DNA of 54,762 nucleotides from Desulfurococcaceae archaeon (GCA_038824035.1 JAWBBW010000008.1:1-54762); one strand, 5' to 3'. Counted from the first letter of the stretch, positions 1 to 54,762 are shown. Numbers and translations are program-made. The notes: generated by a model from the letters alone, not told the origin.

Positions 1-369
1 AGCCCTGTTCACGAGCGCCATGACAACTGGTAATCTCAGCCCAGATGCTATGTACAATATCTCAACCATTAATGCCAATCCCTGCGAAGAAGTGGCTGTG
101 AATGTCCTGGCACCCATCGCGGCAGCCCCCACAACGGCGCTCATAGCTGAGTGCTCCGACTCCACTGGTATGAACTCTGAATACACCTCGCCATTGGCAA
201 CGAATTCCGAGAATTTTTCAACTATGATCGTCTGTGGTGTTATTGGATATGCTGTCACGACATCTACATAGCTCTGCTTAACAGCGTACGCAACTGCTTC
301 ATCCCCGTTAAGGGTCATCATTATTTGCTTATCGAGTGGTATTCTAGGCAAGAGCTCGGCTTTGCTCAT
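1..369 (-). CDS. porA: Pyruvate/ketoisovalerate:ferredoxin oxidoreductase alpha subunit (5' part; runs off the window edge)
   Basis: Not in the ORF track. Manual translation from ATG at 369 gives [47 protein letters not shown]...[10 protein letters not shown]...[14 protein letters not shown], with the YPITP and ESEH motifs. Follows the gamma and delta genes. Confidence 0.92.
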
Positions 370-373
370 AGGC

Positions 374-661
374 TTACATCACCTCTATTTCAGGGATCAT
401 TGATATCGCCTTTACAGGGCATTCGTGGGCACATATTCCACATCCTTTGCAGTAATCGTAGTTAACGACTATTTTCTCACCATCCCATATTATGGACATA
501 TCTGGACAGAATAACCAGCATATCATGCACTTCGTGCACTTGTTGTGATCAACAACCGGTTTCAATGCTCTCCAATCACCAGTTTTAACATCCGTTGACA
601 GTCTGAAAGGCAAGGCACCAATTGGCACCGATCTCCAATTCCTCAATTCACTCATACTCAC
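374..661 (-). CDS. porD: 2-oxoacid:ferredoxin oxidoreductase delta subunit (2[4Fe-4S])
   Basis: KTGDWR motif; [12 protein letters not shown] and [15 protein letters not shown]. Confidence 0.92.
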
Positions 662-1215
662 ACCTCCACTGCCTCTTCAAAAGCTCTTTTTATTAATAAA
701 AGATTCCTCTCGGCCACTGGGCCGCTGAACCTCGATCTAATGGCCTTTTCAACGCTTTCATAGCTTATCAGGCCTCCCAGCTTCAATAACCCGCCGATCA
801 TGGCTGTGTTGGTGATATTTGTTCTAAGTATTTCGAGGGCTAATTTCGTGGCTGGTACTAATATTACCCTGTAATCACCTTTCTTTATTCCAAGTCTTTC
901 AATGACCAATTCCACATTACCAGGATAATTGGTGACTATCGATCCACCTGGCTTTAAACCCTTAACAATACCAGGGGATAGCAAAGTATAATCCAGCACT
1001 ACCACTATATCAGGGTTATATATCATGGAGTGCAATTCGATCGGCTGATCGCTGATCCTGGTGAAACTCAATATCGGTGCTCCTGATCTCTCTGGGCCGA
1101 AAGCCGGGAAACTCTGCACGTACTTGCCCTCATATGCAGCTGCCACAGCCACTAGGTTACTCGCTGTCCAACCCCCTTGTCCACCTCTACTATGCCATCT
1201 TATTTCTGTTAACAT
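658..1215 (-). CDS. porG: 2-oxoacid:ferredoxin oxidoreductase gamma subunit
   Basis: EIRWHSRGGQG, FPAFGPERSGAP and NTAMIG motifs; 4-nt overlap with the delta gene. Confidence 0.92.
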   Translation of the reverse strand: MLTEIRWHSRGGQGGWTASNLVAVAAAYEGKYVQSFPAFGPERSGAPILSFTRISDQPIELHSMIYNPDIVVVLDYTLLSPGIVKGLKPGGSIVTNYPGNVELVIERLGIKKGDYRVILVPATKLALEILRTNITNTAMIGGLLKLGGLISYESVEKAIRSRFSGPVAERNLLLIKRAFEEAVEV

Positions 1216-1367
1216 TGAAAATCCCCAATTTTCCTAATAAAGGAAAGGCTAAAAAATATCACTGCAACGCGACTTTCTCACAACGCTTATTAACATGTTG
1301 GGGTAATTGTCTTTTATTAGACGCCTATTAGGGGCTTTACCGCTCCATGATGGGAGGTGTTTATCAT

Positions 1368-1631
1368 TTGGAAAAACCACCACAATCACACACTCTCCTA
1401 GTTTTAAAGAAAAGCAATCCTAAATTCACTGTTATAGTGATAGCGGATCGATGTAAGGAATGCGGGCTATGCGTATCTATATGCCCAATGAAAGTGCTTG
1501 TAAAATCTGGCATAATCAATAAACTTGGATACAGGCCACCAGAACCACTTTACATAGACAAGTGCATTGGATGTAGACTATGTGAATATAATTGCCCTGA
1601 TTTTGCGATATTCGTTGAGCGAACTAGGTGA
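1368..1631 (+). CDS. korD: 2-oxoacid:ferredoxin oxidoreductase delta subunit / ferredoxin
   Basis: CKECGLCVSICP and CIGCRLCEYNCPDFAI. TTG at 1368 after a GGAGGTG SD preferred over ATG 1347. Confidence 0.85.
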   Translation: MEKPPQSHTLLVLKKSNPKFTVIVIADRCKECGLCVSICPMKVLVKSGIINKLGYRPPEPLYIDKCIGCRLCEYNCPDFAIFVERTR

Positions 1632-2758
1632 TCCAAGTGTTAAAGACTTTCACCTCGGGCAATATAGCAATAGCTGAGGGGGCCATGACAGCCGGGTTGA
1701 AGTTCTTTGCGGGGTACCCGATTACGCCGAGCTCTGAGATAATGGAATACCTGGCTGAAAAATTGCCCAGAAAAGGCGGCGTTGTCGTACAAATGGAGGA
1801 TGAGATAGCCTCCATAAACGCTGCGATAGGGGCTTCGTGGACCGGTGCCAAGGCCATGACAGCCACATCTGGGCCAGGTTTCTCATTAATGGCCGAAACC
1901 ATTGGACTAGCGATTATGACAGAGACACCTCTGGTAGTGGTCAATGTGATGAGAGCTGGCCCTAGCACAGGTGTTCCCACTAGGACTTCGCAATCCGACG
2001 TACTCCAGGCTAGATGGGTTACTCATGGGGATTATATATTACCTTCCTATGCGCCTTGGAGCGTTCAAGAAGCATACGACCTCACCATCAAAGCATTCAA
2101 TGTTTCGGAATTATTGAGGACGCCTGTAATATTGCTCAGCGACGCTGTCATAGCACATCTCTGGGAGCCCTTGACTATATACGACCATGGAGAGGTCGAA
2201 GTGATTGAGAGAAAGAGACCGGTTAAAACAACCGACCAATACTTACCATACATGCCGGGCGATGACCTTGTACCGCCCATGGCTGTTTTCGGAGAGGGTT
2301 ACAGGGTTTTAGTGGAATCCCTCCTACATGATGAAAGAGGTTATTACAGTCCAAGCAATGACGCTTACAGAGCGTTAATCAAGAGATTATACTTGAAGAT
2401 AGCCAAGAGGATAGACTACATATTTGAGTACGACGTGTACAATATCAATGACTCAGACATTTTGCTCTTATCATATGGATCCACGGCCAGGATGACATAC
2501 CTCGTCATGAACCACTTGAGGAAGAAAGGACATAGGGTGGGCATGGTTAGATTGAAAACCCTGTGGCCTCTTTACGAGGAAAAATTGAGAACCATGTGCA
2601 GTGGTAAAAGAGTGATCGTGGTTGAGAACAACATGGGGAAGATATACATGGACATAGATAGGATATGCCGGGACAGCGATGTGTATCCAGCCCCTGTTTT
2701 AAGCCTAGAACTCCCGACAACTAAAGATATCCTCGAAGCGGTGGAACCATGGCTATGA
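1628..2758 (+). CDS. korA: 2-oxoacid:ferredoxin oxidoreductase alpha subunit (Kor/Vor type)
   Basis: FFAGYPITPSSE, QMEDEIAS, TATSGPG and RAGPSTG motifs. Confidence 0.9.
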   Translation: MIQVLKTFTSGNIAIAEGAMTAGLKFFAGYPITPSSEIMEYLAEKLPRKGGVVVQMEDEIASINAAIGASWTGAKAMTATSGPGFSLMAETIGLAIMTETPLVVVNVMRAGPSTGVPTRTSQSDVLQARWVTHGDYILPSYAPWSVQEAYDLTIKAFNVSELLRTPVILLSDAVIAHLWEPLTIYDHGEVEVIERKRPVKTTDQYLPYMPGDDLVPPMAVFGEGYRVLVESLLHDERGYYSPSNDAYRALIKRLYLKIAKRIDYIFEYDVYNINDSDILLLSYGSTARMTYLVMNHLRKKGHRVGMVRLKTLWPLYEEKLRTMCSGKRVIVVENNMGKIYMDIDRICRDSDVYPAPVLSLELPTTKDILEAVEPWL

Positions 2759-3582
2759 ACTACGTTCCCATACACCCGCTGGATCATCATTTAAGGCTTG
2801 ATAGATTACCTACATTCTATTGCCCAGGATGCGGCCTTGGAATAGCACTCGCCGCAATGTTAAGGGCGATTGATAGGGGTGTGAAAGAGGGATCGATTGA
2901 TCCGAAAAAACTGGTTTGGATTAGTGGAATAGGATGTTCAGCTAGGATGACGTTATTCGTGCACTATGATGCAGCCCACGTCCTACATGGAAGAGCTATA
3001 CCGTTTGCAACAGGCGTTGTACTCGCTAATCCAGAGATAACAGCAATAGTAATAGGCGGTGATGGGGACATAGCCGGCATTGGTGGGAATCATTTGATAC
3101 ACGCAGCTAGGAGAAACATAGACATGATCGTGGTCATGTTCACAAACTTCGTATACGCCATGACGGGAGGACAAGTAGCCCCTACAACGCCCATGTGGGT
3201 TAGGACAACAACCACTCCCCGTGGAAACCCGGAAATGCCACTTGATGTCGTGAAACTTGTTTCATCGCTAAATGCGAATTACGTGGCCAGGGCTAGTGTA
3301 ACCACACCACACTATATCGAGCAATTCTTTTACAAGGCTTTGAGAATGAGGGGTTTCAGGTTCATAGAGATAATAAGCACTTGTCCAGAAGTATATGGCA
3401 GACATATAGGGCTAAGGAACCCAGTCGAAATATATAATGAGTTGAGAAAAATTGTCAAATATAAGCAAAACCCAAGTATTGATGAATCGAGGATTATATG
3501 GGGCAAGGAGATAATTATAGGTGAATTTGTTATCAGGAATAATGCATCATATATAGAGACATTAAGAGGTGTTTTGAAGTGA
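2749..3582 (+). CDS. korB: 2-oxoacid:ferredoxin oxidoreductase beta subunit (TPP-binding)
   Basis: YCPGCG, SGIGCS, LHGRA, GDGD...N TPP motif and TGGQVAPTT. Confidence 0.9.
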   Translation: MAMNYVPIHPLDHHLRLDRLPTFYCPGCGLGIALAAMLRAIDRGVKEGSIDPKKLVWISGIGCSARMTLFVHYDAAHVLHGRAIPFATGVVLANPEITAIVIGGDGDIAGIGGNHLIHAARRNIDMIVVMFTNFVYAMTGGQVAPTTPMWVRTTTTPRGNPEMPLDVVKLVSSLNANYVARASVTTPHYIEQFFYKALRMRGFRFIEIISTCPEVYGRHIGLRNPVEIYNELRKIVKYKQNPSIDESRIIWGKEIIIGEFVIRNNASYIETLRGVLK

Positions 3583-4109
3583 AGTGGGAAATATTGATCA
3601 TAGGCCGTGGAGGCCAAGGAATATTGCTCCTTGGAAGAATATTGGGTTTGGCCGCCAGCAAATATGCAGGACTTTATGCTGTCTTTACCGAGAGCTATGC
3701 AGCTGAGACACGTGGTGGCGAGAGTAGGTCGGATGTCATAATAGCGAACACCGTGGAGGAAATAGATTACATAAAAGTCCAGAGACCGGATATAGCTGTG
3801 TTCATGTATCCATATAACCTAGACAAGTACAAGGCGATGCTGAAGCCACATTCAATGGTGTTCATCGACGATGAATATGTCGATCCAGGGATTTTCAAAG
3901 AACACATAGTGTTTAGCCATAAATTCAGCGAAATAGCGGAAAAACAAGCTGGTTCGAGAAGAGTCGCCAACATGGTCCTACTCGGCAAGCTTATCAAGGA
4001 GACAAAAATATTGAGTATTGACCACGTGAAGAAAACACTAGAAGAGCTAATACATCCTAATTGGTTTGAGATCAATATCAAGGCTCTCGAAACCGGTTAC
4101 AACCTATAG
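3579..4109 (+). CDS. korC: 2-oxoacid:ferredoxin oxidoreductase gamma subunit
   Basis: GRGGQG, SYAAETRGG and ANMVLLG; GTGA overlap with the beta gene. Confidence 0.88.
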   Translation: MKWEILIIGRGGQGILLLGRILGLAASKYAGLYAVFTESYAAETRGGESRSDVIIANTVEEIDYIKVQRPDIAVFMYPYNLDKYKAMLKPHSMVFIDDEYVDPGIFKEHIVFSHKFSEIAEKQAGSRRVANMVLLGKLIKETKILSIDHVKKTLEELIHPNWFEINIKALETGYNL

Positions 4110-4111
4110 GG

Positions 4112-4119
4112 TTTTAAAT
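4112..4119 (+). promoter_or_regulatory. Putative TATA box of the tRNA-Ala transcript
   Basis: TTTTAAAT about 30 nt upstream of the mature tRNA 5' end. Confidence 0.55.
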
Positions 4120-4148
4120 CCTAATTGCAAATGATGAGTAACTGAAAA

Positions 4149-4221
<73 letters not shown>

Positions 4222-4229
4222 CTGGTTTT

Positions 4230-4281
4230 GTGATGAAAGGTGTGAGCTACCTGAATGCGTGAAGATGGATGGCGTCGCTGA
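4230..4281 (+). ncRNA. C/D box sRNA (2'-O-methylation guide)
   Basis: C box GTGATGA (4230-4236), 14-nt spacer, D' CTGA (4251-4254), C' GTGAAGA (4259-4265), 12-nt guide TGGATGGCGTCG, D box CTGA (4278-4281). The 52-nt intergenic layout is canonical for archaea. Confidence 0.82.
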
Positions 4282-4300
4282 TCAAATGGATTGTGATGTT

Positions 4301-7294
4301 TTATTCTATGACGAGTTCGCTTGATCTATGCACATAATACGGCTCTATTGATACCTCGACGAGCGATGCGTCATGGGAGACTATGTGCATCATAATCGTG
4401 ACCTCGTTAATACCTCTCTTGATCAAGTCATCGAATATGTAGAATTCTCTTTGCGGGTTTTCAACGCTGTATCTACCTATAAACTCTCCGTTGAAAAATA
4501 ACAGTGCCCTGAACCCCTGTCCCTTTAAACGTAATTTCAGAGGAGACGTGGTGATCTTGGCTGTGTTGATTTCAACAGGTATCTTAACCCACACAACTCC
4601 ACCGGCTTTGTCAAATAATCTCAGCGGTATTGTCGTTTTAATCCAGTTCTCATCCACCCCTTGTTTAAACCATTCTTTGTTTAATCCATAAATGCCTTTT
4701 TGTACAAACCAGTCTCCACTAAGTGCATATTGGTAATTTCTCAGAACTGGGAAGAGACCTCCTCTTTCCGAGAATACCGCGATTTCATTGATACCCTTTT
4801 TCATGTGATCCGTGATATCCATGGGCTTTATATAGGGACCAAGGTATTCTCCATTTACAAATACCAGTATACGTGGGTAGAAATTGCTGTGCACATGGGT
4901 GCCGAGATCTAGCACATATCTACCGTTTAATTTTTCCATGTGTATTCTCTTTACAAATAGCCCTGCTCGATCGATCGCAACACTCTCATCGTTAACTATG
5001 TCTTTGATTTTCCCGAGTACTTGGAGTATTGATTCAGGTCTCTCAATGAACATGGACATATCGAAATAAGGGCCGATCTGCGGGCGTGTATCAATATATA
5101 TCCAGTTCCTCAGCGGAATGGTATTTATCTCGCCGAGGTAGAATGGGTTAAGGATCCCATTGGGAACATATAGTACGCCATCATTTGGATGACCCGTTGA
5201 CTCCAGTATTAACTGGAACTCGTTAATGCCTGGTTTTAGATAATCGGTTAGATCCACCTCAAGGACGTGATATCCAGAGGAGACGTGTTTTCCATTCACA
5301 ATTAACGATGCGTAATCATTGATTCCCGATATAAATGCTCTCTTGTTCACCAACTTTTCATAGCTTTCTTCATCGATATTTATAATCACCGTGTAGAAGT
5401 AGTAACCATTTTCAAAGAAACCTGCTTTTTCAAGTGGTTGACAAGGCTGTATTGCTTTCATAATGTCTCTATGCGTTATAGGATCTTCTCGCATATATAC
5501 ACGATTATCGATATGTATAACGGGTTTTTCGACAATTTTCACGTCTTCTCTATCAAGCCTAGTAAAATACGCGTTATCACAGGGTTTTTCAAAATACAGC
5601 TCCCTGTTATTCATGAACATTTTCTTGATGGGCCTTGGCGTCAAGATAAGTATATCGCCGTGGCTTTTTTCATCGAGTTCTAATTCCAGCAATAGAGCGT
5701 TATTCTTGTAAGAGGTCTTTCCTATGAAATATAAATTAGAGATCAAGATCATGGGTGGATTCAGTTCGTCTATGAGCCATGTTCTCCCAGCTCTATCCCT
5801 ATTCGTAAATACCATGTAGAGAGTCTTACCACGTGATTCCAATGCCACCATATTATCAAGATCCCCGTGAACGTTTTCGACGATAACCCTGTTTCCACTT
5901 AAACTATATTTCACAAAGCCATGGACACACTTAATGTTCAAAGCGTCCTCAGCTTCTACTAGTGTCTCGGTCTTTTCACCTATATCACCATAGAACACTA
6001 GGAATGAGCTGTCTCCATGTATTTGTTTCAACAAAGGCTCAGCTGTACTGTATATTAGTTTAAATGGAGTACCTCGTAATTTATGATTCATCACCATTAT
6101 CTTGGCATATTTCAATGGAACTCTTATATCACTGTGCAGAGGTACGAAATCATCGTTAATTAATAATCTCTGGTTACATATATTGTCGCCAAGATTCCTC
6201 AACACAATGATCATTTCCCCATCATCATTTATCCTGGCAAAGAGCTTTGTGCAATCATATACTTGTTTAACAGCTGTTTGAACTGGCTTGGTCCTCGATA
6301 ATAAGTCCTTAAATGTATTTGCGAACGTGAAAACCCTTTTAACAGCGTAATATCTCTCTGAGAGCTCTCCCCATTCCCTTATACTTGCTTCATAGTCATA
6401 TGTTGTCGTGATGTATTTACCCGTATAATAACCCGGATTAGTGCCTCCATGAAACATGTAGATGTTTATGGCATTTAATCCCATACCTATGGCTGTTTTA
6501 ACCAAGATCTCTGTCCACGAAGCTGGGAAACTACCTCTACTTGTCGGTAAATACCCGTTTATCGTGGAGAACCAGCCCCCTTCAAGCTCCATGAACATTT
6601 TGAATAAACCCGGTTGAGACTTCATGTAACTTTCTAATTTTCTATCAAACCGTTCTATAGACCATGGAGCTGGGTAATCATCTATCGTGTTTGCCACAAG
6701 AGTGTTCTCTAGGAATGGGTTTTCATTGGTCACTATTGATATATCATCTACATCTATATACCTCTTAGCGACATCGTGTAATCTGAGTATATAGTCCTTA
6801 AATCCCCAGAAATATTCGTTCTCCACCTGTAATAAAACCACGGGGCCTCCTTTACTGATGGTGTATTCTTTGAGTATTGGCAATATCTTAGAATACCATT
6901 TCTCAGCGTAATACATATACTTATCATCCAGGGATCGAAGCCTTGCCGTTTCATTATATAGCCAATTAGGGTGACCTCCACTATCCCATTCTGAGCATAT
7001 ATATGGGCCAGGCCTAGCTATGAAATACATACCCAGTTCTCTAATTGTTTTCAAATAACTTTCAATATTCCTGCTAAAAGAACTAGCCACGTACCACTCT
7101 CTATGTGAATAATCATCAAAGACGTATATGTCTCTTAGTGGTTCGTGCCAATTCCAGGGAATATAACTGGATATGCAATTGAGCCCGGCTCTCTTGGCCT
7201 TTAAAACCCTGTCCTCCCAGAGGACACGCGGTGTCCTGAAGTAATGTATTTCACCACACAAGAGGACATGTTGATGTATGGGTTGATGTATCAA
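4301..7294 (-). CDS. GH35 glycoside hydrolase (beta-galactosidase-like) with C-terminal beta-sandwich domains
   Basis: GEIHYFR, YIPWNWHEP, RPGPYICSEW, LQVENEY (acid/base), MELEGGWF (nucleophile), YMFHGGTN and TTYDY. No signal peptide. Confidence 0.9.
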   Translation of the reverse strand: MIHQPIHQHVLLCGEIHYFRTPRVLWEDRVLKAKRAGLNCISSYIPWNWHEPLRDIYVFDDYSHREWYVASSFSRNIESYLKTIRELGMYFIARPGPYICSEWDSGGHPNWLYNETARLRSLDDKYMYYAEKWYSKILPILKEYTISKGGPVVLLQVENEYFWGFKDYILRLHDVAKRYIDVDDISIVTNENPFLENTLVANTIDDYPAPWSIERFDRKLESYMKSQPGLFKMFMELEGGWFSTINGYLPTSRGSFPASWTEILVKTAIGMGLNAINIYMFHGGTNPGYYTGKYITTTYDYEASIREWGELSERYYAVKRVFTFANTFKDLLSRTKPVQTAVKQVYDCTKLFARINDDGEMIIVLRNLGDNICNQRLLINDDFVPLHSDIRVPLKYAKIMVMNHKLRGTPFKLIYSTAEPLLKQIHGDSSFLVFYGDIGEKTETLVEAEDALNIKCVHGFVKYSLSGNRVIVENVHGDLDNMVALESRGKTLYMVFTNRDRAGRTWLIDELNPPMILISNLYFIGKTSYKNNALLLELELDEKSHGDILILTPRPIKKMFMNNRELYFEKPCDNAYFTRLDREDVKIVEKPVIHIDNRVYMREDPITHRDIMKAIQPCQPLEKAGFFENGYYFYTVIINIDEESYEKLVNKRAFISGINDYASLIVNGKHVSSGYHVLEVDLTDYLKPGINEFQLILESTGHPNDGVLYVPNGILNPFYLGEINTIPLRNWIYIDTRPQIGPYFDMSMFIERPESILQVLGKIKDIVNDESVAIDRAGLFVKRIHMEKLNGRYVLDLGTHVHSNFYPRILVFVNGEYLGPYIKPMDITDHMKKGINEIAVFSERGGLFPVLRNYQYALSGDWFVQKGIYGLNKEWFKQGVDENWIKTTIPLRLFDKAGGVVWVKIPVEINTAKITTSPLKLRLKGQGFRALLFFNGEFIGRYSVENPQREFYIFDDLIKRGINEVTIMMHIVSHDASLVEVSIEPYYVHRSSELVIE

Positions 7295-7358
7295 TGCACA
7301 ACACCTTTATAACGTATTGTAGATTATTGTAGATTTAGTAAATATGTAAAATAAATAA

Positions 7359-8399
7359 ATGGGCATAACCATTCCTGGCTTTGAGCGCTTCACTGTAAAG
7401 GGTTGTCATATGGATAAACCGGGATATCTGATATGGATATTCACTGCTATCTGTAACTTAAACTGCCTCCATTGTTATACGTATAGATTTAGAGGCATAA
7501 AGGAGCTCAGTTTAAGCGATAAGTTGAAAATAGCGAGGGAAATAGGCGAGCTGGGCGTGGAATACGTGAACTTGACTGGTGGAGAGCCATTGATACATCC
7601 CCATTTACCATTTCTACTCAGAGAGCTAGATGAATACGGTGTTGAGAAAAGCGTTGTGACAAATGCGACAACTGTGAATGAAAACGTGATTAACCTACTC
7701 GTCAAGACAAATACATACGTATTCGTAACCATAGAAGGCCCGAGGAACATTCATGACGAAATAAGGGGTAGAGGGGTATTCGACAAAGTCGTTGAAAACA
7801 CTAAGTTGATCAAGAGTAGAGTAGGGCGTTTCTCCGTTGTCACGACCATTAATAGGTTAAATTACATATATACGGAGAGAATGGTAGATCTAGCCATAGA
7901 CCTAGGTGCAGACGAGTTAGCGGTATTGCCCGTCATGCCTTCTGGGAGAGCACTTGAGACAAAAACATACATCGAGCCCTTTGAATACCTCTTAGCCCTT
8001 CTAAGTATATCTCGGAAAGCCCGTTCCCGTGGACTGCCGATCTCAGCGTGGTGCACTCCATGGGCCCCCCTGTTAAAGGGGCTGGAAGGAGTTGGTTTTT
8101 GGTTTTGCAGGGAGATGAATGGCATGGACATAGACCCTGCTGGCAATGTGTTGCTATGTGATATACTTGATTTCAAAATAACCAATGTCATTGAAAAAGG
8201 TGTTCTAGGAGCGTTTAGAGAATTCAAGGATAATTGGTTAGTAAAATCAGTTTCAAATCCATTGAAAATGCCAAGCGAGTGTGCGAAATGTGATATATCA
8301 CTTGGATGCCGTGGCGGTTGTTTCGCAAGGTCATATATATTAAAAGGGGATTTAAACGCCGGAGACCCGCTTTGCCCGGTCATTAGCAAATTGCTGTGA
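7359..8399 (+). CDS. Radical SAM protein with SPASM domain (start probably ATG 7410)
   Basis: CNLNCLHC, TGGEP, and C-terminal C...IDPAGNVLLC...CAKC...CRGGC...C. Confidence 0.88.
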   Translation: MGITIPGFERFTVKGCHMDKPGYLIWIFTAICNLNCLHCYTYRFRGIKELSLSDKLKIAREIGELGVEYVNLTGGEPLIHPHLPFLLRELDEYGVEKSVVTNATTVNENVINLLVKTNTYVFVTIEGPRNIHDEIRGRGVFDKVVENTKLIKSRVGRFSVVTTINRLNYIYTERMVDLAIDLGADELAVLPVMPSGRALETKTYIEPFEYLLALLSISRKARSRGLPISAWCTPWAPLLKGLEGVGFWFCREMNGMDIDPAGNVLLCDILDFKITNVIEKGVLGAFREFKDNWLVKSVSNPLKMPSECAKCDISLGCRGGCFARSYILKGDLNAGDPLCPVISKLL

Positions 8400-8427
8400 A
8401 CAATGTAAGGCACAAGGTTTATTCGGT

Positions 8428-9288
8428 TTGCTAATCAAACTAGCATTTAGAGCAGGTATGAGAAAAGCCGCCTCAACACTAATAATTGTAATGGCTGTGA
8501 TTGTCGTAGTGATTGTTACAGTACAGTATATAATGGTGATCAGAGAGAAACCGGCCTTATTCATATATACAGATCCATCGGCCTATCCATTGATAAACAC
8601 GTTGGCGATTTACTATGAATTGAAAAACGATGTGGATTTAAGGGTTATCAGCACGGCATTACCCAGCTTACTGGCCAGGATTATTGCTACAAATACCGGC
8701 GACATAATCGTGACGCCGGATCACATGTCTATGATAAAGATCATGGAGCATGGGCTTGTCCACAATGAGACTGTTAAACCACTTTCACTCGTCATACCAT
8801 CTCTATTGGTTAACAAGGGCGTTACACGACCTATAACAGGTCTAAGTGATCTTGTCAAAAACGTCCATGTGATCGGGGTGGTTGATCCATCCTATTCATT
8901 TTTTGGCGAGATATCTATTCAATTACTTATTGAAAGCGGGGTTTACGATGATGTGGAAAACAAATTAGTCGTTTACCAGGATATCCCTCAACTGGCTAGG
9001 CAAGTTGCACTAGGAGTTGTTGACACCGCGATATTGCCTAGTTTCACACATAATTGGTATCCAGAGGACACTTATGTTGTCTGGTTGACTCAGAGTAATG
9101 TATCGATCCCAGTAACATGTCAAATGATCGGTGTTTTGAAGTACACAAGTGACTATGAGAGAGCTAATAGTTTCCTGAACTACGTGGTCGAGTTCGTTGA
9201 GAAAGGGTATGCCTCGCGATTAGGTTATGTATTAAGGGGTGTCGAGGAATACGTGGCGAATACGCTTCCATCAATATGCCGGATTTAG
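8428..9288 (+). CDS. ModA-like substrate-binding protein, membrane-anchored, divergent (start probably ATG 8458)
   Basis: N-terminal hydrophobic anchor; LLARI...GDIIV, IGVVDPSYSFFG and QVALGVVDTAI resemble ModA-family segments. Confidence 0.6.
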   Translation: MLIKLAFRAGMRKAASTLIIVMAVIVVVIVTVQYIMVIREKPALFIYTDPSAYPLINTLAIYYELKNDVDLRVISTALPSLLARIIATNTGDIIVTPDHMSMIKIMEHGLVHNETVKPLSLVIPSLLVNKGVTRPITGLSDLVKNVHVIGVVDPSYSFFGEISIQLLIESGVYDDVENKLVVYQDIPQLARQVALGVVDTAILPSFTHNWYPEDTYVVWLTQSNVSIPVTCQMIGVLKYTSDYERANSFLNYVVEFVEKGYASRLGYVLRGVEEYVANTLPSICRI

Positions 9289-9362
9289 TCAACAAGAAGT
9301 GGTAAACAATGTGCACAGAGCTAAATTAGCGATGATGATCAAATTTATGAAAAAGGGTGAAA

Positions 9363-10487
9363 TCAATGACTACATATCACTCCTTTACATACCTTGATTA
9401 CATCGCTTTTTTCGCCTTCTTCGATCACTATGACACTGATCTCGTTATCCCTATCCACGAAAATAGCATTGCCATCTTTCCTGAAACAGGCATGATCTAA
9501 GTCACGGCTCGGCATCACATCATCACCTGGATACGCATCAATGATCTTTATCGGACCATGGCCAGACCTAGCAGTTAGGTCGATTCTATATATGAGAACG
9601 CCCCAGTCGAGGCTTGTCTCATCATTCACAATCGGCCTCCTACTCTCCACTCCATATGCAGAGTTCTCGTTGATAGGTATTATAACGAGCTTTAAACCAC
9701 CATTGATTTCTATAGGGGTTAATTCGTATTCATATACCCCTTTTTCGGAGACCACCTCTACTTGGTCACTATCGATCCACCCTAGTCTCAATTTATGCCA
9801 AGCCATGAAATCGGGCGCGTGCCCAGCGATGTAGCCCATTATATCCCATCCACCAACATAATAATGTATATCTCTCCTACCAGCTATGTTCAATGGTTCA
9901 TAAGCGTAGAGGTCTGGTAAACCCATTAAATGACCCGTTTCATGTATTAATACTTTGAAACCCCATCTCCACATATCTTTCCCAAAAGTCACTGCATGCG
10001 AGATAACCTTGCCCTTGGAAATAACAGGGCTATGACGGCTACTTATGAATGTGGGCGAGTACTGTATGTTGATGGCGTTTCTCGATGGCACTATGTAAAA
10101 CGCGTCGTAAAGCGATATATCATGATCATTACTAGCCAGTTCTACAGCTTCATTCACGTATTTAGCGTGGAATTCCCATGTCAATTTACCCCACTGGATA
10201 TTGTATTCATAGTCATTTCTACTCATACGATACCATTTATCCGAGATCTCTATTTCCAGGTTTAATTTACCATATGACGATGCCTCGAACCAATCAACCG
10301 CTGGCAAAAACCACCTGTAATAAGCGAGGGGGTCTCGATACCCAGCAGGGGCTTCTGTGTAAGGAGCGTTTGGGAAATCCACGGTTATCATGAGTGTTCT
10401 CACATTGCCAGCGGTCTTCATGGCATATTCCATATATCTTCTCGACGATCTGATCCAATACTCCTTCGAGAGATATTCCTTCTCCAA
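9363..10487 (-). CDS. M6 family (immune inhibitor A-like) zinc metalloprotease domain protein
   Basis: LMITVDFP, SSYGKL, HETGHLMGLPDLY, GGWDIMG, AWHKLRLGWI and GVLIYRID. Confidence 0.85.
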   Translation of the reverse strand: MEKEYLSKEYWIRSSRRYMEYAMKTAGNVRTLMITVDFPNAPYTEAPAGYRDPLAYYRWFLPAVDWFEASSYGKLNLEIEISDKWYRMSRNDYEYNIQWGKLTWEFHAKYVNEAVELASNDHDISLYDAFYIVPSRNAINIQYSPTFISSRHSPVISKGKVISHAVTFGKDMWRWGFKVLIHETGHLMGLPDLYAYEPLNIAGRRDIHYYVGGWDIMGYIAGHAPDFMAWHKLRLGWIDSDQVEVVSEKGVYEYELTPIEINGGLKLVIIPINENSAYGVESRRPIVNDETSLDWGVLIYRIDLTARSGHGPIKIIDAYPGDDVMPSRDLDHACFRKDGNAIFVDRDNEISVIVIEEGEKSDVIKVCKGVICSH

Positions 10488-10541
10488 GTAGACACCTCTA
10501 TTGAATAAAGCAAGATATGGATAAAAAAGACTTAGTATTAA

Positions 10542-11471
10542 TCAGATCCCGAGCACTGTCTTGATCAAAGCCATCCTGATGAACAATCCATTTCTCGCTT
10601 GTTCGAAATAAATAGCCTGGGGCAACACGTCGACATCGCTGGCTAATTCCCAAACACGTGGCAATGGATGCATTATGAGCGGTATCCTGGTGAACCTCGC
10701 TAAATATTCATATGTAATGACATAGCTGTTTTTCAACCTCTCGTATTCATCAGGGCTCATTCTCTCTTTTTGCAACCTGGTCACATATAGGGCGTCCAGT
10801 TTTTCGATCAAATCATCTGGTCTCTCAGCAAAATGATATCTCACTTTCCTAGTATCCAATACTTTTAATACTTCTTCACGTGGCCTTAGTTCTTTGGGGG
10901 AGATGAAAAATATTTCTATATCAGGGAAATTCGACAACACATATGAGAGACTTGAAACGGTTCTACTGTACTTTAGATCCCCCATTAAGCCTATCTTTAA
11001 CCCAGAGATCCTCCCGAAAAACCTCCACAACGTGTATACATCGAGAAGCGCCTGTGTAGGGTGTTCGTTATATCCATCACCAGCATTGATCACAGGTGCC
11101 CTGCATATGTCGGCCGCCTTCTTGGCAAAACCCTGTTCCCTATGCCTGACCACTATTAGATCTGGTTCATAGCTATCAACGGTTCTCAAGGTGTCCTCGG
11201 GGCTTTCGCCCTTAGCCATACTGGTTACCTCCTCTGAGCCCAGATCTATGACTGAACCACCTAGCTTGACCATGGCGAATTGGAAACTAATCCTAGTCCT
11301 AGTGCTTGGCTCGAAGAAAGCTGTGAACATTACTTTGCCATTGGCTATGTTCAATCTTCCTCCTTTTTCATAGACATGTCTCAGGTCTTCTGCTATATTG
11401 ATCAACTTTTCAATATCACTTCTCGTGAATTGAAGAGCCGATATTATGTCGATGCCCTTATACATGCACAC
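10542..11471 (-). CDS. pyrB: Aspartate carbamoyltransferase catalytic subunit
   Basis: FFEPSTRT, KGES, NAGDG..EHPTQ, GDLKYSRT, RLQKER and HPLPR. Confidence 0.93.
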   Translation of the reverse strand: MCMYKGIDIISALQFTRSDIEKLINIAEDLRHVYEKGGRLNIANGKVMFTAFFEPSTRTRISFQFAMVKLGGSVIDLGSEEVTSMAKGESPEDTLRTVDSYEPDLIVVRHREQGFAKKAADICRAPVINAGDGYNEHPTQALLDVYTLWRFFGRISGLKIGLMGDLKYSRTVSSLSYVLSNFPDIEIFFISPKELRPREEVLKVLDTRKVRYHFAERPDDLIEKLDALYVTRLQKERMSPDEYERLKNSYVITYEYLARFTRIPLIMHPLPRVWELASDVDVLPQAIYFEQARNGLFIRMALIKTVLGI

Positions 11472-11510
11472 ACCATTTGATAAATAACAGTTCGCGTTAA
11501 AAAATGGGTA

Positions 11511-12860
11511 TTAAACAAACCGGTTACAAGGCGTTACCCATTTACCAGCCCTTATACCCGTTAATTTTCCGTTCTCAACGACCACATTACCTCTTAGAAC
11601 AACCGTTTCCACATATCCTTTCAGCCTCCAGCCCACATAAGGCGAGATCTTGTGTCTGTATTCAAGCCATTCCGTGCTTATTTCCAGTTCCTTGTTAGGG
11701 TCGACAATGACTAGGTCTCCGTCAAACCCAATATCGATCCTGCCTTTACAAGGCCATAACTTGAAACACCTTGCAGGGTTCTCGGCCATCAATCTCGGAA
11801 TCGCTGTTAATGGGATCAGTTTTTTCAAAGCCATATCCAGTAAGAGTGGGAACACTGTTTGAACACCTGGAATACCTGGTAGAGAGCTCCACATGTCCCT
11901 TAATTTCTCCTCGGGCGTGTGGGGTGCATGATCTGAGCCTATCGCCGAAATAATGCCCTCTCTCAGAGCGTTTAACAACGCCTCCCTATGTACACCTCCC
12001 CTGATTGGTGGATTAGTCTTTATCAAGCCCCCGTATTTCACATAATCCTCTCTTTCAAATAATAAGTAATGAGGACATGTCTCGCTGGTCACTCTCACCC
12101 CATATGACATGGCTACTTTAATGGCCTCCAAGCCCTCCTTGGAGGATACATGCGCTATGTGAACACGTGCATTCACATTACTGGCAAGGGTAAGTATCTT
12201 AGATATGGCATAGACCTCTGCTATAACTGGCCTGGATTCAACGTGTACAAATGGGTCTACTCTGCCACTACCCCTGATCCTTTCCATGAAATATGCCACA
12301 AGCGAGTGGTCCTCGGCGTGAAACATCACGGTCACATCCATATCTCTGGATCTCTCCAATATTCTGAGCAATGAAATATCGCTTGGAGGTGATATACCTC
12401 CAGTAGTGGGCCCCATGAACACCTTGAACCCAACCACACCACTATGGATCATTTCTTCGAAATGCTCGATGTTCTCATCATGTAAGACGCCTAGTAAGGC
12501 GAAATCGGTATATGCCTTGTTTTCGAGTAATTTAGCCTTTGCCAACACTTTATCAGGGTCTTCCACTGGCGGGATCGTATTCGGCTGATCTATCACAGTC
12601 GTCACGCCCCCTTTAATAGCTGCCCTAGAACCGTGTTCAAACCCTTCTTTGTATTCAAGGCCTGGTTCTCTCATATGGACATGTTCATCTATTATGCCCG
12701 GGAACACCAATTTACCACTAGCATTTATGATGTGGTCGACACCTGTATTTGATAATCCAATTCCAATCTCCACTATGACGCCATCTTTGACCTTGATATC
12801 CCGTTTAAACAATCCCTCTGGGAGAACTATTAAGCCATTTTTAACCAAGACCCCTGACAC
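11511..12860 (-). CDS. pyrC: Dihydroorotase (amidohydrolase superfamily)
   Basis: DEHVHMREPG, GGVTTV, HAED, HVSS, ETCPHYL, KTNPPIR and DHAPH. The Arg/Asn/His substrate residues favour DHOase over allantoinase; adjacent to pyrB. Confidence 0.82.
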   Translation of the reverse strand: MSGVLVKNGLIVLPEGLFKRDIKVKDGVIVEIGIGLSNTGVDHIINASGKLVFPGIIDEHVHMREPGLEYKEGFEHGSRAAIKGGVTTVIDQPNTIPPVEDPDKVLAKAKLLENKAYTDFALLGVLHDENIEHFEEMIHSGVVGFKVFMGPTTGGISPPSDISLLRILERSRDMDVTVMFHAEDHSLVAYFMERIRGSGRVDPFVHVESRPVIAEVYAISKILTLASNVNARVHIAHVSSKEGLEAIKVAMSYGVRVTSETCPHYLLFEREDYVKYGGLIKTNPPIRGGVHREALLNALREGIISAIGSDHAPHTPEEKLRDMWSSLPGIPGVQTVFPLLLDMALKKLIPLTAIPRLMAENPARCFKLWPCKGRIDIGFDGDLVIVDPNKELEISTEWLEYRHKISPYVGWRLKGYVETVVLRGNVVVENGKLTGIRAGKWVTPCNRFV

Positions 12861-13028
12861 TCCGCTTAAACACCCATGTCCTTCTAGGTAAGAACAGATA
12901 GATTAATACGTTTATGAAACCTTTGAAGGCTGAACACGTGTGATCAAGCGTGGTTTTAAGGCTTCGTGAATATTTCAACCATAGTATCCATTACCCATTA
13001 AGGCAATCAACCCACTCCTTAATCGTTT

Positions 13029-13373
13029 TCAGGGGTTTTCAAGAATTGATCTAAGCATTGACTCGTATCTCTTGTTAATAGAGTAGAACTTGTACCTCCT
13101 GTGCTCAGAAACGTTGACAACATATGTCTGTATTAATCCAAAATCCTCTAGTTGTTTCAAAGCTCTCTCCACTTTCTCGTAATTACAATGCGATCGACGT
13201 GCAATGGCCCTTATACTTAACGCTTCCTTGACAACGAGTTCACGCAATATCCTTATTCTGATATCATCGCTGAGTAAATACATGATCTTTTTAACCAGGT
13301 CGTCCAAAATACCGGGATATATTTCAGCACTATTTTTGATATCTATCTTAATCTTTTTACCCTCACTAGCCAA
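13029..13373 (-). CDS. Winged-helix (ArsR-like) transcriptional regulator
   Basis: RIRILRELV...LSIRAIARR...VERALKQLEDFGLI...RYKFYSIN; GAGG SD before TTG. Confidence 0.8.
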   Translation of the reverse strand: MASEGKKIKIDIKNSAEIYPGILDDLVKKIMYLLSDDIRIRILRELVVKEALSIRAIARRSHCNYEKVERALKQLEDFGLIQTYVVNVSEHRRYKFYSINKRYESMLRSILENP

Positions 13374-13623
13374 GTTTTAGCCTCTCAAAATCATTATGTG
13401 GCTACGAATGTTCCCCCAACATTACCATGGCTACATAGTGGTGTCGGGAGACATGTTTTCTTATGGCTTAATGCCCTTAATAAATAATCGTGAAATACGC
13501 TAAATCGTGATGCATTGGGTTTAAAATTACGTAATCCTCAAATTAGATAGAAAACCGATCTCTTTGTTAAACGCAAGTGAGTTCCTGATAACTTTACATG
13601 GTCCACGTGTCTATTTAAAGCAT

Positions 13624-14670
13624 TTATTTCCTACTTCCATCGACTTGTTCATACAAGTATGTAACTTCCTCGTCTAGGACATAGAAAACATGCTTATCAC
13701 TTGTTTTTACATGTATTACTGGCTTAGCCAAGGTCTCTGAGACCTTTACCAGTTGTTGAAAATCCTGTACCTTCACCACATTGTTACCTGTCTTATTGAG
13801 GATTTCACATGCTTCCACGATCACTGATCTATACCTCCTCGTTATCCTTGAGATATTGCCTGGCTTTTTACGGTATGTGTACATGATATTAACCCCCGTG
13901 AAAATTACCATTGCAACCGAGATGACGCATGTGGATATAATTGAAATGTATTGGAATAGCCTTGTACTTATGTTTACAAAGCCCAGAGGTATCGTTGTCT
14001 CACTTATAACGGTGTTTTTCTTAACACTCGTGGTACTTATCTCTCTCTGTGAGAACTCCATTATCTTCCCAGATAGATCGATCGTTATTTGAAGCGAATA
14101 CGGGAAATTAACGCTCTGTGAAATACCCATTACCTCAAAATCTGTCTTAGCGTTACAGTCAATGACTATTATGTACCTTGTACTGGAGATCTCTATTTGA
14201 GACGATATATTCCTAGCCAGCGATATCAACCAAGGTATATCGAGCTCTATTACATATTGGGCTATATTTTCACTTGTTCTCACCGTGGTTGAATTCAATA
14301 CCTTGCTCCACACCTGCAAATGGCTAAGGATAACCCTTATCTCCAGGGTATTGTTTATGCTTGATGCCTGGGGCATTGAGTTAAACATATAGGTGGTGTT
14401 AACGATCACCTTGTCGACGAGTTTTAGGAAAACCTTGCCTGGATTCAGCAAAGTGCTTGTATCATATACGGTGTTTGGGTAGAGAATGACAATGTAGTTG
14501 AAAACACCCCTAGTGGTATACGTGTAGAGTACCCTCTCCTGTGTTATCTCAACTGGTTGTTGATATGCATATATAGTTGTGAACAACGATGTGATGAACA
14601 AGAACACGATTACTCCGATGGCTATTTTACTATGAAGTATTTTGTTAAACATCTTTACACCACAATACAT
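13624..14670 (-). CDS. DUF5305-like membrane protein (two TM segments around an extracellular beta-rich domain, plus a cytoplasmic C-terminal domain)
   Basis: Hydrophobic segments near aa 15-35 and 240-262; C-terminal VQDFQQLVKVSETLAKPVIH...HVFYVLDEEVTYLY pattern. Family assignment is from memory and from context next to an S26 peptidase. Confidence 0.7.
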   Translation of the reverse strand: MYCGVKMFNKILHSKIAIGVIVFLFITSLFTTIYAYQQPVEITQERVLYTYTTRGVFNYIVILYPNTVYDTSTLLNPGKVFLKLVDKVIVNTTYMFNSMPQASSINNTLEIRVILSHLQVWSKVLNSTTVRTSENIAQYVIELDIPWLISLARNISSQIEISSTRYIIVIDCNAKTDFEVMGISQSVNFPYSLQITIDLSGKIMEFSQREISTTSVKKNTVISETTIPLGFVNISTRLFQYISIISTCVISVAMVIFTGVNIMYTYRKKPGNISRITRRYRSVIVEACEILNKTGNNVVKVQDFQQLVKVSETLAKPVIHVKTSDKHVFYVLDEEVTYLYEQVDGSRK

Positions 14671-14673
14671 CTC

Positions 14674-15873
14674 CTAGATACCTCTATATCTAGCTTTAAC
14701 TAAATACATAGCGATCATCGCCAGGCTTATTAACAACAATAATGAGAAATATACAGGATTGCCTCTGAGGGCTTGTTGTATATATAGAGAGATATATCCA
14801 ATCAAAGGTATCTTGAAGACAACTTTTCCAATGACATTGTCCATTGACACGGGGTCTAGATCTGGCGCGTTGTTTGCATCGCCCTTTGTCACGATGTATC
14901 TGTATGAACTATCGATCTCCACGACTCTGTGCACGATCACGCCCCATTGGGATACATAAGCCACTGCATCACCTACGCCTATATCTCTACAATGAGTGCA
15001 GAGCACGACTAGGTCCCCTATATTCAGAGTTGGTGACATGCTTCCACTCGATATAACTAATAATCTGACACCTAGATAGCCCTGGGAGAGCATAGTTATT
15101 GCTACTATTGCTGAGAAATAAGTTAGCAATTTGATTACGTTCCTTGACTCAACATATATGTCTTTAATGCCATGTCTAAACCTAGTCCTATGATATGGTA
15201 GAGAGATATAGTAGCCTATCAGTGGTATCATGGAGTTAAAGGAGCCCTCTATGAACCAATCAAGTCTAGGTAGAAATGGAATTATCCTGGTAAACAACGA
15301 GGGCACTAGGTTGTAGATAATGGATGGTGTTAAACCATGGTTCAACACTATGAAAGTGGAGAACATGTTGGCTAGGAATGATGGAATGAGATACCTATAA
15401 GTTATTTTCAAGCTCTCTATCGACATGGATAGAGATAACAATGGGTATGGAAACGACGCTAATGACCATGTGATCAATATTGGTAAACACATAGCCAGGG
15501 AGCCATGGGTATACCTGAGCTTATCCACGACATAGGTCCTGAGAAATTCCAAAGCCAATACCCTGGATACCACGTGAACAATGTTGACAAGTACTCCTGG
15601 TAAACTAGTGGAGTAAGGAGTTAGGCCAAATCCGGCCCAGAGACCGAGCATCATGTATATTGACATATAACTAAGCGTGAACGCCGAGATAGTCTGTGTA
15701 AGAGGCGTGTACTTGAAGTAATCTCTCACCGTGTCCCAGGTCAATGCTATTACCGAGAGATAGGAAATGACTTGTACATAGTAGAAGAAAACACCGGTTG
15801 CTATTTTATAGAAATAAGTGACAAGATACATTAAGACAAGGACAAGTATTATCGAAAGAGTTTTCATAACCAT
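14674..15873 (-). CDS. SipW/Sec11-type signal peptidase I (S26B) fused to an N-terminal multi-pass membrane domain
   Basis: VISSGSMSPTL (catalytic Ser), GDLV, IVHRV (His), TKGDANNAPD and VIGKV..KIPLIGY, preceded by about 260 hydrophobic residues. Confidence 0.9.
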   Translation of the reverse strand: MVMKTLSIILVLVLMYLVTYFYKIATGVFFYYVQVISYLSVIALTWDTVRDYFKYTPLTQTISAFTLSYMSIYMMLGLWAGFGLTPYSTSLPGVLVNIVHVVSRVLALEFLRTYVVDKLRYTHGSLAMCLPILITWSLASFPYPLLSLSMSIESLKITYRYLIPSFLANMFSTFIVLNHGLTPSIIYNLVPSLFTRIIPFLPRLDWFIEGSFNSMIPLIGYYISLPYHRTRFRHGIKDIYVESRNVIKLLTYFSAIVAITMLSQGYLGVRLLVISSGSMSPTLNIGDLVVLCTHCRDIGVGDAVAYVSQWGVIVHRVVEIDSSYRYIVTKGDANNAPDLDPVSMDNVIGKVVFKIPLIGYISLYIQQALRGNPVYFSLLLLISLAMIAMYLVKARYRGI

Positions 15874-15941
15874 TGATTAAAACCACGTCTCCTTGATTGG
15901 AGGATTAAGAAGAAGGGTTTAAAAAACATTTGGATCAAGTT

Positions 15942-17330
15942 TTACTTCTTGACAATCTGTATTATGCTGGTCCCAGTTGCTGAACCCGTATTTGCCGCTA
16001 TATTGTAATTTACCTCGAAGTTCTTGTCCAAGGTATCCCATATGTGACCTATCAATCCATGGGGCTCTTTATCAGAATCATAATCTGTCGGCTTGAATTT
16101 TATATATATCAGCACTACGGCGTCTGAGGAAAGCGGGTTTGACAACGTTATGTTCATGATCGCCGTGTTTAACGTGTTGTCCACACTATATTCATATTCC
16201 CCATAGCCTAACTCCTTGATTACGCACATCGTCGTGGTGTTCAACATGTATACACGTATCTTGCCATCAAACCCATCCTCTATGTTGAACTGGTAATCGT
16301 ATGTAACGGTAATGTTTACATTATCTAATCCTGTGCCATTGATCCACAACACATGATAGAACGCTCCCGGTGAGACGCTCACCACTTTTCCCTCCTTACG
16401 TACCTCAGCCCTTATTGAATCCAATGGGGTCCCGAGTTTAACTGGGCATTTCTTGAAATCAGTGTTTGTTTCCCTGAACTCCCCCATTATATTTAATCCT
16501 GGTAGTGGAGGCGGTGGCGGAGGTAATGGTGGTCGCATTATCCCGAAGTTATTGTTAATACTTGATTCTCCAGCGCTAATAGTCCTTGTTAGGGTTAATG
16601 CTGTGGTGTTCACATATCCTGTTGGCAACAATATTTTGATTATGTATGTTCCAGGATGTACTGGGAAATAGTAGTATCCATCGCTGTTTGTAAACGTAGA
16701 GACAATGACTATGTTGCCTTGTTCCAACAATATAGTGACACCCTCTACGGGGTCTTCACCGGGATCCCATATCCCGTTTTCATTTGTATCGTTCCATACA
16801 TAGCCACTTATCGAGGAATACGCCTCGTTCCACTGTATATAAGTTATGTCAATGTCAACGACATATTCAGAGCTTTCATTGGCGCTTTGCAAGACCCCTA
16901 TTATTATTTCGTAGTGAGCTAAATCGCCTGGGTGCAGTTGTTGGACACTTGGTGGGTTGAACACCACTTCGATTTCACTGGGTATTTCCGTCATATTGTA
17001 GAAAGGCCCCACCACTGGTATTGTGCCGGTGTTCACTATGTCGAAGCCGATTCTACAGCCATAACCAGGGTATCCATTCGATATATGTATTTCCAATCGA
17101 TCAGCATTATCACTTGTAGTAATGGTATATGTGCAATTGCCAACGTCTTTTCCCTCGGCTTCATCGAATTCCTCTACAACGATGTTTTCATAATCCACGT
17201 TGACTTCGCCCGTCTTCACCATGGCGTTTAATCTCAAGGTACCCATCCACATAGCCATTGAAATGGCTATGGCTGTAGCAAGCATTAGAACCACGGCTGA
17301 GACTAGTAAGAATGTGTTGCTTTTACCCAT
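15942..17330 (-). CDS. TasA/AbpA-like secreted fibre subunit 3, extended by an SdrD-B/Cna-B-like domain, a polyproline linker and an unknown C-terminal domain
   Basis: Signal peptide, then MWMGTLRLNAMVKTGEV; GKDVGNC, NGYPGY, NTGTIPV, QLHPG and YIQWNE; then SISGYVWNDTNENGIWDPGE...TNSDGYYYF...PGTY...NFG; PPLPPPPPPLP. Confidence 0.75.
   Translation of the reverse strand: MGKSNTFLLVSAVVLMLATAIAISMAMWMGTLRLNAMVKTGEVNVDYENIVVEEFDEAEGKDVGNCTYTITTSDNADRLEIHISNGYPGYGCRIGFDIVNTGTIPVVGPFYNMTEIPSEIEVVFNPPSVQQLHPGDLAHYEIIIGVLQSANESSEYVVDIDITYIQWNEAYSSISGYVWNDTNENGIWDPGEDPVEGVTILLEQGNIVIVSTFTNSDGYYYFPVHPGTYIIKILLPTGYVNTTALTLTRTISAGESSINNNFGIMRPPLPPPPPPLPGLNIMGEFRETNTDFKKCPVKLGTPLDSIRAEVRKEGKVVSVSPGAFYHVLWINGTGLDNVNITVTYDYQFNIEDGFDGKIRVYMLNTTTMCVIKELGYGEYEYSVDNTLNTAIMNITLSNPLSSDAVVLIYIKFKPTDYDSDKEPHGLIGHIWDTLDKNFEVNYNIAANTGSATGTSIIQIVKK
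16501..16533 (-). repeat. Low-complexity CCN tract encoding a polyproline linker
   Basis: Plus strand GGTAGTGGAGGCGGTGGCGGAGGTAATGGTGGT, encoding PPLPPPPPPLP on the minus strand. Confidence 0.8.
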
Positions 17331-17418
17331 GATGATATACCTTGTTCTACTCTATATCGGGAATGGGGGATGGCTACGGGGAGAAAAACCACTAGATCAT
17401 TGGATATGTACATGGCTT

Positions 17419-18102
17419 TTAACCTCCTCGCAGGGTCATGGCTGGGACGCTGTATTCGTTCCATTGTATTGCTTCGAGTTGTACTGTGAACGTCAGTGTC
17501 GAGCTCTGCGGAGCATCCTGTAACACTGTTACATCGAAGCTTATGTCGGCACTTTGACATGGATGTAGTTGTACACCGAAATTATTGCCCCACCATATCA
17601 ATAAATCTGGTTTATCATCGCCTGTTAACTCCAATTCAACACCTTGCTGCAACTCCTGCTCATTCAGCTCATAGAATTCTTGTCCATCAATTATTATTCT
17701 CCATATCTTTATCGGTATTGTTCCATCATTGTGGACCTTGAACGCTATGTGTGTATAATACCATGGGTATACATTATGCAAGGTCACATTCATGGTATCG
17801 TAATCTCCATCACCATCACTATCTATTAACGTGACATCGGCGCATCCAACATCTTTATCCAACTGCACAGCTCCAGGTAATGGTAGATAGGTCGCATTCC
17901 AATCATTTCCCCTGAAAACTCCATATCCAGGTTGTAATCCACAGGCATCTAGATATATCACTGTTCCAGACACTATTTCCCAGTCCACTTCGCCGGTCGA
18001 GATCGAAGAATTCACTCTTAACGTTTCACTCCACATAGCTAGTGCTAGTATTGCTGATAGTGATATGAGGATGATGGCAGAAAAACCTAATATCTTATTC
18101 AC
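17419..18102 (-). CDS. TasA/AbpA-like secreted fibre subunit 2
   Basis: Signal peptide ending ALA-MWSETLRVNSSISTGEVD; DKDVGC, NVYPWY, NDGTIPI, QLHP and EAIQWNE; SD AGGTG before GTG. Confidence 0.75.
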   Translation of the reverse strand: MNKILGFSAIILISLSAILALAMWSETLRVNSSISTGEVDWEIVSGTVIYLDACGLQPGYGVFRGNDWNATYLPLPGAVQLDKDVGCADVTLIDSDGDGDYDTMNVTLHNVYPWYYTHIAFKVHNDGTIPIKIWRIIIDGQEFYELNEQELQQGVELELTGDDKPDLLIWWGNNFGVQLHPCQSADISFDVTVLQDAPQSSTLTFTVQLEAIQWNEYSVPAMTLRGG

Positions 18103-18118
18103 AGTTCACACCTTATCT

Positions 18119-18703
18119 CTAGGGCACTTCATTCCACTGTGCGAACATTAGCACGACTTCGCCAGTATAACTGGATAGCTCTTCGGCTTCCTGGGGTATC
18201 GTTATTTTTAATATATATGTTGAATTCTCTCCTGGGTGGATCTGCGTGTTTTCTGGTATCTCCAACTCGGCCATTATTGGCTCATCGAACTCGACACTAG
18301 AGCTATACAGCTTAACAGGTATTGTGCCAACATTGTCTATTACTAGATAGACCTCTACAGCGTAGCCTGGATATGCGTTTAACAAATTAACAGCTAGCTT
18401 TATAACGTCTCCCTCGTCATCCATTGTTTCCACTTCAATGACACATGAAGCCACATCTTTTCCTTCCTCGTTGTGGAACCCTTCAGCCTGTGGGTCCGGG
18501 CCGGTATCGCTACAATACCAATCCGAGAACTTGACATCGACTTCTCCTGTCTCCACGGTTACATTTAATAGAAGTGTTTCACTCCACATTGCCAATGCCA
18601 TTCCAATTATTGCCAGCGCTAAGATAGGTATAGCTAGGGTTTTTTTACTGATATCACTTTTCACACCTACTAACATAGATGTTAGAAATATTAATGAATC
18701 CAT
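18119..18703 (-). CDS. TasA/AbpA-like secreted fibre subunit 1 (start uncertain; see finding on the A7 tract)
   Basis: KKTLAIPILALAIIGMALA-MWSETLLLNVTVETGEVD; GKDVASC, NAYPGY, NVGTIPV, QIHPG and FAQWNE. Confidence 0.75.
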   Translation of the reverse strand: MDSLIFLTSMLVGVKSDISKKTLAIPILALAIIGMALAMWSETLLLNVTVETGEVDVKFSDWYCSDTGPDPQAEGFHNEEGKDVASCVIEVETMDDEGDVIKLAVNLLNAYPGYAVEVYLVIDNVGTIPVKLYSSSVEFDEPIMAELEIPENTQIHPGENSTYILKITIPQEAEELSSYTGEVVLMFAQWNEVP

Positions 18704-18723
18704 GCATACATGTGTATCAGTTA

Positions 18724-18731
18724 TTTATAAA
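18724..18731 (-). promoter_or_regulatory. Putative TATA box of the fibre operon
   Basis: TTTATAAA in the AT-rich region upstream of subunit 1. Confidence 0.5.
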
Positions 18732-18859
18732 TACTCATTACAAATATTTGGATATATCGCCTTTAATTTATGGTTATTCCCATAGTCATTTTCCATGTCA
18801 ATCAATTTGTTTAAAAACATAACTCATTTCTTAGATAAACTGGTTTTTATAACTTAATC

Positions 18860-19204
18860 TCAACAAGGCTTTTGGAAAAAGTGTTTCAACAATTCCTCGA
18901 GAGTTCTCTTAAACTCAATGGGGTCTTCGAGGAATAACTTAGCCAGTAATCCGGCATCGTGACCTCTCCCCATATCGCTTAATACTGGTTTTAAAATCAA
19001 TTTCTCGACAATGAACTCAACTACTCCTGGCTCATTATATCTAAGCAACAGGGTGGCGAACTTACCTGGCTCATCCAGTAATAAGTCTATGCACTCCTTG
19101 TTAAAGGAAACCAGGCAAACACCGTTCAACATATTTATGAAACCAGGTGCCACATCCTCCAAGTGGTTGACAATGGCTCTCTTAGCCCTGTTTCTCCAGC
19201 TCAG
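18860..19204 (-). CDS. Small hypothetical helical protein (TTG 19162, or SD-positioned CTG 19204)
   Basis: The frame is open upstream to CTG AGC TGG AGA..., with GGTG 7 nt before the CTG. Repeated LL.EP.KF / LF.EDP.EF motif. Confidence 0.6.
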   Translation of the reverse strand: MSWRNRAKRAIVNHLEDVAPGFINMLNGVCLVSFNKECIDLLLDEPGKFATLLLRYNEPGVVEFIVEKLILKPVLSDMGRGHDAGLLAKLFLEDPIEFKRTLEELLKHFFQKPC

Positions 19205-19320
19205 TGTTCAACACCTTTCTTTGTAAAAACGCAGGACATATGCCAGATATGGCTAAGCATAGATTTAAACAAGAAGCAGCACCTGTAGTCCTTTGACGTG
19301 AATGTGTGATTGGGGAGGGA

Positions 19321-21438
19321 TTATATTTTCAATACATCATTTCTCTCCACGCGTTGTTCAATGAACACTCCTCGGCTATAATACAATAGCGTTCCATCAA
19401 CCATCGTCTCCACTATTAACTCTCCCTTACCAGTGTACGAGACATCTATGGGATATGGTGGTAACAAGTACTCGATTATGCCTACGGCTGATCTGCCGTT
19501 AAAAACAGGCGCCAACAATACTATTTCGGCATCGAGTTCCCCGAGTTCCACGGGTATTTCGAAAGGTGTTCTCACAACTCCCTTTTCACGTGTAAATACC
19601 TTGTAGTACACGTATTCACCCATTGGTATCTGATATGGCAAAATATCGGGGGTCACCCGATCCCTTATCATAACACCGCTCTTGTTCACATTGAACAACG
19701 CTACTACATATGCGTGCCTAGACTTAGAGGCTGCTTTCAACAAGACCTCTTCATTATATGGATCCCTGAACAACACATCCCTCGTGGGCAAAGCCGGTTC
19801 ATCAACTCTCACAACCTCGCCGTTTGGCAGGATCATTTTGCTCAATAACTCGGTGTTGGTTTTCTCGGGATGCCTGTCCGTTATATATATTGGGCCGCCA
19901 CTGATGATCCTCGCAACGGCGTGTACCCTGGCATATGGATCATAGGTTATCCACATGTCATAATCAGGGTATACTATTTTATTCAGAAACAAGGAGTTAT
20001 ACATACATGTCAATGTATGTAGCTTTGCATCCGCTTTCCAGAACGGTATATAGTCCTCCGAAACCCTCATGCAATTGCTAATGAAGTAGTTACTATAGTT
20101 CTCGGGTGTCATCGACATACAGTTTAATATCTCTAATCCATTGATAGACGCCCCTACCTGGAGAGCTAGTTGTATGTTTCTCGAGGCTTTGCCAACGCTC
20201 ATGGTATCCCAGTACAACGAGTTTATAACCCATTGGTTATCGACCTTGACGAAGTCGAATCCCTGTTCTCTAATCCATTTGTAAAACCTCGAATAGAACT
20301 CCACCGCCTGCTCTAGCCATGGCGGGGGGACATAGCTGTCGAAGAACTTGTTGTAATAGCCCTCAACCCCTATTTTATCTTTCACAGCCTCTGTGAAACC
20401 ACTCCAATGTATATTGATGGTATGCCATAGCCCGACTTTCTCTATGCCAATGCGTTTTAGCTCGGAGACGATTTGTTTAAATCCACTTGGAAACTTAGCG
20501 GGGTCGGGTTCCAGGTCGTTGAGTAACCTAGCATACCACGGCCCCTCTTTCCTAACTTCGTTTTGCCATCCATCATCTATTATAACCCATTTCAACTTAA
20601 CACCCTTTTCTAATAATCCCTTCACAATCCTCAATACATTTCCCTCGGATAGATCGTGTGTCAATAACGCGTTCCACGAACACCAGCCAACCCCCTCCAT
20701 GAACATTGGTCTCTTTTTGAAAACCCTCGGCTTGGCCTGAACCTCGTTGAATGCCTGGTTAACGGCTTTTTCAACCGTTTCATAGGGATCGTTGTCGATC
20801 CCTATTGATAACACCCAGCTAGTCTCTACCCTGTTCACGCTTTTCCCTAGGAATAACCTGAGCTTAACTCCAGGGCCCAGGAAACCCGTTAAATCACCAT
20901 TATTTAATGCCAGGAGAGCTGTATAGATATCCCCGGTTTTACCAAGCACAAACACTGTGTAACCAGGTATCTTGTTCTTATCGCTAGTTATGAATGGATA
21001 TGTCCAACAAGGAACACTTCTTACGTAATCCTCCGGAGACAGGTCTACGGCCTCAAGGGGATATGTAGGGGTATCTGTGGGTTTCTCGGTTTTCGGCTCC
21101 ATGTCGGCTGCTAAACTGGTGTAATACCATGCACCTCTATAAGCGGCTCTAAAGGATGGGTGATTGGTTATCACCAGTAACCTGTTTTCAAACGGGATAT
21201 CCAGCTCAATCTCAGCGAAGAACCTGTTACTGAACTCTATGTTTGACTCAGCGTTTATACCTAGTACATTGTTTCTACACAACAATGTGATCTTGGAGTG
21301 GCCACACATGTATTTGTATTCACCAATAGCTTCACTGCTTGAACTTGTCATTGGAGAACATGTCTCCCTGGAGTTATCACTATATATAACCTCGATCCCT
21401 TTAACCAATCCCGGGATCATTTCACACTGTTTTAGCAT
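19321..21438 (-). CDS. GH36 alpha-galactosidase, Sip1/raffinose-synthase-like
   Basis: GWCSWNA, IIDDGWQ, KFPSG, DFVKVDNQ, RVSEDY, PDYDM and SGGPIYITD. Confidence 0.9.
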   Translation of the reverse strand: MLKQCEMIPGLVKGIEVIYSDNSRETCSPMTSSSSEAIGEYKYMCGHSKITLLCRNNVLGINAESNIEFSNRFFAEIELDIPFENRLLVITNHPSFRAAYRGAWYYTSLAADMEPKTEKPTDTPTYPLEAVDLSPEDYVRSVPCWTYPFITSDKNKIPGYTVFVLGKTGDIYTALLALNNGDLTGFLGPGVKLRLFLGKSVNRVETSWVLSIGIDNDPYETVEKAVNQAFNEVQAKPRVFKKRPMFMEGVGWCSWNALLTHDLSEGNVLRIVKGLLEKGVKLKWVIIDDGWQNEVRKEGPWYARLLNDLEPDPAKFPSGFKQIVSELKRIGIEKVGLWHTINIHWSGFTEAVKDKIGVEGYYNKFFDSYVPPPWLEQAVEFYSRFYKWIREQGFDFVKVDNQWVINSLYWDTMSVGKASRNIQLALQVGASINGLEILNCMSMTPENYSNYFISNCMRVSEDYIPFWKADAKLHTLTCMYNSLFLNKIVYPDYDMWITYDPYARVHAVARIISGGPIYITDRHPEKTNTELLSKMILPNGEVVRVDEPALPTRDVLFRDPYNEEVLLKAASKSRHAYVVALFNVNKSGVMIRDRVTPDILPYQIPMGEYVYYKVFTREKGVVRTPFEIPVELGELDAEIVLLAPVFNGRSAVGIIEYLLPPYPIDVSYTGKGELIVETMVDGTLLYYSRGVFIEQRVERNDVLKI

Positions 21439-21500
21439 AGGGCCACCGCTTTATTTAAAACACTAGAGTTTAAAACCATTGAGATCTATTGCTTAAGGGC

Positions 21501-22415
21501 TCACTCGATTATCTTGTAGAGCATCTCCTTAGCAGCCTTGATCTTGTCTGGACCCTTTTTGATCAATCTTAGTACCAATGAGGAGAACTCCTCATCATCT
21601 GTTAATAACCTGAGTGCATCGGTTATAACGGCTTCGTCTAGGTATATCATTTTGATTGTCATCCCGCCATCAATAACGAAATTCACGCCAGTTATCCACT
21701 CGGCCTCATCCGATACCAGGAAAGCAACAATAGATGCTATGTCCTCGGGTCTACCCACTCTACGGGCTGGGTGCTGTAGGTGGTCTAGCCGAGTTAGGTT
21801 AAGCTTTAATGGGGGTATTTGGTATTCACTTGTGTCTATCCAGCCAGGTGAAACAGCCACTACTCTTATACCATACTGGGCCAGGCTAATTGCGAGAGCA
21901 TGTGTTAATGCAATCAACCCTCCCTTAGAGGCTGAGTAAGGCTCTGTGTTGGGTTCTGATTGAAAGGCCCTTGTACTCGCTATGTTGACTATCACGCCCT
22001 TTTTCTTCTCAGCCATCACTCTAGCAGCGTGTTTCGAAAACAAGTAGGGCCCTGTTAAGTTCACATCTATGATCCTTCTCCACTCCTCTAGGCTTTGTTC
22101 AAATATGGATTTACCCGAAAACCCTATACCAGCATTATTCACCAGTATGTCCAATTCACCGTATCGTCTATGAACAAGATCAATACATCTGATTACATCG
22201 TCTTCATTGGCTACATCCCCGTGTATGAATGTGATGTCTATACCCCTGGATCTCAACATCTCCTCTCTCTTCAAACCACTCTCTTTATCTATGTCGAAGA
22301 TAATTACATGGGCTCCCTCGATCCCAAGTCTTTCAGCTATTGCGGCCCCAATGCCACGAGCGCCTCCTGTTACGATTGCAACTCTGCCTTCAAGTCTCCT
22401 ATACATCAATAACAC
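21501..22415 (-). CDS. Short-chain dehydrogenase/reductase
   Basis: TGGARGIG, NNAG, YSASK and SPGWIDT. Confidence 0.92.
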   Translation of the reverse strand: MLLMYRRLEGRVAIVTGGARGIGAAIAERLGIEGAHVIIFDIDKESGLKREEMLRSRGIDITFIHGDVANEDDVIRCIDLVHRRYGELDILVNNAGIGFSGKSIFEQSLEEWRRIIDVNLTGPYLFSKHAARVMAEKKKGVIVNIASTRAFQSEPNTEPYSASKGGLIALTHALAISLAQYGIRVVAVSPGWIDTSEYQIPPLKLNLTRLDHLQHPARRVGRPEDIASIVAFLVSDEAEWITGVNFVIDGGMTIKMIYLDEAVITDALRLLTDDEEFSSLVLRLIKKGPDKIKAAKEMLYKIIE

Positions 22416-22432
22416 CTGATGCCTTGTTTATT

Positions 22433-23695
22433 TTATTTAAACCCCTCTTCAATGGCTTCAACCACCATTGATAAAGAGACATCGCGACCCATATCTCTCA
22501 GGGCTCTTGCCAACGATATATATGCTACGAGTAAATGCGATCTTGAGGCCTGGACGCCCATGTGTCCTATTCTCAGGACCCTGTCACTCAGTTTCCCCCA
22601 GCTACCGGCGATCATGACACCGTATTTCCTCCATATTAGTTGTCTAAACTCCTTGTTATCGATTCCAACAGGGGTTTCAAACGCCGTCACAGTTGGCGAG
22701 GAGTGATCAATGGAGCTTGGATAGGGCTTGAGCCCCAGGGCTTCTAGTGCACGCCACGAGGCGTTTCTAGCCATTTCATGTCTCCTATACACGTTTTCAA
22801 CCCCCTCTTCGTGTATCATCTTGAGCGATTCACATAAGGCATATACGAGGACATCGCTCATTGTGTAGGGGAAAATCCCTTGATCATCAAGCATGTCTCT
22901 CCACAATTTCAGATCCAGGTAGAAACCCCTATATTTAACTCTGTCAACTCTATCCCATGCCTTGTCACTGATAGCCATGATGGTTAGGCCGGGCGGTGTG
23001 TTCAATACTTTTTGAGAACCACCTATGAGTATGTCTATGCCCGTTTTATCGAAATCTATTGGAACACCGCCAATGCTGGAGACGGCGTCGACTATTAGTA
23101 ATGATCCATGCTCTTCAACCACCTTGGCTATGTCATCGAGATTGTTCAATATCGCAGATGGAGTATCGCAATGGACAAGAGTCACTAATTCTATGTCCCT
23201 ATGTCTCTCCAGTTCTCTATCAATAACAGCTGGATCAGCGCTTCTTCTCCAACAATCATCGCATGCCTCGACGAGTAATGGGACACCGCCATACGCCTTA
23301 ACGAGATCTGCAAAGCCTTCTCCGAAAACACCATTGGCCACTACCAATACCTTTGTGCCGTTCATAACAGTGTTGGCAATCGCCGCTTCAAGGCCTAGCA
23401 TCGCCTCGCCAGTCATTATGAAGAGAGAGCCCTTGTACACACCTAGAAGTCTCCGCAACATGCTCCGTGTCTCGTTATATATTTCGAGAAATTCGGGATC
23501 CAGATCTGGGTTCGTGGTCTCCCTCATCAACGCGGATCTAACTCTATATGGGATCTCGGTGGGACCAGGCGTCATTATGAACCTGTCTGTGTAGAATTTA
23601 TGCACTAAGACCCCCATATCTATAAACATGTGCCTCGTTATATAATAATGGTTGACATTAGACCAGGTGGTTTTATACGTACTAATGATTAACAC
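22433..23695 (-). CDS. Class V PLP aminotransferase (serine-pyruvate/alanine-glyoxylate type); true start probably about 25-30 codons downstream
   Basis: MTPGPT, NGVFG, VHCDT, VDAVSS, GSQK (PLP Lys) and RIGHMG. Confidence 0.9.
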   Translation of the reverse strand: MLIISTYKTTWSNVNHYYITRHMFIDMGVLVHKFYTDRFIMTPGPTEIPYRVRSALMRETTNPDLDPEFLEIYNETRSMLRRLLGVYKGSLFIMTGEAMLGLEAAIANTVMNGTKVLVVANGVFGEGFADLVKAYGGVPLLVEACDDCWRRSADPAVIDRELERHRDIELVTLVHCDTPSAILNNLDDIAKVVEEHGSLLIVDAVSSIGGVPIDFDKTGIDILIGGSQKVLNTPPGLTIMAISDKAWDRVDRVKYRGFYLDLKLWRDMLDDQGIFPYTMSDVLVYALCESLKMIHEEGVENVYRRHEMARNASWRALEALGLKPYPSSIDHSSPTVTAFETPVGIDNKEFRQLIWRKYGVMIAGSWGKLSDRVLRIGHMGVQASRSHLLVAYISLARALRDMGRDVSLSMVVEAIEEGFK

Positions 23696-25233
23696 AGCGT
23701 TTTTCTAAGCGCTTCGATCACTCGTTGTTTAAACACGTTTTGATCAACAATACTATTCATCAACTCGTTTAGCTCGGCCACCACTTCTTCGAGGAGGAAA
23801 TAAGTCCTCAGCCAGTTCTGCAAATCCCCTCTCTTAATGTGGTAGATCATGGATTCCGCTGGGAGCTCTTCGATCGCTTTTAACAATTCACCGAGACTGC
23901 GTGCATATTTACCTGTGTAAACCCCTGGGGCTATGTAAAAGTGAAATGCCTTGTTTTTCGGCAAGACGATCTTATTTACGTAGTACCTTGGTTTACTAGA
24001 TATCTCGTCTATGACATTGTTCATCAATGTTAACAGGGCTTCCATGTATATTTCGAAGGCCCTGAACGGCGATTTATAGGGGGAGAAATATGTGTGAACC
24101 TCGCCAGTGCTCCCGGTTTTCATCGCCATGTAGTAGAAATGGTCACTGGTACCCAGAAGTCTCCAAAACCTTAGATATGGATCGCCCGTGGCCTTTACAT
24201 AGGGCTCTAGTTCCATGTATAGCTTAAATGCTCTTTGCTGCATCTCGTTACCAAGCCATGCGGAGAGATCTCGCTCATCCGCCCAGCTTATAGTGCTCCA
24301 TGGTGGTACATCGTATATGTCTATTGGCCTATGGGAATCTATAACCCTGCTTGGAGATTCCAATGCCATTCCCCGCTTAGTTATCTCTATGGGCAGATAT
24401 CTGAGGAACTCCAATATACCTGTTTCCGGTGGGTGATGTTCCCCGAATGTTTCATAATCCATGGCTATGACTATTACTTCACCCGGTGTTGCCCTCAACC
24501 ACTCAGCATATTTATCGGCTGTTAATGGGTATTGATCCCAGGTTCTCATCGAGAACCTGAAGCCCACGTCATCGCTTAGTCTATAATTCCTCAACAATAC
24601 TTTTATAGATCTATCGAGTGATGTGTAAAGGTAATTCGGCGAACGGCCATGTAAAACCCAGTCGACGCCTTCTGTTATAACCGCTCTATATCCTAGATCA
24701 CCGAAGATCTTGGCTATATCGTTGTTATAGATCATCTCGGTGTTTTCGGCTACAATAGGTTTTGATCCAAATACCTCATTCATAAGTGCTCTGTGTGCTT
24801 CGACTTGTTTCTCGAATTCCTCTGTGTCTGGCAATAGGGATGAGAGGCTGTGGTAATATGTCTGCCCGATTAACTCGAAGAAATCTTTCTCAACCCCTTT
24901 TCTCAGCAATTCTATTAAATCATGGGCGTTTTCAAGCAATTGTTCTAATAAAATCCCACTAATGCTGAAAGAGAACTTCGCATTGTGCTCTGCCTCGGCT
25001 AGTCTTTCACATGTCTCCAACAAGATCTTGGTTGCTACTCTGTAACATCTATTCGCTACTCGTTCAAATATGTGTTTGTTTAAACCATGGTCAATCAAGA
25101 CTTTTTCCAACACATCATTGCTCAGTTTTCCCTTGAGGGCTAGTCTAAGTAACTCTACATAGGTCTCCGCTTTCAACCTATATGGCTGATGAACCTCGAA
25201 GATGAATACTATGTCTTTGCTGAGTCCTATGAT
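23689..25233 (-). CDS. GH57 alpha-amylase-like protein with C-terminal DUF5752-like domain; non-canonical start (ATC 25233 or ATA 25230)
   Basis: NTE (nucleophile), DYETFGEH, SWAD and SDHFYYM. The GH57 N-terminal motif FEVHQPYR lies in frame upstream of the ORF-track start at 25176. Confidence 0.9.
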   Translation of the reverse strand: MIGLSKDIVFIFEVHQPYRLKAETYVELLRLALKGKLSNDVLEKVLIDHGLNKHIFERVANRCYRVATKILLETCERLAEAEHNAKFSFSISGILLEQLLENAHDLIELLRKGVEKDFFELIGQTYYHSLSSLLPDTEEFEKQVEAHRALMNEVFGSKPIVAENTEMIYNNDIAKIFGDLGYRAVITEGVDWVLHGRSPNYLYTSLDRSIKVLLRNYRLSDDVGFRFSMRTWDQYPLTADKYAEWLRATPGEVIVIAMDYETFGEHHPPETGILEFLRYLPIEITKRGMALESPSRVIDSHRPIDIYDVPPWSTISWADERDLSAWLGNEMQQRAFKLYMELEPYVKATGDPYLRFWRLLGTSDHFYYMAMKTGSTGEVHTYFSPYKSPFRAFEIYMEALLTLMNNVIDEISSKPRYYVNKIVLPKNKAFHFYIAPGVYTGKYARSLGELLKAIEELPAESMIYHIKRGDLQNWLRTYFLLEEVVAELNELMNSIVDQNVFKQRVIEALRKTLC

Positions 25234-26510
25234 AGTGTAACACCCATTAGGGCTGTGTTCGGCGGTATGAATCTACCGGGCCATATGCGTGAACTCTTGA
25301 TCCGAGCTCCTCTACCTATGAATGTGTTATTGCCTATAATGCTGTTCTCCACCACTACATCGTCATCTATTATCACATGTCTACCTATGATGCTGTTATA
25401 TATCTTGACGTTTTTACCGATATAACATCTATCCATGACTATTGATCTCTCTATGTCGTTGAAATCAGAGATCACCGTGTAATTGTCTATAACTGAATCG
25501 GAGATCTCGACTTTTCTCCCAATGCTACAATGTCTACCTATTAATACATCGCCATTTATGACCACTTCACCTGTCTTAACCCTCTCAACCATTGTTCTCT
25601 GTAATTCTCTTGAATGCTCTCTCCTACCCATCATTTTTAAACCATTGTACACGAAATCTATTGAGAGCCTTTCGGATGATAGGTTTTTAAGAAAGTAGAA
25701 AACAGCCTCAACATATGATTCGGGAGTGCCGATGTCAAACCATGCCGTCCTGGTGATGAACCCGCATACCCTGTATCCATGATCTATCATCGCCGGTATC
25801 ACATCTCTCCCGAAATCTACATATCCGTTCTCGTATAATCTTTTACCGTATTCCGTTCCAAAGAACTCTATGAGAATCTGCGGCTTGATCACATAGATCC
25901 CGGTGTTCACCAGGTTTGATGGTGCTTCTTCTAGTTTACTGGGCTTCTCGATAAATCTCTTTATCAAGTGGTTCTCCCCTAGTTCAGCTACACCAAATTT
26001 TCTAAGTTCCTCTGGTCTCTCGATCTCCTTTAAAACTATGATCATGTCACATGAATATTGCTTTAAGAACTCGTTTAATCCATTGATATCTATATCCTCG
26101 AAAACCGTGTCACACTGTGTTATTAAGACGGGGTTTTGTAACTTGTAATATTTCAACGTCACTAACACTGCCTCAGCGTTTCCTCGTGACACCATGTTAG
26201 GCATGTACCTGATCCTGAGCTCGTCTTTACCCAGGTTAAATCTATGCGCCAATTCCTCGCCTGTCCCGAAATGATCATAAACCTGGATATAGTTCACGTA
26301 ACCACTTACCCCTAGATATATCTCCCTTATACCTCTTAAGACAAGGGTTTCGAGAATAAACTCCAATAAAGGCCGATTGAGAAACCTGATCATGGATTTA
26401 GAAGTGTCAACTGTCAACGGAAAAAGCCGGGCGCCTACGCCGCCTATTGGGATCACCGCCGTGGTTATACCTGACAATTGCCACACCATTATTATTGTCT
26501 CTACAAACAA
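25227..26510 (-). CDS. Sugar-1-phosphate nucleotidyltransferase (GlgC/NDP-sugar synthase-like) with C-terminal left-handed beta helix
   Basis: PIGGVGARLFPLT, FIEKP, NTGIY, DFGRD, WFDIGT and hexapeptide repeats; glycogen-cluster context. Confidence 0.88.
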   Translation of the reverse strand: MFVETIIMVWQLSGITTAVIPIGGVGARLFPLTVDTSKSMIRFLNRPLLEFILETLVLRGIREIYLGVSGYVNYIQVYDHFGTGEELAHRFNLGKDELRIRYMPNMVSRGNAEAVLVTLKYYKLQNPVLITQCDTVFEDIDINGLNEFLKQYSCDMIIVLKEIERPEELRKFGVAELGENHLIKRFIEKPSKLEEAPSNLVNTGIYVIKPQILIEFFGTEYGKRLYENGYVDFGRDVIPAMIDHGYRVCGFITRTAWFDIGTPESYVEAVFYFLKNLSSERLSIDFVYNGLKMMGRREHSRELQRTMVERVKTGEVVINGDVLIGRHCSIGRKVEISDSVIDNYTVISDFNDIERSIVMDRCYIGKNVKIYNSIIGRHVIIDDDVVVENSIIGNNTFIGRGARIKSSRIWPGRFIPPNTALMGVTLS

Positions 26511-26597
26511 TTATATCTTTTATCTTTTCAAACAAGTTTTTAATAGTCTAAATGATTATCGACCCGGCTTGAATTAGTTTATGAGAGGTGAGCGGCC

Positions 26598-28136
26598 TTG
26601 TGGACACCTATAGAGATTAAAAAGATATGGCACTTGACGTTTGAATACAGCGGTATTGTGAAAGTAGGGGGTTTGGCTGAAGCCGTGAGAACGATGACAC
26701 AGGCGCTCGCAAACAGCGGTTTAGAGGTATTGGTTTTAATGCCCTCTCATGGAGTTCACTTGAATCCTAATAGGGGCTTTGACCTGGTTCCACTTGATTT
26801 CCAAGCATGCGGGGATAGAATAGGTATTGATGGCAATAAGTATCATTACTGCATAGGAGCGGAGATCGCGAGACTTGGCAATGTGAACGTGGTTTTGTTC
26901 AAGGGCCTTGATACCCAGACGGGCCTGGTGTTCGATTCCAGGTATCCGTATGAGAACATCGAGGAAAAGGCATCATTGTTCACCAGGGCAGTGGTGGCGT
27001 TTGCTGAGAAATACGGGTTACCAGATCTCGTACATGTGCATGACTGGCACTCTGTTTTGGCTGGAGTTGCATTGAAGGATCTCGGGGAGAGAAAGGGGGT
27101 TTCAATACCATTGGTCTACACTATACATTTATCATCAACCAGGTGTTTTCCATGGCATTACGCATCAGTTGATTGGTCCGGTATCCACGATAGACATCAC
27201 CCTGTTTGGAGAACATGGAAACATGAATGGTTCAGGTATAGCGATGTATGGGACTCTGTTTATGGATGCGTAGAGGCTTTTGGAGTGCTCGAAAGTGACT
27301 TGATCACAACAGTTAGCCACGGATATCTAGAGGAGTTACTTGGAAAGTATGGTTACTGGCTTAGGGAGAAATCATGTGTCATATACAATGCCGTTGACTG
27401 GCGCGTAGAGGACACGATTAATTGGCTCTTAAGAAAATACAATACGGCAAACAGAATTGACACGAGATGGAGAGTTGTCGACGACGTAGATAGTTATTGC
27501 CGCGACAAAGTGGGCTGGATTGAGAAACGGGGTCCGTTGTTCCTAGTGATCGGGAGGCTGTCTCATCAAAAAGGAATAGACATAGCTTTGAACGCGCTCA
27601 AATACACCAATGATTTCAGATTGATCGTGCTTGGCACATCGGTCGGTGATCGTGGGTATGAATTCTATTTAAACAGCCTTGTAGAGGGATTGCCCGGTAG
27701 AGCAGTGATATATAGATGCACGCCTCCGCTGGATTATCTGAAAGCCCTGTACTATGTTTCAACAGCTACATTGGTTCCCTCGAGATGGGAACCTTTCGGC
27801 ATAGTAGCGGTGGAATCCATGTCGATGGGTACACCTGTCATAGCCTCCTCGACTGGTGGTTTAGGCGAAATAGTCGTGGATCTAGGAGTTAATCCACAAG
27901 ATGCTACTGGCATACTTGTGTCCACGGGAGATATCGCGGGTTTTGCCAAAGCCATGGAGCGGTTGGCTTATTTAATAGAGATAGATAAAGAGAGTGGGGA
28001 TAAAATTAGGAACAATTGCATTAGGAGAGTTGATATGTTGTTCAGGCCATGGAGGATCAGAGATATGACCTTATCGTGTTACGAGAAAGCAAGGTTAATG
28101 GCGTTTTACAGGGCTCATGCAGGGGTTTATAAATGA
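26598..28136 (+). CDS. glgA: Glycogen synthase (GT5/GT4-like)
   Basis: KVGGLA, HVHDWH, TVSHGY, GRLSHQKG and PSRWEPFG. Confidence 0.88.
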   Translation: MWTPIEIKKIWHLTFEYSGIVKVGGLAEAVRTMTQALANSGLEVLVLMPSHGVHLNPNRGFDLVPLDFQACGDRIGIDGNKYHYCIGAEIARLGNVNVVLFKGLDTQTGLVFDSRYPYENIEEKASLFTRAVVAFAEKYGLPDLVHVHDWHSVLAGVALKDLGERKGVSIPLVYTIHLSSTRCFPWHYASVDWSGIHDRHHPVWRTWKHEWFRYSDVWDSVYGCVEAFGVLESDLITTVSHGYLEELLGKYGYWLREKSCVIYNAVDWRVEDTINWLLRKYNTANRIDTRWRVVDDVDSYCRDKVGWIEKRGPLFLVIGRLSHQKGIDIALNALKYTNDFRLIVLGTSVGDRGYEFYLNSLVEGLPGRAVIYRCTPPLDYLKALYYVSTATLVPSRWEPFGIVAVESMSMGTPVIASSTGGLGEIVVDLGVNPQDATGILVSTGDIAGFAKAMERLAYLIEIDKESGDKIRNNCIRRVDMLFRPWRIRDMTLSCYEKARLMAFYRAHAGVYK

Positions 28137-29614
28137 TGGAATTCCTTGACAAACTTGTCAACCACATTTCTACTAGCTACTCCCCGGAATGGGGCTCTGG
28201 TGGTTTATTCGGGTTGAAATACCATAGAGGAGTGCTTTACTATACATTGTCCTTTGAAGCAAGGGCCTATTTCATATACAGAGATGGTGTCGAGGTATAT
28301 GGGTTTGAGCAATTGGGTAAACCGCCCAGGTGTGGTGGAGATACATATAATGCCGTCACAGCTGTTGACAACGAGATATATTTCGGAGGATGGATTCACG
28401 CACCTGTTGAGATATACGAATTCGGTGGACTCAGGTCCATTGATTTCAGGAACAAGTATAGCCATATACACAGATATGTCATTGATGAGCACAGAGTTGA
28501 GTTGATGTGGTCTGAGAGTATACACGATAGGGATAAATGGGCTGGGGAGATATCCGAATTACTGTATGATCCACTGAGAGATAGTATCCTCGTGGCCCGT
28601 GCTGATGGACACGTGAATCTCGGTGTATATGAACTGGATAGGGATGGCAAGGTGTTTAGGAAAATTAGCGAATTACCGGCATTAAAGGGCGCCTTATACA
28701 TGGATCACGCGTGCTTTGACATATCCGACTTTGCCAGGATAAGGGGGTTTCAATGCATAGATCTGGATTCCGCTAAGGTCGATACATACATGTTGCCAGA
28801 CAAAATATCGGAGCTGTCAATAGATGGGCATGGTGTTAAGGAGTATTCATCTGGATACGCTGTGCAACTACATGGCAGATATCTCCACTTTGTCAAAGGG
28901 GGATTGTTTATCGGCAATCCACTGGATCCTGGGTTCGAGAAACCGGTTTTTGTGAGGCTCTTGGATTTCGGTAGACTCTCTCTATCACCTAGGAGAGCTA
29001 ATGCAACGATACTCGCCGGCGGCGTGTTAGCACCTTACAGTAGTTACGTAGAGGCCGCGATCAATATACCCGGAGATATGGATCGATCTGAGGCCAAGTT
29101 GTTGAACACCGCTATATCCCCATCAATACTGCTCTATATTTCGCCACCCATGGTAAAGGTGGTCGGAGTGTTCGGGTCTAGGATAACATCCATAGAGAAG
29201 GCTGGGTCGAGGATATTGGTGGGTTATAACACAGTGGCAAATCTAGGTGGCCACGACATTTTAAAGGTGGATATAGGCATGAAGGGTATAACCGTTATTA
29301 ATGAGGAGACATTATTATACAATACACCTCCCTTGATCATGAGAATACCCGGATACGTGTTAGAATCCAATGTGTTTGGCGGAATACCCCTGACTGGTTA
29401 TAGGGACAAAAGAATGATCTTGTACTCGGATTCCACTAATGAACTAGAGGTCTACGAGTATTTATTAGGTCCTCCACCGGTGTTGCTGAGCAAAGAACGC
29501 TATGACATAGACATGGGTAAAAACATTGTCGAATTGAATGGTTTCCACGGCATTATATCCTTTAAACTCGGGAAAATGAGTGGAGTGCAAAACATGGTCA
29601 TTGAATTGTCGTAA
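28133..29614 (+). CDS. Conserved crenarchaeal protein (DUF2139-like), coupled to glgA
   Basis: PEWGSGGLFGLKYH, GGDTYNAV, FGGWIHAP and WAGEISE; ATGA overlap with glgA. Family assignment is from memory. Confidence 0.65.
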   Translation: MMEFLDKLVNHISTSYSPEWGSGGLFGLKYHRGVLYYTLSFEARAYFIYRDGVEVYGFEQLGKPPRCGGDTYNAVTAVDNEIYFGGWIHAPVEIYEFGGLRSIDFRNKYSHIHRYVIDEHRVELMWSESIHDRDKWAGEISELLYDPLRDSILVARADGHVNLGVYELDRDGKVFRKISELPALKGALYMDHACFDISDFARIRGFQCIDLDSAKVDTYMLPDKISELSIDGHGVKEYSSGYAVQLHGRYLHFVKGGLFIGNPLDPGFEKPVFVRLLDFGRLSLSPRRANATILAGGVLAPYSSYVEAAINIPGDMDRSEAKLLNTAISPSILLYISPPMVKVVGVFGSRITSIEKAGSRILVGYNTVANLGGHDILKVDIGMKGITVINEETLLYNTPPLIMRIPGYVLESNVFGGIPLTGYRDKRMILYSDSTNELEVYEYLLGPPPVLLSKERYDIDMGKNIVELNGFHGIISFKLGKMSGVQNMVIELS

Positions 29615-29675
29615 TTAAGACATGGAATAATGAAGTGTTGAGAAGGAGAAAAATAAGGGAATAGCCTTACTTGCC

Positions 29676-30011
29676 TTAACCCCACTTGCCCTTCTTCATA
29701 TGGGTTTCTAACTCGGCCATGATTTTCTGAATAGTGAGAAGCGCGAATTCTTTTTCCTCGTTAAATATTTTCAAGCACCCTGGATCCAAATTATCCTGTA
29801 TACCTTTCTCAGCTATGTCTAATAACTCTCTGAGAAGTGTTAAAGCCCTCATGTGTAGGTAATTGGATAGTCTTGACCTTGTGACGAGGCCTAATTCCTG
29901 CTCTGTTAACTGCTTGAACTGTTCACGAGAGGCGCCGCACTTGGGGCATTTCTCGGGTGGTTCAGGTGCTTCATATATTAATCCACATACCTGGCATTTC
30001 CATGCCTTCAT
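29676..30011 (-). CDS. Rubredoxin-like domain protein with helical C-terminus
   Basis: MKAWKCQVCG...PPEKCPKCGA..F; C-terminal LDPGC...AELETHMKKGKWG. Confidence 0.85.
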   Translation of the reverse strand: MKAWKCQVCGLIYEAPEPPEKCPKCGASREQFKQLTEQELGLVTRSRLSNYLHMRALTLLRELLDIAEKGIQDNLDPGCLKIFNEEKEFALLTIQKIMAELETHMKKGKWG

Positions 30012-30187
30012 ATTTGTTCCCTGTTTATTTTTAACATTATGAAATATAAAAGTTTTAATGATTCTGTGAAATAAGTTAAGATCCGTTATCAATTCTACAT
30101 GTATGATGGTTTTATTAACTAATCGATTTTTTAATCACTTCTATGCGATAATATACTAGGCAATGACCACGCCATCGTGGTGAGCAA

Positions 30188-30949
30188 ATGCAGGATGTCA
30201 TGACATATGTCTTGATACATGGCCTGATAGCGGCTTTTTTCACAAGCCTCGGTTCCATGGCTGTTCTGATCAAAAGGGTTATTTCAGAGAGATGGGTCAA
30301 GAGTAGCCTTGGGTTTGCAGCAGGTGTGATGCTGGTCACTAGTTTCACTAGCCTGATACTACCAGCAATGGATTATGGCTATTATGTTGAAACGGGGATA
30401 GGTATATTGTTAGGGCTTTTGTTAATAGTGTTCATGGACAAGGTCATACCTCATCAACACGATATCGTTGGTTACGAAGGACTCTCCGTTTTCAAGGGGA
30501 AATGGCGTAAAACCTGGCTGTTGATCATAGCTATGATCATTCATAACATACCAGAGGGGTTGGCCATAGGGGTTACAACGGTTTATGATAAACTACTCGG
30601 TTTCTCAACCACGATTGCCATAGGCATACAGGACATACCAGAGGGTGCAACGGTGTCCATACCATTAATGTCCATTGGCTATAAGCGGTCAAAGGCGATT
30701 GCGATAGGCATTATTAGTGGTCTTGTCGAACTCTGTGCAGCGTTGATATCAGCACTGTTGTTTTACCAAGGAGGCTTGATCCTAGGTCTCGGCATGGGGT
30801 TGGCCGGTGGCGCCATGATATATGTAGTCGTCGAGGAGTTATTGCCAGAGATCTTTCATGAGAAAAGCGGGGATAGATTATATTCAACGATAGGGTTCTT
30901 TGTGGGCTTCTATTTAATGCTTTATCTGGAGCTCCTCCTGGGTAAATGA
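30188..30949 (+). CDS. ZIP family (GufA/ZupT-like) divalent metal transporter
   Basis: GFAAGVML, HNIPEGLAIG, QDIPEG and GGAMIYVV..ELLPE. Confidence 0.9.
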   Translation: MQDVMTYVLIHGLIAAFFTSLGSMAVLIKRVISERWVKSSLGFAAGVMLVTSFTSLILPAMDYGYYVETGIGILLGLLLIVFMDKVIPHQHDIVGYEGLSVFKGKWRKTWLLIIAMIIHNIPEGLAIGVTTVYDKLLGFSTTIAIGIQDIPEGATVSIPLMSIGYKRSKAIAIGIISGLVELCAALISALLFYQGGLILGLGMGLAGGAMIYVVVEELLPEIFHEKSGDRLYSTIGFFVGFYLMLYLELLLGK

Positions 30950-31039
30950 CCTGGTTTAAACCATTCTACACATATCGTAACATTTTCATAGTTACTTACC
31001 ATTAGATGGGTGAACTACTGGTTGAATCAACGGATCGGG

Positions 31040-31315
31040 TTACTTGGATTTGAAGATCTTTGTTGACAATAACGTGATGGCCCATATTGTAGTGGTTAAT
31101 GCGATTAGCAATATGCTTAGAATCAAAGCGTTCCACGATAATTCCAGGAATACCCCTTCTTCGAAATAGTTGAAAATAGAGTCAATTAAAAACATTACAG
31201 CAGCTCCGCTTGATATTGATGCTAACACATCTAGCCTGTACTTATCTCTGAACCGGGCTCTACGCCAAAGAACGCTCGATATTATTGCCAACATGGCCAG
31301 TGTTATTTGCCACAT
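31040..31315 (-). CDS. Small membrane protein (about 3 TM)
   Basis: Hydrophobic ORF with a GGTG SD; co-oriented with the adjacent membrane gene. Confidence 0.65.
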   Translation of the reverse strand: MWQITLAMLAIISSVLWRRARFRDKYRLDVLASISSGAAVMFLIDSIFNYFEEGVFLELSWNALILSILLIALTTTIWAITLLSTKIFKSK

Positions 31316-31338
31316 ATTAATTCACCCAACGACGATTA

Positions 31339-31734
31339 TCACGGCTCAAAAGTAGTGATCATTTTCTTCAAAGCCTTGACCTCGAGAACTAGTCTTCTTG
31401 AAAATACAAGTGCCCCAAACCACGTGGCTATTACAGCAAGACTCATAAAGCCCCCTGAAATGCCTATTTCATGGAGTATCACTGATACATCAATGGGATT
31501 TTGCATAGCCGTGAGAAATGGAGGGTATGTAACTATCTCGCCATGCCACGCGTGTTCTGCTATGAGTATTAATGCACCTCCGATCAACATATATGCCAAT
31601 ATATTGAGCTTTAGCTTATCGCGTAGAGATTTACTCGTTTTACTCAGAATACCAACCACTACACCTATTACTAATGGTGTTATGAAACACGCCAATTTCA
31701 TCCCCCTGTACACATTTCTAATAGATAAGTGCAC
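31339..31734 (-). CDS. Small membrane protein with EHAWHGE...PPFLTAM...HE motif (start probably near 31700)
   Basis: Three hydrophobic segments and a His/Glu-rich motif. Confidence 0.7.
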   Translation of the reverse strand: MHLSIRNVYRGMKLACFITPLVIGVVVGILSKTSKSLRDKLKLNILAYMLIGGALILIAEHAWHGEIVTYPPFLTAMQNPIDVSVILHEIGISGGFMSLAVIATWFGALVFSRRLVLEVKALKKMITTFEP

Positions 31735-31914
31735 TTTTAAACCTTATAAAACAATGATATCAAACACGAGCATTACTATATAGTCCATGTACCTGGTTAA
31801 TGCAAATGTCTTATATAACTCATCGCCTGATCCAGGGAAAAGAGGCAATTTTAATTGGTTGGGATCAGAATGTATTATGAATACATTAAAGGGTAAAAAA
31901 GGATTTTGATTAAT

Positions 31915-32046
31915 CTATTCAAAGGGTTTCTCCTGTTTTATGGAAACATCTCTGCCAGCTGACCAATAAACAATTAGTAACCACACCAATGTCCCAATCA
32001 TACACACTGCTAGTATTAACCACCATTTGAATGGAAAGGCTGACAT
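31915..32046 (-). CDS. Unannotated 43-aa single-TM protein (candidate NSS transporter small subunit)
   Basis: MSAFPFKWWLILAVCMIGTLVWLLIVYWSAGRDVSIKQEKPFE*; strong SD GAGGTGA 4 nt before the ATG. Confidence 0.7.
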   Translation of the reverse strand: MSAFPFKWWLILAVCMIGTLVWLLIVYWSAGRDVSIKQEKPFE

Positions 32047-32050
32047 GTTT

Positions 32051-32164
32051 TCACCTCTTTTCAATCTCCCTTATTCTCTTTTCCATGTCTATTGCTCGAT
32101 ACCATGTGTAAAATGCCAGTCCCACGATGATCCACATTATTGCGAAGAATATGACCCATGTCAT
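32051..32164 (-). CDS. Unannotated 37-aa single-TM protein (candidate NSS transporter small subunit)
   Basis: MTWVIFFAIMWIIVGLAFYTWYRAIDMEKRIREIEKR*; its ATG overlaps the TGA of the transporter (TGATG). Confidence 0.7.
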   Translation of the reverse strand: MTWVIFFAIMWIIVGLAFYTWYRAIDMEKRIREIEKR

Positions 32165-33669
32165 CAAGATCTCCCTGTCACCTTTAGTTCTTTTTCAATG
32201 GCTTTGCTCACAAAGAACCACAACATAACCGCGCCTATCGCTAACATGAGGAATCCTGGGAATGTATAGTAAGTGTATGCTCCTTCACCCCAGCCCTTTA
32301 TCCACTCCCAGTACACGATCCACCATGAGAAGAAGATCATTGGTATCACTATGTTAGCCCTGACCAGGATATCCCACCACTTACCAAGCTTTATGAATGG
32401 TTTTATATCCATGTCCATCACTTTCTCTCTAATCCTAGCCGGGTTTGACCAGAAACCCACTATCAGCCCTATGAACACCAGACCTATTGATAATCCAACA
32501 ACACCCCAGACTGTGTCATAGTAATCCAACCACGTATGGCTTAACGCAGTTGGAGCGCCCACCACAATGGCTAATACGCCAGTGATAACGGCTGCGAGGT
32601 GTGTTTTCAAACCAAAGTCCTTTAGAGGCCTCATTGTAATTTCGTGGATCGTTATTAAGCTAGTGAACGCGGCGAACCAAAAAGCTAGGAAAAATACCAC
32701 TGCATAAACCTGTCCAAGGGGCCAACTCATATGCCTGAGTAATTGCGGTAGAGTTACAAATGCCAGGCCCGTTCCAGCGGCCTTTATGTCTTCATATGGA
32801 TTGGCCGATATGGCGAATATTAATGGTATTATAGCTGTCCCAGCCAACCAAGCCACTGCTGTATCATTCACAATGTTGCCAAAGGATGCAAAGGTGAGAT
32901 CATCATTTCTCCTCATCCAGGCCCCTGCACAGATCATGAAACCCCAGGCAATTCCAACACTCCACAACACTTGTGATAGAGATTGCATCCATGTGGCTGG
33001 GTCTAATAGGGCCTCGATCCTAGGTACCATATAAAACTCTAGGCCCTTAATAGCACCGGGCAATGTTGTGGTGAAGATGGCTAGCCCTAGTGTGAGCATG
33101 AATAGTATTGGAAACATGAATCTACAGACTTGTCCAATCCCCTTGATCCCGAACGCGTTGACCACTATGCTTAAAGCCATCATCGCTGACCCTATTCCCA
33201 GTGCTAGCGGTGTTTCACCAAAGGATTGCCAGAAAATCATGGAATTAAAACCTGGTGTCCAGAACGTGCCGATGATCGAGTGTAATAGGTAATAAAATAT
33301 CCAGCCATTAACTACCCAGTAATAACACATGATCATGAAGTCACACCAAGCCATCCACATGCCTCCAAAAGCCGCTAATTTCTTGTTTCTCTCGCTGAAA
33401 TTGTAGGGACCGTGAATGGGTCCGCCACGACCTATCTTGCCAATAGAGTACTCTGCTATGCACATGGGCAAGGCCACTATGGCTAGCCATATTAGATATG
33501 TCAGTAGAAACGATCCACCGCCGTAGTTGGCAGCTCTCCAGGAAAATCTCCAGTAATTGCCTGATCCCGCCGACCAGCTAACCACTGTCATCAACATAAC
33601 AAAACTTGACCAGAACTTTTCAATGGTCCTCGCAATTAGATTGTCAGGGATCTTGAATGATCCAGCCAT
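32164..33669 (-). CDS. Sodium-dependent transporter, NSS/SNF (LeuT-like) family
   Basis: SAGSGNYWRF, NYGGGSFL, AEYSIG, QVLWSVG, GTGLAFVTLP and FAAFTS; about 12 TM. Confidence 0.9.
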   Translation of the reverse strand: MAGSFKIPDNLIARTIEKFWSSFVMLMTVVSWSAGSGNYWRFSWRAANYGGGSFLLTYLIWLAIVALPMCIAEYSIGKIGRGGPIHGPYNFSERNKKLAAFGGMWMAWCDFMIMCYYWVVNGWIFYYLLHSIIGTFWTPGFNSMIFWQSFGETPLALGIGSAMMALSIVVNAFGIKGIGQVCRFMFPILFMLTLGLAIFTTTLPGAIKGLEFYMVPRIEALLDPATWMQSLSQVLWSVGIAWGFMICAGAWMRRNDDLTFASFGNIVNDTAVAWLAGTAIIPLIFAISANPYEDIKAAGTGLAFVTLPQLLRHMSWPLGQVYAVVFFLAFWFAAFTSLITIHEITMRPLKDFGLKTHLAAVITGVLAIVVGAPTALSHTWLDYYDTVWGVVGLSIGLVFIGLIVGFWSNPARIREKVMDMDIKPFIKLGKWWDILVRANIVIPMIFFSWWIVYWEWIKGWGEGAYTYYTFPGFLMLAIGAVMLWFFVSKAIEKELKVTGRS

Positions 33670-33829
33670 GGTTCATCCCTTGGATAGGAAAATATCTTAC
33701 AAGAAAGGCAAATATATATTTTTTATGGATTTATGGATTATTTACGAAGAGATGATAGTGTATAAATATTGTGGCAATTAAAGGGTTTATTACTAAATCG
33801 AAGAAGTGGAATCATGATCATTAATGCGG

Positions 33830-35179
33830 TTATTTAAGGGATGTGTTATGAACGAGTGTTTCCCCACCCCGTAGTTTTTCAATCAATGCATCAAGTATAT
33901 GGAAAGTTTCATCACTCATCAATGACCTGTTGTTCAATAACATAGATAGAACTTTTCTCAGCAATCTCCTCGTGTTCCGCTCTTTAAGATACCTCGATAC
34001 TTCCTCGGGCGATATAGAGGCGGTTTTCACGAGGTCTCTTAAGGCCTTGGAGATGACATGGCTCATGGTATATATAGCGTCATCTTTTATATTGCTAAAC
34101 ATGTCCTCGAGCCTTTTGACATATACCTCTAGCTTTGTTACAGCTTCCCTAGTACTTTGATCCAGGATTTTCTTCAACTCTTCTCCTAGGCCATCAGTTA
34201 TCAATAAAGCTGAGGACTTTGCATCGTATAAGTATTTAACATTCATGGCATCCGGGTAGTGATCAGACTCTAATTCCACTAGTAATGGGTTCTCGGGATC
34301 CCCTGTTTTCACGAAAGCAAAATACGATCTAATGTCAAGCCTGGTCTTCACCTCCACGTGGATATCCCGTAGTGGCTTAATACCCCGTAGTGGTGGAACC
34401 CGGTATTGCAATAACCTAGCCGTCTCACTCCAAGTGTATAGCTTTCCCTCGGTATCCCTGGCCATTAGGGCATAAAGCCTGTATTTATCATATTCGGCTC
34501 CAATAGGATAGGGGGGTTTAGTGATAGCTGGTTCCACGCCCTCCAATATAAACGTGAATGTCCAACCCCTGTACTTATCCAGCTTCTCATACAGCCCCTC
34601 TTTCTCAGCGAGAACATCGCCTATTGCCACGTATGGATTTACGATCTGGTCTAACTGTTCCACTATTAGTTTGCCTTTCTTGTAATACATATTGTGTAAT
34701 GCATATCTTGTTGCAAAAATCCATCTACCCAATAATGGGTTGAAATAAGCAGTTAATTGCCATCCATCTATCCTTTCAGAGACCTCAACTGGTATTAAAT
34801 CACCATATTCGTTCTCTGGAAGACCCGGGGATTTAGCGTAGCTAAGTGCCTTGTTTATTGGATATGCAAGAATGTGTTTGGGCATCTCCTTTTCAAACAA
34901 TATAATTGTGCCAAATGCGTGAAGCGAGGCAGGGAACACTTTGAATGGCACTTTGGGGCTCCAGGAATATATACAGATGGATACATCACCTTCGCTCACG
35001 CATTTCTTTTCAATACTTTTCCCAAACACCTGGTTATACCTCTCTACAACCACATCCAGTTTCTTAGTGGGCTGTCCAAGTAGCTCGCCAATGGTCTTGA
35101 TCTCCTCTTCTCGTGGAGTGTAATTCTCGTATTGAACCTTATAGATAAAACTCTCTATTGAGAAAATCCTGTTGGCCAT
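33830..35179 (-). CDS. Hypothetical protein with degenerate T4 Rnl1-like RNA ligase fold
   Basis: ILAYPINKA, VSERIDG, WIFATR, WTFTFIL and LYALMARD..G follow the order of Rnl1-family motifs, but catalytic positions are substituted. ATG 35179 after a GGTGG SD. Confidence 0.55.
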   Translation of the reverse strand: MANRIFSIESFIYKVQYENYTPREEEIKTIGELLGQPTKKLDVVVERYNQVFGKSIEKKCVSEGDVSICIYSWSPKVPFKVFPASLHAFGTIILFEKEMPKHILAYPINKALSYAKSPGLPENEYGDLIPVEVSERIDGWQLTAYFNPLLGRWIFATRYALHNMYYKKGKLIVEQLDQIVNPYVAIGDVLAEKEGLYEKLDKYRGWTFTFILEGVEPAITKPPYPIGAEYDKYRLYALMARDTEGKLYTWSETARLLQYRVPPLRGIKPLRDIHVEVKTRLDIRSYFAFVKTGDPENPLLVELESDHYPDAMNVKYLYDAKSSALLITDGLGEELKKILDQSTREAVTKLEVYVKRLEDMFSNIKDDAIYTMSHVISKALRDLVKTASISPEEVSRYLKERNTRRLLRKVLSMLLNNRSLMSDETFHILDALIEKLRGGETLVHNTSLK

Positions 35180-35674
35180 TAAACCACCTGGTTGAAATCT
35201 TCGCAACCAGTTATTTTTACCTTTAATGCACTCGATCTACGCGATGTCTTTAGATCTCTCGGTGAGGTTTTTCTAAAACCATTACTCGTTGATATATAAT
35301 TGCCATAGTTATGCCCACGTAATGTGGAGATACTACAGCGTTGATATCGTCTGTGTAAGAGACACCCCTATGGCTGGCCCAAACAAGTTAGGGAGTGGAG
35401 AGTTAGGTACAGGATCATTGGCCGGTGCAATACCGGCTACACTCAATGCTCACGATGCATTGTTGAACACTACGTGGACACCATACATGCAGAGCCAGAT
35501 CACGCTGTTGTTGAGAGGGTCATGTGTTATTTCATCGAGCAATGTTCACCGTATGTTTCTACACATTCACGTATTACACATGGGTCTTGTGATGGCTAGG
35601 TGATTAATCTGTTTAATTAAGTGTTCTTTAAATAATCCTGGCCTCAAAGTAAATAATAGATATAAGGTGTTCAC

Positions 35675-36364
35675 ATGCTTGAACATTTCGAGACAGAGGC
35701 CTTGATCAGGGAAACCATGTACACATTGCTACTTTTTGCATGGGTATTGATTGTTGTGGGGCCTCTCACCAAGTATATATACGTGCTCATGAGGAGAAAG
35801 GGCATATCGCATAACCAGGCTGTTTACTACAACAGAAAGATCATACACATGTTGGCGGGGGGACTCGTGTCGTTGATTATACCATTGCTTGGATACACCT
35901 CTCCAACCACGATATTGCCAATGCTTGTACTGTTATTCCTTGCCACGTATTTACCGCATAAGACTGGGAAATTGATGTATTGGTTCCAAGACCCAGAGAA
36001 CATTAACGAGGTGCATTTCGTGATCATGTGGGGCGTTGTCATGGTGGGTTCCTGGGTTATTTTCGGGGATTGGAGATTCGGCGTTTTACCGGTATTGTTC
36101 ATGTCTTTCGGTGATGGTGTTACCGGTATTGTAAGAAACACCATGTATAATAAGAGGAATAAGTCATGGATAGGGAACATAGCCATGGCCTTGGTCACGG
36201 TCCCGCTTGGATATATCTTGATGAATATCCCCGGTGCTCTAGCCGGCTTGGCATCCAGTATCGTAGAGCATTTCGAGATACACAGCAAGGTGGATGACAA
36301 CATCGCCATTCCACTGGTTAGTTTCTCGATAATAATGTGTTCTCGTGTGCTAGGGTTTATATAG
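35675..36364 (+). CDS. Polyprenol/dolichol/phytol kinase-like membrane protein
   Basis: NRKIIHM, SFGDGVTG, KSWIG and DDNIAIP. Confidence 0.8.
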   Translation: MLEHFETEALIRETMYTLLLFAWVLIVVGPLTKYIYVLMRRKGISHNQAVYYNRKIIHMLAGGLVSLIIPLLGYTSPTTILPMLVLLFLATYLPHKTGKLMYWFQDPENINEVHFVIMWGVVMVGSWVIFGDWRFGVLPVLFMSFGDGVTGIVRNTMYNKRNKSWIGNIAMALVTVPLGYILMNIPGALAGLASSIVEHFEIHSKVDDNIAIPLVSFSIIMCSRVLGFI

Positions 36365-36403
36365 GATCCCCAGTATTTTATCAAATCAATTAATAGGAGT
36401 TAA

Positions 36404-37084
36404 GTGGGGTTCATGGACTTAGCTACACTTGTCTCAACTACTATAGTTGTGACAGCGTCTGGTGCATTGAGCCCAGGGCCTCTCACAGTGGCCACCATTT
36501 CACTTGGTACGAGAAATGGTTGGAAAAGCGGGTTTATGATTGCCATTGGCCACTCAATGATCGAGTTCATTTACATCATGTTTCTCTATTATTTCATAAA
36601 CCACGTGGAGATATTGCTGAGAGGTGTTGTAGGGGATTTAATAACAATAATGGGTTTTTCAATAATAATGTTCTTCGTATTCTCCATGATCAGGGATTCC
36701 ATCAAGGCATTGAAAAGCGGTGTCGACAACACTGTGTTTCAAAACATGGGTAAAAACCCATTGATAGTAAACAACCCATTAATAGTGGGAGTACTTCTTA
36801 CTGGTTTAAACATATGGTTCCTGATATGGTGGTTGAGTATAGGTTTCGGGTTATTAACAATAGTGGTTAACATGGGCTTGCTAGCGGTTTTAGCCATGTA
36901 TTTTAGCCATGTCTGGATAGATTTCGCATGGCTGATGATCCTAGCCGAGGCGAGTAAGAAAGGTATATCATTCCTGGGCACTAAGAGATATAATTTAATG
37001 ATGTTAGTGCTGGGCTTGATCCTGGCGATCTTTGGGGTTAACATGTTACTGAGAAGATTTACCCCAATAGCTATTCTCCCATAG
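36404..37084 (+). CDS. LysE family transporter
   Basis: SGALSPGPL, GHSMIE, LNIWFLIWW and HVWID. Confidence 0.85.
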   Translation: MGFMDLATLVSTTIVVTASGALSPGPLTVATISLGTRNGWKSGFMIAIGHSMIEFIYIMFLYYFINHVEILLRGVVGDLITIMGFSIIMFFVFSMIRDSIKALKSGVDNTVFQNMGKNPLIVNNPLIVGVLLTGLNIWFLIWWLSIGFGLLTIVVNMGLLAVLAMYFSHVWIDFAWLMILAEASKKGISFLGTKRYNLMMLVLGLILAIFGVNMLLRRFTPIAILP

Positions 37085-37915
37085 TCGCTCACGTAGTATC
37101 AGTTTCTTAGCCGTATGCCCTGTCACTATTATAGGCGAGTTCTTTGGGACACTCAGTACTTTCGCCAACACGTCACATTTAGCTCTGAACAAGTGAAGGC
37201 TTGGCACTTCACCTATCTCTATGTATGCTTCAAGGTTTGCTATGCCCTTCGCTATCACGAATACATCATCACCAGTTATATGGAATAATGGCGATATGTT
37301 GCCAGGGGTTTCAACTATGTCGATGTCCTCGGCTAATTCACTCATATATTCGAGGTCATTTAACAATACATCGATCTCATAGCTCTCTTTTCTCACAGCT
37401 ATCACGACTCTATAGCCATGTCTCTTAAGGGTTTTCGCTAGTAATATATCAATGACCGCCTCTCCGGCATTGTCCAGGACCAGATATATATCTCTGTTTC
37501 TCGGTAATTCGGGGATCTCCTCGATGAGCGGTTTATCCCATATGGCTTTCTGAAGATCGTTGGCTTCATATCCAAGGACAGCTGTGTCTATGATGTTAGC
37601 GGCTGCCGACAATCTCATTGCCTCATTTAAATCCCAGTTAACTCTCTCCAAATAACTCTCGATCTCGTTGACAAGCTTCATGCCTAGTTGGTTTAACCCA
37701 TATTTTACATGTCTATAGGGGTCTTCACTATTCAAGAGATGTTTAACGTAGTTAAATGACTCGGCGAACGCCATGCTCCGGCTATTAGTGTTCTTCACCA
37801 GTTCTGCTAATTTAATTAACAACTCATGTAGTTTATCCTCTTTGTTCATTTTAATCAAGTCCTTGGAACGAGTATATACTAGGCATAGCCTACATAGTCC
37901 GTTATCCATCCACAT
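37046..37915 (-). CDS. DUF89/ARMT1-like damage-control phosphatase
   Basis: CRLC, DPY...K, ANIID, DNAGE, KGIANLE and AKC; ATG 37915 after GGAGGTG. Confidence 0.85.
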   Translation of the reverse strand: MWMDNGLCRLCLVYTRSKDLIKMNKEDKLHELLIKLAELVKNTNSRSMAFAESFNYVKHLLNSEDPYRHVKYGLNQLGMKLVNEIESYLERVNWDLNEAMRLSAAANIIDTAVLGYEANDLQKAIWDKPLIEEIPELPRNRDIYLVLDNAGEAVIDILLAKTLKRHGYRVVIAVRKESYEIDVLLNDLEYMSELAEDIDIVETPGNISPLFHITGDDVFVIAKGIANLEAYIEIGEVPSLHLFRAKCDVLAKVLSVPKNSPIIVTGHTAKKLILRERLWENSYWGKSSQ

Positions 37916-38306
37916 GGTTTCCCACACACCTCCTGATCCCATTTTCACATCACCATGGCGTTGAGTGAGCGTGATCCATGGCTTGTTGTTCGTGAACAAT
38001 ATTCATGGCTAATAGGGATTTATCCAGGCACCTGGGGGTTGTACGCTGTTTGTTAAAGCCATTTGTTCTCACATAGCGTTGATACTTGGCAATGAGATGA
38101 GATCGGGTGTATATATCGATGGGTTTTAACACAACATGTACTCTAGGACAGGTATATATGGGGTTCACTGATTTCTTAACACGATATTGTGTGTTGAAAT
38201 CGAATATGTGAGATGGGTTATTGATGACAAAACCACATCACCATTCTAATATCTCATTATTGGTTGTGTTTTTAAACATATTCCTCTCGCCGAAGCTGAA
38301 CGGTCT

Positions 38307-39452
38307 TTAACCCACTATGGCCATCTCCTTGATCAACTTGTTTTCCCTGAACCTGTTGATTCCAAGGTTTTTAGCGATATCTATGTTCGGCCTACCTCTT
38401 AGTATCCAATTAGCCAGTATTTCCCCTGTCACAGGGGCCATCATTAATCCATGTCCGCTGAAACCAGTTGCTATATACAGGTTCTCAAATGGTTCGACAG
38501 GGCCGTAAATAGGGTGGTGATCCGGCGTCATCTCGTAATACCCGATCCAGTACCTAGATATATTGACGTATTTGAGGAAAGGCAGGAGCTCCACCAGGGG
38601 TTTCAAAGTGTTCTTGAACACGTCTATCCTATGAGAAATGTTCGATACCTCTGCCTGTTCTTCGATATCTCTGGCCAATATTATGCCGCCGTGCTCTGTT
38701 TGCGTTAGGTATGGCGCACCTTTCGTATCCCAGTCAACTATTAGAGCCGGCTTTATACATTTTGCATAGGGTTCTGTTATCAGGGGATGCCTGGGTTGAT
38801 CTATAATTGGTATGGATATGTCAATGGTGCTCAAGATCTCTCTTGTACCTCTACCACCCGCTGTCACCACGAAGATATCGGCATTTAACACGCCTCTCTC
38901 GGTCTCAACTGAGATCACTTCATTGCCGTTCTTTACCAATCTCAACGCCCTTGTATATGGGAGTATTTTGACGCCGTTTCTCCTTAGATATGTATATAAT
39001 TTCACGAAGTTGTCGATCACAGGCATTCTACCAGCTGTGGGGTCGAACATCGCTCCTTCAATGATCTTGGTATTGAGACCTGGCTGTATCTCCCCCGCTT
39101 CCAGCGGTGTCAAAGCCCTGGTTAGAACGCCGTGTTGTCTATGGAATCTCATTATCATGTTGAATAAGTCCATGGTTTCAGGTCTTCTAGCGATCCATAG
39201 GTAACCAGTCATTTCCAGCTCTAATCCAAGTGTTTCCCGTAACTTGAGCCATTTCTCAATGCTTCTCTTCATCAACACCACGTGTTCGGTGGATGTGAAT
39301 GATGATCTAAAGCACCCCACGTTTCTCAAGCTACCACCAGATCCGGGGTATTCAGCATCTATCACTACGACATCGTTTACGCCATTTCTAAGTAACTCGT
39401 AAGCTGTAAACAGGCCGCTGAAACCAGCCCCTATTATAAGCACTTTCATCAA
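38307..39452 (-). CDS. FAD-dependent oxidoreductase, proline dehydrogenase/sarcosine oxidase beta-type subunit
   Basis: IIGAGFSG, GGSLRN, TPDHHPIYG and TGFSGHGLM. Confidence 0.88.
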   Translation of the reverse strand: MMKVLIIGAGFSGLFTAYELLRNGVNDVVVIDAEYPGSGGSLRNVGCFRSSFTSTEHVVLMKRSIEKWLKLRETLGLELEMTGYLWIARRPETMDLFNMIMRFHRQHGVLTRALTPLEAGEIQPGLNTKIIEGAMFDPTAGRMPVIDNFVKLYTYLRRNGVKILPYTRALRLVKNGNEVISVETERGVLNADIFVVTAGGRGTREILSTIDISIPIIDQPRHPLITEPYAKCIKPALIVDWDTKGAPYLTQTEHGGIILARDIEEQAEVSNISHRIDVFKNTLKPLVELLPFLKYVNISRYWIGYYEMTPDHHPIYGPVEPFENLYIATGFSGHGLMMAPVTGEILANWILRGRPNIDIAKNLGINRFRENKLIKEMAIVG

Positions 39453-39721
39453 TCCCCACCCACTAGGAAGTATTTGGCTGGAACCGGGATTATCGGCGGT
39501 CTCACTTTGTAACTAGATAACACTTCGCCAACGCTCTTACCGGTTCTCTTAGCGAAGATCCTAGCGGCTATCATTAAGCAACCTCTTCCCTGGCATGGAC
39601 CGAAACCCAGTTTCAAGTACTTCCTCAAGAGCTCGAAACTATCTATGCCCATTTCAATGGCTTTTATCAGATCATTCAGTGTGATATCATTACACCTACA
39701 TATCAAGACCGGGCCAATCAT
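39449..39721 (-). CDS. BFD-like [2Fe-2S] small subunit
   Basis: ICRCNDI...GFGPCQGRGC...RPPIIP. Confidence 0.85.
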   Translation of the reverse strand: MIGPVLICRCNDITLNDLIKAIEMGIDSFELLRKYLKLGFGPCQGRGCLMIAARIFAKRTGKSVGEVLSSYKVRPPIIPVPAKYFLVGGD

Positions 39722-40221
39722 TTTTTCTCCATCCATATGGCTCTCACCTCCATGCCAAATCCCTTGGGGACCTTGACGGTGACAACTAGTGTTTTATTAC
39801 GTTCCCAAGTCCTAATCACAATGCCCTTGCCAATTCTCTCGCCCTTTCTATTCATCAAAATAACTTCATCCCCGACTCGGGGACGTGGCAGGAATTCATG
39901 TGGAAGTGTGACATAGTCAGCGTCATTCCTTGATAAATCTACTACAAAGGCGGCTAGGCCAGGGCAGATCGCCACGCAGTTACCACACCCCGTGCACTTG
40001 TCCCAATCAACTCTCGGTATGTCGTTAAGGCTGTTCATGGATATGGCTTTCGAGGGGCAATGAGCCACACATATGTTACACGGGATCATTTCTGGGCATT
40101 CAAGTATCGCGACAGGCCCCTTTTCAAGTCTCTGTTTAGGTGGCATTAAGCCCAGTTTCTCCAATTCCTCGTTATCTATAAACCCATTTATTCTATAAGT
40201 GGGGGTCTTCGTGGAGATCAC
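39718..40221 (-). CDS. 2[4Fe-4S] ferredoxin subunit
   Basis: CPEMIPCNICVAHCP and CTGCGNCVAICPGLA. Confidence 0.88.
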   Translation of the reverse strand: MISTKTPTYRINGFIDNEELEKLGLMPPKQRLEKGPVAILECPEMIPCNICVAHCPSKAISMNSLNDIPRVDWDKCTGCGNCVAICPGLAAFVVDLSRNDADYVTLPHEFLPRPRVGDEVILMNRKGERIGKGIVIRTWERNKTLVVTVKVPKGFGMEVRAIWMEKK

Positions 40222-41717
40222 CCAAAAGATATGGGCGATGGATTCGTTCTCCTCAGTTCATACATCTCCTCTTTTGTAACAGTCACCGATTTCTTACCCT
40301 TTAACGCCCTTTCAAGCAGCGGCGAAGCCCGGTATTCCTTCCAGAGGAATTCAATGAATTTGTTCATCTCTCTCTCAACGATATCTTGTTTCAATGTGTC
40401 ACCTAGTTTAGACACGATGGAGAGCGCGGCTATACGGCCCTCGATCATAGCTGCTGTGGCCTCCTCTACGCCTGAGGCATCGCCAGCCACATACATATTT
40501 GGCACAGATGTCTCTAGGTCAATGGTTCTAAGCGGGACAATTCCTCCGAGCTCTGGCGAATACTTCATCACTGCACCACTTTGTGTAAACAACCTGGTAT
40601 CGGGCTCTAGCCCTATCGCTAATAAGACCAGGTCCACGTCGAATCTTTTCTCACTACCAGGTACCTGGTCATAGTTGTCATCAACCGCTACTACCACCGC
40701 TTCTCTAACTCTTTCATCCCCGAGGACGTGTTTCAATGTGTGTCTCAATAGTATTGGTACACCATACCTTTTCAATTTCGCTGCATGGACAAACCATCCC
40801 CCAATCTCCCCCATTATCTCCACGACTGCCTTTACTTTTACACCTGCCTGTAGCAATTGATAAGATATGATCAAGCCCACGTTCCCCGATCCTATGACAA
40901 TGGCCGCCTCGCCTGGCTTCACACCGAATTCATTCATAATAGTCTGTGCACCGCCGGCACCTATAACGCCCGGTAAATCATTGTTCGGAAATTCAAGGTA
41001 TTTCTCAAATGCCCCCGTAGCCACGATAACAGCCCTTGGCTTGACAACATAGCTTGTCCCCCCTCCAGCAATCCCTATTAACCCGCCTCTGAAAACACCA
41101 TACGCCACTGATTCTGTTAAAACCTTGATATTCGGCATACTTAATATTCTCTTCGCGTATTCCTCTGCTATTTGAAAGCCTCTTAATCCACCCATTAATT
41201 CCACGCTACCGAAGAACTTATGTGTTTGCTTTAAGAGTTGTCCACCGAGCTTGAAGTGCTCATCAACGAGGACTACTTCGAGCCCGTGTTGAGCTGCCTC
41301 GACGGCTGCCGCCAATCCCGCCGGCCCCCCACCTATGATCAACAGGTCTGTTTCAATCTTCTCCTCTGCAATATCCCTTATTGGTTTGGTCTGCGTGTTT
41401 AAATCGAGATTACCCCAGCCCCTTTGTCTCTCAACTCTCATGCCCTCCCTGACTGGTATTCTACACGCCTTTGAATTCGGAACCCCATCCACAACCATGA
41501 AACAACTACTACATTTCCCGATCATGCAAAATGGACCGCGCGGTCTTCTTAATTTATGGCTCCAGGAAAAGACATCTATCCCCAATGCGTATAGTGCTAT
41601 AGCAATGCTCTCCCCTTCATAGGCCTCTAAGACCTGGTCTTCAAAGTAAAACGATATCTTCCTCCCTCGATGGAAGCTTAGGATCGGGTGTTCGTAGATT
41701 CTCTTGTCGACTGGCGA
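40218..41717 (-). CDS. Proline dehydrogenase/sarcosine oxidase alpha-type subunit (N-terminal Fe-S domain plus FAD/NAD domain); no canonical in-frame start
   Basis: RPRGPFCMIGKCSSC, GGGPAG, GGQL, ATGA and AGD. The frame stays open upstream of 41585 as SPVDKRIYEHPILSFHRGRKISFYFEDQVLEAYEGESIAIALYALG. Confidence 0.85.
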   Translation of the reverse strand, partial: SPVDKRIYEHPILSFHRGRKISFYFEDQVLEAYEGESIAIALYALGIDVFSWSHKLRRPRGPFCMIGKCSSCFMVVDGVPNSKACRIPVREGMRVERQRGWGNLDLNTQTKPIRDIAEEKIETDLLIIGGGPAGLAAAVEAAQHGLEVVLVDEHFKLGGQLLKQTHKFFGSVELMGGLRGFQIAEEYAKRILSMPNIKVLTESVAYGVFRGGLIGIAGGGTSYVVKPRAVIVATGAFEKYLEFPNNDLPGVIGAGGAQTIMNEFGVKPGEAAIVIGSGNVGLIISYQLLQAGVKVKAVVEIMGEIGGWFVHAAKLKRYGVPILLRHTLKHVLGDERVREAVVVAVDDNYDQVPGSEKRFDVDLVLLAIGLEPDTRLFTQSGAVMKYSPELGGIVPLRTIDLETSVPNMYVAGDASGVEEATAAMIEGRIAALSIVSKLGDTLKQDIVEREMNKFIEFLWKEYRASPLLERALKGKKSVTVTKEEMYELRRTNPSPISFG

Positions 41718-41821
41718 ACCCCATCACCCTTGACGAATATGTAATAAAAGCCTTTCCTGTGTTTTAAACAATGATACGTGGGATCAATGTTGGAGTAAAA
41801 AATGTTTAAAGGAGCGAATGC

Positions 41822-42445
41822 TCAGCTCTTCGCTTGTTTGGGTTTTAGATAGATCTTGCCACCTATTATCACGTTGTTCGGTATCAACACAGTTGTCCCA
41901 TCCACCTTGACGATCTTTGTGAACAATGTCGATACATCGTCGACGACCCCCTCCTCACCTGCGATTACAACGTTGTCGTTTATGCGGAATGGCCTCGTGA
42001 TCAATAGGAACAGCCCAGCTATGGCCTGGCCAAGCACTTGCTGAGAAGCGAAACCAACCACCATGCCAAGGAAGCCGCCGAGCGCGACGCCGGCAGCGCC
42101 TCCAGCTACACCACCGGCTATTGCAGCCACCATTGCGCCGACACCTATTATTCTCACAATGTTCCTGACAGCTGCCGCGGCTGCGTGGTCGTATTTAGCT
42201 CTCATAGTCCAGTAAAAGAACCATGATATTCCATTGACTATCATGTAGCCAAAGCCTAGAGCTAGCAATATCTGCACATATACTTCGTAATCAATTACAT
42301 ATATCCTGTATCTTGGGAGAAAATCGGCGATTACATAGTGAGTGATGGCTGAGATCGCCACATATAGCACTATGTATACTACGACTCTTGCAATGCTGGC
42401 TGTAACGTTCTTAGCTATCTCGGGTTGTGATAATTGTTGAGACAT
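41822..42445 (-). CDS. Small-conductance mechanosensitive channel (MscS family, short form)
   Basis: Gly/Ala-rich TM, VGFASQQVL, RPFRIND and IPNN. Confidence 0.88.
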   Translation of the reverse strand: MSQQLSQPEIAKNVTASIARVVVYIVLYVAISAITHYVIADFLPRYRIYVIDYEVYVQILLALGFGYMIVNGISWFFYWTMRAKYDHAAAAAVRNIVRIIGVGAMVAAIAGGVAGGAAGVALGGFLGMVVGFASQQVLGQAIAGLFLLITRPFRINDNVVIAGEEGVVDDVSTLFTKIVKVDGTTVLIPNNVIIGGKIYLKPKQAKS

Positions 42446-42524
42446 CCCACCCCCTTATACAATAATATGAAATAATAGATCTCTTTATGTTTTAAACCTT
42501 GAGTAAAAAGTCGAGATGACTATG

Positions 42525-43226
42525 CTAGGCAACTAACACGACTTTGTTACACCACTTCCACCCAATTCTATTCAAGAGTTCCGCGACTTTTTCAACGGTT
42601 TTCTTAACGAGTTCTCTGCTGACTCCGAGGACTCCGGCAGCGATCACTAGGATTCTCGTTGTGTGCTCCCTCACCATGGTTTCAACGCTATCCCTATGCG
42701 GGTATATGTGCATCACCTTGTTCTCGGAGTCGATTAACACTGGGATATCCTTGTCCAACAACTCAACTCCGCCCCCTATTGGTTTGAATACCTCGCCTCC
42801 TTTACTCATCGTGATCTTGAGCGGTAGTTTCACGCGTCCAAGGTCATATATCCCAACTGGGACAATGGTATACGTGGACGCTATGTTGCCAGCATCTACG
42901 ACAGGGTTTATCCTTGGGAAAACACCTTTCAAAGCCCTTCTCACAAGTGCCTCGCCAGCTGGCCTTGTCTTAGTCGGATCTATGCCTATTCTCCAGTAGA
43001 AATCCCTATATGCTCTTACAACTGGGTTGTCCTTTAAGTCCTCAATAGTGTGTGTTCTCTTCACGTGTTCGAGCAAGTTCTTCACATCTGTTTCAAATGG
43101 GTATTGATTCAACTGCATGGGTGCATCGATCCATAGGATTGTGTACGCGACGTATATTCCCAGTTTTCTACAATCCTCGTCTATTTCAAGCACATTGTCG
43201 AGCCCCGTGCATAGCTCACTGGTCAA
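42525..43226 (-). CDS. Stand-alone B3/4 domain protein (PheRS-beta editing-domain-like)
   Basis: AYRDFYWRIGIDPTKTRPAGEALVRR and INPVVDAGN. Confidence 0.88.
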   Translation of the reverse strand: MTSELCTGLDNVLEIDEDCRKLGIYVAYTILWIDAPMQLNQYPFETDVKNLLEHVKRTHTIEDLKDNPVVRAYRDFYWRIGIDPTKTRPAGEALVRRALKGVFPRINPVVDAGNIASTYTIVPVGIYDLGRVKLPLKITMSKGGEVFKPIGGGVELLDKDIPVLIDSENKVMHIYPHRDSVETMVREHTTRILVIAAGVLGVSRELVKKTVEKVAELLNRIGWKWCNKVVLVA

Positions 43227-43336
43227 ACCAACCCCCTTGTTGCAGGGCGATGGCTATTTATGTCCTGGGTATTGGTTTTAAAAAATGCTTATCTATTAAT
43301 AAGCTCAAAGCATGATCTCAATTGATTGGCTATGTG

Positions 43337-44494
43337 TTAGAGGGAGTTGAGCACTATGTCCTTTATCAAGTCCTCTGTAACAGGGAAAGGTGTATTTCCA
43401 TGTAGATATCTCAAGCCTCCACGCATAAGGTACTCAACTACTTTGTCAACGTCGTTTTCTGTAAACCCGTAATCGCCAAGTCTCTGTGTTAAGCCCAGTG
43501 ATTCCTGGAATGATTTGACAACCCTAGATGCTTTCTCAGCGTCTTCGCTCACAGGTTTTAGCGATGGATCCAGCGGCTTCAATAACAACGCTGACTCAGC
43601 TGGCAATGCCCTGTATGTATGGTATATGAATCTTGGCCCTGTGATTATCAATCCAAGTCCATGCGGTAGTTTTGGTTGTAAACCACTAAGTGTATGCTCT
43701 ATTGCATGGTTCAAGTGAGTTGAGCCATTATCTATCGCTATCCCAGCTATCATCGAAGCATATAGTAGGCGGGCCCTGAGCTCCACGTTCTGTAGCTCAC
43801 CAAGTAGTCTCGGCAAGTAGCTCACTATGGTGTTTATCGAGTCGTATGCAAGTGCCTGTACAAAGTAATTCCTCACAGTCGCTGTCCCAGCTTCAAATGA
43901 ATGGTAGAACGCATCGAAAGACGTATATATCGTTTGATCCCTGGGTAACGTAGTGGTGTATCTTGGGTCATCTATGCTCACATCCGGGTATTTAATGGCT
44001 AATCCATGTTTCTCAAGATTGTCGTCAAGTGTCATGACAGCGTATCTATCAACCTCTGTCCCCGTGCCATGTGTTATGTTTATCGCTAAAAGTGGTAATG
44101 TCCGCCTTGGTCTATAGCCCTTTACCAATGCCTTTACATTCCTACCGCCGATTGCTATCAATGATGCTACCTTTGCGACATCTATGACACTGCCACCACC
44201 GATCGCTATGATTGCCTCAACGCCCTCTTCCCACATCAATTTACCAGCTCTCTCCGCTTGACTAGCCCATGGATTGGGGCTGATATCGTTGTATACAACA
44301 TATTCTACGCCGTGTTCGTTCAGTAATTTCAACACGTCATCCAATGCCCCAGAGATCTTTGCTGATTGCTTACCTGTGATTAAACCAACCTTTCTATATT
44401 GCTTAATGAACCAGGATGCCTTTGTCAACGCGTTTTCGCCGAAATACAGGATCGTGTCCTGGTATCTAAACGAGAACGTGCTTGGCTTACTCAT
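43337..44494 (-). CDS. Iron-containing alcohol dehydrogenase
   Basis: IGGGSVID, THGTGTE, DAFYH, HAIEH and PHG. Confidence 0.92.
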   Translation of the reverse strand: MSKPSTFSFRYQDTILYFGENALTKASWFIKQYRKVGLITGKQSAKISGALDDVLKLLNEHGVEYVVYNDISPNPWASQAERAGKLMWEEGVEAIIAIGGGSVIDVAKVASLIAIGGRNVKALVKGYRPRRTLPLLAINITHGTGTEVDRYAVMTLDDNLEKHGLAIKYPDVSIDDPRYTTTLPRDQTIYTSFDAFYHSFEAGTATVRNYFVQALAYDSINTIVSYLPRLLGELQNVELRARLLYASMIAGIAIDNGSTHLNHAIEHTLSGLQPKLPHGLGLIITGPRFIYHTYRALPAESALLLKPLDPSLKPVSEDAEKASRVVKSFQESLGLTQRLGDYGFTENDVDKVVEYLMRGGLRYLHGNTPFPVTEDLIKDIVLNSL

Positions 44495-44734
44495 CTATAA
44501 CACCATCGGATCCGTTGTTTTCACAAGTTAATAAATATTTTGATGTTTTTTGCATAATAAATAATGCAATGGGTTTGTCAAACAAATGAACCATGATATT
44601 CTAATCAATTTGTTAGCAAACACCGGATCAGGCATACTATGATCAAAGTTCTTTTGAACACATCCACGCTCACAATGAATTGGTTAAAAACAAACGAGAC
44701 CATTATGTATCCATGGTCTTCACGGTGGTCGCGA

Positions 44735-45379
44735 TTGAGTGAGCCATTGATCAACATAGCTATCAGGAGCGTGTGGATATCATCGATCGCGGCTTTCTCG
44801 GCATTTATAACAGCTGTGTTTATCTGTTTCTACTTAACAAGTATACGTGGCAAAGCCGTGGATATCGCCCTGGGCGTTTTCGAGGCAATGGTGGGCATAC
44901 CCACTACTTTAATAGGTCTTCTCGTCTACATGTTGATATACCCAGGTGGTCCACTCGGCCCTCTTAGATTACTCTACACACCTATTGCAATAATTATCGG
45001 CGAATTCCTAGTTGTGTTGCCAATGGCCGTTACATACATGTTCAAGCACTTCCACGATGTGAGAGAAAATGTGAGAGAACTAGTGTTGTCGCTCGGTGTC
45101 ACCGAGGAGCGGGCTAGATGGCTAGTGGTCAGGGAGTTATTGCCCATAGCTATTTCAACATACATGGTTTCGTTTTCACGTGCCATAGGCGAGTTGGGCG
45201 TGGCCCTCATAGTTGGTGGTGGCATAGAGGGGCGCACAAATGTCTTCACAACAGCTATAGCGCTTCAGACATCGATAGGCAATTATGAGGCGGCCATTTA
45301 CACCGGGCTGGTTTTACTAGCGCTAACCCTCTGTATCACTGTTTCAACTAAATTGCTTGGTGAAAGGTTTTGGAAATAA
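44735..45379 (+). CDS. tupB: Tungstate-type ABC transporter permease
   Basis: GPLGPLRLLYTP and FSRAIGELG..IVGG.I.GRT.VFTTAI; TTG 44735 after a GGTGG SD. Confidence 0.78.
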   Translation: MSEPLINIAIRSVWISSIAAFSAFITAVFICFYLTSIRGKAVDIALGVFEAMVGIPTTLIGLLVYMLIYPGGPLGPLRLLYTPIAIIIGEFLVVLPMAVTYMFKHFHDVRENVRELVLSLGVTEERARWLVVRELLPIAISTYMVSFSRAIGELGVALIVGGGIEGRTNVFTTAIALQTSIGNYEAAIYTGLVLLALTLCITVSTKLLGERFWK

Positions 45380-46038
45380 TGCTTGAAGATATATGGTATA
45401 GTTACGACAACGTGGAATTTGTGTTGAAGGGGGTGGATTTATCCCTGAGAGAGCCTGGCTTATACATTGTGATAGGGCCCAATGGATCTGGTAAGACAAC
45501 GCTTTTGAAGATTATGTCATTGATTTTAAAACCAGTTAAGGGAAAGGTGCTAGTTAATGGAGTCGACTACTGGTCTCTAAGCGACGACGAGAAACGCGAG
45601 ATCAAGAGACATATAGTGTATGTTCACGATAAGCCAATAATGCTGAGAGGGTCTGTTGAATACAATATCGTGATTGGAACGCGTTTAAGGGGTTTCAACG
45701 ATAAGGCACTGATTGATCGTTACGTTGATAGATATGGGCTGAGAAACATACTTGGTAAACATGCATCCCAGCTAAGTGCTGGGCAGGCCAAGATAGTGTC
45801 TATTATCAGAGCACTGATTCTCAAGCCCAGAATATTGATCCTAGATGAACCATTCACATTCCTGGAGCCGAGCAAAATAGATCTCCTGCTAGAAGATCTG
45901 GGTATAGTGGTCGAGGGCGGCGGGACCGTGGTCTTGTCCACTCATTACATGTATAAGAAGGTTTTATCCATGGCGAGGGATGTACTAGAGTTGTATGGGG
46001 GCATGATCACCGGTCGAGGTATTAGTGGCCTTGTTTAA
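45370..46038 (+). CDS. ABC transporter ATPase (TupC-like)
   Basis: GPNGSGKT, LSAGQ, LDEP and STH; overlaps the permease gene. Confidence 0.85.
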   Translation: MEIMLEDIWYSYDNVEFVLKGVDLSLREPGLYIVIGPNGSGKTTLLKIMSLILKPVKGKVLVNGVDYWSLSDDEKREIKRHIVYVHDKPIMLRGSVEYNIVIGTRLRGFNDKALIDRYVDRYGLRNILGKHASQLSAGQAKIVSIIRALILKPRILILDEPFTFLEPSKIDLLLEDLGIVVEGGGTVVLSTHYMYKKVLSMARDVLELYGGMITGRGISGLV

Positions 46039-46112
46039 TTAGTTAGCTCTGCTTGGGCTTAATTACCCAGACATGGCATTAACCTTGACGTAGTCCTCAA
46101 GGGGTTTTTAAT

Positions 46113-46541
46113 ATGAATGATTGTAGATTTGGTGTCTATTTACCAGGCGATCTATGCAAAGAGTTGTATAGTTTGATTAGTGGTGAAATGGGTAGAGCTA
46201 GGTCAAAGATCATGCAAGAGGCGTTGCGACTATATCTCGTGGAGAACAAGTGGAGGAATGTAAATGGGCAGGTCATAGGTTCTATTAATGTGTTGTATGA
46301 CCATGGTGTTGGAGACGTGGATGAGAGATTAACGGATATTCAACACAAGTTCTTAAACACCATTGTCTCCTCGTTACATATACACATAGATGCCAACACT
46401 TGTCTCCAGATAATAGTTGTACGTGGCAATTCTAGCGATGTGAGGAGACTTGTAGAGGAGTTCGAAAAAACACGTGGCGTGATACTTGTCAGAACAATGA
46501 TCATTTCAATGAGTGGTTGCCCAGGTTCTACGAAGATGTAG
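46113..46541 (+). CDS. nikR: NikR-family ribbon-helix-helix regulator
   Basis: RFGVYL...RSKIMQEALR, YDH, IQH and LHIHID...C nickel ligands. Confidence 0.82.
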   Translation: MNDCRFGVYLPGDLCKELYSLISGEMGRARSKIMQEALRLYLVENKWRNVNGQVIGSINVLYDHGVGDVDERLTDIQHKFLNTIVSSLHIHIDANTCLQIIVVRGNSSDVRRLVEEFEKTRGVILVRTMIISMSGCPGSTKM

Positions 46542-46587
46542 CAAGGTTTTTAACCAGTGCACTTTATGAATAACTTGGTGCACCAAC

Positions 46588-47541
46588 ATGAGGATCCAGG
46601 CCAAGGAGCGAATTTACCTGGTGGCTATGGTTTTTCTCATCCACTCGATACTTCAGGGTATCGCGGTCACTGAGGGAAATGAGCCGGTCGTGGTTGTGAC
46701 AACTAGTGTTTTACAAAGTGTCGTGGAGGATCTAGTTAATGGCGAGGTGAGAGTGGTTTTGATAGTCCCACCCAATATATGTCCAGCGCATTATGATATA
46801 CGCCCAGGTGACTTGGAGATTGTTAGGGAGGCCTCATTGATATTTACACATGGAGTTGAGCCATGGCTTCAACCACTACTCGAGGCTTCACGTACCAACG
46901 CCTCCGTTGTTGTTGTGAAAGGAGGGTGGAATACGCCTGATCGATTGAAGCAGGTCTACATATCTGTTGCAAATGCTTTGAGAGAACATCTCGGCCTGGA
47001 TGTCGAGGAGAGATTGAAGAGGAGCTTGGCCATTATAGACGGGATTGATGCATATCTTAAGGAACAGGCATCTGTGAATGGATTTAAGGACACACCCATC
47101 GTAGCCATGAAGTGGCAGGAGGATTTCCTATCATATCTCGGGTTTAGGATAGTCGCCTCATATCCTCCACAAGAAGCCGTAACCCCTGATATCTACACAT
47201 CGGTGATCGAGAATGCTACGAGGAATAGCGCAGTTCTAGTTGTCGATAACATACATTCGGGGGTTGAGATTGGAAAGAAGATCGCCCAGGAGATAGGCGC
47301 TGTTCACGTGGCTCTACTCAATTTCCCAAGACTAGTGCCCGGCGTGAACAATGTAACAGATATGATGAAATATAACCTGGATCAATTGATAAGGGCTCTT
47401 AACAACTATAGATCAATGGCCAGTTCATTGAAATTGAGCAACGAGATCTATGTGTTTAAAACAGGTTTCTATGCAACGCTGGGAATAGCCATTATAGAGG
47501 CCGTCGCGATAATCATACTCGTTAAGAGGAGATCCAAGTGA
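46588..47541 (+). CDS. Metal ABC transporter substrate-binding protein (ZnuA/TroA-like) with C-terminal TM anchor
   Basis: Signal peptide, VVVTTS, PPNICPAHYDIRPGD, HGVEPW and a hydrophobic C-terminus. Confidence 0.8.
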   Translation: MRIQAKERIYLVAMVFLIHSILQGIAVTEGNEPVVVVTTSVLQSVVEDLVNGEVRVVLIVPPNICPAHYDIRPGDLEIVREASLIFTHGVEPWLQPLLEASRTNASVVVVKGGWNTPDRLKQVYISVANALREHLGLDVEERLKRSLAIIDGIDAYLKEQASVNGFKDTPIVAMKWQEDFLSYLGFRIVASYPPQEAVTPDIYTSVIENATRNSAVLVVDNIHSGVEIGKKIAQEIGAVHVALLNFPRLVPGVNNVTDMMKYNLDQLIRALNNYRSMASSLKLSNEIYVFKTGFYATLGIAIIEAVAIIILVKRRSK

Positions 47542-47960
47542 ACACTGGGTATCTCAGCTTAGAGGAAGCCATTAAGCTACATGGTCATAGAGGGCCGTGG
47601 ATAGTACTGGGGTATAGGCTAGGGGTTATTGCGAGGGAAAGGCTTTGTCCAGCAACGCCTTTCAGCTTGAAATGCACTGTTTACTTATCATTGAGAAAGC
47701 CCTATACATGTATACTTGATGGATTACAGGCATCTAGTGGATGTACCATTGGGAAATTGAATCTAGAGTACAGGGATTCCAATAACGATGAGGTAGAGGT
47801 TGTCTTTGAAAACATCGAAACAATGAAAAAACTAAGGTTCATTATCGACAAGGGATCTGTAGAGTATATCAATGGCTTGATCGAGAAACATGGTTCCGAG
47901 AAAGCCGCCGATATAATTGAGGGCGAGGATTTATGGAGATTGGTGAAGATCTTTACCTGA
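47538..47960 (+). CDS. FmdE-family protein
   Basis: LHGHRGPWIVLGYR and CILDGLQASSGCTIGK. Confidence 0.85.
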   Translation: MNTGYLSLEEAIKLHGHRGPWIVLGYRLGVIARERLCPATPFSLKCTVYLSLRKPYTCILDGLQASSGCTIGKLNLEYRDSNNDEVEVVFENIETMKKLRFIIDKGSVEYINGLIEKHGSEKAADIIEGEDLWRLVKIFT

Positions 47961-48637
47961 AATTTATAAACACCTATGTCTCATACTCCGGCTCCGATAA
48001 GCCAGCAATAATTGACATCAATATCGAGGTGAAGCCAGGTAGGATATATGTCATCAAGGGCCCGAATGGCTCTGGCAAAACCACCTTGATCGAGGCATCG
48101 ATAGGTCTATTGAAACCTATCAAGGGAAAGGTGTTATTATTTAATGTGGATACCCGTTCTCGGAGAGTGATTGAGGCAAGGAAAATGTGTAGCTATGTAC
48201 CACAGAACTTTATGCGGCCACCACATGAACATTACAGTGCTAGGTATGTCGCATTAATGGGGGTAATGCACTCGGGGAGTAATGGCAACGCATTGATTAG
48301 AGAGAAAGAGCGCGAATTAATTCACTACGCAGAGATATTTGAAATAGCTGATCAACTGGATAAGCCGATTGGTAGTTTAAGTGGAGGACAACAACAAAAG
48401 GTCTTCATAATACGCGCATTTCTACGTAAACCTAGGCTATTATTACTTGACGAGCCATTTTCAAGCCTGGATACAGAGTCCGCTGACAAATTGCTGGAAC
48501 TTGTCTGGAAATACGTCAAGGGGGTGGGGGCGAGCGCCTTGATCTCATCTCATCTATCCAGGGAACTCGATTCATACGCTGATAGCGTGGTTTTCCTAGA
48601 ACATGGGAGGGTTAAGAAAATCGTGGAGATAAATTGA
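47933..48637 (+). CDS. Metal ABC transporter ATPase
   Basis: GPNGSGKT, YVPQ, LSGGQQQ, LDEP and SSH. Confidence 0.9.
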   Translation: MEIGEDLYLKFINTYVSYSGSDKPAIIDINIEVKPGRIYVIKGPNGSGKTTLIEASIGLLKPIKGKVLLFNVDTRSRRVIEARKMCSYVPQNFMRPPHEHYSARYVALMGVMHSGSNGNALIREKERELIHYAEIFEIADQLDKPIGSLSGGQQQKVFIIRAFLRKPRLLLLDEPFSSLDTESADKLLELVWKYVKGVGASALISSHLSRELDSYADSVVFLEHGRVKKIVEIN

Positions 48638-48648
48638 AGTGAGGATAT

Positions 48649-49476
48649 ATGTTTTCCCCCATTTTCATGATCCCAATGATAGGGGCTGTTTTAGCTGGTT
48701 TTCTCAATGGATTACTCGGCTATTTTGTCAAGAAATTGAATCTCGGCACAATAAGTTTCACGATCGCGCATGCCGCCTTAGCAGGCGTGGCCATATCGAT
48801 GATCACCCCGTTCAATCAGGTGTTCATTATTGCCTTGGTCACAATGATTACGGCTGTAACAATGGCGTTGATAACTCATAGATACAGGGATATCGCTGAT
48901 TTTCTCTCAATGGTATTTTTCAACCTATTCAACGCCATTGCCATGTTTTCACTATATATGTCGATGAGAAATGTTCTAGCTTCTTATTCTCTATCAGCAT
49001 TGTTATGGGGCAATGTATTGACCCTCACTATTGGTAAACTAGCCGTATTGGTATCCATATTAGTGGTGTTGTCGATATACATGATCCTGGCAAAACACGA
49101 TCTGAATGCACTGTTATTTGATTACAAGCTAGCAGAGGCCGAGGGTGTTAACTCCCTGTTACATATCTTGGTCTTATTGATATTGATCGGTGTAACAATG
49201 TCGAATATTATACAATTCATAGGAGGGTTTCTAGCTTTCTCGTTACTATATAACCCTGTTTTGACAGCTGGTTTCTTAACCAAGAACGCCGAGAAACAAC
49301 AGATAATCTCCCCTGTGATAGGTATGTCGACGTCTCTCCTGGGGTTTTTACTAAGCCTTCATTTCAATACCCCTATAGGGGCGTCGATAGCGTTGATTTC
49401 AACGAGTTGTACCTTGATCTCATTCATAGCCAGGTTGATCTACGACTCAGCGATCAAGGGGAAAATGAAGGGGTGA
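48649..49476 (+). CDS. Metal ABC transporter permease (ABC-3/ZnuB-like)
   Basis: AHAALAGVA, LWGNVL, FD..LAEAEG and PIGASI. Confidence 0.85.
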   Translation: MFSPIFMIPMIGAVLAGFLNGLLGYFVKKLNLGTISFTIAHAALAGVAISMITPFNQVFIIALVTMITAVTMALITHRYRDIADFLSMVFFNLFNAIAMFSLYMSMRNVLASYSLSALLWGNVLTLTIGKLAVLVSILVVLSIYMILAKHDLNALLFDYKLAEAEGVNSLLHILVLLILIGVTMSNIIQFIGGFLAFSLLYNPVLTAGFLTKNAEKQQIISPVIGMSTSLLGFLLSLHFNTPIGASIALISTSCTLISFIARLIYDSAIKGKMKG

Positions 49477-49533
49477 TCGGGGTGGTAAGCCTTTTTATTC
49501 AAGAAAGAACTTATACCTAGATTAGGAGTATTT

Positions 49534-50031
49534 ATGAGGGAGATAAGCCCGTTTAAAGCACTCGACATGATCCCATATCCACTTGTCATAGTCACGGCTG
49601 GAGACCCTGAGAAACCTGGTAAGAGGGGTGGAATGATAGCGGCATGGTTCACCAGGGTCTCGTGGAATCCACCACTTGTCGCTGTCTCGATAGCTCCTAG
49701 TAGATACACGTATACATTGATCAAGGAGTACGGGGGATTCGCGATTCACACCATGTCTAAGGACTTGGAAGAGATAGCAATGGAGGTTTTCGGCGGTAGA
49801 AGTGGTAGAGATGTTGATAAATTCAAAGCAATAGGCATAGAGCCCGTTAAGGCCAAGAACATTGTTGCCCCCCTTATCCCCGATGCACCTGTTATCTTGG
49901 AGTGCAAGGTAGTTGCAGAATACACGGCCGGGGATCACGTGGTTTTCATAGGCGAAGTCGTGAAAGCATATGAAGGCTCCTCCAAGAATCCATTGACATG
50001 GATCAACGCTAAGAGCGTTGAAGTCGAGTGA
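49534..50031 (+). CDS. Flavin reductase family protein
   Basis: VSWNPPLV, SGRDVDKF and LEC...GDHVVFIGEV. Confidence 0.9.
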   Translation: MREISPFKALDMIPYPLVIVTAGDPEKPGKRGGMIAAWFTRVSWNPPLVAVSIAPSRYTYTLIKEYGGFAIHTMSKDLEEIAMEVFGGRSGRDVDKFKAIGIEPVKAKNIVAPLIPDAPVILECKVVAEYTAGDHVVFIGEVVKAYEGSSKNPLTWINAKSVEVE

Positions 50032-50098
50032 AAACGCGTTCTCTATGGTTTTTAAAGGCTTTTTAACACCTGGCTAGATCCCTTCTCCAGGGTTATCT

Positions 50099-50629
50099 AT
50101 GGGTAGCAAGGAGTACACAGAGTTCTTGTTGACAAGGAGAAGCATTAGGAAATACAAGAAAGACCTAGTTCCCCTTGAACTTTTACTCGAAGTGGTGAAT
50201 GTGGCCAGGTTTGCACCGAGTGCTAGGAATTTACAGCCATGGGAATTCATAATTATAACAGATCCGGTGGTCAAGGATAGACTTGCAGCGATATATCCAT
50301 GGAGACAGCCACTCTACGATGCACCAGCCGGCATAGTTGTTGTTTGCGATGAGAAAACATCCCCATTATCCTACATGGTTGACTGTGCAAACGCCATAAT
50401 ATACATAATGCTCGCTGCACATGCATACGGGCTTGGCACGGTGTGGCTTGGTGTCATGAGGGATGAAGAAAGGAGCAAGATACGAGAAATACTTGGGTTG
50501 CCAAATGAGAAGGTCCCAGTGGCCATAATAGCTATTGGATGGCCGGATGAGAGGCCGGAACCTAGGCCTAGGAAACCACTCACAGATATTGTCCATATCA
50601 ATAGATATGGCAATAGGCTTGGCCAATAA
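50099..50629 (+). CDS. Nitroreductase family protein
   Basis: RRSIRKY, APSARNLQPW, GLGTVW and IAIGWP. Confidence 0.92.
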   Translation: MGSKEYTEFLLTRRSIRKYKKDLVPLELLLEVVNVARFAPSARNLQPWEFIIITDPVVKDRLAAIYPWRQPLYDAPAGIVVVCDEKTSPLSYMVDCANAIIYIMLAAHAYGLGTVWLGVMRDEERSKIREILGLPNEKVPVAIIAIGWPDERPEPRPRKPLTDIVHINRYGNRLGQ

Positions 50630-51414
50630 TGGCTTTATCTCCTGGGTTTTTAACCATTATGGCCTGTTCCACGAACCTGTCGAGTAATTGATGTATCACC
50701 TGTTCACATGGCCTTGGCGACGTGGACTTGATAGCATTGCTATCTGATTATGAAGTTGAAATAACCATTGCCAGCGATATTTCTTAAGGGAGTTATTCAT
50801 TATGGTGTTATTCCCTCCTCTCTTCTTTACTAAAAACAAGTCATGGCGTGGTTGGCTAGGGTTATCAGGGATAACGGCATCTGGGTGTATTGATCTCAGC
50901 ACCATAGATCTCCTCGCCATAGCTATCGGCTAATACTCCGTGACAACTCCGACGAAATAGTGTACCCTGTAGTGATGTTACCAGGTGCACTGGCTTAGAC
51001 TGGGTTATTCATTAATACCATGAGTAAGGGACCGGGTTTCCACGTGTTTCATTAATAAGGAGATGTCCTAAGGAGGATATGATATGTAGTGGTCTCTGAT
51101 GGACTAGTGAACGAGTTTACGAACGGCCACGTAGAGATATCGGGTATACTGGGCTATTGAATGCCGAGATCTATGGAAGATGTGTTGAGCAGGGATCCTT
51201 GCTTAAATCAAGTGCATTTAACCCATGATGAGGTTTAAAACGAGCCTTGATCTCTACTGAATGCTTCACATAGCCCCTGGGCTCGTTGACTGATATCAGT
51301 GCTCTGTACTCTGTATCTACAGGGATATCCTTGGCATTGCTTACCCATGTTGTTGCCCATTGTTTTGGGTTTTATTCAGAAATTGAATATAATTATCACA
51401 AGGGGTGGTTTGTT

Positions 51415-53001
51415 TTGAAAGTAGTTTTAACAACACCTGCGACTGAAATGAGTGAGTATAATGGCAACCCGGCTATCGCGTTTGTATCCGGGTTTTCCAA
51501 GCCGTTTTTCATCCCCAGACACTATCTGTTAACCAATTTATACAGACCCGTTGATAGCGATGAAACCTTACGCGTTGTACGTGCACCACTTGGTCTCAGG
51601 AGAATTGAGGCTTCGCTTATACATTCTGGGCTTTTTAATTCAAATGATGTGGCCATTGTCCACCCAGATCACCTGGAGGACGTGGTCCGCGAGAACACGA
51701 GGATTGTGGGTATAAGTGTTAAGGACCCATTGGGCCTTGGCTATGTCTCGTTGACCTATTCAACCCTATTAGGTCTTGGTGAACCTATTAATAAATTTGA
51801 ATTCATGTTATTGATGAGGAAGGTTAAGAGATTGAAAGAGAAATACAGGTTCCGAGTCGTCGTCGGAGGACCCGGTGTCTGGCAATTCAGGTTTCTCAAC
51901 AATATTGAGGAATTAGGGATAGATGTGTTGATCAGTGGTGAAGGTGAAAGAGTGGCACCGAGCGTGTTCGCGAAGCTTGCGAGAGGCGAGAATCCTGGTA
52001 GATTGGTGAAAGGGGGTTTTGTCCCGGTTGAAAATATCCCACATATACTCGGTGCTACTATTTGCGGTGCAGTGGAGGTTTCAAGGGGATGTGGCCGTGG
52101 ATGCATGTTTTGTACCCCTACCATGCTTGTTAAGAGAGATATACCCCTCGAAGTGGTTACGAAGGATATTGAAACTAATCTCAGGCAGGGCCAGGACCGC
52201 GCGTTATTAGTGACAGAGGATTTGTTTCTCTATGGTTCTAGTCCACCATGGGAGCCCAATGAATCGGCTGTGACCAGGTTAGTGAACGCTGTTATCGGGC
52301 TTAGGAATAGTGGTTTGAGATATTTACAAATAACCCATATGAACTTGGCTGCTATTAGGTATCGGAAAGAGTTGTTCAAAAACATAGCTGACAAGTTACA
52401 TGAATTCGCCTGGTTTAAACTACGTGGTGATTACATAAACACCGTTGAAGTTGGAATTGAATCGGGATCTCCCAGGATCATAGGTAAATTGATGAGGGGT
52501 AAGGTCTTACCATATAAACCCGAGGAATGGCCCAGTATCGTGTTAGAGTCCCTTATATTGATGGAGGAGTGTGGCTGGGTTCCATTGGCGACATTAATTG
52601 TGGGTTTACCCGGTGAAGACATCGATGATGCGTTAAAAACACTGGCTCTCATCGATAGTATAAGGGAACATGGGTTGAGGCCATTCATGGTCCCATTATT
52701 ATTCGTACCACTTGGTGGTTCTCTCTTGGAAAATAGGCCTATTAAGAGCTTTGACGAATTGAGCGATGTTCAATTAGAGATTTTCTCGAATTGTTGGAGA
52801 CATAATTTGAGAAACTGGGGTATCGATCACTTCGAGAACTACGGTTTCGCCAAGAAAACTATGCTGAGTGTCTTGGCTAGGCTTTACTTGATCACCGTTG
52901 CCAGGAGATATAGATGGAGAGAGAGGATCGCTAAGGAGATATACCGTGAACTGGCTAGATTTCTACATAAAGGTGTTGGGGTTGATGGAAAAGGGGTTTG
53001 A
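51415..53001 (+). CDS. Radical SAM protein with N-terminal cobalamin-binding-like domain
   Basis: APLGLRRIEA, DPLGLG, VVGGPG, GEGE, EVSRGCGRGCMFC, GIESGS and IVGLPGE; TTG 51415 after GGGGTGG. Confidence 0.85.
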   Translation: MKVVLTTPATEMSEYNGNPAIAFVSGFSKPFFIPRHYLLTNLYRPVDSDETLRVVRAPLGLRRIEASLIHSGLFNSNDVAIVHPDHLEDVVRENTRIVGISVKDPLGLGYVSLTYSTLLGLGEPINKFEFMLLMRKVKRLKEKYRFRVVVGGPGVWQFRFLNNIEELGIDVLISGEGERVAPSVFAKLARGENPGRLVKGGFVPVENIPHILGATICGAVEVSRGCGRGCMFCTPTMLVKRDIPLEVVTKDIETNLRQGQDRALLVTEDLFLYGSSPPWEPNESAVTRLVNAVIGLRNSGLRYLQITHMNLAAIRYRKELFKNIADKLHEFAWFKLRGDYINTVEVGIESGSPRIIGKLMRGKVLPYKPEEWPSIVLESLILMEECGWVPLATLIVGLPGEDIDDALKTLALIDSIREHGLRPFMVPLLFVPLGGSLLENRPIKSFDELSDVQLEIFSNCWRHNLRNWGIDHFENYGFAKKTMLSVLARLYLITVARRYRWRERIAKEIYRELARFLHKGVGVDGKGV

Positions 53002-53326
53002 GACTGGCCTGGATTATGCGATGTGTATCGAGAAACCATTTATAAAGGGATTGACCAGGGCACTGGTTTTACTAGCACTCAAAGAAGGTAGGAAAAAGGG
53101 TTATCAAATATATCGATACATAGTCAATGTAATTGGATTAAAGACAAGTCTCAGCACTACGTATACGATTCTGAGAGAACTAACCAATAAAGGATTCATA
53201 GAGAGAAGCGGGGACCTCTACCATTTAACCGAAAAAGGCATGAATGCGTTACAAGCCTTCATAAGTAGATTCAATAAGATAAAACTATTTTTAGAGGAAA
53301 GCTCTAAACACATCAAGTCAACGTGA
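52985..53326 (+). CDS. PadR-like winged-helix regulator
   Basis: VLLALKEG.K.GYQI...STTYTILRELTNKGFI...YHLTEKG. Confidence 0.8.
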   Translation: MEKGFETGLDYAMCIEKPFIKGLTRALVLLALKEGRKKGYQIYRYIVNVIGLKTSLSTTYTILRELTNKGFIERSGDLYHLTEKGMNALQAFISRFNKIKLFLEESSKHIKST

Positions 53327-53989
53327 TCTACACATATAATATACGAACCCCTGTTATATCTTCCTTAGAGAAGTTTTCCAATTCATCCTCGTTTTATCAC
53401 CAAGCCAGCGATGTTCATGGAGATGTCATGGGTTCTAGCAATGCTCCTTAATGATATATCCGAGTAGTTTTCCACGTATTCGCCCTCGGGCTCTTTTATT
53501 AGGATGATAAAACTGTGATGAAATCGGGCAGTGAACATTAATTGCTGCTGTGTCTCGAAGTGGACAGACCTCGTCCATGGCAAGTTGAATTAAGGATTGC
53601 AGTGGTTTAAACGAATATGGTTTTCAGTATATTCCAGTGATCAGCCTAGAAGCGTTGTTGTAGTATACACTAGAATAGGGAGGGTTTACACCAGGGGACT
53701 TGAAGACCTTGTAACATATATATTACGAGCCTACAACGAGTAGAGCTTGAACGGGTTCTGAGTGGTCTATGCTTATTATCAGCTACAACAGCATTGATAA
53801 CTATGTTGTAATGGTAAACAAGGGCCTGGAAACCTACCCATGGATTCGACAAACCCTGTTATCCAACACCATGTAGTTTAACCGCTTGTTCATCATATTT
53901 GTTGAAGTAAACCATGTTCTCGAATAGCTTGTGTATAGGCTGTCCCGGGGTTTCATTAAAAATGACTAATATAGCATGGAAACAGCTGA

Positions 53990-54205
53990 AATCAGGCATA
54001 CCGGGTACTTTCTCTAATGTTCTCGATGTCCATTGATGCTGCTTCAAGCCCTGGAACCCGTGTTTTGAGCGAAAAGCACGCTGTTGATTAGCACTCGGGG
54101 TGAACCTGGTGATATCTATGGCCTTGAGCGCTTTCTCGGATGGGGTGTGTTATCCCAGTGTTTCCATGGACTTGGGGAATTCTAAGTAGAAGTAGTCATT
54201 CAAAG
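53990..54205 (-). pseudogene. Possible decayed nitroreductase paralog (boundaries approximate)
   Basis: Translates as ...YLEF...LG*HTPSEKALKAIDITRFTPSANQQ, compared with LLEVVNVARFAPSARNLQ. The reverse complement of 54089-54109 matches 50205-50225 at 18 of 21 nt. In-frame stop at 54150-54152. Confidence 0.4.
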
Positions 54206-54319
54206 TGTGATACCGAGTAATCAAGTAGCTATGAAGATAGGGTGTTATAATCTTAACGACGCCGTTTGACTTTTAAGATTCGCCATTATTCAAAGAGGCT
54301 GAGAAAGGGGGTGAACAAT

Positions 54320-54762
54320 ATGGCCAAGTCCATTCCCAGCGTATACATGGTGACAGCCCTCACCGCACTAGCTGTGATCCTGAGATTTTTCGATTTCCCA
54401 TATCCACCAGCACCGTTCTTAAAATACGATGTGTCGGGTGTTCCACTAGCTGTTATAGCGTTCATAGATCTCCGGGCGGCTTATAGTGTTTTGCCAATTT
54501 ACTACGTTATACCCGTTATCATGGGTTCAGACCCGATAGGTATGGCGATGAAGTGCTTGGCCGAGTTATCAACGTTCACACCACTAGCGTTAGCTCTTAA
54601 GAGGTTTCATGGAAAACGTGGTGAGGCCGTGGTCGCCACAATAGCCGTGGCGATTGCCGCCATGGCACGCGTAGCGGTCATGTCTTTGGCCAATTACTTG
54701 GTAACACCTTATTGGCTTGTATGGGCTGGCTGGGCGAGAGATCTCCAAAGAGCATACGCGAT
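54320..54762 (+). CDS. ECF transporter S component (RibU-like clan; runs off the window edge)
   Basis: Not in the ORF track. MAKSIPSVYMVTALTALAVILRFFDFPYPPAPFLKYDVSGVP...IGMAMK...RVAVMSLANYLVTP; GGGGGTGA SD. Confidence 0.82.
   Translation, partial: MAKSIPSVYMVTALTALAVILRFFDFPYPPAPFLKYDVSGVPLAVIAFIDLRAAYSVLPIYYVIPVIMGSDPIGMAMKCLAELSTFTPLALALKRFHGKRGEAVVATIAVAIAAMARVAVMSLANYLVTPYWLVWAGWARDLQRAYA

Follow-up and report, generated by a model that had tools for sequence, protein, structure and literature searches.

What is produced by an archaeal locus in which genes for three tandem secreted paralogs lead into genes for a signal peptidase (SPase) and a two-transmembrane (TM) protein? We addressed this question in a 54,762-nt stretch of DNA from a heat-loving Desulfurococcaceae archaeon (the window), where positions 13029 to 19204 hold seven open reading frames (ORFs), all on the minus strand, in the order 100-aa ORF, subunits A, B, and C, S26B peptidase, DUF5305 protein, and winged-helix regulator. 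The original prediction had read this arrangement as a fiber system, and all of the features that it claimed were found at their predicted positions and on this strand. The locus is, very probably, of the abpX type (AbpX clade, TasA superfamily) and encodes an extracellular matrix or adhesive fiber assembled without a chaperone or usher.

Features of the locus, in window coordinates
Feature	Length	Position	Strand	Basis
100-aa ORF, no known family	100 aa	18860-19162	-	upstream of subunit A
TTTATAAATA, archaeal TATA-box-like element		18722-18731	-	read from sequence, upstream of subunit A
Subunit A, AbpX-like, presumed major fiber subunit	194 aa	18119-18703	-	phmmer and family profile to 9sj2
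Subunit B, AbpX-like "minor" subunit	227 aa	17419-18102	-	36% identity to A; 9sj2 match
Subunit C, decorated, presumed tip or adhesin	462 aa	15942-17330	-	alignment, PF17210, AF2, Foldseek
Signal peptidase I, S26B archaeal/ER type	399 aa	14674-15873	-	TIGR02228, hydropathy, catalytic residues
DUF5305 membrane protein, presumed peptidase accessory	348 aa	13624-14670	-	PF17231
Winged-helix regulator (HVO_A0114/ArsR/Lrs14-like)	114 aa	13029-13373	-	PF25212

Subunits B and C are each 35 to 36% identical to A, and the three-way alignment contains 41 invariant columns, among them those of MW..TL, TGEV, KDV, YP.Y, N.GTIP, Q.HP, and QWNE, so that the three tandem secreted paralogs were recovered with every motif listed beforehand. 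Each subunit starts with a hydrophobic signal segment ending in A-L-A or S-M-A right before MW. The mature N terminus reads M-W-S-E-T-L in A and B, while C keeps the tryptophan at position 2 but has a glycine at position 4. We carried out a synteny survey of related loci in 60 species-representative genomes, which yielded 135 subunit ORFs; tryptophan occupies mature position 2 in 132 of these, position 4 is Asp or Glu in 104, and QWNE closes the core in 104. The subunits are also acidic, with a pI of 4.05 for A, B, and the core of C, and Asp plus Glu contents of 19.9%, 14.6%, and 15.3%, respectively. An aromatic residue at position 2, an acidic residue at position 4, a pI of ∼4, and ∼15% Asp/Glu are given as marks of the AbpX family in a preprint (10.64898/2026.01.04.697558), and subunits A and B carry all of them. 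The shared motifs and relatives of the subunits are not due to chance.

The link to AbpX is also seen directly. A phmmer search with subunit A matched PDB entry 9sj2, the AbpX fibril of Pyrodictium abyssi, with an E value of 7.8e-7, and subunit B matched the same entry with 2.4e-4; family profile A2 reached 9.2e-14 over chain residues 2 to 143 of 163, in a patchy alignment of low identity. The alignments of both subunits begin at chain Trp2, where WSETLSL of 9sj2 faces WSETLLL in A and WSETLRV in B. For subunit A, 146 relatives were retrieved from the database at E ≤ 1e-3; in one source, the title given to a homolog is [quoted passage not shown] Predicted cleavage at ALA/MWSETL leaves a mature protein of 156 residues. 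In the AF2 monomer model of subunit A (pLDDT 84.7), eight confident strands span residues 57 to 189 and residues 41 to 55 are unstructured; the AbpX monomer prediction likewise leaves the donor strand unstructured, according to the preprint. Calcium-site residues of AbpX have a clear equivalent here only in part: Glu42 and Asp56 of subunit A correspond to Glu4 and Asp18, and the acidic loop Asp95-Asp96-Glu97-Gly-Asp99 roughly to Asp46/Asp48, but for Glu52 and Glu142 the HMM alignment shows no clear counterpart, and the Asp18 position is Lys in the family consensus.

The ATG at 18703 probably does not mark the true start of subunit A, because homologs are ∼178 aa long and TTTATAAATA, which we infer from its sequence to be the archaeal TATA box of this gene, lies just ∼24 nt upstream of that codon. 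A start at ATG 18676 or GTG 18664 appears more likely.

The original prediction had drawn a direct connection to TasA or AbpA, and here it did not hold, since the link runs to AbpX. Neither a profile search of PDB chains nor the best 50 Foldseek matches of the subunit A model retrieved TasA, AbpA, or CalY; the latter set, which also lacks AbpX, consists of adaptin/GGA ear domains and others, and no PDB match reached E ≤ 1e-3. With no direct sequence link to TasA found, placement in the TasA superfamily therefore rests on the published papers. Subunits A, B, and C did not match Pfam PF12389 (Peptidase_M73) at E ≤ 1, and of 44 family members just two gave any match to that model, with a best E value of 0.14. 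The NCBIfam model for TafE, a Tafi pilin (NF052522), gave 12.1 bits against a cutoff of 155 (E value of 0.12).

Subunit B, cleaved at ALA/MWSETL to a mature protein of 205 residues, differs from A by two insertions and an acidic loop, DSDGDGDYD. A B-type gene lies directly behind an A-type gene in 55 of the 60 related loci, and in most loci the B-type protein scores higher against subunit B of the window (∼100 to 340 bits in BLAST) than the A-type protein does against subunit A (∼70 to 240 bits), although the greater length of B by itself lifts bit scores. Such conservation, at least equal to that of the shaft subunit, could be explained if B were an obligatory nucleator or terminator, a functional analog of TapA, rather than a minor subunit within the shaft, and the insertions and the DxDxDG-like loop of B would agree with a specialized role. 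We regard this as a tentative reading that is rather unlikely. B retains a full donor strand, with Trp2 and Glu4, and the core motifs, so any position in the fiber is possible for it; two loci (L013 and L055) carry A and C without B; and P. abyssi, as described in the preprint, assembles AbpX without any B.

Subunit C carries the AbpX-like core at residues ∼27 to 170, followed by an SdrD_B domain at 173 to 244 (PF17210, E value of 2.4e-16), a polyproline linker at ∼268 to 277, and a C-terminal beta domain at 280 to 462. Its donor strand, MWMGTL, has no acidic residue at position 4. The AF2 model (pLDDT 77.9) shows three beta domains, for which the top Foldseek matches were SdrD, TIE, UafA, EbpB, Ace, FnBPA, and Als, all with low TM scores. 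The C-terminal domain is rare, with 44 representatives among 1.84e9 sequences, seven of which also contain the AbpX-like core. A C-type subunit occurs in 5 of the 60 related loci, and the decorated 462-aa subunit C is lineage specific.

The gene behind subunit C encodes a signal peptidase that matches TIGR02228 with an E value of 1.1e-25 (90.3 bits; cutoff, 51.85). Its catalytic domain (residues ∼272 to 365) contains Ser278, His315, Asp332, and Asp338, invariant in 34 homologs, in agreement with the Ser/His enzyme predicted for this position and strand. A long multi-TM extension precedes this domain, for a total of ∼10 hydrophobic segments, two of them weak, as judged by hydropathy; the preprint describes the SPase I of AbpX loci as having "ten TM helices." The SipW model matched the peptidase with an E value of 1.6e-16, and the SipW equivalog NF046067 gave 60.4 bits against a cutoff of 190; by its sequence, the enzyme is SipW-like and not SipW. 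The genome encodes two other SPases, a short canonical one of 157 aa on C7 and a third on C21, and given the separate canonical enzyme the peptidase of the locus is an extra copy. Linkage of the homologs to S26B-type peptidase genes in other genomes, which had also been predicted, was borne out by the survey: a long SPase gene lies on the same strand in 45 of the 46 loci whose flanking sequence reaches 1500 nt or more. By analogy, the peptidase is probably dedicated to these subunits, given that deletion of tafD, which encodes the dedicated peptidase of haloarchaeal Tafi, abolishes Tafi and the processing of TafA (PMC11821415).

The two-TM protein predicted downstream proved to be a DUF5305 member (PF17231, E value of 3.1e-15, 56.6 bits; cutoff, 29), with hydropathy indicating a TM segment at residues ∼10 to 36, an ectodomain of ∼200 residues, a second TM segment at 237 to 266, and a cytoplasmic tail of ∼80 residues. 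Its gene starts 3 nt past the peptidase stop, and DUF5305 is present in 38 of the 39 loci with at least 2800 nt of flank. The original prediction had cast this protein as an anchor, for which we found no supporting evidence. The preprint infers that DUF5305 assists the SPase ("SPase accessory"), as do both Tafi papers for TafG (PMC11821415 and PMC12337348), and SPase-DUF5305 fusions are cited in bacteria and archaea (10.64898/2026.01.04.697558 and PMC11821415); we observed a natural fusion of this kind in locus L056. Synteny and this fusion would fit an accessory role at least as well as an anchoring one. A membrane anchor or assembly platform whose ectodomain holds the base of the fiber, instead of or besides a peptidase accessory, would suit the membrane topology and the near-constant presence of the protein; the preprint also describes the SLH or LPXTG anchors of bacterial loci as missing from archaeal abpX loci, and within the 1.33-Mb genome the donor-strand signature is confined to the ORFs of subunits A, B, and C, leaving no further ORF with this signature to act as an anchor. 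We nevertheless consider an anchoring role improbable, because DUF5305 always adjoins the peptidase gene or is fused to it, the published work infers peptidase assistance, a different protein, TafF, is the proposed anchor in Tafi (PMC11821415), and AbpX of P. abyssi is described as making free lattices that may need no anchor.

The predicted regulator was confirmed as a winged-helix protein that passes PF25212 (HVO_A0114; E value of 1.3e-8, 34.9 bits; cutoff, 27.6) and stays below the cutoffs of the Lrs14 (NF040939; 22.9 bits against 90) and Sta1 (23.3 bits) models. Its gene follows that for DUF5305 after 250 nt, probably as a transcription unit of its own. Just three of the 60 loci (L013, L022, and L055) have a homolog at the equivalent position. 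At the other end of the locus, the 100-aa ORF has no Pfam or NCBIfam match; its homologs immediately precede subunit A in L013 alone, with two copies elsewhere in L032, and its membership in the system is doubtful. Contigs from one RNA library, 90 to 97% alike and of unstated strand, span 16175 to 18618 (subunits C, B, and A) and 13222 to 13430 (regulator), weakly hinting that these genes are transcribed in a close relative.

Neither the locus nor its flanks, whose genes are metabolic, contain a gene for a sortase, chaperone, or usher, and the donor-strand fiber independent of sortase and chaperone that had been predicted is right in substance: by homology to AbpX, these subunits most likely exchange strands. 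That A, B, and C are instead secreted monomeric surface proteins, calcium binding or cohesin-like, with a SipW-type signal peptide would be in keeping with the generic beta-sandwich matches from Foldseek, with weak sequence matches of subunit A or its family profile to cohesin domains, and with the title given to the homolog, but it is very improbable in view of the near whole-chain homology to a solved donor-strand fibril, donor strand included, the near-invariant Trp2, and the unstructured N-terminal strand of the monomer model.

The architecture, of which the original prediction knew no characterized case, is already in print. AbpX was named in 2025, when homologs adjoining SPase I genes were noted (Nat Commun, PMC12518558), and in the preprint of January 2026 the abpX loci of archaea are described as encoding, besides major, minor, and tip subunits, a ten-TM SPase I, DUF5305, and on occasion a regulator, with Zestosphaera tikiterensis as the example. 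This locus is a new example of a cluster type described in 2025-2026, not a new system. In P. abyssi (fibril, 9sj2; self-complemented monomer, 9rhp), a TIGR02228 peptidase gene likewise lies directly downstream of abpX on the same strand, and the acidic protein shares the mature WSETL donor strand besides significant sequence homology, but the locus is described as minimal, consisting of abpX and the SPase only (10.64898/2026.01.04.697558), whereas three paralogs, DUF5305, and a regulator are found here. The locus of Z. tikiterensis NZ3 (L012) has the same gene order: an A-type subunit, a B-type subunit, and one more, then a long SPase, and lastly a fifth ORF at the DUF5305 position, which is matched by our locus-built DUF5305 HMM and by no Pfam model at E ≤ 0.01. 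Z. tikiterensis is another species, with A subunits 56 to 58% identical; the third of its subunits, an ORF of 329 aa, is unmatched by the SdrD_B or C-terminal domains of the window, and no winged-helix homolog was found at its locus. Its major, minor, and tip subunits are reported to coassemble by strand donation in AF3 predictions (10.64898/2026.01.04.697558).

More distant systems share the logic in part. The tapA-sipW-tasA operon of Bacillus subtilis also combines a secreted beta-sandwich subunit with a dedicated S26B peptidase encoded in the operon and donor-strand fibers (inferred here by homology), but SipW has 2 TM segments against ∼10 hydrophobic segments here, no TapA homolog is present at our locus, the subunits fall below Peptidase_M73, and DUF5305, present here, is not listed for that three-gene operon. 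Haloarchaeal Tafi (tafA-G; PMC11821415 and PMC12337348) is described with TafD as its dedicated peptidase, TafG as its DUF5305 member, and TafB as its regulator, alongside a tip protein and both major and minor subunits, with strand donation modeled or solved; it differs in its Tat signals, its clade, and the four predicted TM segments and different architecture of TafD. The AbpA/AbpB bundling pili of Pyrobaculum calidifontis (PMC9245690) are chaperone-free archaeal donor-strand fibers of the TasA superfamily whose operon includes a winged-helix regulator, but a dedicated signal peptidase near the operon was not reported in that paper, and the TapA-like AbpB has no counterpart here.

In the organism, expression would be controlled by the winged-helix protein, and the three presubunits would be exported by Sec and cut after A-x-A by the ten-TM S26B peptidase, probably together with the DUF5305 protein. 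Cleavage would bare the new N terminus M-W-S-E-T-L, and this amphipathic strand would insert into the open beta-sandwich groove of the following subunit by donor-strand complementation, where the tryptophan at position 2 would serve as a clamp and the glutamate at position 4 would be available for calcium, which the acidic loops probably also bind. The shaft would be built from subunit A, while subunit B, conserved beside it, may be a minor subunit or else an initiator or adapter. The lineage-specific end piece would be subunit C, whose SdrD_B domain, polyproline spacer, and rare beta domain may serve adhesion.

The three secreted proteins encoded at 13029-19204, subunits A, B, and C, are 35 to 36% identical to one another, and their alignment contains 41 invariant columns. 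All of the motifs that the original prediction took as shared (MW..TL, TGEV, KDV, YP.Y, N.GTIP, Q.HP, and QWNE) fall among these columns, and its view of the three as secreted paralogs is borne out by an N-terminal hydrophobic signal segment that ends immediately ahead of M-W, in A-L-A for A and B and in S-M-A for C. When we searched PDB chain sequences with phmmer, the sole protein matched was AbpX, the donor-strand fibril protein of Pyrodictium abyssi (PDB 9sj2, five chains, and the self-complemented construct 9rhp), with E values of 7.8e-7 for A and 2.4e-4 for B. The alignment begins at residue 2 of the solved AbpX, where WSETLSL faces the WSETLLL and WSETRV-type strands of the window. A 44-sequence profile of the subunit A family (A2) recovered AbpX at an E value of 9.2e-14 over chain residues 2 to 143 of 163 and, among the PDB chains, nothing else significant, with TasA and AbpA absent.

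AbpX is a matrix protein that polymerizes by chaperone-free donor-strand complementation, in which W2 acts as a clamp and E4, together with D18, D46, D48, E52, and E142, binds three calcium ions (bioRxiv 10.64898/2026.01.04.697558, hereafter the preprint). According to the same work, members of the family can be recognized by position 2 being aromatic and position 4 acidic, by a pI of ~4, and by an Asp+Glu content of ~15%. Mature A and B both read M-W-S-E-T-L, each with a pI of 4.05 and with 19.9% and 14.6% D+E, respectively. Only part of the AbpX calcium site can be traced in A: E42, D56, and the loop D95-D96-E97-G-D99 match it, and AbpX residues E52 and E142 lack a clear counterpart. The AlphaFold2 model of A has a mean pLDDT of 84.7 and eight confident strands at residues 57 to 189, with the donor-strand region (41 to 55) unstructured at a pLDDT of ~53, just as the donor strand of the AbpX monomer is described in the preprint.

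The link to TasA itself is less direct. No Pfam model exists for A, B, or C, and Peptidase_M73 (the TasA/camelysin family) was touched by only 2 of the 44 A-family members, with a best E value of 0.14; it is thus from the literature that the subunits' placement in the TasA superfamily derives, AbpX homologs being reported there as 30 to 35% identical to bacterial TasA proteins (Nat Commun 2025, PMC12518558). The TasA-like fiber originally proposed is thus supported through AbpX homology and not through any direct sequence match to TasA or AbpA. Foldseek with the full-length model of A returned no PDB structure at an E value of ≤1e-3, a search that the signal-peptide helix and the disordered strand may have hurt; the 50 best-ranked structures have beta-sandwich folds of a generic kind, adaptin/GGA ear domains among them.

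All genes of the locus lie on the minus strand, within metabolic flanks that encode a raffinose-synthase-like glycosidase, an amidohydrolase/dihydroorotase-like enzyme, aspartate carbamoyltransferase, a short-chain dehydrogenase, and an aminotransferase. Inspection of the flanking genes found no sortase, archaeosortase, chaperone, or usher gene near the locus.

Genes of the AbpX-type locus in transcription order
Feature	Position	Strand	Spacing
100-aa ORF, no family	18860-19162	-	first in transcription order, 156 nt upstream of subunit A
Subunit A, 194 aa as listed	18119-18703	-	
Subunit B, 227 aa	17419-18102	-	16 nt from A
Subunit C, 462 aa	15942-17330	-	88 nt from B
Signal peptidase (SPase), 399 aa	14674-15873	-	68 nt from C
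DUF5305 membrane protein, 348 aa	13624-14670	-	3 nt from SPase
Winged-helix protein, 114 aa	13029-13373	-	250 nt from DUF5305 gene

Since homologs of A are ~178 aa long, compared to the 194 aa listed, and a TTTATAAATA box at 18722-18731 lies only ~24 nt upstream of ATG 18703, this codon is probably not the true start, and ATG 18676 or GTG 18664 is likelier. A sigma-70 promoter and terminator scan of the locus gave fewer promoter-like sites than shuffled sequences and was disregarded because its model is unsuited to archaea. Elsewhere in the window, a 374-aa ORF (9363-10487, minus strand) carries an HETGH motif and has the look of a zinc metalloprotease, with no Pfam family at an E value of ≤1e-5.

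Within the 1.33-Mb genome (99.7% complete), A, B, and C are the only proteins that match the A2 profile and also the only ones in which the cleavage and donor-strand signature is followed by TGEV; nine further regular-expression matches lack TGEV and look random. In public sequencing run X1, a hot-spring metagenome, a 22.8-kb contig of depth 109 matches only short conserved pieces of A (18305-18592), separated by a diverged stretch of equal length. A relative that is far more abundant in this sample seems to carry a diverged A gene.

Subunit C departs from the other two. Its core has the same pI of 4.05 and 15.3% D+E, and it has W2 but a Gly at position 4; in its family of 12 sequences, the six of the window's clade have G or N at this position, and the remaining ones have D or E. 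The AbpX-like core is followed by an SdrD_B domain (PF17210, E value of 2.4e-16, residues 173 to 244), a proline run, and a 180-aa C-terminal domain that belongs to no family. The AlphaFold2 model (pLDDT of 77.9) shows three beta domains and a low-confidence linker, and its nearest Foldseek matches are multidomain surface adhesins and Gram-positive pilins (SdrD at 8.8e-11, then TIE, UafA, EbpB, Ace, FnBPA, Als, and SpaA); given TM-scores of ~0.2, this likeness is a resemblance between strings of domains and no more. A word-indexed search with residues 170 to 462 gave 7 relatives, and exhaustive phmmer with the C-terminal domain found 44 representatives at an E value of ≤1e-3 among 1.84 billion, of which 7 also carry an AbpX-like core by the A2 profile. 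By these searches the domain is a rare module, found mostly at the C terminus of other secreted proteins; a Protein Atlas search with it gave no usable lead. One database protein of 461 aa (P0150) joins an A-type core with the donor strand MWSETL directly to this domain, so that A-like subunits can carry it too. For C, the natural inference is a function as tip or adhesin, and tip components are reported to vary between lineages (10.64898/2026.01.04.697558).

The 399-aa SPase passes the archaeal signal peptidase I model TIGR02228 (E value of 1.1e-25, 90.3 bits against a cutoff of 51.85), and an alignment of 34 homologs shows no variation at S278, H315, D332, or D338, a pattern that fits the Ser/His S26B type. 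It matches the SipW equivalog model below the cutoff (60.4 against 190), so that of the "dedicated SipW" first proposed, the S26B Ser/His peptidase stands and the SipW identity does not. TIGR02228 also matches two other genes of the genome, one on contig C7 (a canonical ORF of 157 aa) and one on C21 (370 aa), which makes the SPase of the locus an extra, dedicated copy. That such a peptidase is required here has experimental support by analogy only, from the deletion of tafD in Haloarcula hispanica (PMC11821415). Hydropathy indicates ~8 segments before residue 230, two of them weak, one preceding the catalytic domain (250 to 270), and one at 373 to 392, in agreement with the preprint, where AbpX-linked SPases have ten transmembrane (TM) helices instead of two. 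A Protein Atlas search with the N-terminal 245 residues gave no usable lead (scores of 0.89, unnamed clusters).

The 370-aa peptidase belongs to a second peptidase-linked locus of the same genome (L068, G000:C21:4000-20000, positions 5713-9446, minus strand). It matches TIGR02228 at an E value of 1e-16, with an N-terminal catalytic domain and a long C-terminal extension, and is preceded by a 194-aa secreted protein and followed by a 686-aa multi-TM protein; neither neighbor has a Pfam, NCBIfam, or PDB sequence match. L068 may be a second, different fiber system.

The 348-aa protein encoded next to the SPase passes PF17231 (E value of 3.1e-15, 56.6 bits against 29). TM segments at residues 10 to 36 and 237 to 266, with positive charges on their inner sides, enclose a ~200-aa ectodomain and leave a ~80-aa cytoplasmic tail, the same layout as that given for the DUF5305 family in the preprint. 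The family assignment and the two TM segments of the predicted DUF5305-like anchor are thus confirmed, but an anchoring role is not what the papers favor: the preprint (10.64898/2026.01.04.697558) and both Tafi papers (PMC11821415 and PMC12337348) infer a peptidase-assisting role for DUF5305, in part from the existence of SPase-DUF5305 fusions, and the iScience Tafi paper treats the role as still hypothetical. In a full-text literature search, the four papers retrieved for DUF5305 all concern Tafi or AbpX. We found one such natural fusion in an uncultured Desulfurococcales genome (L056, 11343-13682, plus strand), where a single 780-aa frame holds TIGR02228 at 260 to 376 and PF17231 at 573 to 776. 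A complex prediction for SPase and DUF5305, run with alignments and without controls, gave ipSAE values of 0.00 and 0.00 and weighs neither for nor against binding.

Scanning species-representative genomes with a degenerate pattern yielded 60 related loci, nearly all from Desulfurococcales, Pyrodictiaceae, Zestosphaera, or Ignisphaera metagenome-assembled genomes (MAGs), with one from a Clostridia MAG. Among cultured relatives, homologs occur in Ignisphaera aggregans, Thermosphaera, and Pyrodictium delaneyi. Their six-frame ORFs were searched with the window proteins and then with HMMs rebuilt from the matches. Linkage of the subunit genes to S26B peptidases, on which the original prediction had staked itself, holds in other genomes: where the sequence extends at least 1,500 nt past the last subunit gene, 45 of 46 loci show an ORF of ~400 aa on the same strand that contains both the multi-TM and the catalytic part. 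In L044, the one locus without it, DUF5305 lies at the upstream edge, an alternative order also seen in L040. DUF5305 is present in 38 of the 39 loci with at least 2,800 nt beyond that gene, L051 being without it. The winged-helix gene has homologs in 3 of 60 loci, and the 100-aa ORF has one in matching position only in an Ignisphaera locus (L013; 1 of 60), so its membership in the system is doubtful. Six loci (L004 to L007, L015, and L016) have, besides the long SPase, one of canonical length (141- to 163-aa ORF) located ~2 kb upstream of subunit A on the opposite strand.

Typing the subunit ORFs as A, B, or C by best BLAST score placed a B-type gene directly after an A-type gene in 55 of 60 loci; two of the other five stop at a contig end after A, two read A-C, and one is bacterial. 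A true C-type subunit (at least 440 aa) occurs in 5 of 60 (L001, L002, L022, L013, and L055). B-type BLAST scores are mostly above those of A-type. The "minor" subunit is at least as conserved as the presumed shaft subunit, which is odd for a mere minor component. The preprint's own example, Zestosphaera tikiterensis NZ3 (L012), has A, B, and SPase as in the window, and its third subunit is 329 aa and unrelated to the decorations of C. Its A is only 56 to 58% identical to ours, and an origin of the window from that species was rejected for this reason. The ORF in its DUF5305 position matches our locus-built HMM, with no Pfam match at an E value of ≤0.01.

The anticipated regulator is present: the 114-aa winged-helix protein exceeds the Pfam HVO_A0114 cutoff (34.9 against 27.6 bits) and resembles ArsR, Sta1, and Lrs14 regulators below their cutoffs. 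Parts of the stretch are represented in 12 public sequencing runs (six studies), of which 11 are recorded as hot-spring metagenomes. Run X10, a metatranscriptomic library recorded as sediment metagenome, has contigs 90 to 97% alike to the locus and hence from a close relative. Two regions are covered: 16175-18618, which takes in all of B, most of A, and some of C, and 13222-13430, over the 5' portion of the regulator gene. Being contigs, they give no strand and amount to no more than a weak hint of transcription in that relative. None of the listed X10 contigs falls on the SPase or DUF5305 genes, which is no evidence of their silence.

Taken together, the homology, motifs, family assignments, catalytic residues, synteny, and fusion documented here are best explained by a model in which the three preproteins would be exported by Sec and cut after A-x-A by the ten-TM S26B SPase, probably with DUF5305. 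Cleavage would expose the M-W-S-E-T-L strand, which would insert into the groove of the next subunit, aided by calcium. The shaft would consist of A; the conserved B would serve as a minor subunit, an initiator, or an adapter, and C would supply an adhesive end specific to the lineage, with expression presumably regulated by the winged-helix protein. A bolder reading, to which we give little credence, is that the ten-TM SPase and DUF5305 form a membrane assembly machine, an archaeal counterpart of the usher. After cleaving off the signal peptide, this complex would keep hold of the newly freed donor strand and pass it to the base of the growing fiber, which would thereby stay attached to the cell. 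Under this reading, the eight additional TM helices of the SPase, the near-universal pairing of the SPase and DUF5305 genes, and the absence of another anchor gene in archaeal loci would all have an explanation, and the strongly conserved B would be the obligatory initiator or adapter of the complex.

The original prediction did not know the architecture to be characterized, but AbpX was named and its neighbors (SPase I and further AbpX/TasA-like genes) recorded in 2025 (Nat Commun 2025, PMC12518558), and in January 2026 the preprint already presented the solved fibril and an archaeal type of locus that has every component of the one in the window (10.64898/2026.01.04.697558). The window locus is therefore a new example of a known system. 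Its distinguishing feature is the predicted tip composed of SdrD_B, polyproline, and rare domain (5 of 60 loci), although similar tips may appear in the preprint's supplements. Our survey puts numbers (45 of 46 for SPase, 38 of 39 for DUF5305, and 55 of 60 for A then B) on what the preprint shows only as representative neighborhoods. It is becoming apparent that the chief protein scaffold of biofilms in archaea consists of donor-strand fibers from the TasA superfamily, and this locus adds a complete five-gene example, with a regulator, from an uncultured hot-spring lineage of the Desulfurococcaceae.
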